From Diplonema japonicum (lineage: Eukaryota; Protista; Euglenozoa: Diplonemea), in assembly GCA_964019335.1 (NCBI GenBank), contig OZ025690.1, positions 62,001-126,000 on the forward strand: 64,000 nucleotides of DNA, read 5' to 3'. The notes beneath the pieces were generated by a model that did no database searches, had not been told where the DNA came from, and worked only from the letters and a program-made list of their open reading frames with translations. Positions 1-64,000 of the stretch are shown here, one piece after another (the first letter of the stretch is position 1; the number at the start of each line of letters is the position of its first letter). A program made the position numbers and the translations under genes.

Positions 1-97
1 GCCACAGAAGCAATTAAACACCAACTAGAGAGTTGTGGGAGGCTTGCTTCACTGACAAAAAAAAAAAAAGAAAAAAACTGTGTATAAATATTACAGG

Positions 98-446
98 CTA
101 CGAAATGGGCCCCATATTGTCAGAGACGTGCAGGGATGGGGTCATGGAGCTCGGCCACCCTGAGCCGAACTGGAAGCTGTTCGGGTTCGAACCCTGTTGT
201 TGTGTTTTGCTTGGATTACAACAGTGCGTACCTTGGGATACGTGGACCAGTCAGGTGCGGAGTTCGTGACGCCGGCCGCAGCGCCAGGATCGGGGTATGT
301 GTATTTAGAATCACTCAAACTAGGAGTTGGTTTGTGTCTGCTTTGTGGACATACGTGGGGATCTTCCTGAAGGACGGCCTCCAGGGAGCCCCGGATTTGG
401 CTGATATCGGCGGCCCCACCGCATGTGTGCTGAGTTTTGCCACCAT
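98..446 (-). CDS. small hypothetical protein (~91 aa), 3 exons
   Basis: ATG at 446. Introns 320..354 (GTATG...TAG, 35 nt) and 194..231 (GTACG...CAG, 38 nt) give an open frame MVAKLSTHAVGPPISAKSGAPWRPSFRKIPTLSDSKYTYPDP...DNMGPIS, TAG at 98-100. No homology recognised. Confidence 0.55.
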
Positions 447-622
447 ATGTCAGTTGGTTTCTTGTTTGTATTTGTGTAAGTGTTCTTTTTTCTCCCTCTC
501 TCCCCCCGGCACCCTCTGCCGCCTTCCTGTGCACTGATGAGGGAGGAAATGAAAAAAAATACAAGGGGGGGGGAAAGCCGGTCGATAATAAAAATTCAGT
601 TTTTTTCTCGTTTTCCGCTGGC

Positions 623-2147
623 TTAGTTCTCGGGGAGCTCTGTGCCACGCTTTCCTGATGAATTTCGTCTTGCCGCCGCTACCTCGTATTCCCATCTTAG
701 AAGTGATTCGCGGGTGAACTCCCGTTCTCGGGGGAGACCGGTGGCAACGCTCGTGCCAAGGAAATCTTCAATATGCTTGTTGCGTGGCTCGTTGGTCTCT
801 GGGTCGTCATACGCAAGAACCTATATTGTTCTCTTAAGTCTAGTGCCATACCTGTGACTTCGAGTACCCTCGTGAGAAGGTGTCCTTCCTGTGATCGTTG
901 AAGCTCTCCATCGCTGCAAGCACGTCGTCACCAGCTTGCTTCCGCAGCGTCACTGCGTCCGTCTCCTTTCTCACCTGCCTCGCGTCTTGCCTCATAGCTT
1001 CTCTGTAATGTCTCTTTAGCCTTGGATCATCTGTGGCCAGCTCCCACCAATCAGGGTCCACAAACCCTCTCGTAGGGTTCTGCACAGAACCCGCCGTCGC
1101 CTCCCAGTATGCGTTGACCTCTGGCATAGGCTTTCCTTTGTTGCGGTTCTTGATGACCTCTGCCCTCTTCTGTCGCATGGATGCCATCATTTCGTGGGAC
1201 TGTCTGTTCAGATCGTGCTCGCCGCTCAAACTGTGCTCGTTCTCAAAGTCTTCGTACTCCTTCGTCCTTGCGAGGGACTCGCTTAGGTTTTGGGCAGCGC
1301 CGTCGCGCCGCCTGTGCTCCTTGTAACCGTTTTCGAAGACTGTTTTGTACTCTTGCAACACCATCTTCTTCTCAAGCTGGTTGAGCTTTTTTCTGTCTGA
1401 CACGTGCTGCAGTCGCTTCCGGGCCACCTCTTCGCGTGCCTTTTGGATGTTCACCACGTACTCGTCTGCGATCTCCTCGCCGACCTCCCTGCGCAGCATG
1501 TCAAACTCGTCCTGTTCCATGAAGCCCACGTTGTCGAAGGCAGCAAGCGTCTCGCCGTCTGCATCGGGCCTGCCTTCCATTTCGTTGTCCGCTTTGACCC
1601 GCCTCTCGTCTTCTTGTGTGCCCAGCAAGGACGCCTGATACCTCTTATGCGCCGCTCTAGCATAGTCCCACTTGTGCTGTGCTCCGTCTACTGCAACATG
1701 CTGCAGATACTCCTTCGCTTTCTGCTCGCAGTACGGGTCACCACTTCGCAGGTCCGCGTCGATCCCCTTATACCGCCGAAGGACCCTTGCCTTCGCTTCT
1801 TCGATCCTCGCTGCAATCCTCACGTGCTCCTCCGGCCCTATTGGTTCGCCTCTCCGCACAGCCATCTTGTAGATCTTGTCCTCGGCAGCTTCCTGTTCCT
1901 TCTGCATCATGTACCTGCAGCCCCCGTCCATCTCTTGCTCTTCGTATATCTGCTGGTACACATCCAGTCTCTTATCAAACCTGGGATCCTTGTCCCCTGT
2001 GTAATCCCGGTAATGGTACTTCTCTTCGAGCAGCCCCTTTCGCTCTTCGTGGAAGGCCACAGTCTCGTCGATCCCGTGCGCACGCATCTTGTCTGCCAGC
2101 TCCTTGTGTCCCCTGAGCTGGGCACGGAGCATGGCCCGCCTCATCAT
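623..2147 (-). CDS. hypothetical charged alpha-helical protein (~497 aa), possible mitochondrial presequence
   Basis: ORF 840..2219 re-started at ATG 2147 (MMRRAMLRAQLR), just after ...CCACAG. A 31-nt intron 821..851 (GTATG...TAG) extends the frame to TAA at 623-625. Confidence 0.7.
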
Positions 2148-2200
2148 GATCTGTGGTAGGGTTGGTGGGGTGGCACGGGAAAAAGCAACAATACACAAGG

Positions 2201-3781
2201 TTACAAGGATGCCATGCAATCACGGCAGGGGACGGCTTCTAGAAAAGATACAAGCAGAGACACGAGGACAGCAGCAGCTGCCGCCCATGCCCAAGCCCCG
2301 AGCGTGAGGCCCATAGGCCTGAGGGACGCTGCTGTCGGTGGCTGGGGTTGCCGCACCGCGGGAAGCGGTCTGAAGACCTTCTTCGCTTTGTGACGATCAA
2401 GTGAAGGCGCACGTCTCTGCACGGGAATCGGTCTAGGCGATGGCGCAGGGCACGATGGCGGGGGTGATAGTTCATCGCTCGCAGTGGGCCTTCCGAAGGC
2501 AGGTGACTCTGTCTCGCGCTCGCTACTCTTGGAGCACATCAGCCCATCCGACTTCCTCACGCTGTCCTCATCGTCGACACGCGGAGACGCATCAGGCTCC
2601 TCACCCTCTTCGTTTCTCCTACGATAAGGGGGCGGTGGTGTGAGCTCCTTGTCCTCGGGCTTCTCTGGTTTCAAGACTAGGTTAACATGCTCCTCGATGT
2701 TCCGCTCGAACCTGCGTATTGTCCTCGCAACTGTCGTGGGTGGCGTTATGGGCAGCACAGGCACCACTGCAGGCGGTGTCGGCGGCATTGGGGACATTCG
2801 CGGTGCGTTGGGCGACAGGCGTGGTGCCAGCCGCATCATATTCCGTGCAGTCTCAATGCCATCGACAGGAGGCGGGGAATGGGGCAGCGGGGGGCTTGTT
2901 TCTGCAAGCTTGATAACTGTCTTTGGAGGCGTCACAACCTGTTCTTTTTCCGACAAGTAACCTGTGCCTTGGTCAGCTGCCATGATATCTTCGTCAACTG
3001 CCATTGTGCCCTGGACAACTACCATGGTGCCCTGGTCAACTGCCATGGTGCTTTGGTCAACTGCCATGGTGTCTGTGTCTTCGTCAACTGCCACGGTGCT
3101 GCCTTGGTCAATTGCCATGGTGCTTTGGTCAACTGTCATAATGTTTTGATCACCTGCCATTGTGCCTTGGTCATGAACTTGTTGCGGGATAGGGTCCACC
3201 GCCATGTCGACAGTCGTTTCAATAACAGTATTAGTGGCGGTGGTGGCTGTGGCAGTGTGCATGGCGAGCTCGATGAGCTTCTTCGTCTCCATGTTGATCT
3301 CTTTCTGAAGTGAGGCCAACTCTTCGCCTTCCTCGTGACCCCTGGTGTCTTGGTTCTTCATGGAGACAGCGAGCTGCTGCAGCATCTGCGCCTCTTTGAC
3401 CGCTTCGTTGATGATGTCGATGGGTGCCTCTAGGCTGGGGGGGATTCCTGTCATGGAGGTGGCACGGGACCTTGATGGGGGCTTCGAAATGGTGTAGTTC
3501 ACAGGTGACTCTAGAAGTTCCATGAGCTTTTCGTTTTCCTCTCTCATTTCGGCTGACCTTGTGACGAGCACACTGAGCTGTTCGGCCTGCTTGCCCAGCT
3601 GCTCCCGCAACTGTTCATGGCTGCCTTCGTCAGACTCGATCACGGCGTACAGGCAGTTCAGCGCATCCTCGCAGTTCACCAGCGCCTCGGCACACAGCAC
3701 CTCGTCCCCGTCTTCCACATTCAAGTTCTCCGCCCTTTGCACCAACCGCAGGGCCACATCAACCAGTTCCCCGCCACTCAT
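2201..3781 (-). CDS. tail-anchored protein: MIT-like N-terminal helices, coiled coil, 7-aa repeats, Pro-rich region, C-terminal TM helix
   Basis: 526-aa ORF. N-terminus ALRLVQRAENL...EALVNCEDALNCL resembles an MIT helix bundle. Hydrophobic C-terminus AWAWAAAAAVLVSLLVSFL. Confidence 0.65.
   Translation of the reverse strand: MSGGELVDVALRLVQRAENLNVEDGDEVLCAEALVNCEDALNCLYAVIESDEGSHEQLREQLGKQAEQLSVLVTRSAEMREENEKLMELLESPVNYTISKPPSRSRATSMTGIPPSLEAPIDIINEAVKEAQMLQQLAVSMKNQDTRGHEEGEELASLQKEINMETKKLIELAMHTATATTATNTVIETTVDMAVDPIPQQVHDQGTMAGDQNIMTVDQSTMAIDQGSTVAVDEDTDTMAVDQSTMAVDQGTMVVVQGTMAVDEDIMAADQGTGYLSEKEQVVTPPKTVIKLAETSPPLPHSPPPVDGIETARNMMRLAPRLSPNAPRMSPMPPTPPAVVPVLPITPPTTVARTIRRFERNIEEHVNLVLKPEKPEDKELTPPPPYRRRNEEGEEPDASPRVDDEDSVRKSDGLMCSKSSERETESPAFGRPTASDELSPPPSCPAPSPRPIPVQRRAPSLDRHKAKKVFRPLPAVRQPQPPTAASLRPMGLTLGAWAWAAAAAVLVSLLVSFLEAVPCRDCMASL
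2961..3170. repeat. coding tandem repeat, ~21-nt unit (TMAVDQG/S)
   Basis: Roughly 9 degenerate copies of ccatggtgc(c/t)(c/t)tggtcaactg. Confidence 0.85.
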
Positions 3782-4039
3782 ACCACCATCACACCTGTGT
3801 GTGTTTCATTGTCTGGCAAAGCAAAAAAGATTAGAACAAGAAATAGGTACACTGAGAGGACCCATAAGCAGAAAAAAAGACATTCTGACTTTAGAACGGA
3901 AACTAAGTATATAAAAAAAATCTTTCTTTTTTTTCCCAGGTGAGAGAAGACCGTTTTCTTACGTATAACACAGTGGTTTTTTTTTTTTTTTTTTTTTTTT
4001 GTTTTTTTTGTTCCTTAAATATTTCCTCTCCCCTCCCCT

Positions 4040-4833
4040 CTAAAACAGATTAGAAAAAGGGTCCGCACTTCTCGAGACACGGGGAGATGAGGAGCTTTGG
4101 CCGGCGCTTGAGGGGGACCCGTAAGAAGGCATGGGGGAGGAGTACTGCGGGGCGAATTGAGGTGCTTGTTGTTGTTGCTGTTGTCCACCAAGATGGTAAA
4201 GCCAGTTCCCGCCTGTAAAAGTTGAAAGAAAAAAGAAAAAAAAAAGAGAGAGACAAATATACCGGTTTGTTGAGTCTGAGCCGGCTGGTTCTTCATGCGC
4301 TGCTCCATGTCATACTGCTGCCTGGTGACGGGGTCCGACAGCACTTCATGGGCTTTCGTTATGAGCTTGAACATCTGTTGATCGTCTTCATGAAGATTTG
4401 GGTTTCTGTCAGGGTGCAGCTTCAAGGATTTCTGCTTGTAAGAGACTCTGATGTCTTCTAAGGAGGCTATTTCAGTCAGCCCGAGAAGCTCGTAGTAGCT
4501 CATCAGCTGCTGCATCATTTTATTGGGCCCAAGGGCTTCTTGGGCGGTGCCTTGCATGAATAGATCGTCGCCGCCGCCTTGTTGCAACCGTATCTCTGCC
4601 AAGGTTTTGTTTCTTGTGTTGCTTGCTTGTGGGGGTGCTGTGTAATTCACGGGGCTGCCAGCTGAAGGTGCAAAAATATCATCCAAGCCACCTGTGCTTC
4701 CTGTCGCTGAGCCGCTTCCCTGTGTGGCCTTTGCGCTCACTCCAGTGTCACCAAACCCATCTAGTCCTAAAAAGTCCACGCTCTCATACCGCTCACGTTG
4801 CACTACCGACAGGTACGCGTCCCATTCCTCCAT
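4040..4833 (-). CDS. DnaJ (J-domain) protein, 2 exons
   Basis: YYELLGL...SLKLHPDRN...FKLITKAHEVLSDPVTRQQYD with an HPD motif. Poly-T intron 4213..4262 (50 nt) gives C-terminus GGNWLYHLGGQQQQ...DPFSNLF*. Confidence 0.9.
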
Positions 4834-5940
4834 TTTCCTTTTTTTTTTAAAGAAAAACCTTAGTGGAGGGGGATCTTTTTGGGGGGGGGGGGTAAAAAAA
4901 AGAATGAATGGGGAAAAGAAAGAAGGAACGAATTCTCTACTGGTTTTGACTGTAGTTTGTGGGTGAGGGGGAGAAATTGCACGGGGCGGGGGAGAAGGGA
5001 TATTTTTGTTGTGATTGGGATCATATCATCTTTTTTTCACAGCTTTTGTATGTTTTCTTTTTTTTTTTGTCCCCACATTTTTCTTTTTTTCTTTTTTTAC
5101 TTCGCATTGTGATGAAACGCTTAAAAAAAAAAAACGACGCAGTTCCCCCCCCTTTTTTTTGTATGTTCTTTTTTTTTTTTTTTTTTTTTTTTAAACTCTT
5201 GGGAGTGAGAAAAAAGGTGGCAATTTGTTTGTGCGTGCCCGTGATGAATCGAACCAAAGAGAGAAAAGAATACAAAGTGAGGCTCTTGTCATGCTCCCCG
5301 CACAAATATCAGGAGAACAGGGAGGAAAAGCATTTTCTTCGTCCACTATATAAAAACCATTTTAGTGACACGCATAGGTGCTGGGGGGGATACAGAGATT
5401 GCAGGGGGGAAATAAGATCTTCGCATAAACGGTAAAAAGATTTCCAAATAAAATAGCGCGATATATATTTCCATTAATGAACACACAAAAAGTAAAATAT
5501 TTGGGATATACCCATTTGTAGTGTTCACAATAAGAAACCTCTTAATTAGCTCCCTCGGGCAAAACAAAAAAAAAGGGGGGGGAAAGCGGTTTTCTTTATT
5601 TTTTTGTGGTGGCGCGAAAAAGAGCCTCACAAAGCAAAAAATAGTTCTTTGATGACTTATGTCTTTAGCTGTAGTCATTTTTTTTTTTTTTTTTCATTTG
5701 TCACAAAGGGTCGAACACACAGAAACGAGAATAAAACAAACAAACAAACAAACAAATATAACAAAAAAGAAAAACAAAAAAAAAGGGGGGGGGCGATACC
5801 TTACCGCGGGTTTGCGAAAAAACAACAAAAAAAAAAGAGAGAGAGAGGAAGAACTACTTTGACAACGTCCGGTAGCTTCATCAATAATAAAATAAAAGAA
5901 AAAAGAGGGTGTAAAAAAAAGAGAAAAAAAAACCCCTGTC

Positions 5941-7939
5941 CTAGGACTGTTTAACAGTCGCGAGAGACTCCCCCATCCTCGTGAGTGTTTCAGTCGGTTT
6001 CATGGTGTTGTTGACTAAATCACGGTCAAAGGCGAGCGAATCCTTCTTGAAGAGCTGTTTTTTTTTTTTTTCTTTTTTTTTTTATTGCTGCCATACCGTG
6101 ATCACAGTGGAGCCTCCGAACGCAAAATAACCAAAGTCCTGTCCCGCAGCCACGGTGTCGCCTTCTTTGACCGTGAAATTGATCGACCCGACCAAAGTTG
6201 CACCGACAGCTACATACACCATTGTACCTTTGATTTTTTTTTTTTTTTTTTTCCCCTTCCCCTCTCCCTCGTTCCACACCTATGCAAGGGGTCTCGACCT
6301 CGACAACGACACGGGCGTTCTCTGTGAAGACGTCTACTGAAGACCTGACCGCTACAGGATTCACAGTGTAGTACTCCCCCTCGATGGGGGTCATGGAGAT
6401 GATCTTCCCCGCACACACCGCATGGAACCTATGGTAGTCCTGCGGCGCCAGACGTGACACGCACACATGGGGCTTCTCGCCCAGGCTTTCCAACACCGAA
6501 CTGTTTTTCACAAGGTTCCCCACCGTGAAGGCCCGTCCCTTCACCCACAGCGTTTGTGCCTCTTCAAACGAATTGAAGACAAGCGTCCGCGCATCTGCAG
6601 GGCAGACCACGACCCCCGCACTGCCCTCATCAGCACTTGCTATCGGCCGTGCGTCCTGTCTCAGCTTTCTGTAGAAGAACTCGTTGAACGTTTTGTACTC
6701 ATTCAGCTCCAGCAGGCACTCGTCCGTGCTGATATTGTGGAAGTCAATGAAGCCTTGAATGTCCGCCGTCGATGACGGGCTGTCGTACTTTGCCGACTGT
6801 TGCTTTGTGAAGCGTTTCAACATCCCAGCCGCCAGCTCCGGTTTCGCACCGTACATCACACTCATGCCCAGCTTCACATAGGCGGGGATGGCTTCCTTTT
6901 CCATGCGCCCTGTCCTTCTGTCTTGGTAGAAGATGGTCGTCCCGCTGTTCCGCCCTTCCTTGTCCTCGGTGTGCTTCTTGTCTGCGATGCCAGCGGCCCC
7001 GTGTGCTGTCATGGAGTGGCTTTCCGAGAGAATGAGCTTCTGGACGGGGTTCTTGCTCATCTTGTCCCCGAACACGCCCACCCCGGACTGGAAGAGGAAC
7101 AGTGCTACGACCCATACGGTGTTCTCGTCTTTGGCTTCTAGAAGGTCCTCCGGGAGGGCACGGTCTGACGCCTTGCAGGTCAGTTGTATCTGCTCTACGA
7201 TGTCGCGCATGACTGACGAGGAGCGCATGTCGGCGGGCAGCGTGCTGACGTGTTCCTCTGACGACATGAAATTGCAAAACTCTGTGGCGTCGACCTTCAT
7301 GTTGCCGTCTTTGTCAAGCGCGGAAAAGAACTTGTCGAGATGGTTGGCAGCATGGCTGCCGACGACCTTCAAGACCACCGCCAGCTCGTCCTTGTCGAGG
7401 GTCCCGTCGCGGTTGCTGTCGAACATCTCAAACACGTACGACCAGTAGAGGCGCTCGATGTCCTCCTTGCGGTGCGCCTTCGCTTTGAGGAAAAGCTTGC
7501 CGCCGTCCTTCCCGTCTGGTGTCTTGAGCTGCAACACGATAGGGCTCTCGCCGGATGAGATCAGCGTTGTGATGGATATGTCAGCAGAGCTGATGTGGTC
7601 GTTCTTAGACGCCTTATCCTCGTCGTAGAGCTCCAGGAAGAGCTTGAAGCCTTTTTCAAGGTCCGTCACGAAGAAGTATACCAGTTGCTCCCAGTTGGGG
7701 TTCTTGCTCCGCTTGCACGTCGTTGTGCGGTACACATGTCGCCCGAAAGTGACCACCACAAAGGGGTCGGCGCCACCGCCGATGTCCATGTCGGGCACCT
7801 CCTCACCCCCGACCACCTCAAGCTCCATCAGGCAGTCTATCTCACCACCTGCTAATGTGCTTCGTCGCATATTCAATCGTTCCACTCCGGCCACGGACAT
7901 GGCCCCGGTGTTTTGTTCTTTTGACGCCCCACATCCCAT
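5941..7939 (-). CDS. PSD2: phosphatidylserine decarboxylase, Psd2/PSD3 type (C2 + EF-hands), 3 exons, ~634 aa
   Basis: MGCGASK acylation-type N-terminus, C2 domain, EF-hands ([24 protein letters not shown]), [15 protein letters not shown] and [11 protein letters not shown]. Introns 6228..6279 and 6055..6096 restore [11 protein letters not shown] and the GGST self-cleavage motif ([10 protein letters not shown]). Confidence 0.93.
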
Positions 7940-8107
7940 CTCCTGCGGTGTGGTGAGAAAACGCAATCAGTGTTTTTTGCGAGATATACAAAGAATCTAG
8001 GGTACTCGTGTTGTTTTTTCTCTAGGACTTACACATTAAAAAAGCAATCTTTTTTTTTGTTTTGTTTTCTAACTTACAATAAAGAAAAAGAAATGTGGTG
8101 GATAGCC

Positions 8108-10286
8108 TTACTTCCCAAACAGCTTCTGAAGCTCCAGCTGCTCCTCCTCGTTCTCTCTGGCGTCGGCTTCGAATAGCTTCATGCGGTGCGTGATCGACAG
8201 CTGCTTCAGCTTCGCAGTTTGCATCAAAAGTTCTTCACGTGGATCCGTGCACTTTACGCCTGCTTCCCGGAGCGACCTTGCGCTGTTCGCAAAGTCTTTA
8301 GTGGCGTCTTCAGCTGGGTAAAAGGTATTTGTGTGGTTTCTTTCTCCCCCGAGCATACATTTCCGATGCAGAACCTCTACCTTCTCCAAGCACTCCTGTC
8401 TCATGCTTTCTAGCTCCTTTGCGTGGCTCAAGTACTGCGGGGGTTGTGAAATCCTCTTTTTGCCTTATGTCCATACTAGTGAAGATTGATCGTCGCACAC
8501 ATCTATGACACTCTCGTGGTGTGCAGTGCTCTTCTGGTGCCTGATGAGCCTGCCGCACTCCTTAACCCGCTCTTCCATCTTGAAGATCTGCTCCCCGTTG
8601 GTAAGGAAGTACCTGAAGTGAGATGTGCATTAACACCATTGGTGAACATACTTCCTAAAGACACGGTGGTGCTGCTTCTGCTCCTCCAGCCTGTGGTCAC
8701 GAAGTTCGCCCTCGACCATTGCCATCTTGGTCCCAATGCCCCCTGCGGCAGTGGCCACCCATCCTGTATTTCTTTTGTTTTCGTGTTACGTTGTGCATAC
8801 TGTCCACGAGTTTATGCAGCTGTGCTACCACGGTCAAGTAGTCCTTCACCTCCTGCATTTGCTGCAGGTGTGTCTGCTGTGTTTTGCACTGCGCTTCGAA
8901 GTATCGCTGCTTTGCGTCGCTCGCTTCGAACATTTCGATCCTCTTGTTGACGATTGCCCACCTCCTCTCGGCGAGGTCTTTGTACTCTTTGTGCAGCCCT
9001 GCCATCTGCTCTTCTATCTGCTTCTGCGCGTCCTCCGTCTCGTCGAGCTCTTTGTCGTATTTGCTGATCACCGCGTTCGCTTCCTCCACTTCCTTCATCC
9101 TCACCTGCGACATCTTGCTGTGTGTCTCCACCAGCTTCTTTGCGTCCTGCTCCAGCACGTCGTCGAGGCTGTCGCACTTCATCTTCCCCGCTGCGATCTC
9201 CCGGTCGCTCATAAGCTTCGCGTCTTCAATCTCAGGAGTGAGCACGTCCTGCCCCGACCCGACAAGGAGCTTGAGCCTGCTCTTGATGACCTGCAGCGCG
9301 TCCTCCATTGTGGAGAGGGACTGGTCTTGGAGGATCTCGGCGGTTCTGAGGTCACCCTCTTCTTTCGCGTGGTGGCATGCTTCCTCGATGTTGGCGACCT
9401 TCTTCTGCAGTGCGTAGAGGGTTTCGGATGACTGCTTGAGGCTGTCGAGGGTGGTGGACGCCTCGAAGAGCTCAGAGTTGAGGTGCCTGTGGAGGTTGAA
9501 GACGATGTCTGTCAACGTGTGGCTGACACCGCAGCTGAGGAGCTCATCGCGGAGCTCCTCTTCATGCGAGGCGGCGACCTTGGTGGTGAGGAGGGTGTCG
9601 AGAACATTGCGTGCGGTGGAAGGGTCGGGCAGCACCTGCTTCAGGATATCCTTCATGACGGCGGGGGTCATCTCGAGGCTGGCGTCGCGCATCATCTGCG
9701 TGGTGGTGTACTCGGGGAGGAAGTCGCACACAGTCTTCGAGAACACCGCCATGCTCTGCGCAGCCTTTCTGTTCTTCAAGCTGATGTCTTGAAGCTTCTT
9801 CTCCCATTCTTGTTTGAAGGCCGCATGTGACCTTCGCAGGCTTGTCTCGCTGTCGATGAGATCCGCTTTTGACCGAAGGTACGCTGCCTTCTGTTTAACA
9901 GCCTGCGAGGCCTCCTTCCGTCTTGACTGTGACTCTTCGTCTTTGTTGATCTCTATCTCTAGCTGCGTCATGACGTCTGACAACGGCACTGTAGGAGGGA
10001 TCTTCTTGATCACATTCTCGAGGTAAGCGTCGTACTTGCCGTCGGGTACCTTGAGGCTGCGCTTGATGTCGTCTAAGGTGGTGTGGCTGTGGTTGTGGCC
10101 GTGTGCAATGTGGCTCGATTCCAGGGTTTCCGTTGCGGATCTGTGGTGGTGTTGCGCCTCCGCAATCCCTGACTCGTCCATGACCCCCGCGCTCAACACA
10201 CTGGTTCCTATCCCACCTGATGAATCTAGCATGATCTCCCCTTCTCCTTTCCCGAAGAACTGCTGCAATTTGTGAAGTTCTCCCAT
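8108..10286 (-). CDS. paraflagellar rod family protein (divergent PFR-like), 5 exons, ~671 aa
   Basis: Introns 8764..8800, 8613..8651, 8435..8476 and 8314..8358 (all GTATG...CAG). The spliced C-terminus FRKYFLTNGEQIFKMEERV...EKVEVLHRKSEDATKDFANSARSLREAGVKCTDPREE is in register with the PFR1/2 C-terminal motif as I recall it (FRxLYxTLGQLxYKKEKRL...EELEMLKDKMAQALEMFGPTEDALNQAGI). Confidence 0.8.
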
Positions 10287-10929
10287 GGTCCCTCCCTTTT
10301 TTTTTTTTTTACCCCACGCCCACCCCCCTGGCCTGATTTTTTTTTTTTTTTCCTAGATCTGAAAATTAAAAAAAAAAAAAAACACAAAAGAAAAGAAAAG
10401 TTTTTTTTTGCAAAGGAACATAGGGGGAGAAGTGTACAACCCCATGTTAGTGGCACGAATTTTGTGTGCGTGAGGCGAGTTGAGGGGTCCTCGACGAAGC
10501 CTTTCTGTAAGCACATAGAAAAAAAAAATAAAAAGAAATTTTCCTTTATAACTCTTTTCTAAGTTCAGTTCTTTTGTGTTTTGTGTTTTGTGTTTTGTGT
10601 CTTTTCTTTTCTTTTCTTTTCCTTTCTTTTCTTTTCGTTCCCTTTCTCCCCCTCTTTTTTCTAAATACTTTTTAACCCACCCCGGTGTTTCTATTAAGAG
10701 GGTAACGAGGATAACAACAACAACAAAAAAGAAAAAAAAAAGATTCACTCTTTTTCTTTAAAAAAGGCATAACAATTCATTTACAGTTATTGTATTTTTC
10801 TTTTTTTTTCCCCTTCCCTTCTTTTTTTTTTTTCCTTTTTCTTTTTAAGATAAAATATAAAAAAAAAAAAGAGGGGACTCTACCCTTTTCCCTCCCTCTC
10901 TTGTTTTTTTTTCTTTTTCTTTTCTTTTT

Positions 10930-12161
10930 TTACGCGGTTAATTCAGGCTTATCAGCATCCCCCAAATGAATTTGTGCTTTGACCTCCTTAACCGCCTTGT
11001 CTTCGACCTTTTTATATAAAAAAAAAGTTTTTTTTTTTTATTGTCCCCCTCCGCATCTCATACCAACCCGTATCCAGTTGGGCACATGTCCTTGACCTTC
11101 ACCTCTTTTCCATTGACAGTGATTACGTGCTCCTCCACCCTCTTCAACCCTTCAGGAGTGTTCATCGCCTTCCACCATTGGGTGCTGTGCAGAACTTTGT
11201 CAAATATCTCGGGTTTTTTCGCACCCGCGTTAAAATGAAAAATGGCCGGCGTGGAGCTTGTGGCACAATTTCGCAGTGGTTGCTGTATCTCGGGCCAACC
11301 ACAGATTTTTCTAATTTTTTTTTTTTCCCCCCTCCCTCATTCCCCATACTTTTCTGATAAATACACGCTCATCCACAAAAGCTGGCTGTAGTCCAACCCA
11401 TGCTTGTACTTCCAGCCACGTTTCACATGGGACTCCGCGATGAATGCTTGATCGGCTTGATTTGTACGTCCGTTCCGGTCGGTGTCGACCGTTTCAAAAA
11501 GTTGTTTGGCAACAGATGCACGGCCTGCCCAGCCGCCTGAGTTCAACCATCTGTAAGGGGTGTCCACAGTGGAGGGGATGTCATGGAGGTTCTTGCATTC
11601 CTCTTTAGTGAGGGTTTTCATGCCGCAGTTCATCTCTGCTGACCAGATGAACTCGTTGTGGTGTTTCAGCTTCTGAACGTTGGCTGTTGTGATGTAAGCA
11701 AGACGGATCTCGTCCATGCCCGTGTTGAATAAGGAATCGCCTGCATCAACAAAGACAATGACATCGTCATCTGGGTACTTTTTTGACATTTCTTTGAACC
11801 ACAGAATTTTTCGCCACCATCCCCTTACGCCGTGGAGTTCTGTGTCGCCCCACCCGTATACATCTAGTGAAATGTTATTCATAGCTGCCGATGCCAGCAT
11901 GGTGCAGTGGTATTTTCTCGGCTCTGTCAGGATTGTTGTGAACCTCAGCCGTCCCTTGCCTCGCTGTTGCGATGCGACCTCTTCCTCGTCCGTTATGCCC
12001 TCATATACGCTAGATATCGCCACGTGGGTGTTGATGTTAGGCGCGTAGAGGACGTTGAAGACGAGCACGAACAAAAACGCTGCCAGCACCAAAGGGGTGA
12101 TGATCTTATTGCTTGAAACGTTCCCCGTTGGGGGGCGGGACTGCCTTGTGCCGGTTTGCAT
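10930..12161 (-). CDS. type II membrane glycosyltransferase, PLOD/procollagen GT-domain-like, 3 exons, ~378 aa
   Basis: N-terminal TM helix, VFVDAGD (DxD), WSAEMNC and YRWLNSGGWAG. Introns 11311..11349 and 11008..11063 restore PAIFHFNAG. Confidence 0.82.
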
Positions 12162-12234
12162 TTTTTTTTTTCTTTTTTTTTAAACTTCCGCTCCCCCCCT
12201 ACCCCCAACCCGCCTCCGGGTTTCTTTGGTTTGT

Positions 12235-12274
<40 letters not shown>

Positions 12275-13281
12275 CTTTGGGAAGGACAATAAAAAAAAAG
12301 GGAAAGAAAACATTTTTTTTTAAAAAAAAAAAAGACGCTTAAAACGAGAAGAATTGAAAAGAAGAAGAAAAAAAGAAACAGCAGCTTGGGTTTCCTTTTT
12401 TTTTTTTTTTTTTTACTCGGCCACCCAATCTATATTTGGTGGGGGGGGGGGGGGATAACGCTGTTTGGTTTTTTTCTTCTTCTCCTTTCGATGATCTTTT
12501 TTTTTCCTTCGTTTATTGTGTGCTTTTTTTTGTTTTTTTTTTGTTTTTTTTTTTTGATTTTTCATGGGAAAGGGCGGGATTTCTCCTTTTTTTTCTTCTT
12601 CTGTTGCACAGGTAGGGGGGGTTTTTTCGGTCTCGTAAATGCTCGTCAAACGACCCTTTTTTTTTTTTTTTTTTAAAGGCAACTGCTGCTAAACGGACCC
12701 TGACAGAATTTCACGAACCGCGGTAAGAAAACGGACTTTGACAAATTTAAAAAAAAAAATTAAGTACAAAACACAACACGCACACCTAAAAGGAAGAAAC
12801 GAGGCATTTAAAAAAAAAAACTTAGAACAAAATGAAAAAATCGATAAGGTCAGTGCAGGGGGATCAAGAAAAAAAATGATTGTAGGGTGTAACACGTTTA
12901 TTTTTTTTTTTTTTCCCTTCTCTTTTTCCCCCCTAACAACCCACTATTATCATTTCTTTTCTTTTTTTCTTTCTTTCGTTTTCTTTCTTCGCCCTGTAGG
13001 ACCTTTTTTTTTCCCCCCCCCGTTTTTTTCTTTTTCTTTTTGTTTTATGACACATGTACAGAAACGTGTACAAAGAAATTAAATTAAAAAACGCAAAAAG
13101 GGGAAAGAAAAAAAAATGCAGAAGGGGGGAGGAAGGGGAAAGGAGGCTATGGAAAAAACCTATTCCTTCCACCCCTCCCCCGGCCTTTTTTTTTTTTTTT
13201 CCTATCCTGGTTCTTCTTCTCCCCCACCCCCCCCAAAAAAAATATATATGACACAAAGAGACGGGAAATGAGGGTTAATCA

Positions 13282-14181
13282 CTATATTGAACACAAAGAA
13301 CTCACCTCACCAACTATACAAGTGATGTCGTCCAGGGACCCAGATGGAAGCGCGGCATTAATACTGGCTTGCGAGGTGATCGCGGCTGCGGTGTCTTGAG
13401 CCGACGAGGATATACAGGAAAGGTAGTCGGATTCGCGCAAATTACTGTCGGTCCCATCGGTGATTAAAATAATAATATCCTTGTCCCTGAGAGAGTAGGT
13501 GGTCACTTCTGCGTCAGAAGGCGAATCACCACATTGCATACCAAGCTGGTAAGGTTTCTGAGGTGAATGCATCTGGATGTCGGTGGACATCACAAGCTTA
13601 CCGTTTCGCACTAATAAACACCTGCAGTCACCCACATTCACCACCTGAAGAGAGCTTCCTCGAATCGCCGCAATGCACACCGCTGCCGACCCGACTACAC
13701 GGGTTCGTTCAAAAGCAGCTTCTAAAATAAGGCTTGGAGACGTCATTCGTGAGAGAACACCTTTTTCCAGAAGGTTTAAACCGTGTTCGGTGAACCTTTT
13801 GCTGTAGTCGCCAGCGTTGACCCCGTAACGTTCCCAGCCGCCGACGCCGTCTGCGATGCATAGGGTGTCTGTGCCTCGTGATATGAACCAGGCGTCTTCG
13901 TTTTTCTGGCCCTTGCCGACTGTGCTTACACCTACGTCCTTGAAGGAGAGGCTTGCTCGGCAGGTTCCCCGTTGCCGGTTGGAGGTTTGCATTCTCTTGC
14001 GAACTATGTCTTTTGCGGCCTTTTCGATATCCGGGTGTTGTTGTAAAAACTCGTCCACCTCCTCAAGTGTGCACACCCCGTCCTTGTCGGAGTCCATCTG
14101 TCTGAACAGATCTACCGCAAGTGTGGACATATTGTTCTTGCGGACGTGGCGGTTGGGTGCCATGGTTACCCATCGCCGCAT
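13282..14181 (-). CDS. PP2C phosphatase, PTC7 family, with N-terminal EF-hand
   Basis: NEDAWF, IADGVGGW, VNVGDC, PYQLG, ITDG and DDIT motifs. EF-loop DSDKDGVCTLEE. Confidence 0.88.
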   Translation of the reverse strand: MRRWVTMAPNRHVRKNNMSTLAVDLFRQMDSDKDGVCTLEEVDEFLQQHPDIEKAAKDIVRKRMQTSNRQRGTCRASLSFKDVGVSTVGKGQKNEDAWFISRGTDTLCIADGVGGWERYGVNAGDYSKRFTEHGLNLLEKGVLSRMTSPSLILEAAFERTRVVGSAAVCIAAIRGSSLQVVNVGDCRCLLVRNGKLVMSTDIQMHSPQKPYQLGMQCGDSPSDAEVTTYSLRDKDIIILITDGTDSNLRESDYLSCISSSAQDTAAAITSQASINAALPSGSLDDITCIVGEVSSLCSI

Positions 14182-14262
14182 ACTCCTTTTGGTTGTGTTT
14201 TTTTTTTTTTGTTTTTTTTTTTTGCAAAGTGGGGGTAAGAAAATGATTTTTTTTTTTTTTTT

Positions 14263-14784
14263 TTAATTCTCTTCCGGCTTTTTTTCTTTCGCCTTCGCCT
14301 TGAACTCCTGGTCCCGTTTCATTTTGTTTTCCTTCTTTTTGTTCCGCTTTGCGGCGCGTGAAGCTGTGCGGTCCGCTTGCTCTCCTTCTCGTTCCTGAAT
14401 TTTTTTTTTCTTTTCTTTTTTTTTTTTTAAATCTCATACTCTTTTTCGCTTTTCGAAACATTCTTTTCTCTTTTCGTCCTCTGCGTGCCTATACATCTTT
14501 TCGACCCGCTGGATCTCATGCCTCCTGGCTATGCGGTACTGGTCAAAAGTGTTGCTGTTTGCACCTGCTATACTGCTGAGCCCGTTTGGCTTAACCTTCA
14601 TGTTGCGGAGTTCCTCATTTAAAACTTCTTCGGAAGGGAGGCCGTGAGGCTTTCTCTCTTTCTTCTCATCTTCATCTCCCTCTGCATACTTCGCGTGGAG
14701 GACCTCCTCCCTAGTTGAGGGAACAGGTATGTTCCCATCCACCAACGCCCTGTATGTGCTCGACCTGTTGTGCTGCGATGCCAT
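14263..14784 (-). CDS. PRKRIP1: PRKR-interacting protein 1 (DUF1168) homologue, 2 exons
   Basis: SSIAGANSNTFDQYRIARRHE matches the family motif SSAGAGSGEFHxYRxxRRRE. Poly-A intron 14395..14439 gives ...DRTASRAAKRNKKK. Confidence 0.8.
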
Positions 14785-14915
14785 TTTTTTTTTTCTTTTT
14801 GTTCCCCCTTTTTTTCTTGTTGTGATAAATGACATGCAAAAAAAAAAAAAAAAAGAAAATATATATGCACAGTACAGTTGATAGAATCTCTCTCTCTCTT
14901 TTTTTTTTTCTTTTT

Positions 14916-14951
<36 letters not shown>

Positions 14952-15396
14952 TTGTTCTATCTAACTTTCTCCCTTTTCTTTTATACTTTCTTCCGAATTG
15001 GACCCTTAAAAAATTTCGAAAAAAAGAAACGCTGTTGCCAAGGGGGCAGGGGAGTAATCTTTTGTAGTGACATTTGCAAAAATCAAAAAAAAAAAGAAGA
15101 AGAACAAGGACGAAGGAAGAAGAAAAAATTCAAAAATCAAAAAAAAAAAAGAGAAGCAAGTACACGCAGGGAGGGGTCTTCCTCTATTATTATTTTCTTT
15201 TTTTTTTTCTTCATGCCGTTTCGTTTTTTTTTTCTTTTTTTTTTTTTTTCTCCTCTTTTTTCTTCTTTTTATTTGCCAACAAAAACTCACGGCACAGCTT
15301 CCAATTAAAAAAAGGCGCACGAAGCGGGGGGACAAAAAAAAAAGAAAAATGAATCACTATGATATGGGGGATGGGAATGAAAGAAAAAAAGCAGCT

Positions 15397-15455
<59 letters not shown>

Positions 15456-15456
15456 A

Positions 15457-15797
15457 TCAGTCGAAATTCAAAGTACTGTCAACCCCTGGTGGATTAATGG
15501 GAGGGTACAAAAGCCCTCTGTGCAACTCCGTGTCCCCTTTGAAGTGGTAAATAAGTTCATTCGAAAGGATAAAACTCCACGAGAGGGTGGGATTAGAGTT
15601 AAAAAGCATGGACACATCTGACACACTTGACCGGTTCTTGATAAGGTATTTTGCCCGAGCGAGAAGCAAACAGTCTATGATAGCCTTTTTTTTTTGGGGG
15701 GGGGGAAAAAAACACATACAGAAGAAGCCTTGTGCCACGGTGTAAAAATAGAAGATTTATGGGCACCATTCCAAGTTTCGGTGTTGTTTCGCCACAA

Positions 15798-15831
<34 letters not shown>

Positions 15832-16667
15832 CCATACCTCGGCCCATTCGGCACAGCGACCACTCTAGGGTACCTCTTGGCCAACCACTCAATTACATCA
15901 TTCTCGTCACTGGCCACAAAAATCACAAACTCCTGCCCCCTTGGAATGTGCGTCTTCACCCTGTCAATAATGGTGGCGAAATTCTCGTAGGCAGGGATAC
16001 AGTCCGCACAAACAAGATTCTTATCGGTCCCCCGGAAGTGGATACCAATCACAAACTTATCTTTGAAATGCTCGTCAGCGAAGGCATCGACCTCGGCCTT
16101 AATGGAAGGCTTCACTCTGATGTACTTCTGCGTCAGTTTGTTCAAAGCTTCGATCCCACACGGTTTCCCGCAAGGTCCCATCAATGGAAAGGGCTGCATG
16201 AGAGGCCTCTTGCCCACTGCTTGGTTGGTAAAGGTTCCCAACATCCCAAACCGCGCTAAGTACTTGTCAAAATGTGCATCGGGGGGGTTTTTAATGGAGG
16301 AGTCTATAACCATTGTGTCCTCGAAGAAATAGTTCCAGTAGTTGTCGCCGGTCTTGTTGACGTAGATGTCAGTGTCAAAGAAAACCCGTACACCGGCTGC
16401 GCCCCATTTCTCACCGTATTTTAAAGCACCCAACACGTGGAAGAAATCTGCGAACATGCCCTGGGCAAGGAGGTTCAGTAGTGGTACGTCCTTCATGGCG
16501 TAGACCACCATCGTTTTCCCGTGCACTGCCTGGTCGAAGTACCCTTCGTCCAGCTTCTCTCGGATCAACGGCCATTCCCAATACACAGCCAGGGTGAACT
16601 GGCAGCAGAGCGTCAGGCAGATCATCTGCCGAAGCCGGGTGCTCATCAACCGTGAGCACACACCCAT
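15457..16667 (-). CDS. NodZ-like (GT23 clan) fucosyltransferase, type II membrane, 3 exons, ~378 aa
   Basis: VIGIHFRGTDK and IFVASDE. Introns 15799..15837 and 15685..15719 restore AIIDCLLLARAKYLIKNRSSVS. Confidence 0.82.
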
Positions 16668-16780
16668 TTCTTTGCTTTTCTTTATTGTATTTTTGTTTTG
16701 TTTTTCTTCTTTTTTTTTTTTTGTGGGGCTGGGCTCCCCTGTGTACGTGTGATAAAAAAATTGGAGGGGGTAGAGAAGGT

Positions 16781-16813
<33 letters not shown>

Positions 16814-16915
16814 TAAGACCATGATCATGTATGGTCGCAAGAGATGGCCTTTTTTTTTTTTTTTTTTTAAATTGGAGGGTAAAAAAAGTTCTTTTTTTTA
16901 AAAAAAAAAGGGGGA

Positions 16916-17608
16916 TTACAGTTTGTGTGCCTTCTGTTCGATAACGGCCATTGTCGGGGATATGCCTATCTCGCGGTTTCTCACGGTGAATATTTTTCTC
17001 TGTTTCGACTGGCTAGAGACCTTCGCCTCCCCCGCATGCGGCAGGAAGGCCTCACGCGTTCTGTGCAGATCGGAGCTCTGAAAGGTGAACCCCCACATAA
17101 ATGCCTTCTTCGACCCAGCACAGTTCTTAGAGATCATGTTAAAGAAGGTGCGTTGTATAGGCGTTGCGCCTGGTGCGTCTAACGAGGCAATCGACGGCGT
17201 GACGACCTCAATGAAAGCATCTCCCACACGGTAGAAGGCCATGGTGCGGCCGAAAAGAGGAACAGGCCCTCTTGTAGGGGCGATGCCGAGGTTGTCTTGG
17301 AAGTCACGGACCACTGCCTGTATGTCCATTGTGAACATTACAATGTGGTCCATCGATGTGATGCCGTTTGTGTGAAGGGGGTTGGTTTCCGCAGCCACGG
17401 GCCGCCGCACTTCGCACGGGACACCATTCACATTGCACGTCCCTTGTACCCCTGTATCCCCTTCAAAGACCAGTTTATTAATACCCGCCTCCCCTTGGAG
17501 CTTGATCGCGACGTTCTGTATCCGCACCGTGTTCCCTTGCTCGATGGTGAACCCTCCCCGTGCCCAGCTTGCACTGCCGTCACCCACGTGTACCTCGGCT
17601 AGTCTCAT
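16916..17608 (-). CDS. VOC/glyoxalase-like superfamily protein
   Basis: 230-aa ORF with a VOC pattern: MDHIVMFTMDI...FQDNLGI, AFYRVGDAFIEVVTP. Confidence 0.75.
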   Translation of the reverse strand: MRLAEVHVGDGSASWARGGFTIEQGNTVRIQNVAIKLQGEAGINKLVFEGDTGVQGTCNVNGVPCEVRRPVAAETNPLHTNGITSMDHIVMFTMDIQAVVRDFQDNLGIAPTRGPVPLFGRTMAFYRVGDAFIEVVTPSIASLDAPGATPIQRTFFNMISKNCAGSKKAFMWGFTFQSSDLHRTREAFLPHAGEAKVSSQSKQRKIFTVRNREIGISPTMAVIEQKAHKL

Positions 17609-17658
17609 TGAAAAACGGGTCCTTTATTATTTTTTTTGTTTTTGATTATGTCGTACGT

Positions 17659-17693
<35 letters not shown>

Positions 17694-17698
17694 TATTT

Positions 17699-18973
17699 CT
17701 ACACAAAAGGGTACATAGGTGTGTTGAGAACCCGCAGTTGCGGGTGGTGCGGGGTTTGCATATTGCCGCCTGTTACATCCCGAGGAGGGGTCATCGGCGT
17801 CGCTATGAACGGGGGGATGGGGTCCGTCAGCGACACGGACTCGGGGTACTCTGAAGGGTTGGAATACCCTGTGATGATGAGATGAGGAACTTCATGCTCG
17901 GCAACCGGCGAGGCGGAGGGATCCTTGTCGCGGTGCCACCACAAGAGGTCAGAGAGGACACCAATCACCGTTCCATGTGAACCATCCGTGGCAAGCCTGA
18001 CCCTTTGAAGGTGATAAAACCCCAGCCTACCGCACGCTGTTGTGCTGACATCGAACTCGTACGTAGCCCCGCCCAGTGCTTGGTACTTAAAAGTGTTAGC
18101 ACCGGGGTACACTACAGAAGACGGCATCATCCTAACGCACATGGCTTCAACCGCCGCTAGCTGTTGGTCGTGATCGAACGAGGGTACCCTGACAGGGAGC
18201 TCCACTGGTTTCACGTCGAGGTACATCGGTAGTTTTTCCCGTACCTCGGTCAATGCACTGACAATGTCCATTGGTGTCTTGCCAGTGGACGTTTTGATCA
18301 GATCTTGTAAAGACGAGAGCTCTGCGCGTTTGTTGAGCAAGACATTCCGCTCAGCAGTGATGTACGACGGGCCACCGCAGAGAGATTGCAAAACGGATTC
18401 TTCCATTTGAATTCTTTTTTGATTGACGATATTGACGAGATGGTCGCATTTTTCGTGTATATCATGCAGGATTCGTCCTGGGTCGCGAGATGCCTCGAAA
18501 CAACGTAGCTGTGCCAGCAGCCTGTCCATGTGAATCACTTCCGATCGTATCTTTCCTTCAAGAGATGGTATGACAGCGAGGTACGTGCTTGCTGCGTCTT
18601 GCAAGGTTTGTAAGGGTCTTCCCTTGTACCGTCCTACCACGGCGCAGATCGCGCATACGAATGTTCCGTCTTCTTGGCAGTGGAACTGAACGACCTCACC
18701 AGAGCTGCATTGGCATTTGACTGCGTTTGTTGGCTGTGGTCGGGTGGTCGGGGAAGGGGCTTTCTGCTTCACGAATAGTTTGCGCGCCACGATTGCTTCC
18801 TCTACGCTACTTGGCTCCCGTGTTACGCCGTCGACCTTCATGGTTATGCTGTCTACCTGTACCTCGCATAGTTCCCCTATGTTGCTCATCAACTCTTCTA
18901 TGCTACCGGGCATTTCTAATTTTATTTTTTGTGTCGGAACATCGCCCGATACTATCAGTGTTAGATGGGTCAT
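17699..18973 (-). CDS. B-box zinc finger/coiled-coil protein
   Basis: ATG at 18973 (MTHLTLIV). B-box-like CQCSSGEVVQFHCQEDGTFVCAICAV, then coiled coil, then C-terminal FDVS...GTVIGV..LWWHRD module. Confidence 0.72.
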   Translation of the reverse strand: MTHLTLIVSGDVPTQKIKLEMPGSIEELMSNIGELCEVQVDSITMKVDGVTREPSSVEEAIVARKLFVKQKAPSPTTRPQPTNAVKCQCSSGEVVQFHCQEDGTFVCAICAVVGRYKGRPLQTLQDAASTYLAVIPSLEGKIRSEVIHMDRLLAQLRCFEASRDPGRILHDIHEKCDHLVNIVNQKRIQMEESVLQSLCGGPSYITAERNVLLNKRAELSSLQDLIKTSTGKTPMDIVSALTEVREKLPMYLDVKPVELPVRVPSFDHDQQLAAVEAMCVRMMPSSVVYPGANTFKYQALGGATYEFDVSTTACGRLGFYHLQRVRLATDGSHGTVIGVLSDLLWWHRDKDPSASPVAEHEVPHLIITGYSNPSEYPESVSLTDPIPPFIATPMTPPRDVTGGNMQTPHHPQLRVLNTPMYPFV

Positions 18974-19532
18974 TTCCTTTTTGTTTTTTGTTTTGGTTTT
19001 CTTTTTTTTCTTTTCTTCTTTTTTTTTTTTTCGAGGACGGAAATGAACAAGAAAAAAAAAAAAGAAAACAATAGCCGAGAGAGAGAAAACAGGGAAAACA
19101 AGGGAAAAAGAAAAGACTTCTTCTTTTTTGCGGATGGGTTTTACCCCGGGGGGAGGGTGTGTTGTTGGTGTTTGCGACTGGATGGATCGCAATAATTTCC
19201 CTTTCCCCCCCCTCCCCTCTTTTCTTTTCCTTTGTTTTCTCTTTTTTTTTTTTTGGTTCCGCTCTCTTCTTATTTCGGGTTTTAGTAGTCTTACAGAGCC
19301 TTCTTTGTAAAACACAAGAAGGAATGAAAGAAAATAATTGAAGGGAGGAAAACGCGCGGTTCGCAACGACTCACTAGAATCAAGACTGTTGCCCCGCACG
19401 TTAGGAAGAGAGAAAGAAGAAGAAGGACAGAATATCGCGGGACAGGAAAATCGTTGTGTATAGGGGGAGGGGAGGGGGTCTTTTCTTGGCCTAGATGCAG
19501 AAAAGAATAGAGAGATTGCCTACTACGCAGAC

Positions 19533-22500
19533 TCACCAGTTAGGGGTGTGGAAGCAGCCACACTTTAAACCATAACCCGGCTGTGCCGGGCCTGACCTCT
19601 TGGGGCACATCGGTTTATCGACACACCCTTCAGTCTCGTCAAAGTCGCAGAATGTCTTCGCGCACATCACGTTGTCCTTCAGAGAGCACTGCTGCCCGGC
19701 GGAGTGAACGAACACAGCAAAGTGGAACAGCCTCTTGACAACTGGGATGACAATGGGGGTGCTCCCCGCCTCTATCTGCAGCTTGAAGATCACGGCCGGG
19801 TGGTGTGGAACATCAATGGGGGCACCTGCGTAGACAGGGGCATATCTCGGCCCGCAGCCTGCAGGCGTGAAGCCCGCATCCAGCAGCAGCTTCGGAAGCC
19901 CCCCATTAGTCACGGAGCTGCACGGGAAGCAGTTGTAGATGGTCACGTAGAAGGTGCATGGGTAGTTGCGGTCCGCCCTTCCCTCTGTGCTCGGGCAGCT
20001 CAGCCTCAGTGCCATCCCCTCCTTCCCGAAAGCTCCCATGTGCACGGTCGACCCCTCCAGCCATTTCGGGATTCTCACCCACTGCTGCCCGCTAGTCTCA
20101 TCCCACACCCATACGCCCTGCGGGCCTTCACCTTGCATCCCTTGCACATCCTTCACAACAGGCGCAGGGCCATTGACCAACTCGACAATCCCTTTGTTCC
20201 TCATGTCGAGGGGCGGGGGCGTGCTTGGTACTTCGTAGACAAGGAAGCCCGTCGCAGTGTTGCCGCTTGCAAACACGTTCCCTGTGTCCACGATCAGTAT
20301 GAGGATGAGCAGGGAGCTCTGCTCGATGACGACGAACTTGTTCGGCATGGGCTCGCCCAGGACGATCAGACCCTGCGCCTCGCAGCCAAGGTACAACTTC
20401 GAGTTGTAGACCTTGATGGAGGAACAGTGCGACTGGTCCGACTCACGCAACGGGGCAGGGAGGACCAGGTTTAAGAGCATGCCGTTAAAGGCGTTGAATT
20501 TAACGAGGTTCCCCATGTGGCTGTCTGTCACAGCGTAGATGTGACCTTCCCAATAGATTGCCTGGGACACTGTGAAGACCCCGATGTCAAAGGGCGGGAA
20601 ACTGAACACCAGCACAGGGTGCATGGGGTCCGACACGTCGATCACAACAATGCTGCTCGAGGACATGATGGCGTACACCCTGCCGCCATGCCACACAGAG
20701 CTCATGTGTGTGTCCAAACCAGGGATGACCAGGTGCCCCATCTCAGTGAGGGTATCCTTCTTGATCACAATGAACCAGGTTGCAGGGAGGGAACCACCCT
20801 CATGACAGGTGAGGTAGATGTGCTCAGGGGACTGTTCCATGAACCTCCCCCCACGGGACTTCATGCAGCCAGTTGGATAGTTGTAAGTGTTCATAAGGAC
20901 AGGGGCCGTGGGGTCGGCGAGGTCATAAGACCTAAGCATTGTAGGGAGGGCAATGTACAGCCTGCTGTTCCCGTCTGTTAGAAGGCTCTTCCCTTCCACG
21001 TTTAGTGTTCCCACCTCAACGGGGTTCGTTTTCTCTGTTACGTCGTGTATGTGGAGCCTGTTCGTGTTCTTCAGGAGGTACGTGAAGCTCCCCTCCTTCG
21101 CCATGTCGTAAGCGTCACCGACCACCTGAGAGGAGGCAAGTAACCTAACCTCCGGAAGTGTCTTTGGGACATCGTAGATAACGAGGCCACTCACAGAATC
21201 CCCACCAGAGAAGATGTTACCACTGTCGGCGATGAGGACGGAGAGGAAGTGTGAGGCATCGTGCCCAAGAACCATAAAGGTGTCCCCCATTGACTTCCGC
21301 AGAACGATAAGGCCCTGCTGCTGACAGGCAAGGTATAGTTTCGTGTTGTAGGTCTCGATCGACGTGCAGCGCGTCACGTCCATCTCCCGCAGGGGGTACG
21401 GGAGGTAAACCGTGAGCCGCACCCCAGTGAAAGAGTTAAACTTCATGATGGTCCCTTTGTAGCTGTCCGTCACGGCGTAGATGAAGCCCTGCCAGTACAT
21501 CATCTGAAACACAGAGACCGTCCCGATGTCAAAGCTGGGGAAGGTGAAACTTAAAGCTGGGCGCGTAGCGTCGAAGACGTCAATCACCACAATGCGGCTG
21601 GAAGACATCGCCGCGTACACCTTACCACTGTCCCACACTGAGCTCATGTGCGTGTCCATCCCTGGAATCTTCAGGTGTCCCATCTCAGTAAGAGCCGACC
21701 CCTTCTCTATCACGATGAACCAGGTCATGGGGTTGCCTCCGTCCTCGTGGCAGGTGAGGTAGATGTGTTCAGGGGATTGTGCCATGAACCTCCCCCCGCG
21801 GGTCTTTGTGCACCTTGCTGGGTAGTTGTAAGTATTCATTAGGACAGGGGATGCGGGGTCGGTGAGGTCATACACCCTTAACTTGTCAGCAAGCGCGACG
21901 TACAGCTTGCCTTCGTGCGTCAGCACGCTCTTTCCTTCCACGTCCATTATCCCTACCTCTGTGGGGCTCGCTTTGTTTGTGAAATCAAGGATGTGGATCT
22001 TGTTGGTGTTCTTCAAAAGGTAGACGCAGCCCCCTGCCTTCGCCATATCGTACGTGTCGCCTGGGACGCGGACAGCAGACAGCGTCTGGAGTTCCGGGAC
22101 ACTTTCTGGGACATCGTAGATGTTGAGGCCGTTGGAGGAGTCCCCGCTGGCGAAGATGTAGCCCCCGTGCTCGAAGAGGACGGTGAGGAAGGAACTGCTA
22201 TCCTGCCCCAGTAACTTAATGGTGTTGGGGAAGGGCTCGCTCACGGCAATAAGGCCCTTGTCCTGACAGGCAAGGTACAGCTTTGCGTTGTAGGTTTTGA
22301 TGGACGCGCACCGTGTCATGTCTGACTCCTGCAGTGGGGCAGGGAGGTTCAGCATCTTACGCTCGCCAGTTGCCGCATCGAATTTCATGAGCGTCCCCAT
22401 GTGGCTGTCTGTCACAGCGTAGATGTGGCCTTCCCAGAATATCGTCTGGAACACCGCAACGCTCCCGATGTCAAAGGGCGGGAAACTGAACACCAGCACA

Positions 22501-23093
22501 GGGTGCATGGGGTCCGACACGTCGATCACAACAATGCTGCTCGAGGACATGATGGCGTACACCCTGCCGCCATGCCACACAGAGCTCATGTGTGTGTCCA
22601 AACCAGGGATGACCAGGTGCCCCATCTCAGTGAGGGTATCCTTCTTGATCACAATGAACCAGGTTGCAGGGAGGGAACCACCCTCATGACAGGTGAGGTA
22701 GATGTGCTCAGGGGACTGTTCCATGAACCTCCCCCCACGGGACTTCATGCAGCCAGTTGGATAGTTGTAAGTGTTCATAAGGACAGGGGCCGTGGGGTCG
22801 GCGAGGTCATAAGACCTAAGCATTGTAGGGAGGGCAATGTACAGCCTGCTGTTCCCGTCTGTTAGAAGGCTCTTCCCTTCCACGTTTAGTGTTCCCACCT
22901 CAACGGGGTTCGTTTTCTCTGTTACGTCGTGTATGTGGAGCCTGTTCGTGTTCTTCAGGAGGTACGTGAAGCTCCCCTCCTTCGCCATGTCGTAAGCATC
23001 TCCAGCAACTGGCAGTGAGGCCAGTAGTTGGATCTCAGGTTCTTGTGACGTTGCGGTGGCTACGACCGCTAGCAGTAGGGAAGCCCGTAGCAT
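19533..23093 (-). CDS. secreted LVIVD-repeat (three ~314-aa beta-propeller-like units) protein with Cys-rich C-terminal domain
   Basis: Signal peptide MLRASLLLAVVATA from ATG 23093. IVVIDVSDPMHP/YDLADPTAP LVIVD-like motifs in three ~942-nt units. Confidence 0.8.
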   Translation of the reverse strand: MLRASLLLAVVATATSQEPEIQLLASLPVAGDAYDMAKEGSFTYLLKNTNRLHIHDVTEKTNPVEVGTLNVEGKSLLTDGNSRLYIALPTMLRSYDLADPTAPVLMNTYNYPTGCMKSRGGRFMEQSPEHIYLTCHEGGSLPATWFIVIKKDTLTEMGHLVIPGLDTHMSSVWHGGRVYAIMSSSSIVVIDVSDPMHPVLVFSFPPFDIGSVAVFQTIFWEGHIYAVTDSHMGTLMKFDAATGERKMLNLPAPLQESDMTRCASIKTYNAKLYLACQDKGLIAVSEPFPNTIKLLGQDSSSFLTVLFEHGGYIFASGDSSNGLNIYDVPESVPELQTLSAVRVPGDTYDMAKAGGCVYLLKNTNKIHILDFTNKASPTEVGIMDVEGKSVLTHEGKLYVALADKLRVYDLTDPASPVLMNTYNYPARCTKTRGGRFMAQSPEHIYLTCHEDGGNPMTWFIVIEKGSALTEMGHLKIPGMDTHMSSVWDSGKVYAAMSSSRIVVIDVFDATRPALSFTFPSFDIGTVSVFQMMYWQGFIYAVTDSYKGTIMKFNSFTGVRLTVYLPYPLREMDVTRCTSIETYNTKLYLACQQQGLIVLRKSMGDTFMVLGHDASHFLSVLIADSGNIFSGGDSVSGLVIYDVPKTLPEVRLLASSQVVGDAYDMAKEGSFTYLLKNTNRLHIHDVTEKTNPVEVGTLNVEGKSLLTDGNSRLYIALPTMLRSYDLADPTAPVLMNTYNYPTGCMKSRGGRFMEQSPEHIYLTCHEGGSLPATWFIVIKKDTLTEMGHLVIPGLDTHMSSVWHGGRVYAIMSSSSIVVIDVSDPMHPVLVFSFPPFDIGVFTVSQAIYWEGHIYAVTDSHMGNLVKFNAFNGMLLNLVLPAPLRESDQSHCSSIKVYNSKLYLGCEAQGLIVLGEPMPNKFVVIEQSSLLILILIVDTGNVFASGNTATGFLVYEVPSTPPPLDMRNKGIVELVNGPAPVVKDVQGMQGEGPQGVWVWDETSGQQWVRIPKWLEGSTVHMGAFGKEGMALRLSCPSTEGRADRNYPCTFYVTIYNCFPCSSVTNGGLPKLLLDAGFTPAGCGPRYAPVYAGAPIDVPHHPAVIFKLQIEAGSTPIVIPVVKRLFHFAVFVHSAGQQCSLKDNVMCAKTFCDFDETEGCVDKPMCPKRSGPAQPGYGLKCGCFHTPNW
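20580..22997. repeat. 534-bp apparently identical direct repeat (20580..21113 = 22464..22997)
   Basis: Offset 1884 nt. Translations are identical in the coding frame and in the overlapping antisense ORFs. Confidence 0.9.
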
Positions 23094-25057
23094 CGGTGGT
23101 GTTAGAAAACTGTGAGAAACTGTTGGGAATGAGGGGGGAAAAAAAAAATCTGACGATGAGTAAGGGGTTGAAGGGTGAAAAGAAAAAAGAAAAAAAGAGG
23201 GAGACCCTGCCTTTGCTAAAAAAAAAAGAATAAATAAATAAAAGAAAAAGAAAATAAAACAAGAAATCATGTGACATGGATACTACGTGTAATCCTCAAA
23301 GGACTGGAAAAAAAGGAGAAAAAAAAAAAAGCACTGAGATATTATATTTTCCCCAAGCAAAAAAAAGAGATGAGATAAAGAAGGCTCCTGTTTTGGAATG
23401 TCCCCCTTGTCTCTACTTTAAAAAAAAAAAGGGTGGGGAAACATAATGAAACATCTTCACTGGTCTAATGGTTCGTTCTTTTTTTTTTTCTTTATGGAAA
23501 ATTTCTAGTTTCTCGTTTTCTAAGCCGTTTCCCCCCCCCTTTTTTTTTGCTTTTTCAGGTTATTCTTGTGGCAAAAAAAAAAGGAAGGCATTTCTTGATA
23601 ACAGCTTACCCACACAGAGCATGGGGGAAAGGAACCTAACAATTATTCTTTTTCTCCCTCTGTGGCGTGTGTCCTTTAAGAGATTAAATCAACAAAAACA
23701 AAAAACAAGAAAAAAAAAACATCAAGGCGGGTGCGTGGGGAAAATACAAAGAAACAAATAAGAAGGAAAAAAAAAAAAAAAAGCACGAATTTTTTGTTGT
23801 TTCCCCTACGACAATGATATCAGGCTATCTGTCTGCAGGCGAAAGAGAGGGAGAAAAAAAAGAAGAAAGAAAAAAAAAAAAAAACGAGGGAGTAGCAAAA
23901 GAGAGAACGACAAAAAACGGAAATAAATAAATAGACGAGTGGCACCCTCGCTGTCCCTGAGGAAAGTACCTCCAAACGCTCTGGACCTCAGCAGCTTTAT
24001 TTTTTTTTTAATTGAGTAGATGTAAAATTTGAGGAAGGGGGAGATGGGATTTTTCTCCAATCACTTCTAGGAGAAATAGCATAGCAAATCAGCAAATCCA
24101 CGCGCATGTTGGCGAAAAAAAATGGGGGGGAAAGGACGATAAAATTAACGACAAAAAATACTTAGAAAGAAGGCAGGTCTTTCTGAATTTCTTTTTTTTT
24201 TTTTAAAAAGGGAAAATTTGTGACAACAAACTACCTTTTTAGAGAAAGGAGGGAATGGAAAGAACAAAAAAAAAAAGAGAAATATAAAAAAAAAGCCTTT
24301 TTTTCTTCCTCCCGGCCTCTTTTTTTTTTTTTTTTTTTTTTTTCGTTCGTCCCCCTCGAGAAATAGAACTAGAAAAAGCAAAAAGGAGAAGAAAAAAAAA
24401 GAAGAGGGGGGAGAAGTTTAAAACATCAGTATCAATTTAACAAACAAAATTAAAGGCTGTCTATATTTCCTTGTAACTTTAAGAACCACGAATCCTTTCC
24501 CTTTTTTTTTTTCTTTTTTTTTTTCTAAATTCGGAAGATGGGAAAGTGTGTGTAGGGGACCTTTTTTCTGGTGTAACTTTCAACTTTAATGCCTGAGGCC
24601 GAATGGAACGAAAAGAGGGGGGAAAGCGAAGAGCTTTCGTAGCTCTCTCCTCTTTTTGTTTTCCCATATTTCTTCCCGTAGATAGCTTTTCTTCCCCTTC
24701 GTTCAGCGAGCAGACATTTGTTTCGGCTTCCGTTAAGTATTGATACGCTCTTCCTTTTTCTATTTCTTTTCCTCTTCAAAAAATGTGTAAAAGAAAAAAA
24801 GAATGCATTAATCATGCCACAACGATACATAAAAAGCATACGAAGAAGAAAGAAGAGGAAAAAATAAAAAGAAAAGCGGGAAGAAATAGCCCTCATCCTT
24901 TTGTTTGTTCTGGTTGTTCACAACTGTGTGCTCCCCTATTTTCTTTTTTTTTTCCAGCAAGGGGGAAAGAAGAGAAAAAATAAAAACCTGGAGCGCAAGA
25001 GATCCTTCCGACAGAATTCTGAAAAAAAAAAAAAAAAAAAGAATCTTCTTAGTGACT

Positions 25058-27210
25058 TTATTTGTGGCATGTCACCACTTTTTCTTGTGGTGCCGCAGCT
25101 TGAGGGAAGGGAGGCGTGCAGGCCGGGTTGTTACAAGGGGTGCTGACCCCTAAAACCGCTTTCGTCGGATCGAGGAAGGAATCGTGAGGCTGCAGCTGGT
25201 CGGCTTGCGGTGGGTTCACGAACTCTGTCGCGTGGTCCCTCCCAAAGTAGGAGGTAGTGTGCCCTGACACCGAGTGTGACGTCCTCGCCACCTGTAGGTA
25301 GGAGTATGTAGGAGTCATCATTATTTCGCCCCCAAACATACCTCGCTCCAGGTGTGCGGCAGGACCCCGTGCGGGTTGTGATAGTGCATCTGGACCATCT
25401 GTTGGTGGTGGTGGTGATGATGGTGGTGGTGATGCTGGTGCTGGTGCTGGAACTGAGCCGGCGCCATCACAGGTGGCATCACCTGTGGTGGCTGCTGAAC
25501 CTGTGGCTGCCCTGCCGACATGCTCGACGGGTACGGCCCAAGGGAGTACGGGTTGTTGATGGAGGACACAGTGTGCGGAAGAGGAGGAGGGCCTCCCGCT
25601 GTTGTGCTACTAGCGGTGGAGAGGTGGTGTGGAAGGTGAGTAGGCGACGAGGGCGGCGTCTGAGACGGCTCCGAGTCTGCATACGGGATGGTTGCTGGCA
25701 CAGCAGCAACCACAGCAACAGCTGCCACCTGGCTTTGGGGTGGCTGTTGCTGTTGCTGTGGTTGCTGCTGTTGTTGTTGCTGTTGTTGTGGCTGTGGCTG
25801 CTGCTGTTGCTGTGGTTGCTGTTGCTGCGGTTGTTGCTGATGATGGTTATGCTGGTTCATAGGCTGCAGCGCCCCGCACGACAGACAGTGCAAACCCCTC
25901 AGAGGTGCACCTGTGGACGTCGACCCCTGTGGCAGGTTCGAGGGCAGCAGGTGCGCTGGTAGGGGACCCTCCTGCGTGCAGAGCGGGATACCAAAGAGCT
26001 CTTTCTGCATCTCAGCAGCGTTCAGAGGTGTGCCTGTAACGCAGCCAGGAGTGGCCGACGGCAGCTGTGCCATGATGGGGACAGGGACAGGGACGGGCAC
26101 AGAGATGGGGACGGAGACTATAGGCTGCGCGAGTTTCTCAATTAAAGTGTTGAACTTCGGCGCAGGAGCTGGCGCAGTGGCGTATGTGGTGCAGTACTCC
26201 CTACAGACGTGGATACTGGTGCAGCTCTTCCCATTGTAGCACCGCTTCTCCTGGTGTGCCTTGCAGACCTTGTTGAAGCCGAACACGATGGGCTTGCACA
26301 GCATAGCCGTCTCGTTCAACCCGACTGTGTCACCTGTCCTGTCGGCAGGCACCACACACTTCTGCGCTGCCTTGTTCACCATGAAGATCTGCTCGTCTCC
26401 TGTGAAGGGCGCAACGGTGTTGCCGTGGTAGGGGCAGCACGCCCCGCCACCTTGTTGCAGGAAGGTTACGAATTCTCTGTTGGCGTGGATGCTGGTACAC
26501 ACCTTGCCTTGGTTGCAGGTTCCGGTGTAGATGTAATTGGTGCAGAGCAAGACCTCGGGGTGAGACCCGCTGCGCCTTTGCGTGAGAAATGTTTGCCTGC
26601 CGGTGGTATCCTCTGTTTTAGAGAAGGGAAGGGTGAGGGTGGAAGAGAGGTTGCTGGGGTCTCGGACTGGTATGTCGGGCTCCTTGTGTGAAGAGAGCGG
26701 CTCGTCACTGTGCTCCTTGCCATTCAGCTCGTAGAACATGTTCCGGAGCTTTGTGACGTGCGAGCGTTCGGCGTGGATCTGGTTGCATCTCACGTTGCTT
26801 CTGCATTTCCCCTTTTGGTACAGCATACAGATATGACTCTCCCTTCGGGTGGGGTTGTTAAGCTTCTGGAAGTACAGCAGCCGGCCCACTGTCTGGTCAG
26901 TCATTCTGAAAGGGACAGAGATCTTCTGCTTGGTGGCAGGGTCGCAGATCTGTAGAAGCGAATCAACATACGGCTCCTCACTGGGGTCCACTTCCTTCCG
27001 CTTTTTTGCCTTACTAGCAGCACATTCTTTACTGTTCTTGGTACTCGCCACGCTTGTGTTGCAGCTGTTGCTCCCGCTGCTATTCGCGCTCTTTGGTGTG
27101 CACTGCCCAGCCGCCATTGCATTCCCTTGTAACACTCCGCCAGCGGGGGCTGGAGTGTTGCTGCTTATATCTACCATCCCTACTACAAACGGTTGGGCTG
27201 CTGCCACCAT
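25058..27210 (-). CDS. multi-CCCH zinc finger RNA-binding protein with polyQ/polyH tail, 2 exons, ~700 aa
   Basis: Three CCCH fingers (CMLYQKGKCRSNVRCNQIH, CTNYIYTGTCNQGKVCTSIH, CKAHQEKRCYNGKSCTSIH). Intron 25292..25341 joins ORF 25058..25339. Confidence 0.85.
25400..25860. repeat. coding trinucleotide repeats (polyH and polyQ/P)
   Basis: tgg/tga and tgc/tgt runs on the plus strand. Confidence 0.85.
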
Positions 27211-27507
27211 ATGACAGGGCACAGTGCGAAAAATAGAATTTCTCTCTTCTTTTTTCGTGTTCTTTTTCTTCTTCTTTTCGACGAAAGGAGAGGTCTGTCC
27301 TCTCCCTTGCGGTTAGAAACCTGTTGTGATCTTTAAAAAAGGGGACAAAAAAGACAGGGAAATAAATCAACGTGATGGAAGAGAAAACCTGTGGATAAGG
27401 TAAAATAAAAAGGAAAGGACGCGGACAGCACGGTGGGGAGGAAGCACTGCTGGAGAAGGAGAGGCGGGGTGGAGAACGGGTGTATGAAGAGAAAAAAAAA
27501 GAAACGG

Positions 27508-27549
<42 letters not shown>

Positions 27550-27707
27550 GTGGAGATGGTAGAATAATAAGAAACACAAATCTCTTTTTTTTTGTTTCCC
27601 TTCACTAGCCGGCTCCACCACACTTTCCTGAGAGAAAAAAAAGGGGGGGGTAACACTTTCAAAAAAAAAGGAAGAAAAAAAGCCCCCGTTAACCCCAACG
27701 CTGAAAC

Positions 27708-30700
27708 CTATATCCACGCAGTCCAACCTTCATACATGTGAATAAGGTTCTTTTCGCTGGTTGCCTCGTTGATGATATTATTGACCTGTTCCGTTACGGA
27801 CACAGGGGTGTCAAGGGCAGCGCGCTTCCCGATGTCGCGTCCTTGAAGCTTGAGCTCAACCTTGCGGATAACGTTCAGCGCGTGGAGGTTACGGCCGTCT
27901 GAAGGTACGTCTGAGCTGACGTGGGGCAGGTCGCCTTCTTCATCTTCGATCGAAAAGTCGGAGCAGCCTAGCACGGCAAGCTCTTCCAGTTGGTTGAGAC
28001 AGTCGGCATGGACGCTCTTGAGCTCCTCAACACCGCTAACAGCCGACGTGCCTGCTACGGTTTCTTCCTCGCCTCCTGCCTCGGGACCCCATAGCCTGTC
28101 GAACATCCCACACCACATGTTGAACCCTTTGATACACCTCTTGCACAGTTCGCTTGTTCCCTTCACCCTTTGGTGCAGTCTCTTCAATGTCGGGAATTGT
28201 GTCAGTGTCTTAAGCACACCCGACACCAAGGTGTCTATGTGCCGCATGTGGTCCACGTACATTGTCTTGTTGGCAATGACCTCTGAGTATGCCCCTGCAG
28301 TGGCCTGCGATGATTGGTTTTGCAATACAGCCAGCAGTCCTTTTTTCTCGACGATGGATATCTCGGCTTGTCTGCTCTGTTCTTCCAGCATGTCCAGCTT
28401 TGTAGTGAGGTCTTTCGCCCTTTCCTTGTTGTGCCGCACAACAAGCACCGCCCGCACAAGCGTGTCGAAGGCCAGGCTTGTCGTCTCTGCCTCCGTCGCT
28501 ACTGCGTTGTGGATGTCGTCGTTCTCGCGAGAGATGTTGCGCAGCGTCTCCAGGTAGATCACCTTCCCCGTCGCTTCTGTCACTCGCTCGCAGTGCTCTA
28601 CCGTCGTGTCGAACTCGAAGCGTCTGTCCTGTACTAGCTTCATCCCGAACTTCTTCTTGTCCGCAGGCAGCTCTTCTAGAAGTTCAAACTCCGCCCTGCA
28701 CAGATCTGTCAGCTGCTGGTTGAGCTTGTCCGTCAGCGTCTTGTACTGTGTGATCTGCGTGTCGAGTCCAGCGGCAATGTGCTGCCGCTTGTTCATAGAC
28801 CCCAGACCGTTGGGCAGCTGTTGTGCAAGGAACGGTTCCAGCAGCCAGCCGTAGTACAGCACCTGCGTGTTGGTGTCCGCGTTGAGCTTTTCGAAGTACC
28901 GCTGTTCCTTGTAGAAAGCTTTTAGATTTCTCGCAAGAGTTGCCACCTCCTTCCCTAGCATGTGGTTGCAAACAGCATCGAGTGCGTCCCTCATATCCGC
29001 GAAGTGACCCCCCTCAAACCTTCCCTTGCCCTTCTTGATGACTAGAGTCACCAGGTCCCCTACTTGCGCGTTCAAACCGATTGAAGGGGGGCGGATGCTG
29101 TCGGGGTTTAGCCTGCCAACTTGCTGCATGGCCGCAAGTGAAAGGTCGTTCGTGAGCTTCACAAGTACCTCGTCGATGGCAACAGAGCACGCAGGGTGCA
29201 GGCAGACCTCTACTAAAGTGCTGATGAACACGCGCAACACACAGTTCACCCTGCGGAGCAGGTAGTGCCTGTTCAGCTTGGGTTGGTGCGGTTTGCAGCC
29301 AATAGAGATAAGGTCAGTGATAGTCTTGAGTGTCTCGGCGCACTCCAGGTTAAGGAAGTCTTGGGGAAACATCACAGGGTTGTTGAAAGCAGAGAGAAGG
29401 TACGACTGGAAGTCGCCAAGGGAGGTCCTCACGAAATCTTCCGTGGCACCTTCTTTGGGGCTGCCAAACAGGAGGGGTGGAAGCTTGTCGGCAAAAGTTA
29501 TGAGCAGACCATCTATTTTGGACAGCGTGGTGTTGAGCATTGCGATGCTAGTGGCGGTGGACGGCTTGAGGACAACGAGGTCGCCTAGCCACATCGTAAC
29601 AAAATTGAAGGAGTAGACTGCCTTGCGGAAGGCAGTGAGGGTGTGCCACTTGCCGTGCGTCAGGAGGTGCGGATCGTCATTTTCCTCCATTTCGGAAAGG
29701 GACATATAACGCTCCCAGCTGTGGACTTGTGCAGGGGCCTGCGAAGCAGAGCTGCAGTGGGACAGGACAGTGATCGACGCGTAGCATATGCTCAGTGTTC
29801 TGTCGGGTGACATATTCAGCGTGGTCTCCAACTTACTGAGATCTATTTCTGGTAATGAGTAGTCCTCGTACATGGCATCTGTCTCCAGCTCTAAAGAAGG
29901 CAGCGATGTCAGCAGCTCGCCAGCCTGCTGCACTACCTCCTCTACGCCCATCTCTAGGACCTCAACAGGTGCTACATGCTCCAACACGCCTCCCTTGACA
30001 GCCTTGTTGACTCTGTCCAGATCAGTGCGATGGTTTTCGACCTCTGAGATGAACTCTTCATAACCCGTAGCCGACAAGCCCTTTTCGATGAAGCTCTTGC
30101 ACACTGTGTTTGTTAAAGGATGGCAATGGAACATACCCCCCGCAAGGCTCTCATAGGTGCTCACCCACAGCTTGCAGCAGTTCTTCTCGCTGTACACGAT
30201 GTCAAGGCTTCTCTCGATTTCCGAAACGTTCTTCTCCCATATGGAGAGGTACTCCTCGATGGTGGAGGTCTGTCGTTGTAATTTTGTAATAACCATTTCC
30301 ACATACCATTTCTTTGAGGGCCCCGTACGTGGACATCACCTTCAGCTCGTGCTGGTCGACCTTCGACAGGACAGACAACAACTTGGCGTCCTGTTTGAGG
30401 TGGTTGACAGGTTTCACAAATTCGAATACCTTTATTTCCCCGAAGCTCTTGCAGAGCTGGGCCGAGACGCGTGAGGACAGCTCTTTGAACCCGACCGGAT
30501 CCGACGGGAACTTTTCAAGATCGCGAAGGGAAGGGAGAGCTTCTTGGCAATCAGACTGTGGGAAGGTCCTTATTGTGGAAGAAAACACACACCTGAACCT
30601 TTCTAAACTGTCTCTGATTCTGGATACATCTTTCATATTGGGACTCAAAGGCTTTCAATGCGCTGTGGGTAGGTGGGTGACATTGTTGGGTGGTGGATAC

Positions 30701-33700
30701 CTTTTAAGGTCAGCCTCCGTCAGGCTCTTGGAACGTATTACGGAGAGTTCTCTCTTCACGGTGCTCACTTGGTGCAGCAACTGTGTCCTCACGTGTTTAT
30801 TCTCCTGTATCTGCTTCACGACATCCGCGTGTTTTGAGGCACGCAGCTGGTCAGCCTCAATAGCAAGTGTGGTGATGGCTTCTTGGCACTTCTGCCACGA
30901 TTCCACCAGGTCCCCTAAAGTCTCGTCCAAGTGCGTGCCTAGCACCCCCAACGACACAGTCACCTCCATCCCTTCCGTGGCAGGGTCACACACACGTTTT
31001 GCTGTCCACTCCACAAGAGGATCATGTACAAAGGCCTCAAGTAGTCCGAGTAAAGTGTCTTTGTTTTCACGGAGGACACCCATCGTATCTTCACACACGG
31101 ACTTGTACGCCCCCTGCACGCCTTGTATTCCCAAGGCATCACGCAGGACAGGCGTCAGTCTGAAGGGCACGATCTCCGGCACCCTCAGCTGCATGCCCTT
31201 CTCGAAGCAGATATTGTAGTCGATGTGCACCGTCTCACCACTGTCGAAGTCAATCAACATGTTATCCAGATGTCTATCACCTAACCCGATCACGTACCCC
31301 AGCACTGACATCACTGCCAAGGACGACGTATACCGCCTGTTCCTCTCCAGCCAGCTCACAACCCCTGTTTCGGTGTACGACGTCGTCGTATTCGAGCTCC
31401 CCCTGCACCACAGTTCCCGGGTCAGAAGATCCTTCGGCACTTCGTTGCTCAGCTGTGCGAAGACTTTCGCAAGCACTTCTTCGGGCCAGTCAGTTCGCGT
31501 CCCGATGTTCGAAATGCCTACCTCCTTCAACGCGGGCAGAAGCTTTGCGAAGAAGTGATGCACAGGGTTGAAAGATGCCTTCCCAGGCTTTGTTTTCTTG
31601 GAGCCCACCAGCTGCTCGACGTTGCTCTTCCTCTTCATCCACTGCCTGTGCAGATGGAACACAGCGTGAACGTTGTCCACGAACCTGATGAGGCCCGAGC
31701 TGTCGCTCAGCGGCACCACTGCATACGACCTTGCTCTGAGACTCTTCTTCTTTCCCGCGTGGCTTGATCCAAGGAGTACAGTAGCAGTCCGAAGCACCTG
31801 CATGACGCGCTCGTCAAGACTCAAATCCTCCTTACCCTTCAGCAAGAATGTGTACTTCCTACCGTCGCTGCCCCACATCACCAGTTTCTTTGGTCTTGTC
31901 TTGGACTCCACTACCTCGACGTGCTGTTCGAGCCTCGTGATCGACACGTACTGCGGGCATCCCGGCACAGGGATAGCAGTGTCCTTTAGCTTTGTAAGCT
32001 GCGTTGAAATATCGCTCAAAGACAAGAGACGAGGGCGTCGCTCGCTGTCGTTCAAAGACTTGTTCAGCTTTGAGAATACACTCGCCAAAGATGTGTGCGC
32101 TGCCTCCACGGCACTGTCGACATTCTTGCTTACCTGCGGGAGGCCTTTCTTGAGTTCGTGAAGAGCACGCTGCAGCTTAGGGAGTGTCTCCAGCTGGAAC
32201 TCGCTCTCGTGCAAGCACATAGCTGGGCATTGGACCTTCTGTATCTGCTTCTCAAGCACCTGCACCAACGGCTGCAAGAGCGCTTCGAACTTCTGTCGCT
32301 TCAACAAATTAAACTTCGACTCCGAAGCGCCACTCCCCTCTGCCGTAGTCTTTCCCAACCCTGCCAGCCTTGACCGCACAAAGGACTTGTAGCTTGGCAA
32401 CACCTTAGTCAAAGACTGGTTCAGAGACGCTACTACAGCGTTTGTTTCCTCGTCGAGCAGACTCGTCACGCGAACCAATTCAGCCGCAAAGTCTTTCGTC
32501 TCTGTGAAGGCATCGCCAACAGCAGACAGCGTGTCCCACAGTTCTTCAAAAGACTGCTTAGGTGCACCCTGTTTGGTGGTGCCCAGTGCCGCGATCAAAG
32601 GATACAAAAGAAGCATGGGCACCTCAGCACACAGCTTCTGTAGCAGCTGCTTGACAGCATGGTGCACGGAGGATGTACTTGTGAGGTGCGCCATTAGCTG
32701 TGGGCTGATGTCCCTCCAAGCCCGAAGGGGTGTCTGCACAATCTCAGCAATGCGCTGCTTATCAATGAAGAAGCCGGAGCCGGAGCCCTGCTGAAGCAGC
32801 TGGAGAACCCGAAGTGCGAGCTTCATGTCCGTTAGAGGGGGGTCATCGTTCTGTGCCGGTAAGTGCAGGGCAGCAAGATGGCTCCGCACAGCCTCAGCCC
32901 ACAATGCTTCGTTCGTGGCGTTTTGCATGGTCCACTCTGCGTACCTGCACATGGAAGCCTTGCTCATGCTATAGTTAGTTTTCAGAGACCTCACAATAGT
33001 GGCAGCCAGATCAGAGGGGTGTACTTTCGCACTCTGCACAAGGTACGAGTTGAACGCATCTGATTCCAGTACTAGGTCATGAAGCTTCAGCAAGGCCATC
33101 AGTGACTTCCCGCTGCTGCCAGCTTGCCACAAGCTGTCGATCCCTTTCGTGATTTGTCCCTTGTCAGTACTCAAGAGCTGCAAGCAGCACTTCTCGTAAG
33201 ACCCGCTCACCTTCCATTCTTGGCTGTCAGGTAGCGACAGAAGCTTTTTCACTAACTTTGCAGAAAGCATGGTGTTGCCTGCCTCGCGTGCCTCCTTCGA
33301 GGCTTGGAGGAGCATCATTGGGAAGCTGTTGCAACTTGCAGCCAGTTTGTGTCCCAGGATGAGCGATGTCTCTGCTCTACGACACGAGGCAGCATCGGGG
33401 TATGAGATGAGGGAGTTGAGCGTGTCGCCCAGGCAGACCTCATTACAACTCGCGTCGATCGCGTGTTGCCGTTGGAGGAGGTCCACGGCCTCCACAAGAC
33501 GGTGGCGGTGGGAGCTAACGCTTTCGCTGTCAAGGTGCTCCTCTGCCACGACACGCAGGATCCGCAACTTCGACAGTTGCTCCGGGACGGTGCTGAACGT
33601 AGGTCCTTTGCTCGACACCACGTTCGACAGGACTTTTATCTTCTCGTCGCAGTTGACGCAGAGCTCCAGACACTCCGCAAAGCTTCCCTGCTCCCACTCT

Positions 33701-36546
33701 GCCAGTGCCTTCGCGTACTGCACTGCTACACCAACCTGCGTCCCTGCTGTCGAAGAGCCGGACTCGTAGGCATCAATGACCTCCTTTGCGATAAAACGTA
33801 CTTTGCGTTCCCTAGCAGCGTCGGGCTTTGTGCCATTGGCGTCATTGGTGACAGACTCTTTCAGGAATTTCACCCACTGGAAAAGCTCCTGCCAACCGAG
33901 GGACTTGGTGCAGCAGTCGACGTAACAGTGAGACACGATGCGGATGACCGTTAGCTGGGAGTACTTCAGAGCACTTTGGAGAAAAACTCGCTTGTAGTGC
34001 ACAAGAGCCTCCTCGTGCCGTCCATCTGCATGCATAGCCATGCCCGACAGAGCCTCGTGAAGAATTGGCATGTTGTGCTTCCTCAATAAGTCCAGTTTGG
34101 AACCTTCCTCGATCTCACCTACGAGAAACCCTGTAACCAGCCGCTCAGCCCATGTCAGGTGCCCCATGATGATGTCGCCACAGGCACTCTTGTTGACATA
34201 GACACTGCTCATGGTGAGGAGGACTTTCTCCATTTCGATGAAAACCCTGTACTGCACGTCAGACGTCACGCCCTGAGACACGTAAGCGTTCATCTCCTTC
34301 AAGCGCAGCCCGCATGACCTGACGAACATCGGGTGGAACAGTGGGGACGTCATTGTCTCACCTGCCGCCACCATCTGCAGCCTGATGCACGAGAAGTACT
34401 CGTCGCAGACCTTTCTGTTTGTCGGGAAGAACACTGTCGAGGGCCCCGACCACGCCGTCTGCCGCTTATCGATCTCAATAACGTACCCTTCCTGGGCAAG
34501 GTACACCCATTTCTCAAGCTCGTTGAGCAGCAGAAGGATAAGTTGGCTTCTTAATGCGGTACCAGCAGCCTGCGAAGAAGTGCGTCCGTTCTTCATTGCA
34601 TCGTTGCAACCGTTCGCGAAGCTCGTGTAGTTGTCATCCAGCAAGAAGGACGTAGACCCCACCTGCTTGAGCAGTTTTTCAAGTTCGGAGAAGGTTGCTT
34701 GCGCGTCGCCGAGGGTTGTTTTCAGCTTCTCGGTGACACAGTACCGTACTGCTGCAGTGATCACGGAGCACAGCAACGCGTGTTGCGACGTCGGGGGGCC
34801 TTCTAGCGACCTTGCCATGGCGTAGGTTTCCGCAGCAATCATGTGTAACCCGTCAAATGGGTTCTCATGCTCCCCTCGGATAATCTGTATCAAGATCGCG
34901 AACTGCCTACCGCGCATAGGCGCCACCACGGGGTACGTTTTAGTCCGTTTGACGGGCTGCAACTTGCCTGCCAAACGCAGCTGCTCACAGAACACTCTGT
35001 ACGCACAATGCCTGACTGTGTCGTTCTCGTCTGTTAGCAGAACGGACAGTGCGTGGTACAATTCCACATTGATGGACTGAACTACCTCCTGTGTGGACAC
35101 TTCCACCAACACCATGATCGTCTTCACTGCGCTTACCCGCACCATCGCATCCCTGTCCTGCAAACACTTCTGCAGGACTGCTACGAATTCAGACGACAAA
35201 TCGCACAGCACGAACTTTGCGTCGCGTACTACCATCAAGCTGTTTTGCACCCATTCCATCAAATTGAGCTTCACGCTCGTGTCGAACTTCTCGGAAGCTT
35301 CGTATATAGCAAAGATGCTACACGTGATGTGCACCACCTGCATGGTGTGCACCAGGGGGCTCACCATCAGATGGCTCAGAACGTGATGTGAAATCTTGTC
35401 CACCAGTTTCATGCCGTCTGCTGCGGAGGTGGGGAGACACGCCACCCATTGGTTCCCGTTCAAGAGCTCAAAATAAGCCACTCCCTTAGTCTCGGGGCAG
35501 TGCAGCATTTTGAACAAGACGTTGTAGAGAAACGACACAACGCGCTGTGTGGAGGTGGTGTAGGTGGCGCTGTCAGAACACAGCTCGCTGATGCGGTGGA
35601 TGACCTCGGCAACCACGTTTCCGCCGACGGCTTTCAAAACATAGAGGTACAGCTCTTCGAACTGGGGGACGAACGCGAGCTCCGTCTGCACATTCGCTGT
35701 CTTAATAAAAGACTGCACGGCGTCTAGAAGGCCGCTACGGTGCTCCGTGTTGTAAGAACCAGACTCCTCTAACATGAGCTGCTGCAAGATATACAACAAC
35801 ATGTCGCCAGACTCTTCAGTGAGAGATGGCTGCGACTCGAGAAGTTTACACGTGAGCGGCAACAGTGCGGACGTTGAAGCACGAGGATCGCTGACTATGC
35901 AGCTTATGAACCGTATGACGTTCGTGACCCACTTAGGCTGCAGCTTCATGGAGGGAAGCACACGGCCGAAGGAGTCAATAAGAGTGTCGGCCGTCCTTAG
36001 TGGAATCATCCCTTCGAGGGACTCCTGGATCACGATCAGGACCGTCGTGAGGCGCATGATGTGCTGCGCGTCGCCGATCTTGCGGTGCGTGAATACCTTC
36101 TGGATGTACATTTCTCCGTGCCAACCAGAGTCGGTGACCCTGCTTGCGTCATTTAGCTCGTCGGTGAGCTTGATTAGGATTTGTATTGCGTGTGAAGATT
36201 GGATCTTCCAAAGGTGCGCCAGCGACATCATCGCTTTTTCAATTTCTTCCAAAGTCGGTATAGGTGTGTCCATCGTGAGGTACCACCTTAGCATGATGTC
36301 CACAAAATCCACCCATCTGTCTCGCAGTGCTTGCGGGTATGCCTCTCCCACCTCCGTCACCACTCTCACAACTGCCAACACTGAACTGTTGTCGCCTGCA
36401 GTTTTCGCCGTCTCGACCAAGCGCAACACATGTTCGAATAACGCACCAGTCTGATTGTCCTCTAGCTGTCTCCTTACAAAGCTGCAGTACCCCCTCACCT
36501 CCTGTTCGGGCACCACCAGCCCCATGTGGGTGTGGTACCTCTCCAT
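27708..36546 (-). CDS. SMG1: SMG1 PIKK kinase (nonsense-mediated decay), 4 exons, ~2908 aa
   Basis: SKTRPKKLVMWGSDGRKYTFLLKGKEDLSLDERVMQ, GLGDRHLDN and HIDYNICFEKGMQLRVPEIVPFRLT (SMG1-type). A long post-kinase insertion precedes FATC NLIHMYEGWTAWI. Three ORFs are joined by introns 30663..30700, 30556..30592 and 30270..30306. Confidence 0.9.
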
Positions 36547-36923
36547 TCTTTGCAAAAAAAGAAGAAAAGTGTCGTCAAAAGAAGAGAAAAAAAAGAGGTT
36601 GTTTCGGGTTTGTTTCTCTCTTTTTTTCTTTGTTCTCTTTTTTCTCTCTCTCTTTTCTTTTCTTTTTTCTTTTTTTTTAAATCGCTTTCGATAAAGGCTT
36701 TTTCTCTAAACGGCTTTCCTGATCCCTTAGCGAATTACCATTTTTGTAAAGGTTGGTTTTTTATTTTTAGCGTTAATCTTCAGTTCTTTTTTTTTCCCCT
36801 CCCCCCCCCTGTAGTTTACGTTTTTACTTTTATTTTTGTGTGCTACTGGGGGGGGGGAGAAAAAATAACAAGTTCAAGAGCCCTCCTTCCAAGCACATTC
36901 CGATGGAAATAAGAGTGTGCATT

Positions 36924-38633
36924 CTACTGGCTTACGCGCAAGACGTCGACAAGGCGGGTGACATGAGTGCTGGAGATAGGCTTTTCAGATCTACTTGGGC
37001 CTCGATCGAGCCTGGAGGGGATGGGAGGTAGAACAGCAGCGCTTGTCACTATCTTGGCCGCCAAGGCTCTGGGTTGTTGCTTTGAGAGGTCTTCTGATGA
37101 TTTAGTAGCCATTGCGAAGGTGTCTTCATCATGAGTGGTGAGTTCAAGCCGTGTTTCCATTTTTGCAGCGTTTTCCTTTCTGATCAGCTCCAACTTCTCT
37201 TGTGTCTTGAGCTGTCTTTCCTTCTCCTTGTCGAGCATCCCCACCGCCATCTTCACCCCGAACAGCTTCTTCATCGTTCGTTTCACAGTCGATTTCAATT
37301 TCCCATCCTCCTCTACAGGACTCCCTTCCGGGTCGCCTTCTTTGACATAAACCACCTCACGCACAGGCTCTGGTGGCGGGGCGAATTTGAGGTATAAACT
37401 CATTGTGTCGGAGCACACTGCGTCCACCCCGCCATCCTCTTTTGCTTTAGTGAGTAGTTCTCGAAGCCTTTCCAGGACTTGGTAGTGGTCAGCAGTTGCC
37501 AGGCGTGGGTGTTCTAACTCAATGGTGGCCCGTACTCTATCGATCTCCTTTTCAAAGTTCTTTTGCATTCCCTCCTGGCTTTCTTTCATGTCGCTGAGCT
37601 CGTGTTCCAAAGAGGCCACTCTGCGCTCGCCGATCAAGAAGGATTCGATTAGTTCCTTCACCGCCCTCCCGAACCTCACCAACCCAAGGCTGACGTCCAA
37701 GAAATCCGTATTCCGATGATCAACCCCTTCAGCAGGGTTGACAGGGGTTGATACAGGAACCTGCGGAACAATGTCCATCGGGTTGCCTTTTTTCTTTTTG
37801 AGTTCGAAAATCGTTCGCACAGCGTCGGTGAAGGTGTCGTTCAAAGGCGGGACCTTTTCGTTGAGAAGTGCGGCGAGTCCTATGGGTGCGAGGTGGTCCT
37901 GGCCTAGATTGATCGTGACCAAGGCGGTTCTGGTCAAGGTGTTCACGCGGAGAGAAAGCTCGTTGTTGGCTGCCAATGTGGTGGACACAAGGTCCTCAAG
38001 GGACTCCAGGCTGCGCGACAGCCCTTCCGTCCAGCTTTGCAAGCTTTCGAAATACGCCATCATTTGAGACCCAAGCGCGTCGACTGACCTCTTAATATCT
38101 GAAAGGCACTTGCGAAGCGACACGACCTTCGCACTAACAGGGATGAGGGTCTCCACAGGTACTGCAGCAGCAAGGAGAGCAGAAAGACTTTCGGATTTCT
38201 GTTTTGAAGCTGTGAGTTGTACCTCTAAATCATCGATGATGCATTGAAGGTTCGGGTCAGGCTTGCGCGAGACGATGGGGGGGTTCTTTGTACTGAGCGG
38301 GGCGTAGGAGTCGTACTGCTTGTCGAGGATGTCGACCAAGCGTACCGCCAGGTCGTTTGCACAGCTAAGGTCTAGGTCGCTTACAGTGCTGTTCAGGTCA
38401 TGGAGCACCTTCTTCATCGCTTGGGCTGTGAACTCGTCGGCGAAACCCAGCCGTTTCTTGCTGATTCCTGGCCAGTACCCCCAGCTCCCTACCCCAGGCA
38501 TTTCTCTCGGCTTGTACAGCTCAAACCCATCAAAAGGGTTGTCCCACTCGTAGTCGTCCCTCCACAACAGCCTCGTTTCATACTCCTCCTCATTCTTCTC
38601 CACCTTCACGCGCCCCCCTACTGGGTCCCACAT
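36924..38633 (-). CDS. hypothetical coiled-coil protein
   Basis: Long ORF re-started at ATG 38633 (MWDPVGG). Heptad-rich. Confidence 0.7.
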   Translation of the reverse strand: MWDPVGGRVKVEKNEEEYETRLLWRDDYEWDNPFDGFELYKPREMPGVGSWGYWPGISKKRLGFADEFTAQAMKKVLHDLNSTVSDLDLSCANDLAVRLVDILDKQYDSYAPLSTKNPPIVSRKPDPNLQCIIDDLEVQLTASKQKSESLSALLAAAVPVETLIPVSAKVVSLRKCLSDIKRSVDALGSQMMAYFESLQSWTEGLSRSLESLEDLVSTTLAANNELSLRVNTLTRTALVTINLGQDHLAPIGLAALLNEKVPPLNDTFTDAVRTIFELKKKKGNPMDIVPQVPVSTPVNPAEGVDHRNTDFLDVSLGLVRFGRAVKELIESFLIGERRVASLEHELSDMKESQEGMQKNFEKEIDRVRATIELEHPRLATADHYQVLERLRELLTKAKEDGGVDAVCSDTMSLYLKFAPPPEPVREVVYVKEGDPEGSPVEEDGKLKSTVKRTMKKLFGVKMAVGMLDKEKERQLKTQEKLELIRKENAAKMETRLELTTHDEDTFAMATKSSEDLSKQQPRALAAKIVTSAAVLPPIPSRLDRGPSRSEKPISSTHVTRLVDVLRVSQ

Positions 38634-38838
38634 GCACGTGTCGAGTCGTCTGCGAGGTATGTGTGAAAAATACGGGATGGGTGTGAAAAAAAAAAAGGAA
38701 TAATAAACTCTTTTAACTTCACATAAGAAAAAAAAGGGGGGGGGCGAGAGAGGTATACATTTTGTTGTTGACATGAAGGAGGAGGGGGGACGGTGGTTCA
38801 GGGAAGGTTCAGGGAAGAGGCGGGAGAAAAAAAAATAT

Positions 38839-41600
38839 CTATAAAACTGGTGGTGGCGGAGCAGCTCGGTTTGGTCGAGACAGCTGCCCATCTTCAATGG
38901 ACTTCTCAAAAAGGTCTAGCAGTGTGGTACCTGTGTGTTGTTTTCCCTCTCTTCCCTTTTTCTTTCCTTCTTTTTTCGTTGCCTGGCATACCTGGACTAT
39001 ACACAAACCTTGTAGGCTCAGGGGCAGGCGGCGACTCGTCTTCTGTAATGACCAGAGGTGGGCTCCTGCTATCATCTGTGCCTTTCTCTTTGTAGAATTC
39101 CAGCACGTTGGGCGGTGACCCTTCGTAATCCTGTGGTGTCATGGAAAGGAACTGTACGGCAACGCCACACCTTATCTCTCTCCTCCAAACGCCTTTTAAC
39201 AGCTTCCAGATCAGCTACCAACAGTGCTTCTTCTGTTCCCCAATTAGGCGAGCTGGTTGCCATGAACATGCCATTGATGTCGACATCGTCAGGGATGTCC
39301 AGCACCGATTCTGGGCTGTTCTGTGTTTGCGTTTGCCGTGTGCTGACTGGCGACCGCCCGTGCGGTGGGGTCATGTTCCGCAACACCGGCCGAAAGCTCT
39401 CATGGGGTTCCGCAGGCATCGGAGCCACCGGGCTCTCCCTCCCAAGCCCAGGCAGAGGCGCCACAGGACTCTCTAAACCCACAGATCCCGCCGGAACAGC
39501 CTCTGACTTGATGATCTGCGGGCTCAGGCTACTACACTTCGGACCCAGCGCCGTCATCTCTATGGCTTCTTGCGTGGAGTTCAGGATGGCTTTCTCCACA
39601 TCCACAAAAGCCGGCATCGCAGGGCTCTCGAAAGGTGGCATCGGGCTCCTACGTTCCTGTCGTGGGTTGGCACTGTACTGCTGTTCTATATCGTCCTTCA
39701 ACGGCGATGCGGTGTAGGAGGGCTGGTCATGGATGGGAGTGGGGAGGGACTTTGAGGGATGCTTTGAGCTCTCTGGCTGCGGAGGCTCTGGTGGTGCCCT
39801 TCGCACTGGTGCCTGGGGGGCTTGGAGCTGCATAGGTAATTGAGGACGAGCGTAAAGTGGTCCCGGCGTGTGTTGCAAGGGAGCTTTAGGCTTGGCACGT
39901 ATTGGCCCTGAAGACACCGGTGTAGGTACTGGTGCAGGCATAGGGGGAGGTGAAGTACAGGTATCTGCTGCCCGTGTCGATTCTTGGTTAGTGAATTTCA
40001 CAGTTTCCCTCCGGGGAGCTTGCTGAGCCGCGCGCGAAGCTTTGCTCTGACTGGAAGCTGTTGAAGACTTTCTTTGTGTGACAACAGGGCTTTTAGACCT
40101 TGTTCTCTGCATGGGAACTGCCGGCTTTCGTTTCGGAATAGGATGAGGATGCTGACACGGGAGTTGAGAAGTTGTTTGGGACGACGACGCAGAGCGTCGC
40201 CTGACAGGCTTCGCCGTGGGCACCGATGTCGACCGCCTGGACTGTTTCAAAACGCTGATGGCGTTGAGTTCCCTGCGGTTGTAGATCTTTTCGTTACTCC
40301 CCCGCCAGCGCGGCACGTCTCTCGAGGTAGTGATCTTCGGGGAGGAGCTGCGCTTCTTGACAGAGTCAACAATTGCGCGACTCCGCGCAGAGATCGGGAG
40401 CTGAAGAAGCTCATCCTTGTGGGTTGTGACGAGGACTTGCAGCATTTTTGCAACGGAGCTACTCGCAGACTGTGGTTTCGTTGCGATGTAGATAGGATCA
40501 ATGGGAGGAGGATCGGGGATGCTGGCGGCGACCCGCTTGCTGGGGGATGCTGATGTAGAGCGCACCCTCATCCTATTCGGTGAGGGTGACGAGCTTTTCA
40601 GCATTTCCACGTACCCTGCGTGAGGGGAGCCGGACCTGTCGTGTCCACCCTGACGCTTTCTCGATGAATTGCTTTCGCGCGCTTTTCTCTCTTCGTCCAC
40701 CCTGGCAACCCTGAGCAACGCCGACTGGTCGAGAAAGTTCAACGCCCTAATGCTGACATCCGCCAAGGAAGGGTACTGCTTCATTGCGCTCCATATATGG
40801 TAGCCTTGCAGCACCACGAACTCGGGATGCATGTACCGCACATATTCCCGAAGGGTGTACCAGGGATGGATACTGTAGGTCTCGAAGACGCTGAAGCAAA
40901 ACCCAGCATTCGCGAGCAGGTGCGATGCTTCGTTCCGTTCGGGCTTCCAATATGTTGTGGCGACATCGAGCATGTATGCAGGCTGGCAGTGAGTGTGAAA
41001 GACGCACACCCATGCGGAGCAGTCTCCAAGCTCCATCTTGAGGCATTCCAAGACAGACGTGAGCGGCAAATCGTTATCTGCCTCCGCGATGAGCTCAGCG
41101 GTCTTTCGAAGCTCCTTGTAGTAAGGGTGCAGCACCTTGTTGTACCAAAGTATCATGTCGGGGATGCTTTCCGCCAACGTGGAGAGGCGGAACGCCTTGA
41201 ACATCCCGTGGAGCAGCGTTGCAATGGCATGTCCCTTCCCGACGGATATATCTGTCACAGAGTACATATCTTCAGTAGCCTCGTCAGGGGGGGCTCCACC
41301 CCGCTCCCAGATTACCATGATCGAGTCTTCGAGCAGAACGAGCTCGTCGCTCAGGACATCCCCGTCCATCGATCTACGCGGGCCGTGGCACGGGTGGTCC
41401 ATCCTTGGTATCACACAACCGGGCACCAGCACCTCTACAACGCTCGCCAGTATTGCCCCTTGTGATAGCATTCTCCAGTCCTGAACCTCCTCTACCCCCT
41501 CTACACTGTTCAGCCATTGTAAGTACTGCCGCACACGAACCTCACCTGATTTTGTCGCGGGGTTAGGAGGGTCCCACCAGTCGTCCCATCTTACTGGCAT
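38839..41600 (-). CDS. calponin-homology (tandem CH-like) protein with long Ser/Pro-rich tail, 3 exons, ~886 aa
   Basis: CH pattern YLQWLNSV...LSQGAILASVVEVLVPG...DISVGKGHAIATLL, plus a second unit MILWYNKVL. Introns 39131..39170 and 38931..38991. Confidence 0.7.
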
Positions 41601-42315
41601 ATAGCCCTCCTCCTACGAATTGGCTTTTTTTTCCCTCCTCTTTTGTTGGAAGAAAAAAAAAAGAGAAAGAAAAAAAAAAGAATAGAGACAAAAGTATGCA
41701 GGGGTGCTCACTGTGTAAAAAAAAAGAAGAAAAAAAGACAGAACAAGATCAAGAAATATTGTCCCCCGCTGCAGTTGCATCTAAAACTGTAGCCGTTGAG
41801 CAGCTGAGTCTCCCGCAGACAAGGGTGGGAGGAAGTAGTAGGGACAACGTTAGGTCCGGAGTGGAGTGGTTGAATAGTGAGGCACACCAGAGAAGAGAGA
41901 GCAGACTTCTCTGTTGAAGGAGAATATAGAACGCGCATCTCGGTCGCCTCGCACACACAGGGTCCTGTCAGCACCTCAACAGCAACGACGACGGCACAGC
42001 ACTGCGACAGCTTCACACCGCTTTGAGTGAGCTCACCATGACTCTCTGAGGCAGTCCTTGCTACATGCAGGGCAGCATAGGGAATTTGAAAAGCTGTCCC
42101 CCCCCTTTTTTTTGCCTCCCCCCGCCTGTGGATGGTGTAACCGATAGTGTAAGGGAGAAAAAAGAAAAAAAAGAAACAGAAAAAAAGGGGTGGGAGAAAA
42201 AAAAAGGGGGGGAGGGGAGACAAGAACTGAGATGAAGAATTTGAGGGGGGAGGAGGCAGGATATTTCTTTGGTATAAAAGACTTGTGCATTCTCAGTGAG
42301 ACTTTTTGTCCCACG

Positions 42316-42358
<43 letters not shown>

Positions 42359-43121
42359 TAAATGGGAAGGGTAGGAAATATGTGGGGAAAGAAATAAGAG
42401 TGAGAAACAAAGAAAAAAAAAGGGGGAGAACATGTTAATTCAGTTCATGGGACTTACTTTGATGATGGAGAAATTGCTACCAAACAATGGAGAAAGAAGA
42501 AGAAAGAAAAAAAAGATTTGCCATAAATAAAAAAACCATACCCTAATATAATTATAAAAGAAGGAAAAAAAATATATATGAGTTAAAGGAGGCCGGTGTT
42601 GGCGGCGCCCTGCACAAGAACTGTCTACTTGATTACAGGGGGCGCGCCGCGGCCGAGTTGTAGCTTCTTCTGCGTTCCGCGTCGTGTCCTTAATGCGTGC
42701 GGTGTACAGCTCAACCCCAGCCGGTGCGTCCCGGGTAACCAAGATTCTGCGCTCGTGCAGTTTGCTGCCTGTTCGTCACCCTGAGCATCTGCATTATGTT
42801 CTTCCACTCGGGCGCTACCGGTGATGACCGACGAGGAGGTCAACAGCGAACAACACATCTGATGTTTTTCTTATATTTTCATGTTATCCCCACCACCAAA
42901 AAAAAAAAAAAAAAAAAAAAAAAAGAGACATTTAAGGGTACCTGCGGTATGTGACAGGACGCCTGAAAAAAAAAGAAGATGAAAAGCTGAAGTCAATTGA
43001 AAAGTCATAAAAAAAAATAAAAAAAGAGTCGGTGTTGTTCGTGCACAGCTGGGGCTAACCTGTAGAAAGGATAAGCCCAACAATGCTACCACTACTCCTT
43101 TTAGCACTAACAATTCATTAC

Positions 43122-43700
43122 GCTTCACATCCGCTAAGTGACCCACCAGAACCCGCATTTTGAAGAAGAGCTAAAAAAAAAACTTCCAATTGCTTTTTCT
43201 AGGGCTGGAATGGATTTATTTGCGTCCGGAGCCAATATCCGACATATGGATTTCTTTTTGTACCAAAATCTTTTTTGGTGATTTGCCTTACTTTGTACTA
43301 TGCAAAATGAAGCAGCTCAAACACAACACAAGCGGGGTTCGACCCGCGACTCCTGGAACAAGGGGGCCTGACAGGTGAGCACGGTAACCGCTCTACCACA
43401 CGGGAATTCAAAATTCTGACCAATAATAATAATAAGATTATTTTCCGCAGAAATACTGGTCAGGAAGCTGGCTTCTGGGGTCGAACCAAGTGCCCAGGTG
43501 CAAACCCGTCATTTTGGTTGGCCCCCAAGATTTCTTTTTTGGAAAACCTTTTTTGGAACTTTCTTAAAACTCACCATTCTTTCCTGTCCGACATATGGAT
43601 TTTTAAAAAAAAGAATTCAGTGAACCTTCGAGCATTTTTCCCATTTTTTCCCCTATAATCCCCTTAAGACACAGGCCGGGTCACTTAGCGGATATGAAGC
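43122..43700. mobile_element. putative non-autonomous TIR element (MITE-like), 579 bp
   Basis: 23-bp inverted repeats GCTTCAcATCCGCTAAGTGACCC (43122..43144) and GGGTCACTTAGCGGATaTGAAGC (43678..43700), 1 mismatch. Internal 16-bp direct repeat at 43238 and 43587. No clear TSD. Confidence 0.65.
43332..43405 (-). pseudogene. degenerate tRNA-like (Asp-like) segment with Pol III A/B boxes
   Basis: Minus strand TCCCGTG TGGTAGAGCGGT ... CCTGTCA ... GCGGG TCGAAC CCCGC. A-box, GTC anticodon-loop context and T-arm hairpin are present, but acceptor and anticodon stems do not pair. Confidence 0.45.
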
Positions 43701-44517
43701 ATTTTCAAATTGTTTTTTCTTGTTCATGCAAAAAAAAAAAAGAAAAGAAAAAAAAGGAGAGAGAAAAAAAGGAATACGAGACCCCTTCCTTGATATCCCC
43801 ATTGTGGTTGTCTATTTATCAATCAAACACCACACTGTTAAAAAAAGTTTATGGATACCGAGGGAGGGAAAAAGAAGAAATAAAATAGCGATTTGTTACT
43901 CACTACTGTTGATGTCATGAAATCTTATGGAGTCACTGGCGCTTCCAACGCTGTAGAGTGGCAGGGTTTAGAGATTTTAAACACCACGAAATTTTGGAAC
44001 GGAATATATATGGAACAACGGTTCATTAAGCCGAATCTTTATTTCTTTTTTATTTCTGTCCCCCCCCTCCCCAATACCGTATTCAATTACTATTGACACT
44101 TCTATGTGCCAGTATAAAAATCTTTTTTTCTTTTCACCAGTATTTAAATTCACTATTTCTAAGGTCAAAGAAAAAACAATATATATAAATAACCCGTCAT
44201 ATATGGCGATAAAAAGTAAACTAATTCCCTCGTATTTACGGGGTTTTTGCAGCAACACATTTCTTTTTTTTTTGTACCCTCCCCAGCACCCTTCCAGCGA
44301 TAGAAATCATAACCATAATAAATTCGATAAAGTTTCAGTGCGCATGGGGGTGCTCACTGTTGGTTAATAAAAAAAAAAAAAAACTTCCCTCCCTCCCCTC
44401 AAAAAAAAAAAAAAAAAAACAACTAAAAAAGAATATAAGTAAAAAAAGGCGCTTTTAATGAACTAAAATTGAGAAGAAAAGCGAATAGAGGGGCGAGAAA
44501 CAGAGGAGAAAAAAAAA

Positions 44518-47500
44518 TTACGCCGCAATCGAAGTCATAAGTGTACGGTCCCACTGTGTCTGCGCCATGTAGTACTGGCCGCTGTCCATGTTGAAGACGC
44601 TGGAGTGCTCCGACACTTCGGGGGACTCAGCGTCGGACAGATCCATAGATTTTTCGCTGCGAGCTTTTTCATGCAAAAGCCGGAGCTGATCCACAACCTG
44701 GCGCATGCTGACCCTCTCCTTGTAGTCCGTGTTCCAGCATGCCTTAATGACAGTGTCGTAGATGTGATGAGCGTACGGCCTGCCTGGTGGCTTGGGCATT
44801 GTTCCACCTTTGATAATAATCTCCTTTGCGAGCTTCAAGAACGCAACCCTCTCGAACTGAACATCTGGTAGCAGCCAAAAGAAAGGACATTGTGTGGGCA
44901 CACACAACATCTCCCACAGAAGCACGCCGAAGCTCCACACATCGAAGTGGGTCGCTGCCTTTCGCTCCCCGTTTGACATCTTCAACGCTTCTGGTGATGA
45001 CCACAACACAGGCACAATAGGTGACAGCCCTCCTATAGGTGTGCAGAGCCCTAGATCGCCTAGCTTCGCATCACCCGATGTTGTTAGAAGGATATTCCTT
45101 GCTGCTAGATCCTGATGGACGACACCTTCCGTGTGCAGGAATAGTACTGCCCTGCTTATTCTCAGAGCGATGTCCAGATATTCTTCGAAGGACAGTTCTA
45201 CTTTCAGCCTTTGCGGCAGGCCGCCTGGTTGGCACAACGCGGTGACCATGAACAGTCTTCCGTCGTGCTTGCTCCACCCGTAAAATGTCAGGATGTGCTC
45301 GTACCTCAAGCTGTTCAAGTGGCACATCTCGTCCACGAAGCTCTCCAGCGTGTCGTTGCTGTAGTCGCGCAGCTCCTTCACCGCAACCTCTTCCAACACT
45401 CTGGTGTACTCGCACTTGTACACGGTTCCGAACGACCCATGGCCTAGCTCCACCCACGTATCTTTTTTGAGGTCTTCGTAGTTGATGAATTGCGATACAG
45501 GGAGGCGCGACTCTGGAGTCGATGCGTCTGTGTCGCCTGTGATGGTGCGGGAGGGGAGCTGGCTAAAGGAGCCGTCTGTCCTGCGAGTTTCAGAGGAGCT
45601 GATGGTGGTAGGCGGGATGGCATTGGGGTTGATTTGTGTCTTGTCAACGACGCCCCGCACGTAGCATGTGGAGCACACACGAAGCAGGCAACCGAACCCG
45701 TACTTCGGTAGAGGTATCCTATGTGCTGTGCAGGCGGCACAGAAGACCCCCCCGCACGCCCTGCAGTGGTGCCTTCGTGTCGTGAACGAAAACTTCGCCC
45801 CGCACAGCTTGCAGAACTCCGCAGTCGCATCGTCCTCCCACGCTGCGAGTTGCTTTCTCCTCTCCCTTCTCGACACTGTGACTTGTTCCCCTCTTTTCAG
45901 ATGTCCTGATTCCTTCTCCAGTCTTTCTTTCTCTAGCACTGCCGCATCAGGGTTCAGCTCTGTGATGCCTTTTCTATCATAAATGGCGAAAGCGAAGGCG
46001 GCAATGGACCCAAGCACTAGGTCGACCATCAGCGGCAAGAGGCCTTTGTCTGTGTCGGACATGTGGGACACGGAGTCGAGAGCGTAGCCTGCACCGATGG
46101 AAAGGACGGCAGAGCTGAAGTACTTAGTCAGAACAATCAAAGCGTTGCCAAGGATGTCGTACCCTGTAGGCAGCACCAGACCGTAGACTGTGAGTCCCGC
46201 GCTGTAGCCAAACTTCATAATGATGCCCGAGACTGACAGCACAACGATCATGGTTGTCTCGCTGCTCCACGTGCGGTGCTGTGTCAGCGAGAAAACAGTG
46301 CCAAAGGCAGCAAGGGCCAGCCCCGACTGCAACCAGACCCTGTTCGACATCTGGTCCAAACCCCTAGACAGCAGTGTTGACGCGGTGGCTGCGAAAAAAA
46401 CAGCTGCACCGTACCTGCCCGCTCCTGTCGCGCTCACCATGCCGCACCTATGCAAGATAATTGGGAAGAACGTAGCAAGCACATCCAACCCGGGCGATGT
46501 AAAGAAGAAGACACCAAGCTGCCACCAGGCCTGTACAGGGATCGCAGCACAACACGGGGTATCGTCCTTGATGCCCAGCATCTCAAGAACTTCGTCAGCG
46601 GCCTCAGGAGACCTGCGCAAATGGTCCGAGTTCGAAGCACTGTACACGTAATAGAAACAGACAGTGAAGAATGAAACGATCGACGGCAGCCACATACCGC
46701 CCCACAGGGCGTGGATGAGATCGCTTTTTTGAACGACGGAAGGAAGTCCCAAGAAAGCGGTGGCTGCGAGCGCATAAACAAGCGCGTCGACTGCAAAGAG
46801 CATGGCATTCATAACCTCAGGCTGCCTGCCCATCCACCGTGCAATCATAGCTTGGAGACACGGCTCAAGCAACGCATACCCGAAACCGGTGAAGATGCGA
46901 GAGATGTAGAACAGCCACAACCGATCGCTCAGGTGGCCTTCCTCTTGTTGCGCGCCAAGAGCGAAGAGCGCACCACCAAACGCGCAGATGACAACTGCAG
47001 CGAAGGCGACGATCTGGTCTAAAGGACGGTTCGGGGTGTTATAAGTAGCGAAGAGGTGGACGGACACATAGTACCCGACAATGCCGGAAATGTACGAAGC
47101 GGCAAGCAGAGTGCCTATGTTGCCTGCTGTAAGGCCTTCAACGATAAGGCATGGCCCGAGGCATGCTGGGAGATACATGGCAAAGGTAGGGCCGACGGTC
47201 GTTAGTGCAACGATGAAGGCTACTACCATGGCGTCCATGCGGGAGATGACACGTGGGACGGGACCTGAGTCGGCAGGAGAGCACGACCACAAGAAGTGCC
47301 GGGCTGACACACCCCTTGCTGCTGACGATTGTAAGTTCTTTCGAAGCAATAGTTCTGCCGTGCTCGGCTCTGCCATCTCCCTGCTCCACATCACAACCTC
47401 GTTCTCTATACGCCCCGTGCTCCCGTTCGATGCCGTTGTTGCTATCGGGACCACCACTGTGCTGCCCACCAACGGAGTCTGTTCCGTCTCCTTCCCGTAG

Positions 47501-47550
47501 CTTAGCTTCTTTTTAAACGGAATGTTCCGTATCACGGTTCCGTTTATCAT
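44518..47550 (-). CDS. MFS transporter-FYVE-protein kinase (TK/TKL-type) fusion, 1010 aa
   Basis: About 12 hydrophobic helices. FYVE WEDD...CKLC...RRHHCRACGGVFC..C...RVCSTC. Kinase GHGSFG, VAVK, HQDLAARN, DLG, PVLWSSPE, DVWSFGVLLWEM. One uninterrupted ORF. Confidence 0.9.
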   Translation of the reverse strand: MINGTVIRNIPFKKKLSYGKETEQTPLVGSTVVVPIATTASNGSTGRIENEVVMWSREMAEPSTAELLLRKNLQSSAARGVSARHFLWSCSPADSGPVPRVISRMDAMVVAFIVALTTVGPTFAMYLPACLGPCLIVEGLTAGNIGTLLAASYISGIVGYYVSVHLFATYNTPNRPLDQIVAFAAVVICAFGGALFALGAQQEEGHLSDRLWLFYISRIFTGFGYALLEPCLQAMIARWMGRQPEVMNAMLFAVDALVYALAATAFLGLPSVVQKSDLIHALWGGMWLPSIVSFFTVCFYYVYSASNSDHLRRSPEAADEVLEMLGIKDDTPCCAAIPVQAWWQLGVFFFTSPGLDVLATFFPIILHRCGMVSATGAGRYGAAVFFAATASTLLSRGLDQMSNRVWLQSGLALAAFGTVFSLTQHRTWSSETTMIVVLSVSGIIMKFGYSAGLTVYGLVLPTGYDILGNALIVLTKYFSSAVLSIGAGYALDSVSHMSDTDKGLLPLMVDLVLGSIAAFAFAIYDRKGITELNPDAAVLEKERLEKESGHLKRGEQVTVSRRERRKQLAAWEDDATAEFCKLCGAKFSFTTRRHHCRACGGVFCAACTAHRIPLPKYGFGCLLRVCSTCYVRGVVDKTQINPNAIPPTTISSSETRRTDGSFSQLPSRTITGDTDASTPESRLPVSQFINYEDLKKDTWVELGHGSFGTVYKCEYTRVLEEVAVKELRDYSNDTLESFVDEMCHLNSLRYEHILTFYGWSKHDGRLFMVTALCQPGGLPQRLKVELSFEEYLDIALRISRAVLFLHTEGVVHQDLAARNILLTTSGDAKLGDLGLCTPIGGLSPIVPVLWSSPEALKMSNGERKAATHFDVWSFGVLLWEMLCVPTQCPFFWLLPDVQFERVAFLKLAKEIIIKGGTMPKPPGRPYAHHIYDTVIKACWNTDYKERVSMRQVVDQLRLLHEKARSEKSMDLSDAESPEVSEHSSVFNMDSGQYYMAQTQWDRTLMTSIAA

Positions 47551-47908
47551 CTTGTCTTTCTGCAGAGCCCCCTACCGCTCCTGTTTTCTCTTTTTCTTTT
47601 TGTGCGGTTTCTTTTCTCTTTCTTTTACAGTGGCAATGATAGAAAAAAAAAAAGAACTCGTGTAGGATTGCATAAAAAAAAGAGAAAAAAAAAAAACCCA
47701 AACACTTTTCTTTCTTTTTCTTTAAAAGGGATAGGAAGAATATAAATAATGAAAAGGAAAGAGATGGGGAAAGTTAGGCTAGGATTTTCTTTTTTTTTTC
47801 TTTTGTGACCCCTCCCCCTCTCCCGTTTCATCCTTTTCTTTTGTGACCCCTCCCCCCCCTTTCCCTTTCCCCCCCCCCTCTACACTTTTTTTTTCGTTCC
47901 TTTAAATC

Positions 47909-48324
47909 TTACACGAAGTCTCGGGGCTGTTTAAAAAAAAATTGTTTTTTCTTAAGTGTCAAGGCATACTCTCACGTATTCAAACCCATTCTGGTGCATG
48001 TTCATCCTCCTGAGCTGGTCTTCGGTGTTAACAACGAAGTTCTTACCGGAGACGAGGGCTTGGCTGAAGGTTTGTTCCCTTACCTTGTCCACCCGCGAGT
48101 GGAGCACCTTCTTGTCCGAGTCTATCCTGGCTGAGATGTGCCCGTCCGCGATAAGCTGCGCAACCTGTGCCTCCAAGTCAGGCGTCGTGTACCCAAACGC
48201 CTCCGCCATCTTGTTCAAATCAATGGTGAGATAAGGACAGGTGTATTGTTTGAACCACCGTTGCGTGATGGCCTCATAGAGAGCAGGGAGGTGCGCTTGG
48301 ATGAACGGGTCATATTCGAGCTGC

Positions 48325-48357
<33 letters not shown>

Positions 48358-49228
48358 CCAATACCGTGCTTCGAGCCGAATTCAAAGCTTGAAGACCGGA
48401 CTTATAATTAGAAGCGGCCAGATCTTTAATCGCTTGGAACAGAACAGGGTTGAGGTCGAAGAAGGGTCGGAAAGCGTTGTTGCCTAACACGTTGGACTTG
48501 ATCTCTTGCCGAGTAAATGTTGCGCAGACGAGGACAGCCGCGTATGTTACTATATCGGAGCCAGGGAGGGTTTCTGCAAAATGGTCGCCGAGATCGCCGG
48601 GGATGTCTAATAGTTTTTGAGCTGCGAGTTTGTACTTTTTCGCGTCGAGATGGAGAAGAGCTTGTGCTGCACGAATTTTTCCTTTGCAGATTTTGTCTTT
48701 TGAAGCTTCGGTCTGCTCCGCCCGTGAGCAGTGCTGGTTCACGATTGTCCAGGACTGCGCTTCGATCCCTGTGGTCACAACATCGAGACACATTTCTAAA
48801 ACGTGTGCAGGAGTTGTGCAGTAGTCCCGCATTTTTGCATAGTGTTTCATTGCGCTCTGAAGCATCCCCTTCTCGTAGTAATGCCGTCCCAGCTCTTTCA
48901 ACGCTTGCCGCGAATCTTCTTTTTTCACGCCTGTCTTCGCCATTCCGAAATTGTGCTCTAGCTTCATCAGTTCTTTCGTCGCGTCTTCGGTCACCTTGGC
49001 TACCAGTTTTGTGTCCTCTGCCACGTCGTAGCCTCTTGCCTGCATTTTCGCCACCGTTTCTGTGTACATTGTCATCCTTTTAGTTTGCTTCAACTCCTCC
49101 AGTGCCATCAGGCCAGCCTGCTCCCGGTGTTCTTTCCTGCCGTTGTCAAAGATGTAGAGGAGCCTGCTTATCTTAACCCCACCTGGGGCGTACTCCTTCA
49201 TGTACTCGACTAGGTCAAATGGTGTCAT
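47909..49228 (-). CDS. CSN1: COP9 signalosome subunit 1, 3 exons, ~410 aa
   Basis: KMRDYCT, KYKLAAQKLL and ATFTRQEIKSNVLGNNAFRPFFDLNP, plus a PCI domain (QYTCPY...MAEAF...ISARIDS). Introns 48321..48364 and 47927..47969. Confidence 0.87.
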
Positions 49229-49515
49229 TTTTTTTTTTTTTTTTTTTTTTTTGCGTGTGTGTTTTTGTGTGTGTTTACTGAAGTGAAGTTTACAAATTTC
49301 AAAAAGAAAATTTTAAAAAAGGAAATGTGTGTGTGTGGGGGGGGGGGGGGGGGGGGTCCATTTGTTGGGGTTCTTTTTTTTTTTTTGGTGTCCTGAGAGG
49401 CCGAATTAAAACATTTATTCCCTTAGTTCCTTTTTTCTTCTTCTTCCCCTGCTGAAAAGAGGGATTTTTCTTTTCTCTTTTTTTTTTTTTCTTCTTTTTT
49501 CTTTTTCTCCCCCAG

Positions 49516-49731
49516 TCATGTTGTTCCGTGGTAGCTGTACACCTTGTAGACTCCTTCGTCTTCCTTCAGAACTGGGTTGTTTGGGTGTACGCACAGGCTT
49601 TTTGGACACTTTCCCGGCTTCGCTCCGAGGCCCTTGTTTGTTTTAACCCAGTCATTCAGGGTAACATTCCACTCACTACATATCATATCCTTCTTGTCGG
49701 TGCTGTGCCAGTACTCGTCGAATGGCGGCAT
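49516..49731 (-). CDS. small hypothetical protein (71 aa)
   Basis: ATG-started, complex-composition ORF on the cluster strand, flanked by homopolymer spacers. Confidence 0.55.
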   Translation of the reverse strand: MPPFDEYWHSTDKKDMICSEWNVTLNDWVKTNKGLGAKPGKCPKSLCVHPNNPVLKEDEGVYKVYSYHGTT

Positions 49732-50634
49732 TTTCTTTTTATTTCCCCACCCTTTTCTCCCCCCTCCTTGTGTTTGCCTGTTCTTTTTTTTTTTTCTCCC
49801 CCGTTGTGCACGTATGGCATTTCCTCAAGATCCCGGACAGCTTAGAGGGGTCTGACCCCACTCCTGCCGTTGCAGTGTCTATAAGAAAGGCAGGTTATTA
49901 AGAGTCCCCTTACGACCTTTCGAAACTGTGGCAAGCACACCAACATAGGTGACGAGAAGAAGGTTTTCGATGTGAGGGGTGAACTCCACCCGCTGCCAAA
50001 AAAAAGAGAGAAAAAAAAAAGAAAAAGAAACAGGCTTTTGCTTTGTTTTGTTTGTTGATCTATTTGAAACATAACAGTAGAAAAAGAAAAAAAGTAGCTG
50101 GACCTCCAGATTCCATGCTTAAAAGAGGAACTGGCCGTTGTTCTTGTTCGTGCCGGGGAAAACCTGGAGCAGCTTGTAAGCCCGAATGTTGCCAACGTTT
50201 CCCTTTTGTTTAGTCAAGTCAAAAGCTCTTCTTGCAGAAGAAAGAGGAAACAAAAAAAAAAAAAAGAAGAAGAAAAAAATAAAACACCCCTTTTCGGAAG
50301 AAGAAAAAAAAATGGGGGTATTTGCCCAGGGCCACCAAAAGTATTTAATTTCACTATGATGAGGAAACGAAGTGGCTAGCAACGGCCGCGGTGGCCGTGC
50401 CTACCTTGCTGACCCACCGTAGTGCATAGCTAGACGTTCTATTTCTTTTTCTCATCTTCCTCAAGATCTTTTGAAAACTCACCCCCCCCCCCCCCCCCCC
50501 CAGCGTAATCTGTTCCGTTAGAGGGGTAAATTAAAAATCTTTTCAGAATGATAGCTTTTACAGGGAAATCACCAGGGTAAACGTATGTTGGTATAAGAAA
50601 AAAAAACTTCAAAAACCTACGACGGTACAAGTCT

Positions 50635-53600
50635 CTAGGAACTAGCAAGATGCTCCATACTCCGCCTGAGATACTCCAAAAGAGAAAGCCCGTCTTTGTT
50701 CTGAGCAATGAGACTCGCGGTGTTAGCTCCGTGCGTGTGTGTATGAATCGATGTAGGGATGGACACCTCAGTTGCTCTGTTGAATGACGGCCAGTGATAG
50801 TGCAACGAGTCGTTTAGGTGTCTTATGGCGTCCAGGTCCTCTGTCTGTATCTTCGAGATCTTTGTCAACGCTGCGAGGAATTCGGAAACTGCTTCGCGGT
50901 CCGGAAGCTGCAACCTCTTCGTGTTCCACGAAGCAACTCCCGAGCCGCTCCGGTGCAGGATAATGGAGTTAGCCTGTGCAGAAGCACGTCCTATAGCAAC
51001 CAGCCTCGCGTTCCAATCCATGTTCAGGACACGCCCTTTCGAAATCTGGCACACTCTGTGCGTTGATATCACGTAGTAAGTGTTAGGAAAGATCCCCTCC
51101 GAGTGGTGCACGTAGTACTCAGTGCCCAACCGTTCCCCTGTGTTGTGCAGAATGTTCAGCTGGCACAGCATATGGTACACCTCCGAGCAGGTCCGGTTAT
51201 AAGGTGACAGAACACCGTCCATAATAACCCGTGGGTGACGTCGTCTCAATGAGCTCTGCGGGCCATTAATGTGTGCGATGCACCCGTTGCACACTGCGCT
51301 GACAAGTTCAAACACACCTTGTGGCGGCTTTGTCACGACTCCGATTACACCGCATACTGTGCCTTTACCGAAGCCTACTACGCCGCGTTTCTTCCCGCCA
51401 TAGTATGGTTTTACAACAAGGCCTGATATGCCCAAGCCCATTCCAAAGCACAGACGTGTGAAGCCTTCACGGAACCCGTGTGTGAACCCACGTGGGGCAC
51501 GGACACGGAGGTGGATTCGATGCCGTCTCTGATACTTCTCGTCGCCTCCCACTGCGTCGATGACACCCAAGAGTCTTGACACCAATGTGCACACCGCCGC
51601 CACCAACACCAACAACGCTGTTATGACCTGTGCAAGAAGCGCCACAGCACCCTTCACCACACCCTTCCCGAACCCGCCGAGTGACGCTGCCGAGAGACCC
51701 TTCGTGATCTCAGCTGCCATGTTCGCCACGCCCTTGGAGAGCGACGACAGGACCTTTGAAGGGTTCCCAACAGTGGAAGCACCGAGGACAACAACGCTGG
51801 ACTTCAAAATGGACGGGAGGTAGTGGCGGATGAGGATAGTGGTGAGCTCCTTCCTGCGGATCATCAGGTTCGCGGCTCGAAATTCCGGAAGCTTCACCTG
51901 CGCCTCGTCAACGGAGAACAACGACAACCCCCAGGACTGCATGAAGGGCATGACGTCCGAGGTGCCGCCCAGAACACCAAGCCATGTGATTTCCGGTTTG
52001 ATCTTGTGCACGAGGAGCTCCCCCAACCGTAGGTACACATGGTTCGTCTCCCCGCCCGGTGGCTGCGGCTCCCTATTAATTATGTTGCTGAGCCGTTTCT
52101 GTCCAACCTTTCTGCTCGCAAGAACGTTTAAAACCTGCGAGAATCCCATGAACAACGACAAAACGTCCGCGTCGCCAAGGGTAAGCTTCATCGGCTGCAA
52201 GAAAACCCCCATATACCCGATCTGAAGCACGTGGGACTTGTAGTAAGCCTTCGCAAGTGAAAGCTGCATGAAGGGACGGCTCTCCTTGCGGTCCAGAGCT
52301 CCCAGGATGACGGGGAAGTCCGCGTGGCCCATCGAGTTGTCGATCTGGAAGGTTTTGATGGTGAGCCTTCCGGAGTAGTACCCGTCGTCCTCTTTGATGA
52401 CCACGAAATCGACTCCTCCAATATCCACAAAGATGATTTCCCTCAAGATGCCCCCAACCTCTCCGCAGATGCTGAGATTCAACGAGACAGAGCTGTCTAT
52501 GATCAGTGGGTATTCTTCTGCAGCTACAGGGACTTCCATGGGTGGTTCTTCTATTGCCTGCAATGGTTCATCTGGTTCTCTGAAGATCCATTCTAAGTAC
52601 ACGCATCCGAAGTCTTCCTTCCCATGTGCCCTTACCAGTGCCCAATCGGCGCTTCCGGGTCTTGCCTGCAGTTCGAACCTCTTCCTTCCGGTCTTCCCTA
52701 GCTTTGCTTCCGAGACTTGAATGATAACCTGGCCTAGAAAGTCGTCTGTAAGCACGTCGCTGTCCCACAGTGTCACGATTAGGACACCGTCGCTGCCACG
52801 GATCCCGAACGTCTTCCAGTCTCCGTCGCCCCACACGGGGTTCACGTTGTTCCTTATCACATCTGTCTTGTGTGACCCGTACAAGGGTACCTTCCCGTCA
52901 AGCCGCAGTGTGCAGTAAGGGTCGCTTGTGTTCTCCCCACATATCTTCCTGTCCCTCCCGATGAGGTCTTCTGCTTGCACCACCCTCACGTGGAATCTGC
53001 ACGTCTGGTGGCCTGGTATGATCACCAAGCAGATGCTTCTCTTTGCAAGCCTCACCTTTATGTCGAAAGGACAGTCATGCTGGATGCTGATGTACTTTAT
53101 GCAGTCTTCGCTTTCACTCAGCTTCGTGACATCCACCTGCGCCACAACCTCATGCTCGCCATACGCCAGCCTCACGCGGACCGGCTGCGTGGTTTCTAGC
53201 TCGTCGATCCAACTGTTGAAATCATGAAATCGTAACACAAAGCATACCAGTCGGCGTTAGCCATTGCAGGGCAGACGTACTCGTGGTTGGTCTTTTCTTG
53301 CCATATCTGAGCGGGCCAGCATGTTTGGTTGCATAATTGGAACGGTGGGACGATGCTGTGAGTGGTGTGAAATGAGGTCATGTTGCTGCACACCTTGTGG
53401 AGAACTCAATGAACGAAACGAAAGACTCGACACTGCAGTTCACGTTTAAACAACAGACGAATTCGTTTTGTGGGCCGTAGAGCTGTGGGTGGAGGTTAAA
53501 GATATTTTCTTCATCGCAATATACCTTAACGCGTCCTGATACTATTGTAGGGCAGAACTTGGGGGACCAGACCTGGGAACCTTTGAGCCGCACTTGGAGG

Positions 53601-56600
53601 AAAGGTGGTGAGCTGCTGGAGAACGAGACACCGTGCTTCGTGGAGCCCCACTGGACGGGGTGCTTGGCGTTGCTGGGAACAGATGTGACCAGCGAGTCTT
53701 TGTAGTCACAGACAGACAGCTCGATGTGCTTAGCAGACTTGTTGCACGCCACGAACTGGTCGGTGAAGGTTACAATTCGTGTTTTGCAGAACACGGCAGG
53801 CGCTGTGACCGTGGTCACTGATATCGGCACGCACTTCCTGCTGCCTGCCCTCTCAACAGAGCAAACCACGCTTCTGTGCCCCAGTTCGCCACACGTAAAC
53901 ACGCTGCTGTTAGTCCCTTCATCGATTGACACTTTGGTCCTCTCCGTGAATTCGTCCTCCGAAGGCGTGTACATCACAGGTTCCCCCCGCACAGCCCCGT
54001 ACCCGTCCTTGCTCACAAACATGTCTGTGTCTCGTCGTAAGCACGCTGTGAATTTTGAATATTTCTTCAGGTGCAGTCTCTTGCAGGTTTCAAGACTCAT
54101 CTGATTCAGGATCCACAACGGGGCCCACAGGGTCAGCTCCGTGTCGACATCAAGAGAGCTGTGCGTGAGGAACAGCTTTGTCGTGCTTTGTCCTTGCACT
54201 TCCTTGAAGTAGCATGGGATGTCGTAGCCCACGGTGACGACGGAGTGCGGGATGGCGATGGGGTGGCTGCGCTGCTCGTTCTTCGTTAGCATAGCAAAAG
54301 ATATCTTTACATCGATACCGCTGGAAACACCAAGCAGAAAGGCAGACTTCCCAGGTTGCACAACCTGCGGGTCGGTGGCGTTGGCTATGTCACGTATAAG
54401 GTCAGACACGACACTCTTGTCGGGGGGGTGCTCGAACTTATGGTCCACACCCCACCCGGCCTCCCGCAGCACAGGTTCCACTAAGACAGCCGTTTCGCTC
54501 TCGAGAAGCTCCTTTATGGCAAACTCCACTTCAAAGCTCCATGCTTCGCACCCATCTTTGAGGTGCGGGGTCAGGCAGTCTATTACATGCTGCACCTCCG
54601 GTATTTTTGACGTGTTGCTTCCAGCCCCTATCGTGTACCTGATAGGCACAGGAAGTAGGTTCACGAACTTTGCCGTTGGCCTAATAATAATTTGCAGGTC
54701 CATCGCTGACAGCTCCTCCTCGACGTTCGTGGTCGGCACAGCATTGTAGCTCCACATCGGTTTGTACACAGCTGACAGAAAGCATCCGTTTGCAAGTCCA
54801 TGTCTGCTGAGCTTCGCCTGCTGCTCCCCAGTAGGGATCGGGTGAGATGTGATGGTGCACTGCACGGGTATTCTCTTGTTCGCCGCACCCTGATCTCCCC
54901 TCCAGGCATGCGCCTTGTTCAAGAAGTAAATAGGGATGCCCTTTGTACTTTGAACTGGGGATATCGGCGATGACCACGTAACGCACTCCAACTCCTTGCG
55001 GTCTCGAGACTGCATGCCTTGCATGTCAGAAGCTATGATTTTCTCCCGCCACACCTCACCGTCCGCATCTGCAAGAGCTGAAGGGAGGGGTCGGACGTCA
55101 AGTGAGGCGCCCTTTGTGATGAAAAGGAGGGGCAGCGCCACGACGTTGTTCAAAAACGATGTCGTTGGCGGGACGATGATGAGGGGGTCGGCAATCTCGG
55201 GGGAGCCGCAGGTCTCGGCGATCTTTCTAACCTCGGAGAGGGCGGGGTGGTGCAACCGCACTGCAAGGGGAAAGTCGCAGTCGTTTCTGAGAAGCACGGA
55301 CGACCGGACGGTGGTTTTAAGACGACCCTCTTGGACAGCTGTTTGTATCACACATTTAGGTAGCGGTGCCCTGCAACACCTCTGCACAATGCTGAGGATG
55401 CCAAATGACGATGGTGTCAGTACTATACGGTTCGACCGGCTATGCGTCACGGCGCACGGCCTGTTGGTTGTGAAGGCTGCTGCGATAGTGATGCTGCGCT
55501 TGCCCCCGACAGCATCATGCGTCAGATGAGCGTAGCTTTGGTACAGCGCCGAGAGGCGCATCTCATCTCCGTACTTGAGCACCACGATGAGCGGAAGACA
55601 CATTTCGTTGCACACGGTGTACCCCGCTGTGTGGACCACGCGTTGCCGGATCTTTTTGGCTTCCGTTTTATCGAACCTTCTGAGGATCTCGACCACTCCT
55701 AGCAGCGTCTGGGTGCTGACCGTCATGGAAATTGTGTCGCCAGCATCGTTCGGGTCGCCAACCTTGCGCCAGGGTTCCATCGTAATAACGGTCTTGTACC
55801 CCAAGCGGGAATTCTTCTGCTGGCGTAAAAGGGACATTTTCATTCCCAGGTCAAGCATCATGTCCCAATGCCCGCTTTGAATGTTGTGGCATTCCACGGC
55901 ACCTGCATATGTTGTGTCTATGTGTGCCTCGATGTCGCTTATGCTTATGTCACAGGACTGGGTCATCGGGAGCGTGACTATGCCGGCAATGTTGATCGAG
56001 TCGCATCTGCTTCGTATGACCTCCAGCTCGAAGCCCGACAGATCGTCTAAAAGGACGAACGAGAGCTTGTTGAAGTTCCCCAACACCTCCATCGAGAACG
56101 GCTTCATGTTCCTTCCCCTCATTGACACTTGCGGTGTTGCTAGGCTCTCCACGACATCGTCAGGTTCTATATTGGGAATGATCACTTTGTAGAAGTCTTT
56201 TATGATATCACGTAAATCGAGGACGTCGCCTACAGTCAGCCTCAGCTCCGCCCAGTTGTTCTCCGGGCCCATTGCATTGAGCGACCCTGTTATCCGAAAA
56301 GAGCCCACAAACTTCTGAAGATTGTCCTTCCATTCCCTCCCCATTACGATGTTCATCGGGTGAACGTGCAACAGGTTCTTACCCACCGTGTGGTCCTTGC
56401 AGTATTTCGTCCCTGGAAGCGGGTTCTTATCGCATCCTTGGAACACACACACTGTCTCGGAGTATTTCCATCCTCCTTTCACGCTCAGCTCGGCAAGCCC
56501 CATCTCTATCTTCGTTTCCCCCCTCTTCGGGATCAGTGCTTCGAAGGAGTCGGACACTGTGATTGTGAACAGCCTTCCCTCTCTCCCACTCCCTTCCAAG

Positions 56601-59600
56601 GAGATCCTGGTCTTGCTGTTTAGAAATTTTACACTGATACCGTCTCTGACGAGCGGCATCCCCGCTGACTTGGGGGGCGACATCTTCATCCGTTTCAACC
56701 GTAAGTTAGAAACGCTGGCTCCCTCATCAGGGTTCATGACCTGGTTGAAGGTGTTCACCGTAGACACGGTGCAGTTCTTGCCGAAGCTGACGGAGGAACT
56801 CTTCGGGATGTTGAAGTACTGGCTGAGGGGTATTGTCGCGTACTGCATGGTGCTTCGTTGGAAAGGGAAACGGACTTTGAAATGCGTGCTGTGAAAAACA
56901 ACGTTAGTGAAGTCTTGCAACACGATCGGGTGCACCCAGTCGGTGTAGGTATGGCTGCTGCTTCCATCGACGGTAGATGAACGACGCCACTTCCGGTACT
57001 GGTCCGGGTCCATGTTCAAATTAATAACAAGAAAGTGAGCTGGTTCAATGTGCACTTCAGCATTCCGCTGACACTCTGTTGAATGAGGTGCGATGACCCA
57101 ACGTTTACCTCTACCGCCGCTTAATGTGATTTCCGGTTCCTTGACGTTCCATGTGAAGCTGTCGTTGCCAATGTGTTCTAGATCCTCCTGACGGACTACG
57201 ACATCTTCCTCACTCCGTGCTGACATTGCGGGCAACATTTGTGGGTCTACTCTACTCGCTGATGTTACTCTCATCAGGGCCGACACAAAGTCCATCGATA
57301 GGTTTGCGCTCATCGGTTTGATGTCCACCTCTATGTTGTACCGCACGTTGACGCTCGGGCTGTCCTCTAAAAGGTATTCAAAATAAACAAGGTTATCCCT
57401 GCCTGTGATGTCGTCCTCTTCCATCCCTTGCCAGTTGTACAGCAGCGGCGGAGCTGCTGATGTTATCGTCGTCACCACCTTCACCCTCGGCTGCATCAAT
57501 CGAACCGAAAGCTTGTTGTTCATCATCAGCATCTCAATGCTGAGATTGGTCATTAACACCTCGCACACAGGCATCCTCCCCCTGCTTGCCTCGGACAACA
57601 GTGTGATGTTGAAGTCGCCCCCTGTCACTATTAAAGTAAGCGACAAGTCTGATGTGACATCAGCATAGGAAACAGGTTCTATCTGGATCTCATCACAGTC
57701 GACGTATGTGTCTTGAAGAAGAATGTCTGTTGTGTCGTCGGAGATGCTTTCCGTGATGAGGGACACTCTTTGGATGTACTCAGGGGCAAGCATCATGGAG
57801 GACTGGAAAAGAACGATGTTCAAAGAAGTGGACTTGTCCTCGAAGCACTTCTCCAGCTTGATAGCGAACTGGATTCCCTCCGACATCACACTCCCGATGT
57901 CTAGCTCAGCGTCTTCGATAAACTCTATCATAATGCACGCGTTGCTTCCTGTTGGGCCCATCAGGCTTCCACCAGCTGCGGACCCTGTCAGTACCAACCC
58001 GTTCATTATCAGTCTTAACGCGCTTCGACACTGGTCCACCTCCAGGGTTCTGTACGGCACTAGAACCGTCACATCTGTTATGACAACATCTACATCCCAC
58101 CTCGAGTACAGTAGGTCACCGGGGTGTACCTTGGCTTGCATTCGCTTTGCTTTCCAGTTTTCCAAGCTGTAGTATGCACTGCAGGGAAACAGTACCATGC
58201 CTCCTTCAACTCGGCGTCTGTCGTCAGGTTCATCATACAAGTCTCTGTCCACGATCTGGCACCCATACCTGTCGACCACATACTGCACTGGGAGGTATTG
58301 GACCGTTTTGACAGGAAAGAAATTGCAGAGCTGCCGGATCGTCTTTGCAGAGTACGTCAGGTGGACCGACCCGATGTACCCCCACAGCCTCACCACGTCC
58401 TCGTTGAGCCTGCACACGTAGCTCATTTCCAAAGCCCACTGTTTGCTGGATGACACCGACAACACTGTGTTGAACCTGGACACGTAGAACTCAGGCCTTG
58501 TGTCAATACTTTTCACCTCTACTTTACCTATTTTGCAGTCAAACCTAGTGTCAACCGGTGTTGTCTTTACCCTGAACCACGCACCGGGTGGCGATACAAG
58601 GACCTTGAATAGAGGCTTGGCAGGACCGCCTTCCTCGGAGACTTGTAAGTTTGTGCAAACCGACTCGACCTTGAAATCGAAGAATGTAACCTTGCTGAGC
58701 GGTGCGGAGTTCGGGAAAACGGGTTCGTAGCAAGGCCATGCAAAGGCGTTGATGATCTCGGGCACTCCGAGGATGGGGTCCGCCCACTCCATCAAGCTGG
58801 CGATGGTCTGCGGGAGGACTGTCCTGTCGAGGAAGAACCTCACATTACCAACACAGCCGTGCACTGCGAGTGATGTCATCCCCTTCTGTGTGCACCATAA
58901 CGACCTGTCTGACGTAGACATCACAACAGATGTGTAGAAACCCAGGGGTGCTGAAAGGCTCTTGGCATCGTGCAACCATGGTTGGTTCACCTCGGAGGCA
59001 GTTGGAGTGAAATTCCCCCGCCATCCCCCTTTAGGTGGGTGTGCAGGAGGCATCCTTCTGTCGTGGGCTTCCGTGGTTGAACTCAGATGGCAGAACGGGT
59101 GGAAGACGTGCATCGGTGAGGGGTGCGAAAATAGAGTATTCCGGTTAAATTCCGCCTGCGCCACTCCGTCGCCCAGTGCCACCCACTGCTTACGTAGCTC
59201 CCAGTAGCCCTCCATGTCACCATCACTGAGGCATGACTGGATGCTGACGGAATCTGAAAGGCTGTCGTTTTCGGGCAGGCGCGATGCTTGGAGCATCTCA
59301 CGCCTGATGCCCTCCTCCCAACCCACCTCCTCTTTGCGCTCCCATATCTTGCACTCCTTGAGGCCCATGTCACCTATTTTATCGTAGAAAGTACTGCCAT
59401 TCTCAAACCACCACCCCTTCACCTGCAGAATCCATATCGTGGAGTAGGAGGCGTCACAGACTTTCAGCTCCAGCCGAGGGGTAGTCAGGTAAGCGTGTGA
59501 CTTGAAAAAAGCCGGCTTCGGAAAGCCCTCTGAGTCCAGACGGCCGTGCTTCGAGGGTCTGTTCTGCCTAGCCGGGACAGTGTGTGGGTGCTGCCAGCTG

Positions 59601-62600
59601 GTGCTTCCAAACTGCCTTACTCGAGAGTTCGTGTCGAGTATCTTCTCTTTCATTACGCTCAAGAGCTTCTTGACTTCTGGCAACGATCGATGACGCATTG
59701 CACACTTTACCTCTTCGCCGTTTCGCTCAATGTGCTTCCACACCTTTGGAACAAGCTCATTGCTCAGGATGACATATGTCTTTCCATCGATGACTTCAGA
59801 CACCTCGCCGAACTGCCAGCAATCAGCGTCGGAGTCGCGTACCTTGACCCTGTCGCCGCCTTTGAGCGCAGCGCTGCCCTCGATGCCACCGTCGACGGAC
59901 CACGCGATGGCGTAGTAGGTTTTGTAGAGGGGTAAGAGGTTACTGTTGATGTTAAGGATCATGGTCATGGCTTTCTTAGGCGACGGTGGAAGGCTGACGT
60001 CGAGGAGATTGTGCAGGACGCTCACCGCTTGTTCTCCTAAGAGGTCGTACAGCTTGTCGTCGACAAGGGACACTTCGGGAATGCAGTATTTCTCCCATAA
60101 CTCGTTTCGGTCTTCCTTCACACCACTGTCTGCGCCCATTGGGTGGGCCAGCTTCTGCAACTGACTCATCGCCTTCTCCAACGCAGGAAGCTCGTCGAGT
60201 ACCGGAACCTCCATTTGCAAAGGTGCATCGGGAAGCTCCAACCCCGAAGTGAGCACTACAATAGCGCAGGGGTCCATGGCTACTTCTCCGTGCCGGCTTC
60301 GGAACTCTTGGTTTCCTGACCCGCAAGGCCACGAAGTTCGGTCCCCGTCCTCTCTGTACATTCGAAGCACCCACCTGTCGTTAATCGAAAAGGGCTCCGT
60401 CTCTACCACTAACGTGTGTTTCGCCCACTGGTACCTTGGTGACCTGTTCTGATCACCTCTTCCCTGTATTACGAGTGTCGGTGCTGACACTTCCCACGAC
60501 CCTATCTCGGACCGGTATGAGGCATTCGACTGTCTGCGGAGGGGGTTCGCAGCAAGCTCGATCACCTCTTTGTACAGGTGGGACAACAACACGCCTGCTT
60601 TGGGGTTGATGTTGATCGGGACTGCGTCGCAGCCGATCACGGGAAACACACCGCAGGACACGGCGAACCAGTACGCAGCGGGGTCGTTGGACGCAAAGGT
60701 GGTGGACAGCTCGAGGCTGATATCGCAGCAGCCCAGTATTGGGGCGTTGTACGCCATGGCAACCTCGCCTATGGCCTCTGATATTGTAGAGGACGCCAAG
60801 GGGTCGACGGGTACGCCTCGGTACTGCGAGGTCCCGAAGCACCTGATATCCTCGCCAGACGCCACATCGCGCAAGATATCAGCTGTTGTGAGGGGCAACC
60901 CGTCGGCACCGAAGGGCTGTATTCGAAACATGCCACTGCTGACATCAATGTGTATGTGCGAAGATGTCTCGGTGACAGGGAGTGCCTTGAGTGGTCTGTC
61001 GAGTCGTGCGACGAGCCCGCCAGGGATGCGGATCTCCTCTGCTTTGAAGACTGCGACCCACGTCTTTTTCACGGTGGACGGTCTACACAGCGGGAGGTGG
61101 AATTCCACACCTTGGTGCAACAACAGGCCCATCGAAACGGGTGGGCTCTCCAAATTCTTCCGCACCTTCTTCAAAGCCTTCCCGTACACGTTTGCACCCA
61201 GACCGTCCAGCCCCGTTCCCCAGAAGCTGTCGACGTCATGGTTCCGTATGGGTCGTGTTCCTGTCGCTTTCAGGATTCGGCGTGTTCGGCTTCTTTGCAA
61301 AAAAGCTGACGTGAGGGATTCAATCAACATTTCCTCGTTCACCTTTCTTCCAGTTAGGATGTCGTTCGTGTAGCACAGCGGGAACAGGTCTGAGATAACG
61401 CTGAATTCCCGACCGCGGAAAGTAAAAGGCTCAGGATAGTCTGGGGAGAGCTCGCCCCACTCATCCTCGACGTTCTTGATGTTGATAGTAAAAGCGGGCG
61501 ACGTGCACAAATACACCACATTGTGCTGTGTTTCGGAGACGTATATTTCGTCCTGCTTCGAGAGGCAAATATCGGCGGGCGAGTTCATATCATACTGTAT
61601 AGTGGAACCCGTCCCTACGGCAGACTCCCAGTATTGCACACGGTTGTTACCCGTATCGGCTATGACAAGGGAACTATCACTTGTGGCTGCAACTGCCTCT
61701 GGGAATGATAGCTCATGTGCTAAACAGCCCTTGTTGCCAGACCCAGCAGCAAGTTTCCCACTGTCTGCGCCATACTGCCAGTGAATCACTCTGTGGTTAT
61801 ACGTATCAGCAACGTAGAGAGTACTGTCGTAAGTGACGCAGATCCCCTTCGGGCTGTGTAGCAGGTTAAGATCAGGCCCGGACACGCAGTATTTTGACCC
61901 TGCGACAGTAGCATTAGCATGGGTTGATCCAACTGCCCATCTCTGGACTCGGTGGTTCCCCGTGTCGCAGACGTACACCATCCCGTCGGGGCCGATGCTC
62001 ACGTCGGATGGATACTTCAGGTGTTTCTTGTCATGCCCTGCTCCGTTCCCACCCGCCACTGTGATCGGCTCGACGTCCTTGTCATCGACGTCCCACCGCT
62101 GCACCCGGTGATTGTTCGTGTCGGCGATAAACAGGTATTTCTTCTCCTTCGCCTCTACCAAGCACAGCCCTCCGGGTTTGTTCAGCTGTCTCATTGCGGA
62201 TCCAGACCCATTTCCTCCAGCCACTAGCCACCCTGAGCAGCACCCTGGTATCCATTGCAGGACTCTGTGGTTGTCTGTGTCAGCGATGTACAGGACGCCA
62301 TGCGAATCGCATGCCACGCCACAAGGATAGTTCAGAATGTGCGTGGGGACGGCTTGAATCTCATTCGGGACGCTATGGCGTATGATGGACTGCTCAGCGA
62401 TGTGCCGGATCTGGCCGAGTAGGATGGGGAGGTTGGTGTGCGGGAGGGTGAGGCGGCCGCCGGGGACGAGCTCCGTGGTGCGAGCATTCTTCTTCGTTTT
62501 GGAAGAGACGTAGCGTAATAAGTCGATGCGGGGCGAGCCACCGAGGACTACACGGAGGATGCCGGGGGTGGGCAGCAAACGTCCATTGCACGTGACCTCC

Positions 62601-64000
62601 ATTTCGTTGCCTTGCCGGGCCATCGTGATAACGTCTCCGATGCCAGATCCTACAGGGCGTGTGAAGAACTTCACTGTGTCGAGTTGCCCGTCGGGAGTTT
62701 GAACTGTGAGAGGTGAGCTTTCCGAGTTCCCCGACACTCTGTAGGGGTCCTTCCGCGGCTTGACATGCGAAGGCAGCATGTCCTGCTCCAACCCAGAGTG
62801 TACCTGCCGTGTGATCCTGGAAGTATCGGAAGCAACAGACGCGTCGTCGTCAAAGACCTCGTCCTCATGGTACGATGAGTAGTCACTTGAGTCCAGCACA
62901 CCATGGCTGTACGCTTCACTGCCTTCCTCCACGTGTTCTACTTCTTGGATGTCTTGTGTGATGACTGTGTCCGTGTACACCCACTTCACATTGTCGGCCT
63001 CCATCCACACGACCTCTTTCTCGTGGGGAAACACACCTCCATGAGTGACCTCGGTCAGCATCCACCCTACGCTCTTCCCTATGCCTTTTGGAGGCCCCAC
63101 CATCCACCTCCCACTCATTGTCGTGTATATTCGAGCAGCCTCGCACACCTCGCATGCCCCGCACATGTCACCACACACAGAGTGCCACACCGGGTAGCCG
63201 TTCCTTCGTCCGAGAGGCACGTACCTGCCTTCCACAATACGTAACCGCGGAGGTACGTTTGAGACCAGAAGGTTTGGGGGTTCGACGTTGCAGCCGATTG
63301 ATCGGAAAGGGTAGTCACAAGGAAAGCCTGCCACAGGTAAGGCTTTCCAGTCGTCAGAAATGTCAGGGAACAGCTTTGGGATTGGGGAAGGCAGCAACCG
63401 TGAAAAGAGGTAGATGAGTGGGAAGTGTATTTTGAAGAGTACTCTGTGACTCACTGTCAGTGAAATTTGCTGACTGACCTTAGGAACACGGCAAGTCTTG
63501 GAGCATTGTCGTTGGCGGACCTCCCTCGTGTATGTGATGCTGGTAGGGCCTGCAGGGATCGAGAGCACTGTGACGTCGCCACATTTCAGGGAGACTGCAC
63601 CTACACTGAGCTGCGACGTCAGGTCATCGGTGGGCAGGTTGTGATCAATGGAGTTCTGGAGGCAGAGCCATCGCAGCCTGGCAAAGACGAGGGGGCGAGA
63701 CTTCCATGGGACAGTGCAAGTGCGGCCAGTGGTGCTAATGACGAGCCTCCCCTCCGAGTCGAGGCGCGCTTCGTTGATGCACTGCAGAGACTCGCCGCCG
63801 ATGCGGCACCGTAGCTGATTCCTGAAAATGTCTATCTTCACGAACTGCATGTTCTCGTCGTCGATGAACGACACCTCCTTTATCCTCCCCCCCTCGATAT
63901 CCCCCGTGCAGTGATATACTTCACTTTTCACAGATGCCACTACGAAGGCAGACAGCTCCTTGTCTCCGTCCTTCAGTTTCACAACCAGCTGCTCCTCCTC
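50635..64000 (-). CDS. VPS13: VPS13-family bridge-like lipid transfer protein (5' end beyond window) with NHL, NADAR-like and C2 inserts
   Basis: VAB-type repeats (YTVCNEMCLPL, VRSSVLLRNDCDFPL, PTAKFVNLLPVPI, WAPLWILNQ, KTRIVTFTDQFVACN), FQIDNSM, ATG2_C-like GISGLVVKPYYGGKKRGVVGFGKG...GVVTKP, and RRRHPR. ORFs joined by introns 53356..53393 and 53213..53247. Confidence 0.88.

What the first reader, a model, noticed from the sequence alone, without database searches (positions are those of the whole stretch)
44518..47550. MFS transporter fused to FYVE and a tyrosine-kinase-type domain: candidate endolysosomal transceptor
Seen: one 1010-aa ORF with an N-terminal [DE]xxxL[LIV]-type sorting signal (EQTPLV), a ~12-TM MFS fold, a canonical FYVE finger (WxxD, RRHHCR, RVC) and a complete kinase. 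The catalytic loop HQDLAARN and P+1 loop PVLWSSPE match the tyrosine-kinase consensus (HRDLAARN, PxxWxxPE), not the Ser/Thr type (HRDLKPxN). The tail carries a YY pair (GQYYM). Known: FYVE binds PI3P on endosomes, and trypanosomatids are described as lacking conventional tyrosine kinases. Inference: a transporter on PI3P-positive endosomes or food vacuoles that couples solute sensing to Tyr phosphorylation. I know of no described protein with this architecture. The MFS part may be MFSD1-like (weak).
Basis: partly seen in the sequence, partly recalled or inferred. Interest (0 to 1): 0.88.

Follow-up and report, generated by a model that had tools for sequence, protein, structure and literature searches.

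The report
Diplonemid transporter–FYVE–tyrosine-kinase-like fusion protein
A marine diplonemid protist (not a trypanosomatid) has one gene that joins a 12-helix transporter-like membrane domain, a PI3P-binding FYVE finger and a kinase with tyrosine-kinase-type substrate motifs; the architecture is so far seen only in four diplonemids, and its function is inferred, not shown.

Summary

Corrections:
- The organism is a diplonemid. Orthologues come from Diplonema ambulator and Flectonema neradi.
- The EQTPLV "dileucine" is not conserved.
- The MFS call is sub-threshold in Pfam for this protein. An orthologue (E 7.5e-11), protein-language-model look-alikes and helix topology support it. Both AlphaFold runs failed, so the fold is unconfirmed.
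- The kinase is not a canonical tyrosine kinase. It belongs to a clade of about 9 AARN-loop kinases in this genome. They have TK-type substrate-binding motifs but keep the "STK-histidine", lack the TK I-helix Phe and mostly lack the RD arginine. In the tree the clade lies beside the TKs, not inside them. A TKL affinity is not firmly rejected (AU p 0.053).

Full-length orthologue transcripts in two species argue against a split gene. No RNA data were found for this species. No relative of the architecture turned up outside diplonemids, and no paper describing it was found.

An endolysosomal "transceptor" with Tyr phosphorylation is plausible but untested.

The scan had separately noted a TK-like paralogue on other DNA of this genome.

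The parts
44518..47550 (-). Whole ORF, 1010 aa plus stop: N-tail, MFS-like domain, FYVE, linker, kinase, C-tail
   Evidence: covered end to end by independent contigs
47242..47550 (-). N-terminal cytosolic tail, residues 1-103. EQTPLV at 23-28 is not conserved. The block at residues 61-103 (EMAEPSTAELLLRKNL...) is conserved, 53-77% identity
45958..47241 (-). MFS-like membrane domain, residues 104-531: 6+6 long helices split by a central loop at 307-338. An MFS-typical R-x-x-T-G-x-G segment (SRIFTGFGY) lies in helix 4
   Evidence: Pfam MFS_1 27.6 bits, below cutoff; orthologue E 7.5e-11; ESM Atlas all MFS at 0.99; helices from DSSP of low-confidence models; K+R 12 inside, 5 outside; no relative outside diplonemids
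45841..45957 (-). Conserved charged juxtamembrane helix, residues 532-570 (LNPD..EKE.LEKESGH invariant)
45658..45840 (-). FYVE zinc finger, residues 571-631: WEDD, RRHHCR, RVC and all Cys pairs. The most conserved module, 74-92% identity
45469..45657 (-). Ser/Thr-rich linker, residues 632-694, with conserved SRTITG and SRLP..FI blocks
44671..45468 (-). Protein kinase domain, residues 695-960, with all catalytic residues present: GHGSFG, K725, E741, D814, N819, D832 in DLG, E854, R946
45133..45135 (-). H806, the 'STK-histidine' that canonical TKs have lost. It is retained here and in every family member
45094..45117 (-). Catalytic loop HQDLAARN, residues 812-819: TK-type AAR, no RD arginine
   Evidence: genome pattern hit at C43:107094-107117
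44989..45012 (-). P+1 loop PVLWSSPE, residues 847-854: TK-type Pro and Trp. The activation segment is short (23 residues from DLG to SPE) and contains no Tyr
44569..44574 (-). Y993-Y994 pair in the C-terminal tail, invariant in all four species although the rest of the tail is poorly conserved

Best explanation
SHOWN. This is one intact diplonemid gene. It encodes a polytopic membrane kinase with these parts in order:
- a cytosolic N-tail;
- a 12-helix (6+6) MFS-type domain;
- a conserved charged juxtamembrane helix;
- a canonical FYVE finger;
- a Ser/Thr-rich linker;
- a catalytically complete protein kinase;
- a tail with an invariant YY pair.

The kinase belongs to a clade of about 9 paralogues in this genome. 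The clade pairs tyrosine-kinase-type substrate-binding motifs (the AAR catalytic loop, and Pro/Trp in the P+1 loop) with a Ser/Thr/TKL-type hydrophobic core (STK-histidine kept, Met instead of the TK I-helix Phe). It usually has no RD arginine.

INFERRED. With the N- and C-termini inside, FYVE and the kinase face the cytosol. FYVE binds PI3P in the same membrane. The protein would therefore act on PI3P-rich endosomal, phagosomal or digestive-vacuole membranes of this phagotrophic cell. The membrane domain would report, or carry, a luminal solute, and its conformational state together with PI3P engagement would set the output of a non-RD kinase that does not depend on activation-loop phosphorylation. 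That kinase would phosphorylate tyrosine, possibly with dual specificity, on nearby targets and perhaps on its own YY tail. In short, a hard-wired transceptor.
For: - Single ORF with all motifs.
- Collinear full-length orthologues of 1010-1016 aa in D. ambulator, F. neradi and a third genome. Two of them come from Trinity transcripts, so they are single mRNAs.
- All modules are conserved: FYVE 74-92%, kinase 62-71%, MFS 38-70%, juxtamembrane 46-77%.
- MFS support.
- Topology: K+R 12 inside, 5 outside.
- FYVE is closest to the PI3P-binding domains of Vps27, Hrs, LM5-1 and EEA1, E 7e-16 to 7e-13.
- The top 60 PDB hits and the best database hits are all TK group.
- PMC4771162 calls the AAR motif unique to PTKs and absent from TKLs; its Arg bonds the substrate Tyr hydroxyl.
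- The family forms a clade with 99/96 support, and a 95/89 branch separates it from the sampled TKL, STE, CAMK and bacterial kinases.
- Exactly 8 strict AARN loci in the genome against 0 in the control.
- Two classical PTPs are present, so erasers exist.
Against: - No experiment and no RNA data exist for this species. The six public runs behave like DNA.
- Both structure predictions were unusable (pLDDT 35 and 40), so neither the MFS fold nor any substrate pocket is confirmed.
- The membrane half has no sequence relative with a known substrate.
- The kinase fails two TK core criteria. It is not nested in the TK clade. Grouping it with TKLs is not firmly rejected (AU p 0.053). Tyrosine specificity is therefore a prediction from two motifs.
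- The basic residue that precedes the P+1 Trp in TKs is Leu here.
- Only one weak SH2 domain exists in the genome, so a classical pTyr reader network is lacking.
- A membrane-embedded protein does not need FYVE for recruitment, so FYVE's role is unclear.
- D. ambulator also has a 608-aa isoform that starts inside the MFS C-half.
Confidence: 0.5

Rival explanations
1. Self-regulated transporter. The MFS domain is a working endolysosomal or phagosomal solute carrier. The attached kinase is not a downstream signaller. It tunes the carrier's own activity or trafficking, for example by phosphorylating its N-tail, central loop or YY tail, in response to PI3P.
For: The membrane domain is under clear constraint, with conserved intramembrane polar residues and MFS-typical motifs. 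The N-terminal block 61-103 and the YY tail are conserved. Regulating transporters by phosphorylating their tails is established biology (own knowledge, for example NRT1.1).
Against: No substrate or transport evidence exists. Nothing distinguishes this reading from the sensor model with present data. Eight paralogues carry the same kinase on unrelated receptor-like or scaffold domains, which suggests a signalling module.
Confidence: 0.22
2. Membrane-anchored PI3P effector kinase of Ser/Thr or dual specificity. The MFS-like domain is a degenerate anchor. The AAR/P+1 resemblance to TKs is convergent or TKL-derived and does not give tyrosine specificity.
For: The STK-histidine is retained, the I-helix has Met rather than Phe, and the clade lies outside the TKs. 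A TKL grouping is not rejected. The MFS half is extremely diverged, with no PDB hit at E<=10 and a sub-threshold Pfam score. The same genome has two other FYVE plus ordinary Ser/Thr kinase genes, L009 and L010. Almost no SH2 readers exist.
Against: AAR plus P-x-x-W are the residues that contact substrate tyrosine, and PMC4771162 reports AAR as absent from TKLs. Both are invariant across the four orthologues and most paralogues. The membrane domain is conserved well beyond what an anchor needs.
Confidence: 0.2
3. Annotation artefact. Two adjacent genes, an MFS transporter and a FYVE-kinase, happen to share a frame, or are separated at the RNA level by internal trans-splicing and polyadenylation.
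For: Euglenozoan genes are processed from polycistrons. A 608-aa D. ambulator isoform lacks the first ~400 residues. No RNA was available for this species.
Against: There is no stop for 1017 codons. Full-length 1010- and 1014-aa ORFs occur on single Trinity transcripts in two other species. The junction (residues 532-570) is among the best-conserved segments and has no low-complexity intergenic-type sequence. The short isoform starts inside a transmembrane helix rather than at a domain boundary.
Confidence: 0.04
4. A canonical holozoan or amoebozoan tyrosine kinase acquired by horizontal transfer and fused to local domains.
For: The best database and PDB hits are metazoan TKs.
Against: Identity to TKs is only 26-33%. 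The clade is not nested in the TKs. All members keep the STK-histidine that TKs lost, which would require a reversion. The family has about 9 diversified members with diplonemid-specific partners.
Confidence: 0.04

Closest known systems
Tyrosine kinase (TK) group of Holozoa and Amoebozoa, including receptor tyrosine kinases
   Same: AAR catalytic loop, P-x-x-W-x-x-PE P+1 loop, CW motif in subdomain XI, membrane-embedded receptor-like layout. All the best sequence hits are TKs.
   Different: Keeps the STK-histidine. Has Met where TKs have the I-helix Phe. HQD instead of HRD. Short activation loop without Tyr. Leu instead of Lys/Arg before the P+1 Trp. A separate clade. The membrane part is a 12-helix transporter fold rather than a single-pass receptor. 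Almost no SH2 partners in the genome.
Tyrosine-kinase-like (TKL) group, for example RAF/MLK, proposed as STK-to-TK intermediates (PMC4771162)
   Same: The STK-histidine is retained together with TK-like features. PF07714 scores above PF00069. A TKL grouping is not firmly rejected (AU p 0.053).
   Different: TKLs have HRDLK-type loops and, per PMC4771162, lack AAR. The ML tree separates the clade from the sampled TKLs at 95/89. TKL sampling here was thin: KSR, Raf-like and plant RLKs only.
Nutrient transceptors: yeast Snf3/Rgt2, Pho84, Gap1; plant NRT1.1; lysosomal SLC38A9 (own knowledge)
   Same: A transporter-fold protein used, or usable, as a sensor that controls kinase signalling. The idea of coupling carrier conformation to phosphorylation is the same.
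   Different: In those systems the kinase is a separate, recruited protein. Here kinase and lipid-binding domain are covalently fused to the carrier. No sensing has been shown here.
Bacterial transporter-domain sensor kinases such as CbrA (SLC5-like domain fused to a histidine kinase) and UhpC/UhpB (own knowledge)
   Same: Covalent or obligate pairing of a solute-carrier fold with a kinase output.
   Different: Those use histidine kinases of two-component systems in bacteria, not a eukaryotic protein kinase, and have no phosphoinositide-binding module.
MFSD1, the lysosomal dipeptide transporter
   Same: Several of the ESM-Atlas look-alike clusters carry this label. MFSD1 is an endolysosomal MFS with an N-terminal dileucine signal (own knowledge).
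   Different: No detectable sequence homology by phmmer in 1.84 billion representatives or PDB. The dileucine-like motif is not conserved. MFSD1 has no FYVE or kinase.
FYVE-domain kinases: PIKfyve, and the FYVE plus Ser/Thr kinase genes of this same genome (L009, L010)
   Same: A FYVE finger N-terminal to a kinase on one polypeptide.
   Different: PIKfyve is a lipid kinase (own knowledge). L009 and L010 have HRD[IV]KPEN Ser/Thr loops, no membrane domain, and fall with CAMK-like kinases in the tree.

Membership tests
Protein tyrosine kinase (TK) group | [quoted passage not shown] | tested here: met
   HQDLAARN at 812-819; HQDL/VAA/SRN in all orthologues. Criterion from PMC4771162.
Protein tyrosine kinase (TK) group | P+1 loop with Pro and Trp (P-[IV]-[KR]-W-x-A-P-E) | tested here: met
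   PVLWSSPE at 847-854; Pro and Trp are invariant. The basic residue before Trp is Leu.
Protein tyrosine kinase (TK) group | Loss of the E-helix STK-histidine (replaced by Ala/Ser/Glu and similar) | tested here: not met
   H806 is retained in the query, in all orthologues and in all 8 paralogues. All reference TKs show E/S/G/A/Q/V there.
Protein tyrosine kinase (TK) group | Conserved I-helix Phe (EphA3 F871) that compensates for the lost histidine | tested here: not met
   Met949 (R-V-S-M) is invariant in the orthologues. Reference TKs have RP-x-F.
Protein tyrosine kinase (TK) group | Falls inside the monophyletic TK clade | tested here: not met
   The diplonemid clade (99/96) lies outside the TK clade (95/88). 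It is adjacent to it only if the root lies among the Ser/Thr kinases.
Protein tyrosine kinase (TK) group | Phosphorylates tyrosine | not testable with these tools
   Needs an in vitro kinase assay or phosphoproteomics.
Tyrosine-kinase-like (TKL) group | Groups with TKL families; HRDLK-type loop with the STK-histidine retained | tested here: inconclusive
   STK-histidine retained. The loop is AAR rather than K-x-x. The ML tree separates it from the sampled TKLs, but the constraint costs only 9.4 lnL, AU p 0.053. Only six TKLs were sampled.
FYVE zinc finger (PI3P-binding type) | WxxD, R(R/K)HHCR and RVC motifs plus eight zinc-binding Cys | tested here: met
   WEDD 571, RRHHCR 592, RVC 624. Pfam 66.3 bits. 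Vps27 FYVE E 7e-16; also Hrs, LM5-1 and EEA1.
FYVE zinc finger (PI3P-binding type) | Binds PI3P | not testable with these tools
   Needs a liposome or lipid-strip assay.
Major facilitator superfamily | Significant match to an MFS profile | tested here: inconclusive
   MFS_1 scores 27.6 bits against a 33.4-bit cutoff, E 1.8e-6, over nearly the whole model. One orthologue reaches E 7.5e-11, and 2 of 5 members match. ESM-Atlas top clusters are all MFS at 0.99. There are no phmmer hits in PDB or among 1.84 billion representatives.
Major facilitator superfamily | 12 transmembrane helices as two six-helix halves with a central cytosolic loop, N- and C-termini inside | tested here: met
   DSSP shows helices 104-306 and 339-531 with a loop at 307-338 in both models, whose 3-D coordinates are unreliable. 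K+R 12 inside, 5 outside.
Major facilitator superfamily | MFS three-dimensional fold | tested here: inconclusive
   AlphaFold2 gave pLDDT 34.7 (full length) and 40.1 (membrane half) with 4-5-row alignments. No fold search was justified.
MFSD1 subfamily | Sequence homology to MFSD1 and a conserved N-terminal dileucine sorting motif | tested here: not met
   No sequence homologue beyond diplonemids. EQTPLV is replaced by DETELR/EETELK in two orthologues. Only language-model similarity points this way.

The most novel reading that the evidence does not exclude
Diplonemids carry a family of genuine tyrosine-phosphorylating kinases that acquired the AAR/P+1 substrate pocket on an unmodified Ser/Thr-type core. 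This arose either independently of the animal/amoebozoan TKs or from a very deep common ancestor. One member is the first eukaryotic protein kinase covalently hard-wired to a solute-carrier domain and a PI3P sensor, that is, a one-polypeptide endolysosomal transceptor.
Probability: 0.28. Interest if true: 0.85.

Novelty: new variant of a known kind. Interest (0 to 1): 0.62.

Why it matters
Two questions become testable.

1. Origin of tyrosine kinases. PMC4771162 proposes that the TK hydrophobic core changed first, in a TKL-like intermediate, and that the AAR substrate pocket came later. This diplonemid clade shows the opposite combination: an AAR pocket on an STK-type core. It lies in Discoba, far from animals and Amoebozoa, where TKs have been described. 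If the clade phosphorylates tyrosine, it is either a convergent invention or evidence of a much older origin.

2. Nutrient sensing. Transceptors normally signal through separately recruited kinases. A natural fusion of carrier, PI3P sensor and kinase would be a compact system for studying how carrier conformation is turned into phosphorylation.

Diplonemids are among the most abundant and diverse marine heterotrophic eukaryotes, and their signalling is almost unstudied.

Tried and rejected
1. AlphaFold2 on the full-length alignment (pLDDT 34.7) and on the membrane half (pLDDT 40.1) gave unusable models.

The source species of orthologue P0002 and its gene neighbourhood could not be examined.

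3. RNA evidence. The look-up of sequencing runs returned six runs of unknown kind. When laid, their contigs had flat depth across genes and intergenic DNA, which is how genomic DNA behaves. There was no information on transcript ends or spliced leaders.

4. The membrane half alone found only diplonemid orthologues among 1.84 billion representatives and nothing in PDB at E<=10.

5. A profile search with the orthologue alignment and a JGI metagenome scan returned only kinase-only or FYVE-only hits. The one locus with both, L027, is unrelated and has no AARN loop.

6. The ENA SH2/SH3 multi-kinase proteins P0105-P0110 were considered as possible diplonemid TKs. This was rejected: they are at most 34% identical to anything in this genome and have the canonical TK core.

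7. The dileucine signal was rejected as not conserved.

8. Rfam found nothing in the window.

9. Six literature searches found no description of diplonemid TK-like kinases or of MFS-protein-kinase fusions. Absence from the held library is not proof of absence.

Full report
**1. The observation**

Window 44518-47550 (minus strand) holds one uninterrupted 1010-aa ORF. The open frame extends only seven codons above the ATG. Pfam results:
- PK_Tyr_Ser-Thr at residues 701-956: E 9.8e-46, 156.6 bits, above Pkinase at 122.1 bits.
- FYVE at 571-631: E 2.6e-18.
- MFS_1 at 120-473, spanning model positions 16-336 of 347: only 27.6 bits, below the 33.4-bit cutoff.

Contigs from four public runs in two of the three studies that hold this DNA cover the ORF with no differences, so it is not an assembly chimera.

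**2. The organism**

The only full-length relatives among 5.8 billion clustered proteins are three sequences of 1010-1016 aa at 46-67% identity. Cluster look-up names two of them as EukProt transcripts of Flectonema neradi and Diplonema ambulator.

The genome is 62.5 Mb in 132 contigs. It has GT-AG micro-introns filled with poly(A).

The window therefore comes from a diplonemid, not a trypanosomatid.

**3. Is it one gene?**

- The four proteins are collinear from the conserved N-terminal block through MFS, FYVE, linker, kinase and the YY tail.
- The junction between the last membrane helix and FYVE (residues 532-570) is among the best-conserved segments, at 46-77% identity.
- The F. neradi and D. 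ambulator sequences are complete ORFs on single Trinity transcripts.

This argues against an internal trans-splice. The evidence is from other species only. The six public runs that hold this DNA behave like genomic DNA, with flat depth.

**4. The membrane half**

It has no detectable sequence relative outside diplonemids in 1.84 billion representatives, and none in PDB even at E<=10. Support for an MFS assignment comes from four sources:
- The near-full-length Pfam alignment, sub-threshold for the query but E 7.5e-11 for one orthologue.
- ESM-Atlas look-alikes that are all MFS clusters at 0.99, several labelled MFSD1-like.
- Twelve long helices arranged 6+6 around a central loop.
- A positive-inside count of 12 against 5, which places both termini, and hence FYVE and the kinase, in the cytosol.

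Both AlphaFold runs failed (pLDDT 34.7 and 40.1) because only 4-5 sequences were available. The fold is unconfirmed and no fold search was run. 'MFSD1-like' remains a lead only. The EQTPLV motif becomes DETELR/EETELK in two orthologues, so it is not a conserved dileucine signal.

**5. FYVE**

All signature motifs and cysteines are present. It is the most conserved module, at 74-92% identity. Its best solved relatives are the PI3P-binding FYVE domains of Vps27 (E 7e-16), Hrs, Leishmania LM5-1 and EEA1. PI3P binding is a strong prediction.

**6. The kinase**

All catalytic residues are present, so it should be active. The 60 best PDB matches are all tyrosine kinases (EGFR, TYK2, JAK2, CSK, TrkC, PYK2). 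A kinase-only search of the protein database returns only TK-group proteins after the orthologues.

I scored the criteria of PMC4771162 on an alignment:
- Met: the AAR motif, which that paper calls unique to PTKs and absent from TKLs, and the P+1 Pro/Trp.
- Not met: the 'STK-histidine' that TKs have lost is retained (H806), and the TK I-helix Phe is Met (M949).
- In addition, HRD is HQD (non-RD), and the activation segment is short and lacks Tyr.

The protein is not alone. The genome has exactly 8 strict H-x-D-x-A-A-R-N loci against 0 for the reversed-pattern control, plus one HMDVACRN variant. All show the same mosaic. Their partner domains are:
- ankyrin repeats;
- SPRY plus a TM helix;
- a PcRGLX lyase-like ectodomain plus a TM helix;
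- WD40;
- an unassigned ~6-TM domain;
- no recognisable domain.

In an LG+C20 tree of 54 kinase domains, these sequences form a clade (99/96). That clade lies outside the TK clade (95/88). A 95/89 branch separates it from the sampled TKL, STE, CAMK and bacterial kinases and from this genome's ordinary Ser/Thr kinases. Forcing the clade together with the TKLs costs 9.4 log-likelihood units, AU p 0.053, so a TKL origin is not firmly excluded. TKL sampling was thin.

The defensible statement is this: it is a diplonemid-specific kinase clade with a TK-type substrate pocket on an STK/TKL-type core. It is not a member of the canonical TK group.

**7. Phosphotyrosine toolkit**

Two full classical PTPs are present. 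Only one weak SH2 domain exists (25.9 bits). It lies on a gene whose kinase part has an HQDIKPSN Ser/Thr-type loop. There is thus no elaborate pTyr reader network.

**8. Mechanism**

Shown: the architecture, its conservation, catalytic completeness, a canonical FYVE, a cytosolic orientation by the positive-inside rule, and membership in a paralogous kinase family.

Inferred: residence on PI3P-rich endosomal or phagosomal membranes; coupling of the carrier's state and PI3P binding to kinase output; tyrosine or dual specificity; and possible autophosphorylation of the invariant YY tail.

I rate the full transceptor model at about 0.5 as the best single account. The main rivals are a self-regulated transporter (0.22) and a membrane-anchored Ser/Thr or dual-specificity PI3P effector kinase (0.20). 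A split gene or a recent transfer of a canonical TK are each unlikely (about 0.04).

**9. Comparison and novelty**

TKs are described in Holozoa and Amoebozoa (PMC5804921). Six literature searches found no description of TK-like kinases in diplonemids or of an MFS-protein-kinase fusion. No further member turned up in a profile search or a metagenome scan.

The parts are all known kinds. The combination, and the mosaic kinase clade, appear undescribed. I file it as a new variant of a known kind, namely membrane receptor-type kinases and transceptors. It is of moderate-to-high interest, mainly for kinase evolution.

**10. Limits**

- There is no RNA for this species and no usable structure.
- The TKL reference set is thin.
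- The database searches rely on shared words and length windows.
- The source of orthologue P0002 is unknown.

Noticed in passing
window 47952-49228 (-), intron about 48327-48372: The neighbouring gene is an RPN7 + PCI (proteasome lid / CSN1-like) gene split into two ORFs by a ~46-nt GT...AG micro-intron. The intron consists almost entirely of about 30 A's (GTATTGG-A30-CCTTGCAG).
   Followed up: partly
G000:C5 about 315600-317530 (-), loci L011 / L048: The only SH2 domain hit in the genome (25.9 bits, cutoff 21) lies N-terminal to a protein kinase whose domain is broken by small introns. The kinase has an HQDIKPSN Ser/Thr-type loop. This SH2-kinase gene in a euglenozoan recalls the Dictyostelium SH2 kinases.
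   Followed up: partly
G000:C34:165610-168393 (-), locus L015 1611-4394: Paralogue with about 6 N-terminal TM helices of no known family, a ~300-aa unassigned middle region and an HMDVACRN kinase. It is a second polytopic-membrane kinase of the same clade.
   Followed up: partly
L006 (G000:C107:256164-259904), L004, L005, L013: Other AARN-clade kinases carry, respectively, a PcRGLX rhamnogalacturonan-lyase-like ectodomain plus TM, SPRY plus TM, ankyrin repeats (a Shark-like layout) and C-terminal WD40 repeats. The family is small but architecturally diverse and receptor-like.
   Followed up: partly
L009 (G000:C19:626000-633000) and L010 (G000:C70:85000-90500): Two further FYVE + kinase genes with ordinary HRD[IV]KPEN Ser/Thr loops and no membrane domain.
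   Followed up: partly
window 44317-44435 and 47656-47809: Both flanks of the gene are low-complexity poly-T, poly-A and poly-G DNA. The stretch at 44320-44356 belongs to a very high-copy short repeat (contig depth 20-50 times that of its surroundings). A 120-nt contig in two runs joins 47656 to 44317 with 22 other letters between. This is probably a repeat or low-complexity path rather than a rearrangement, but it is unresolved.
   Followed up: no
P0105-P0110 (ENA proteins, source unknown): Unnamed proteins with an SH2 or SH3 domain and up to four tandem canonical TK domains (HRDLAARN, STK-histidine lost). They are not from this genome's lineage (at most 34% identity to it).
   Followed up: partly
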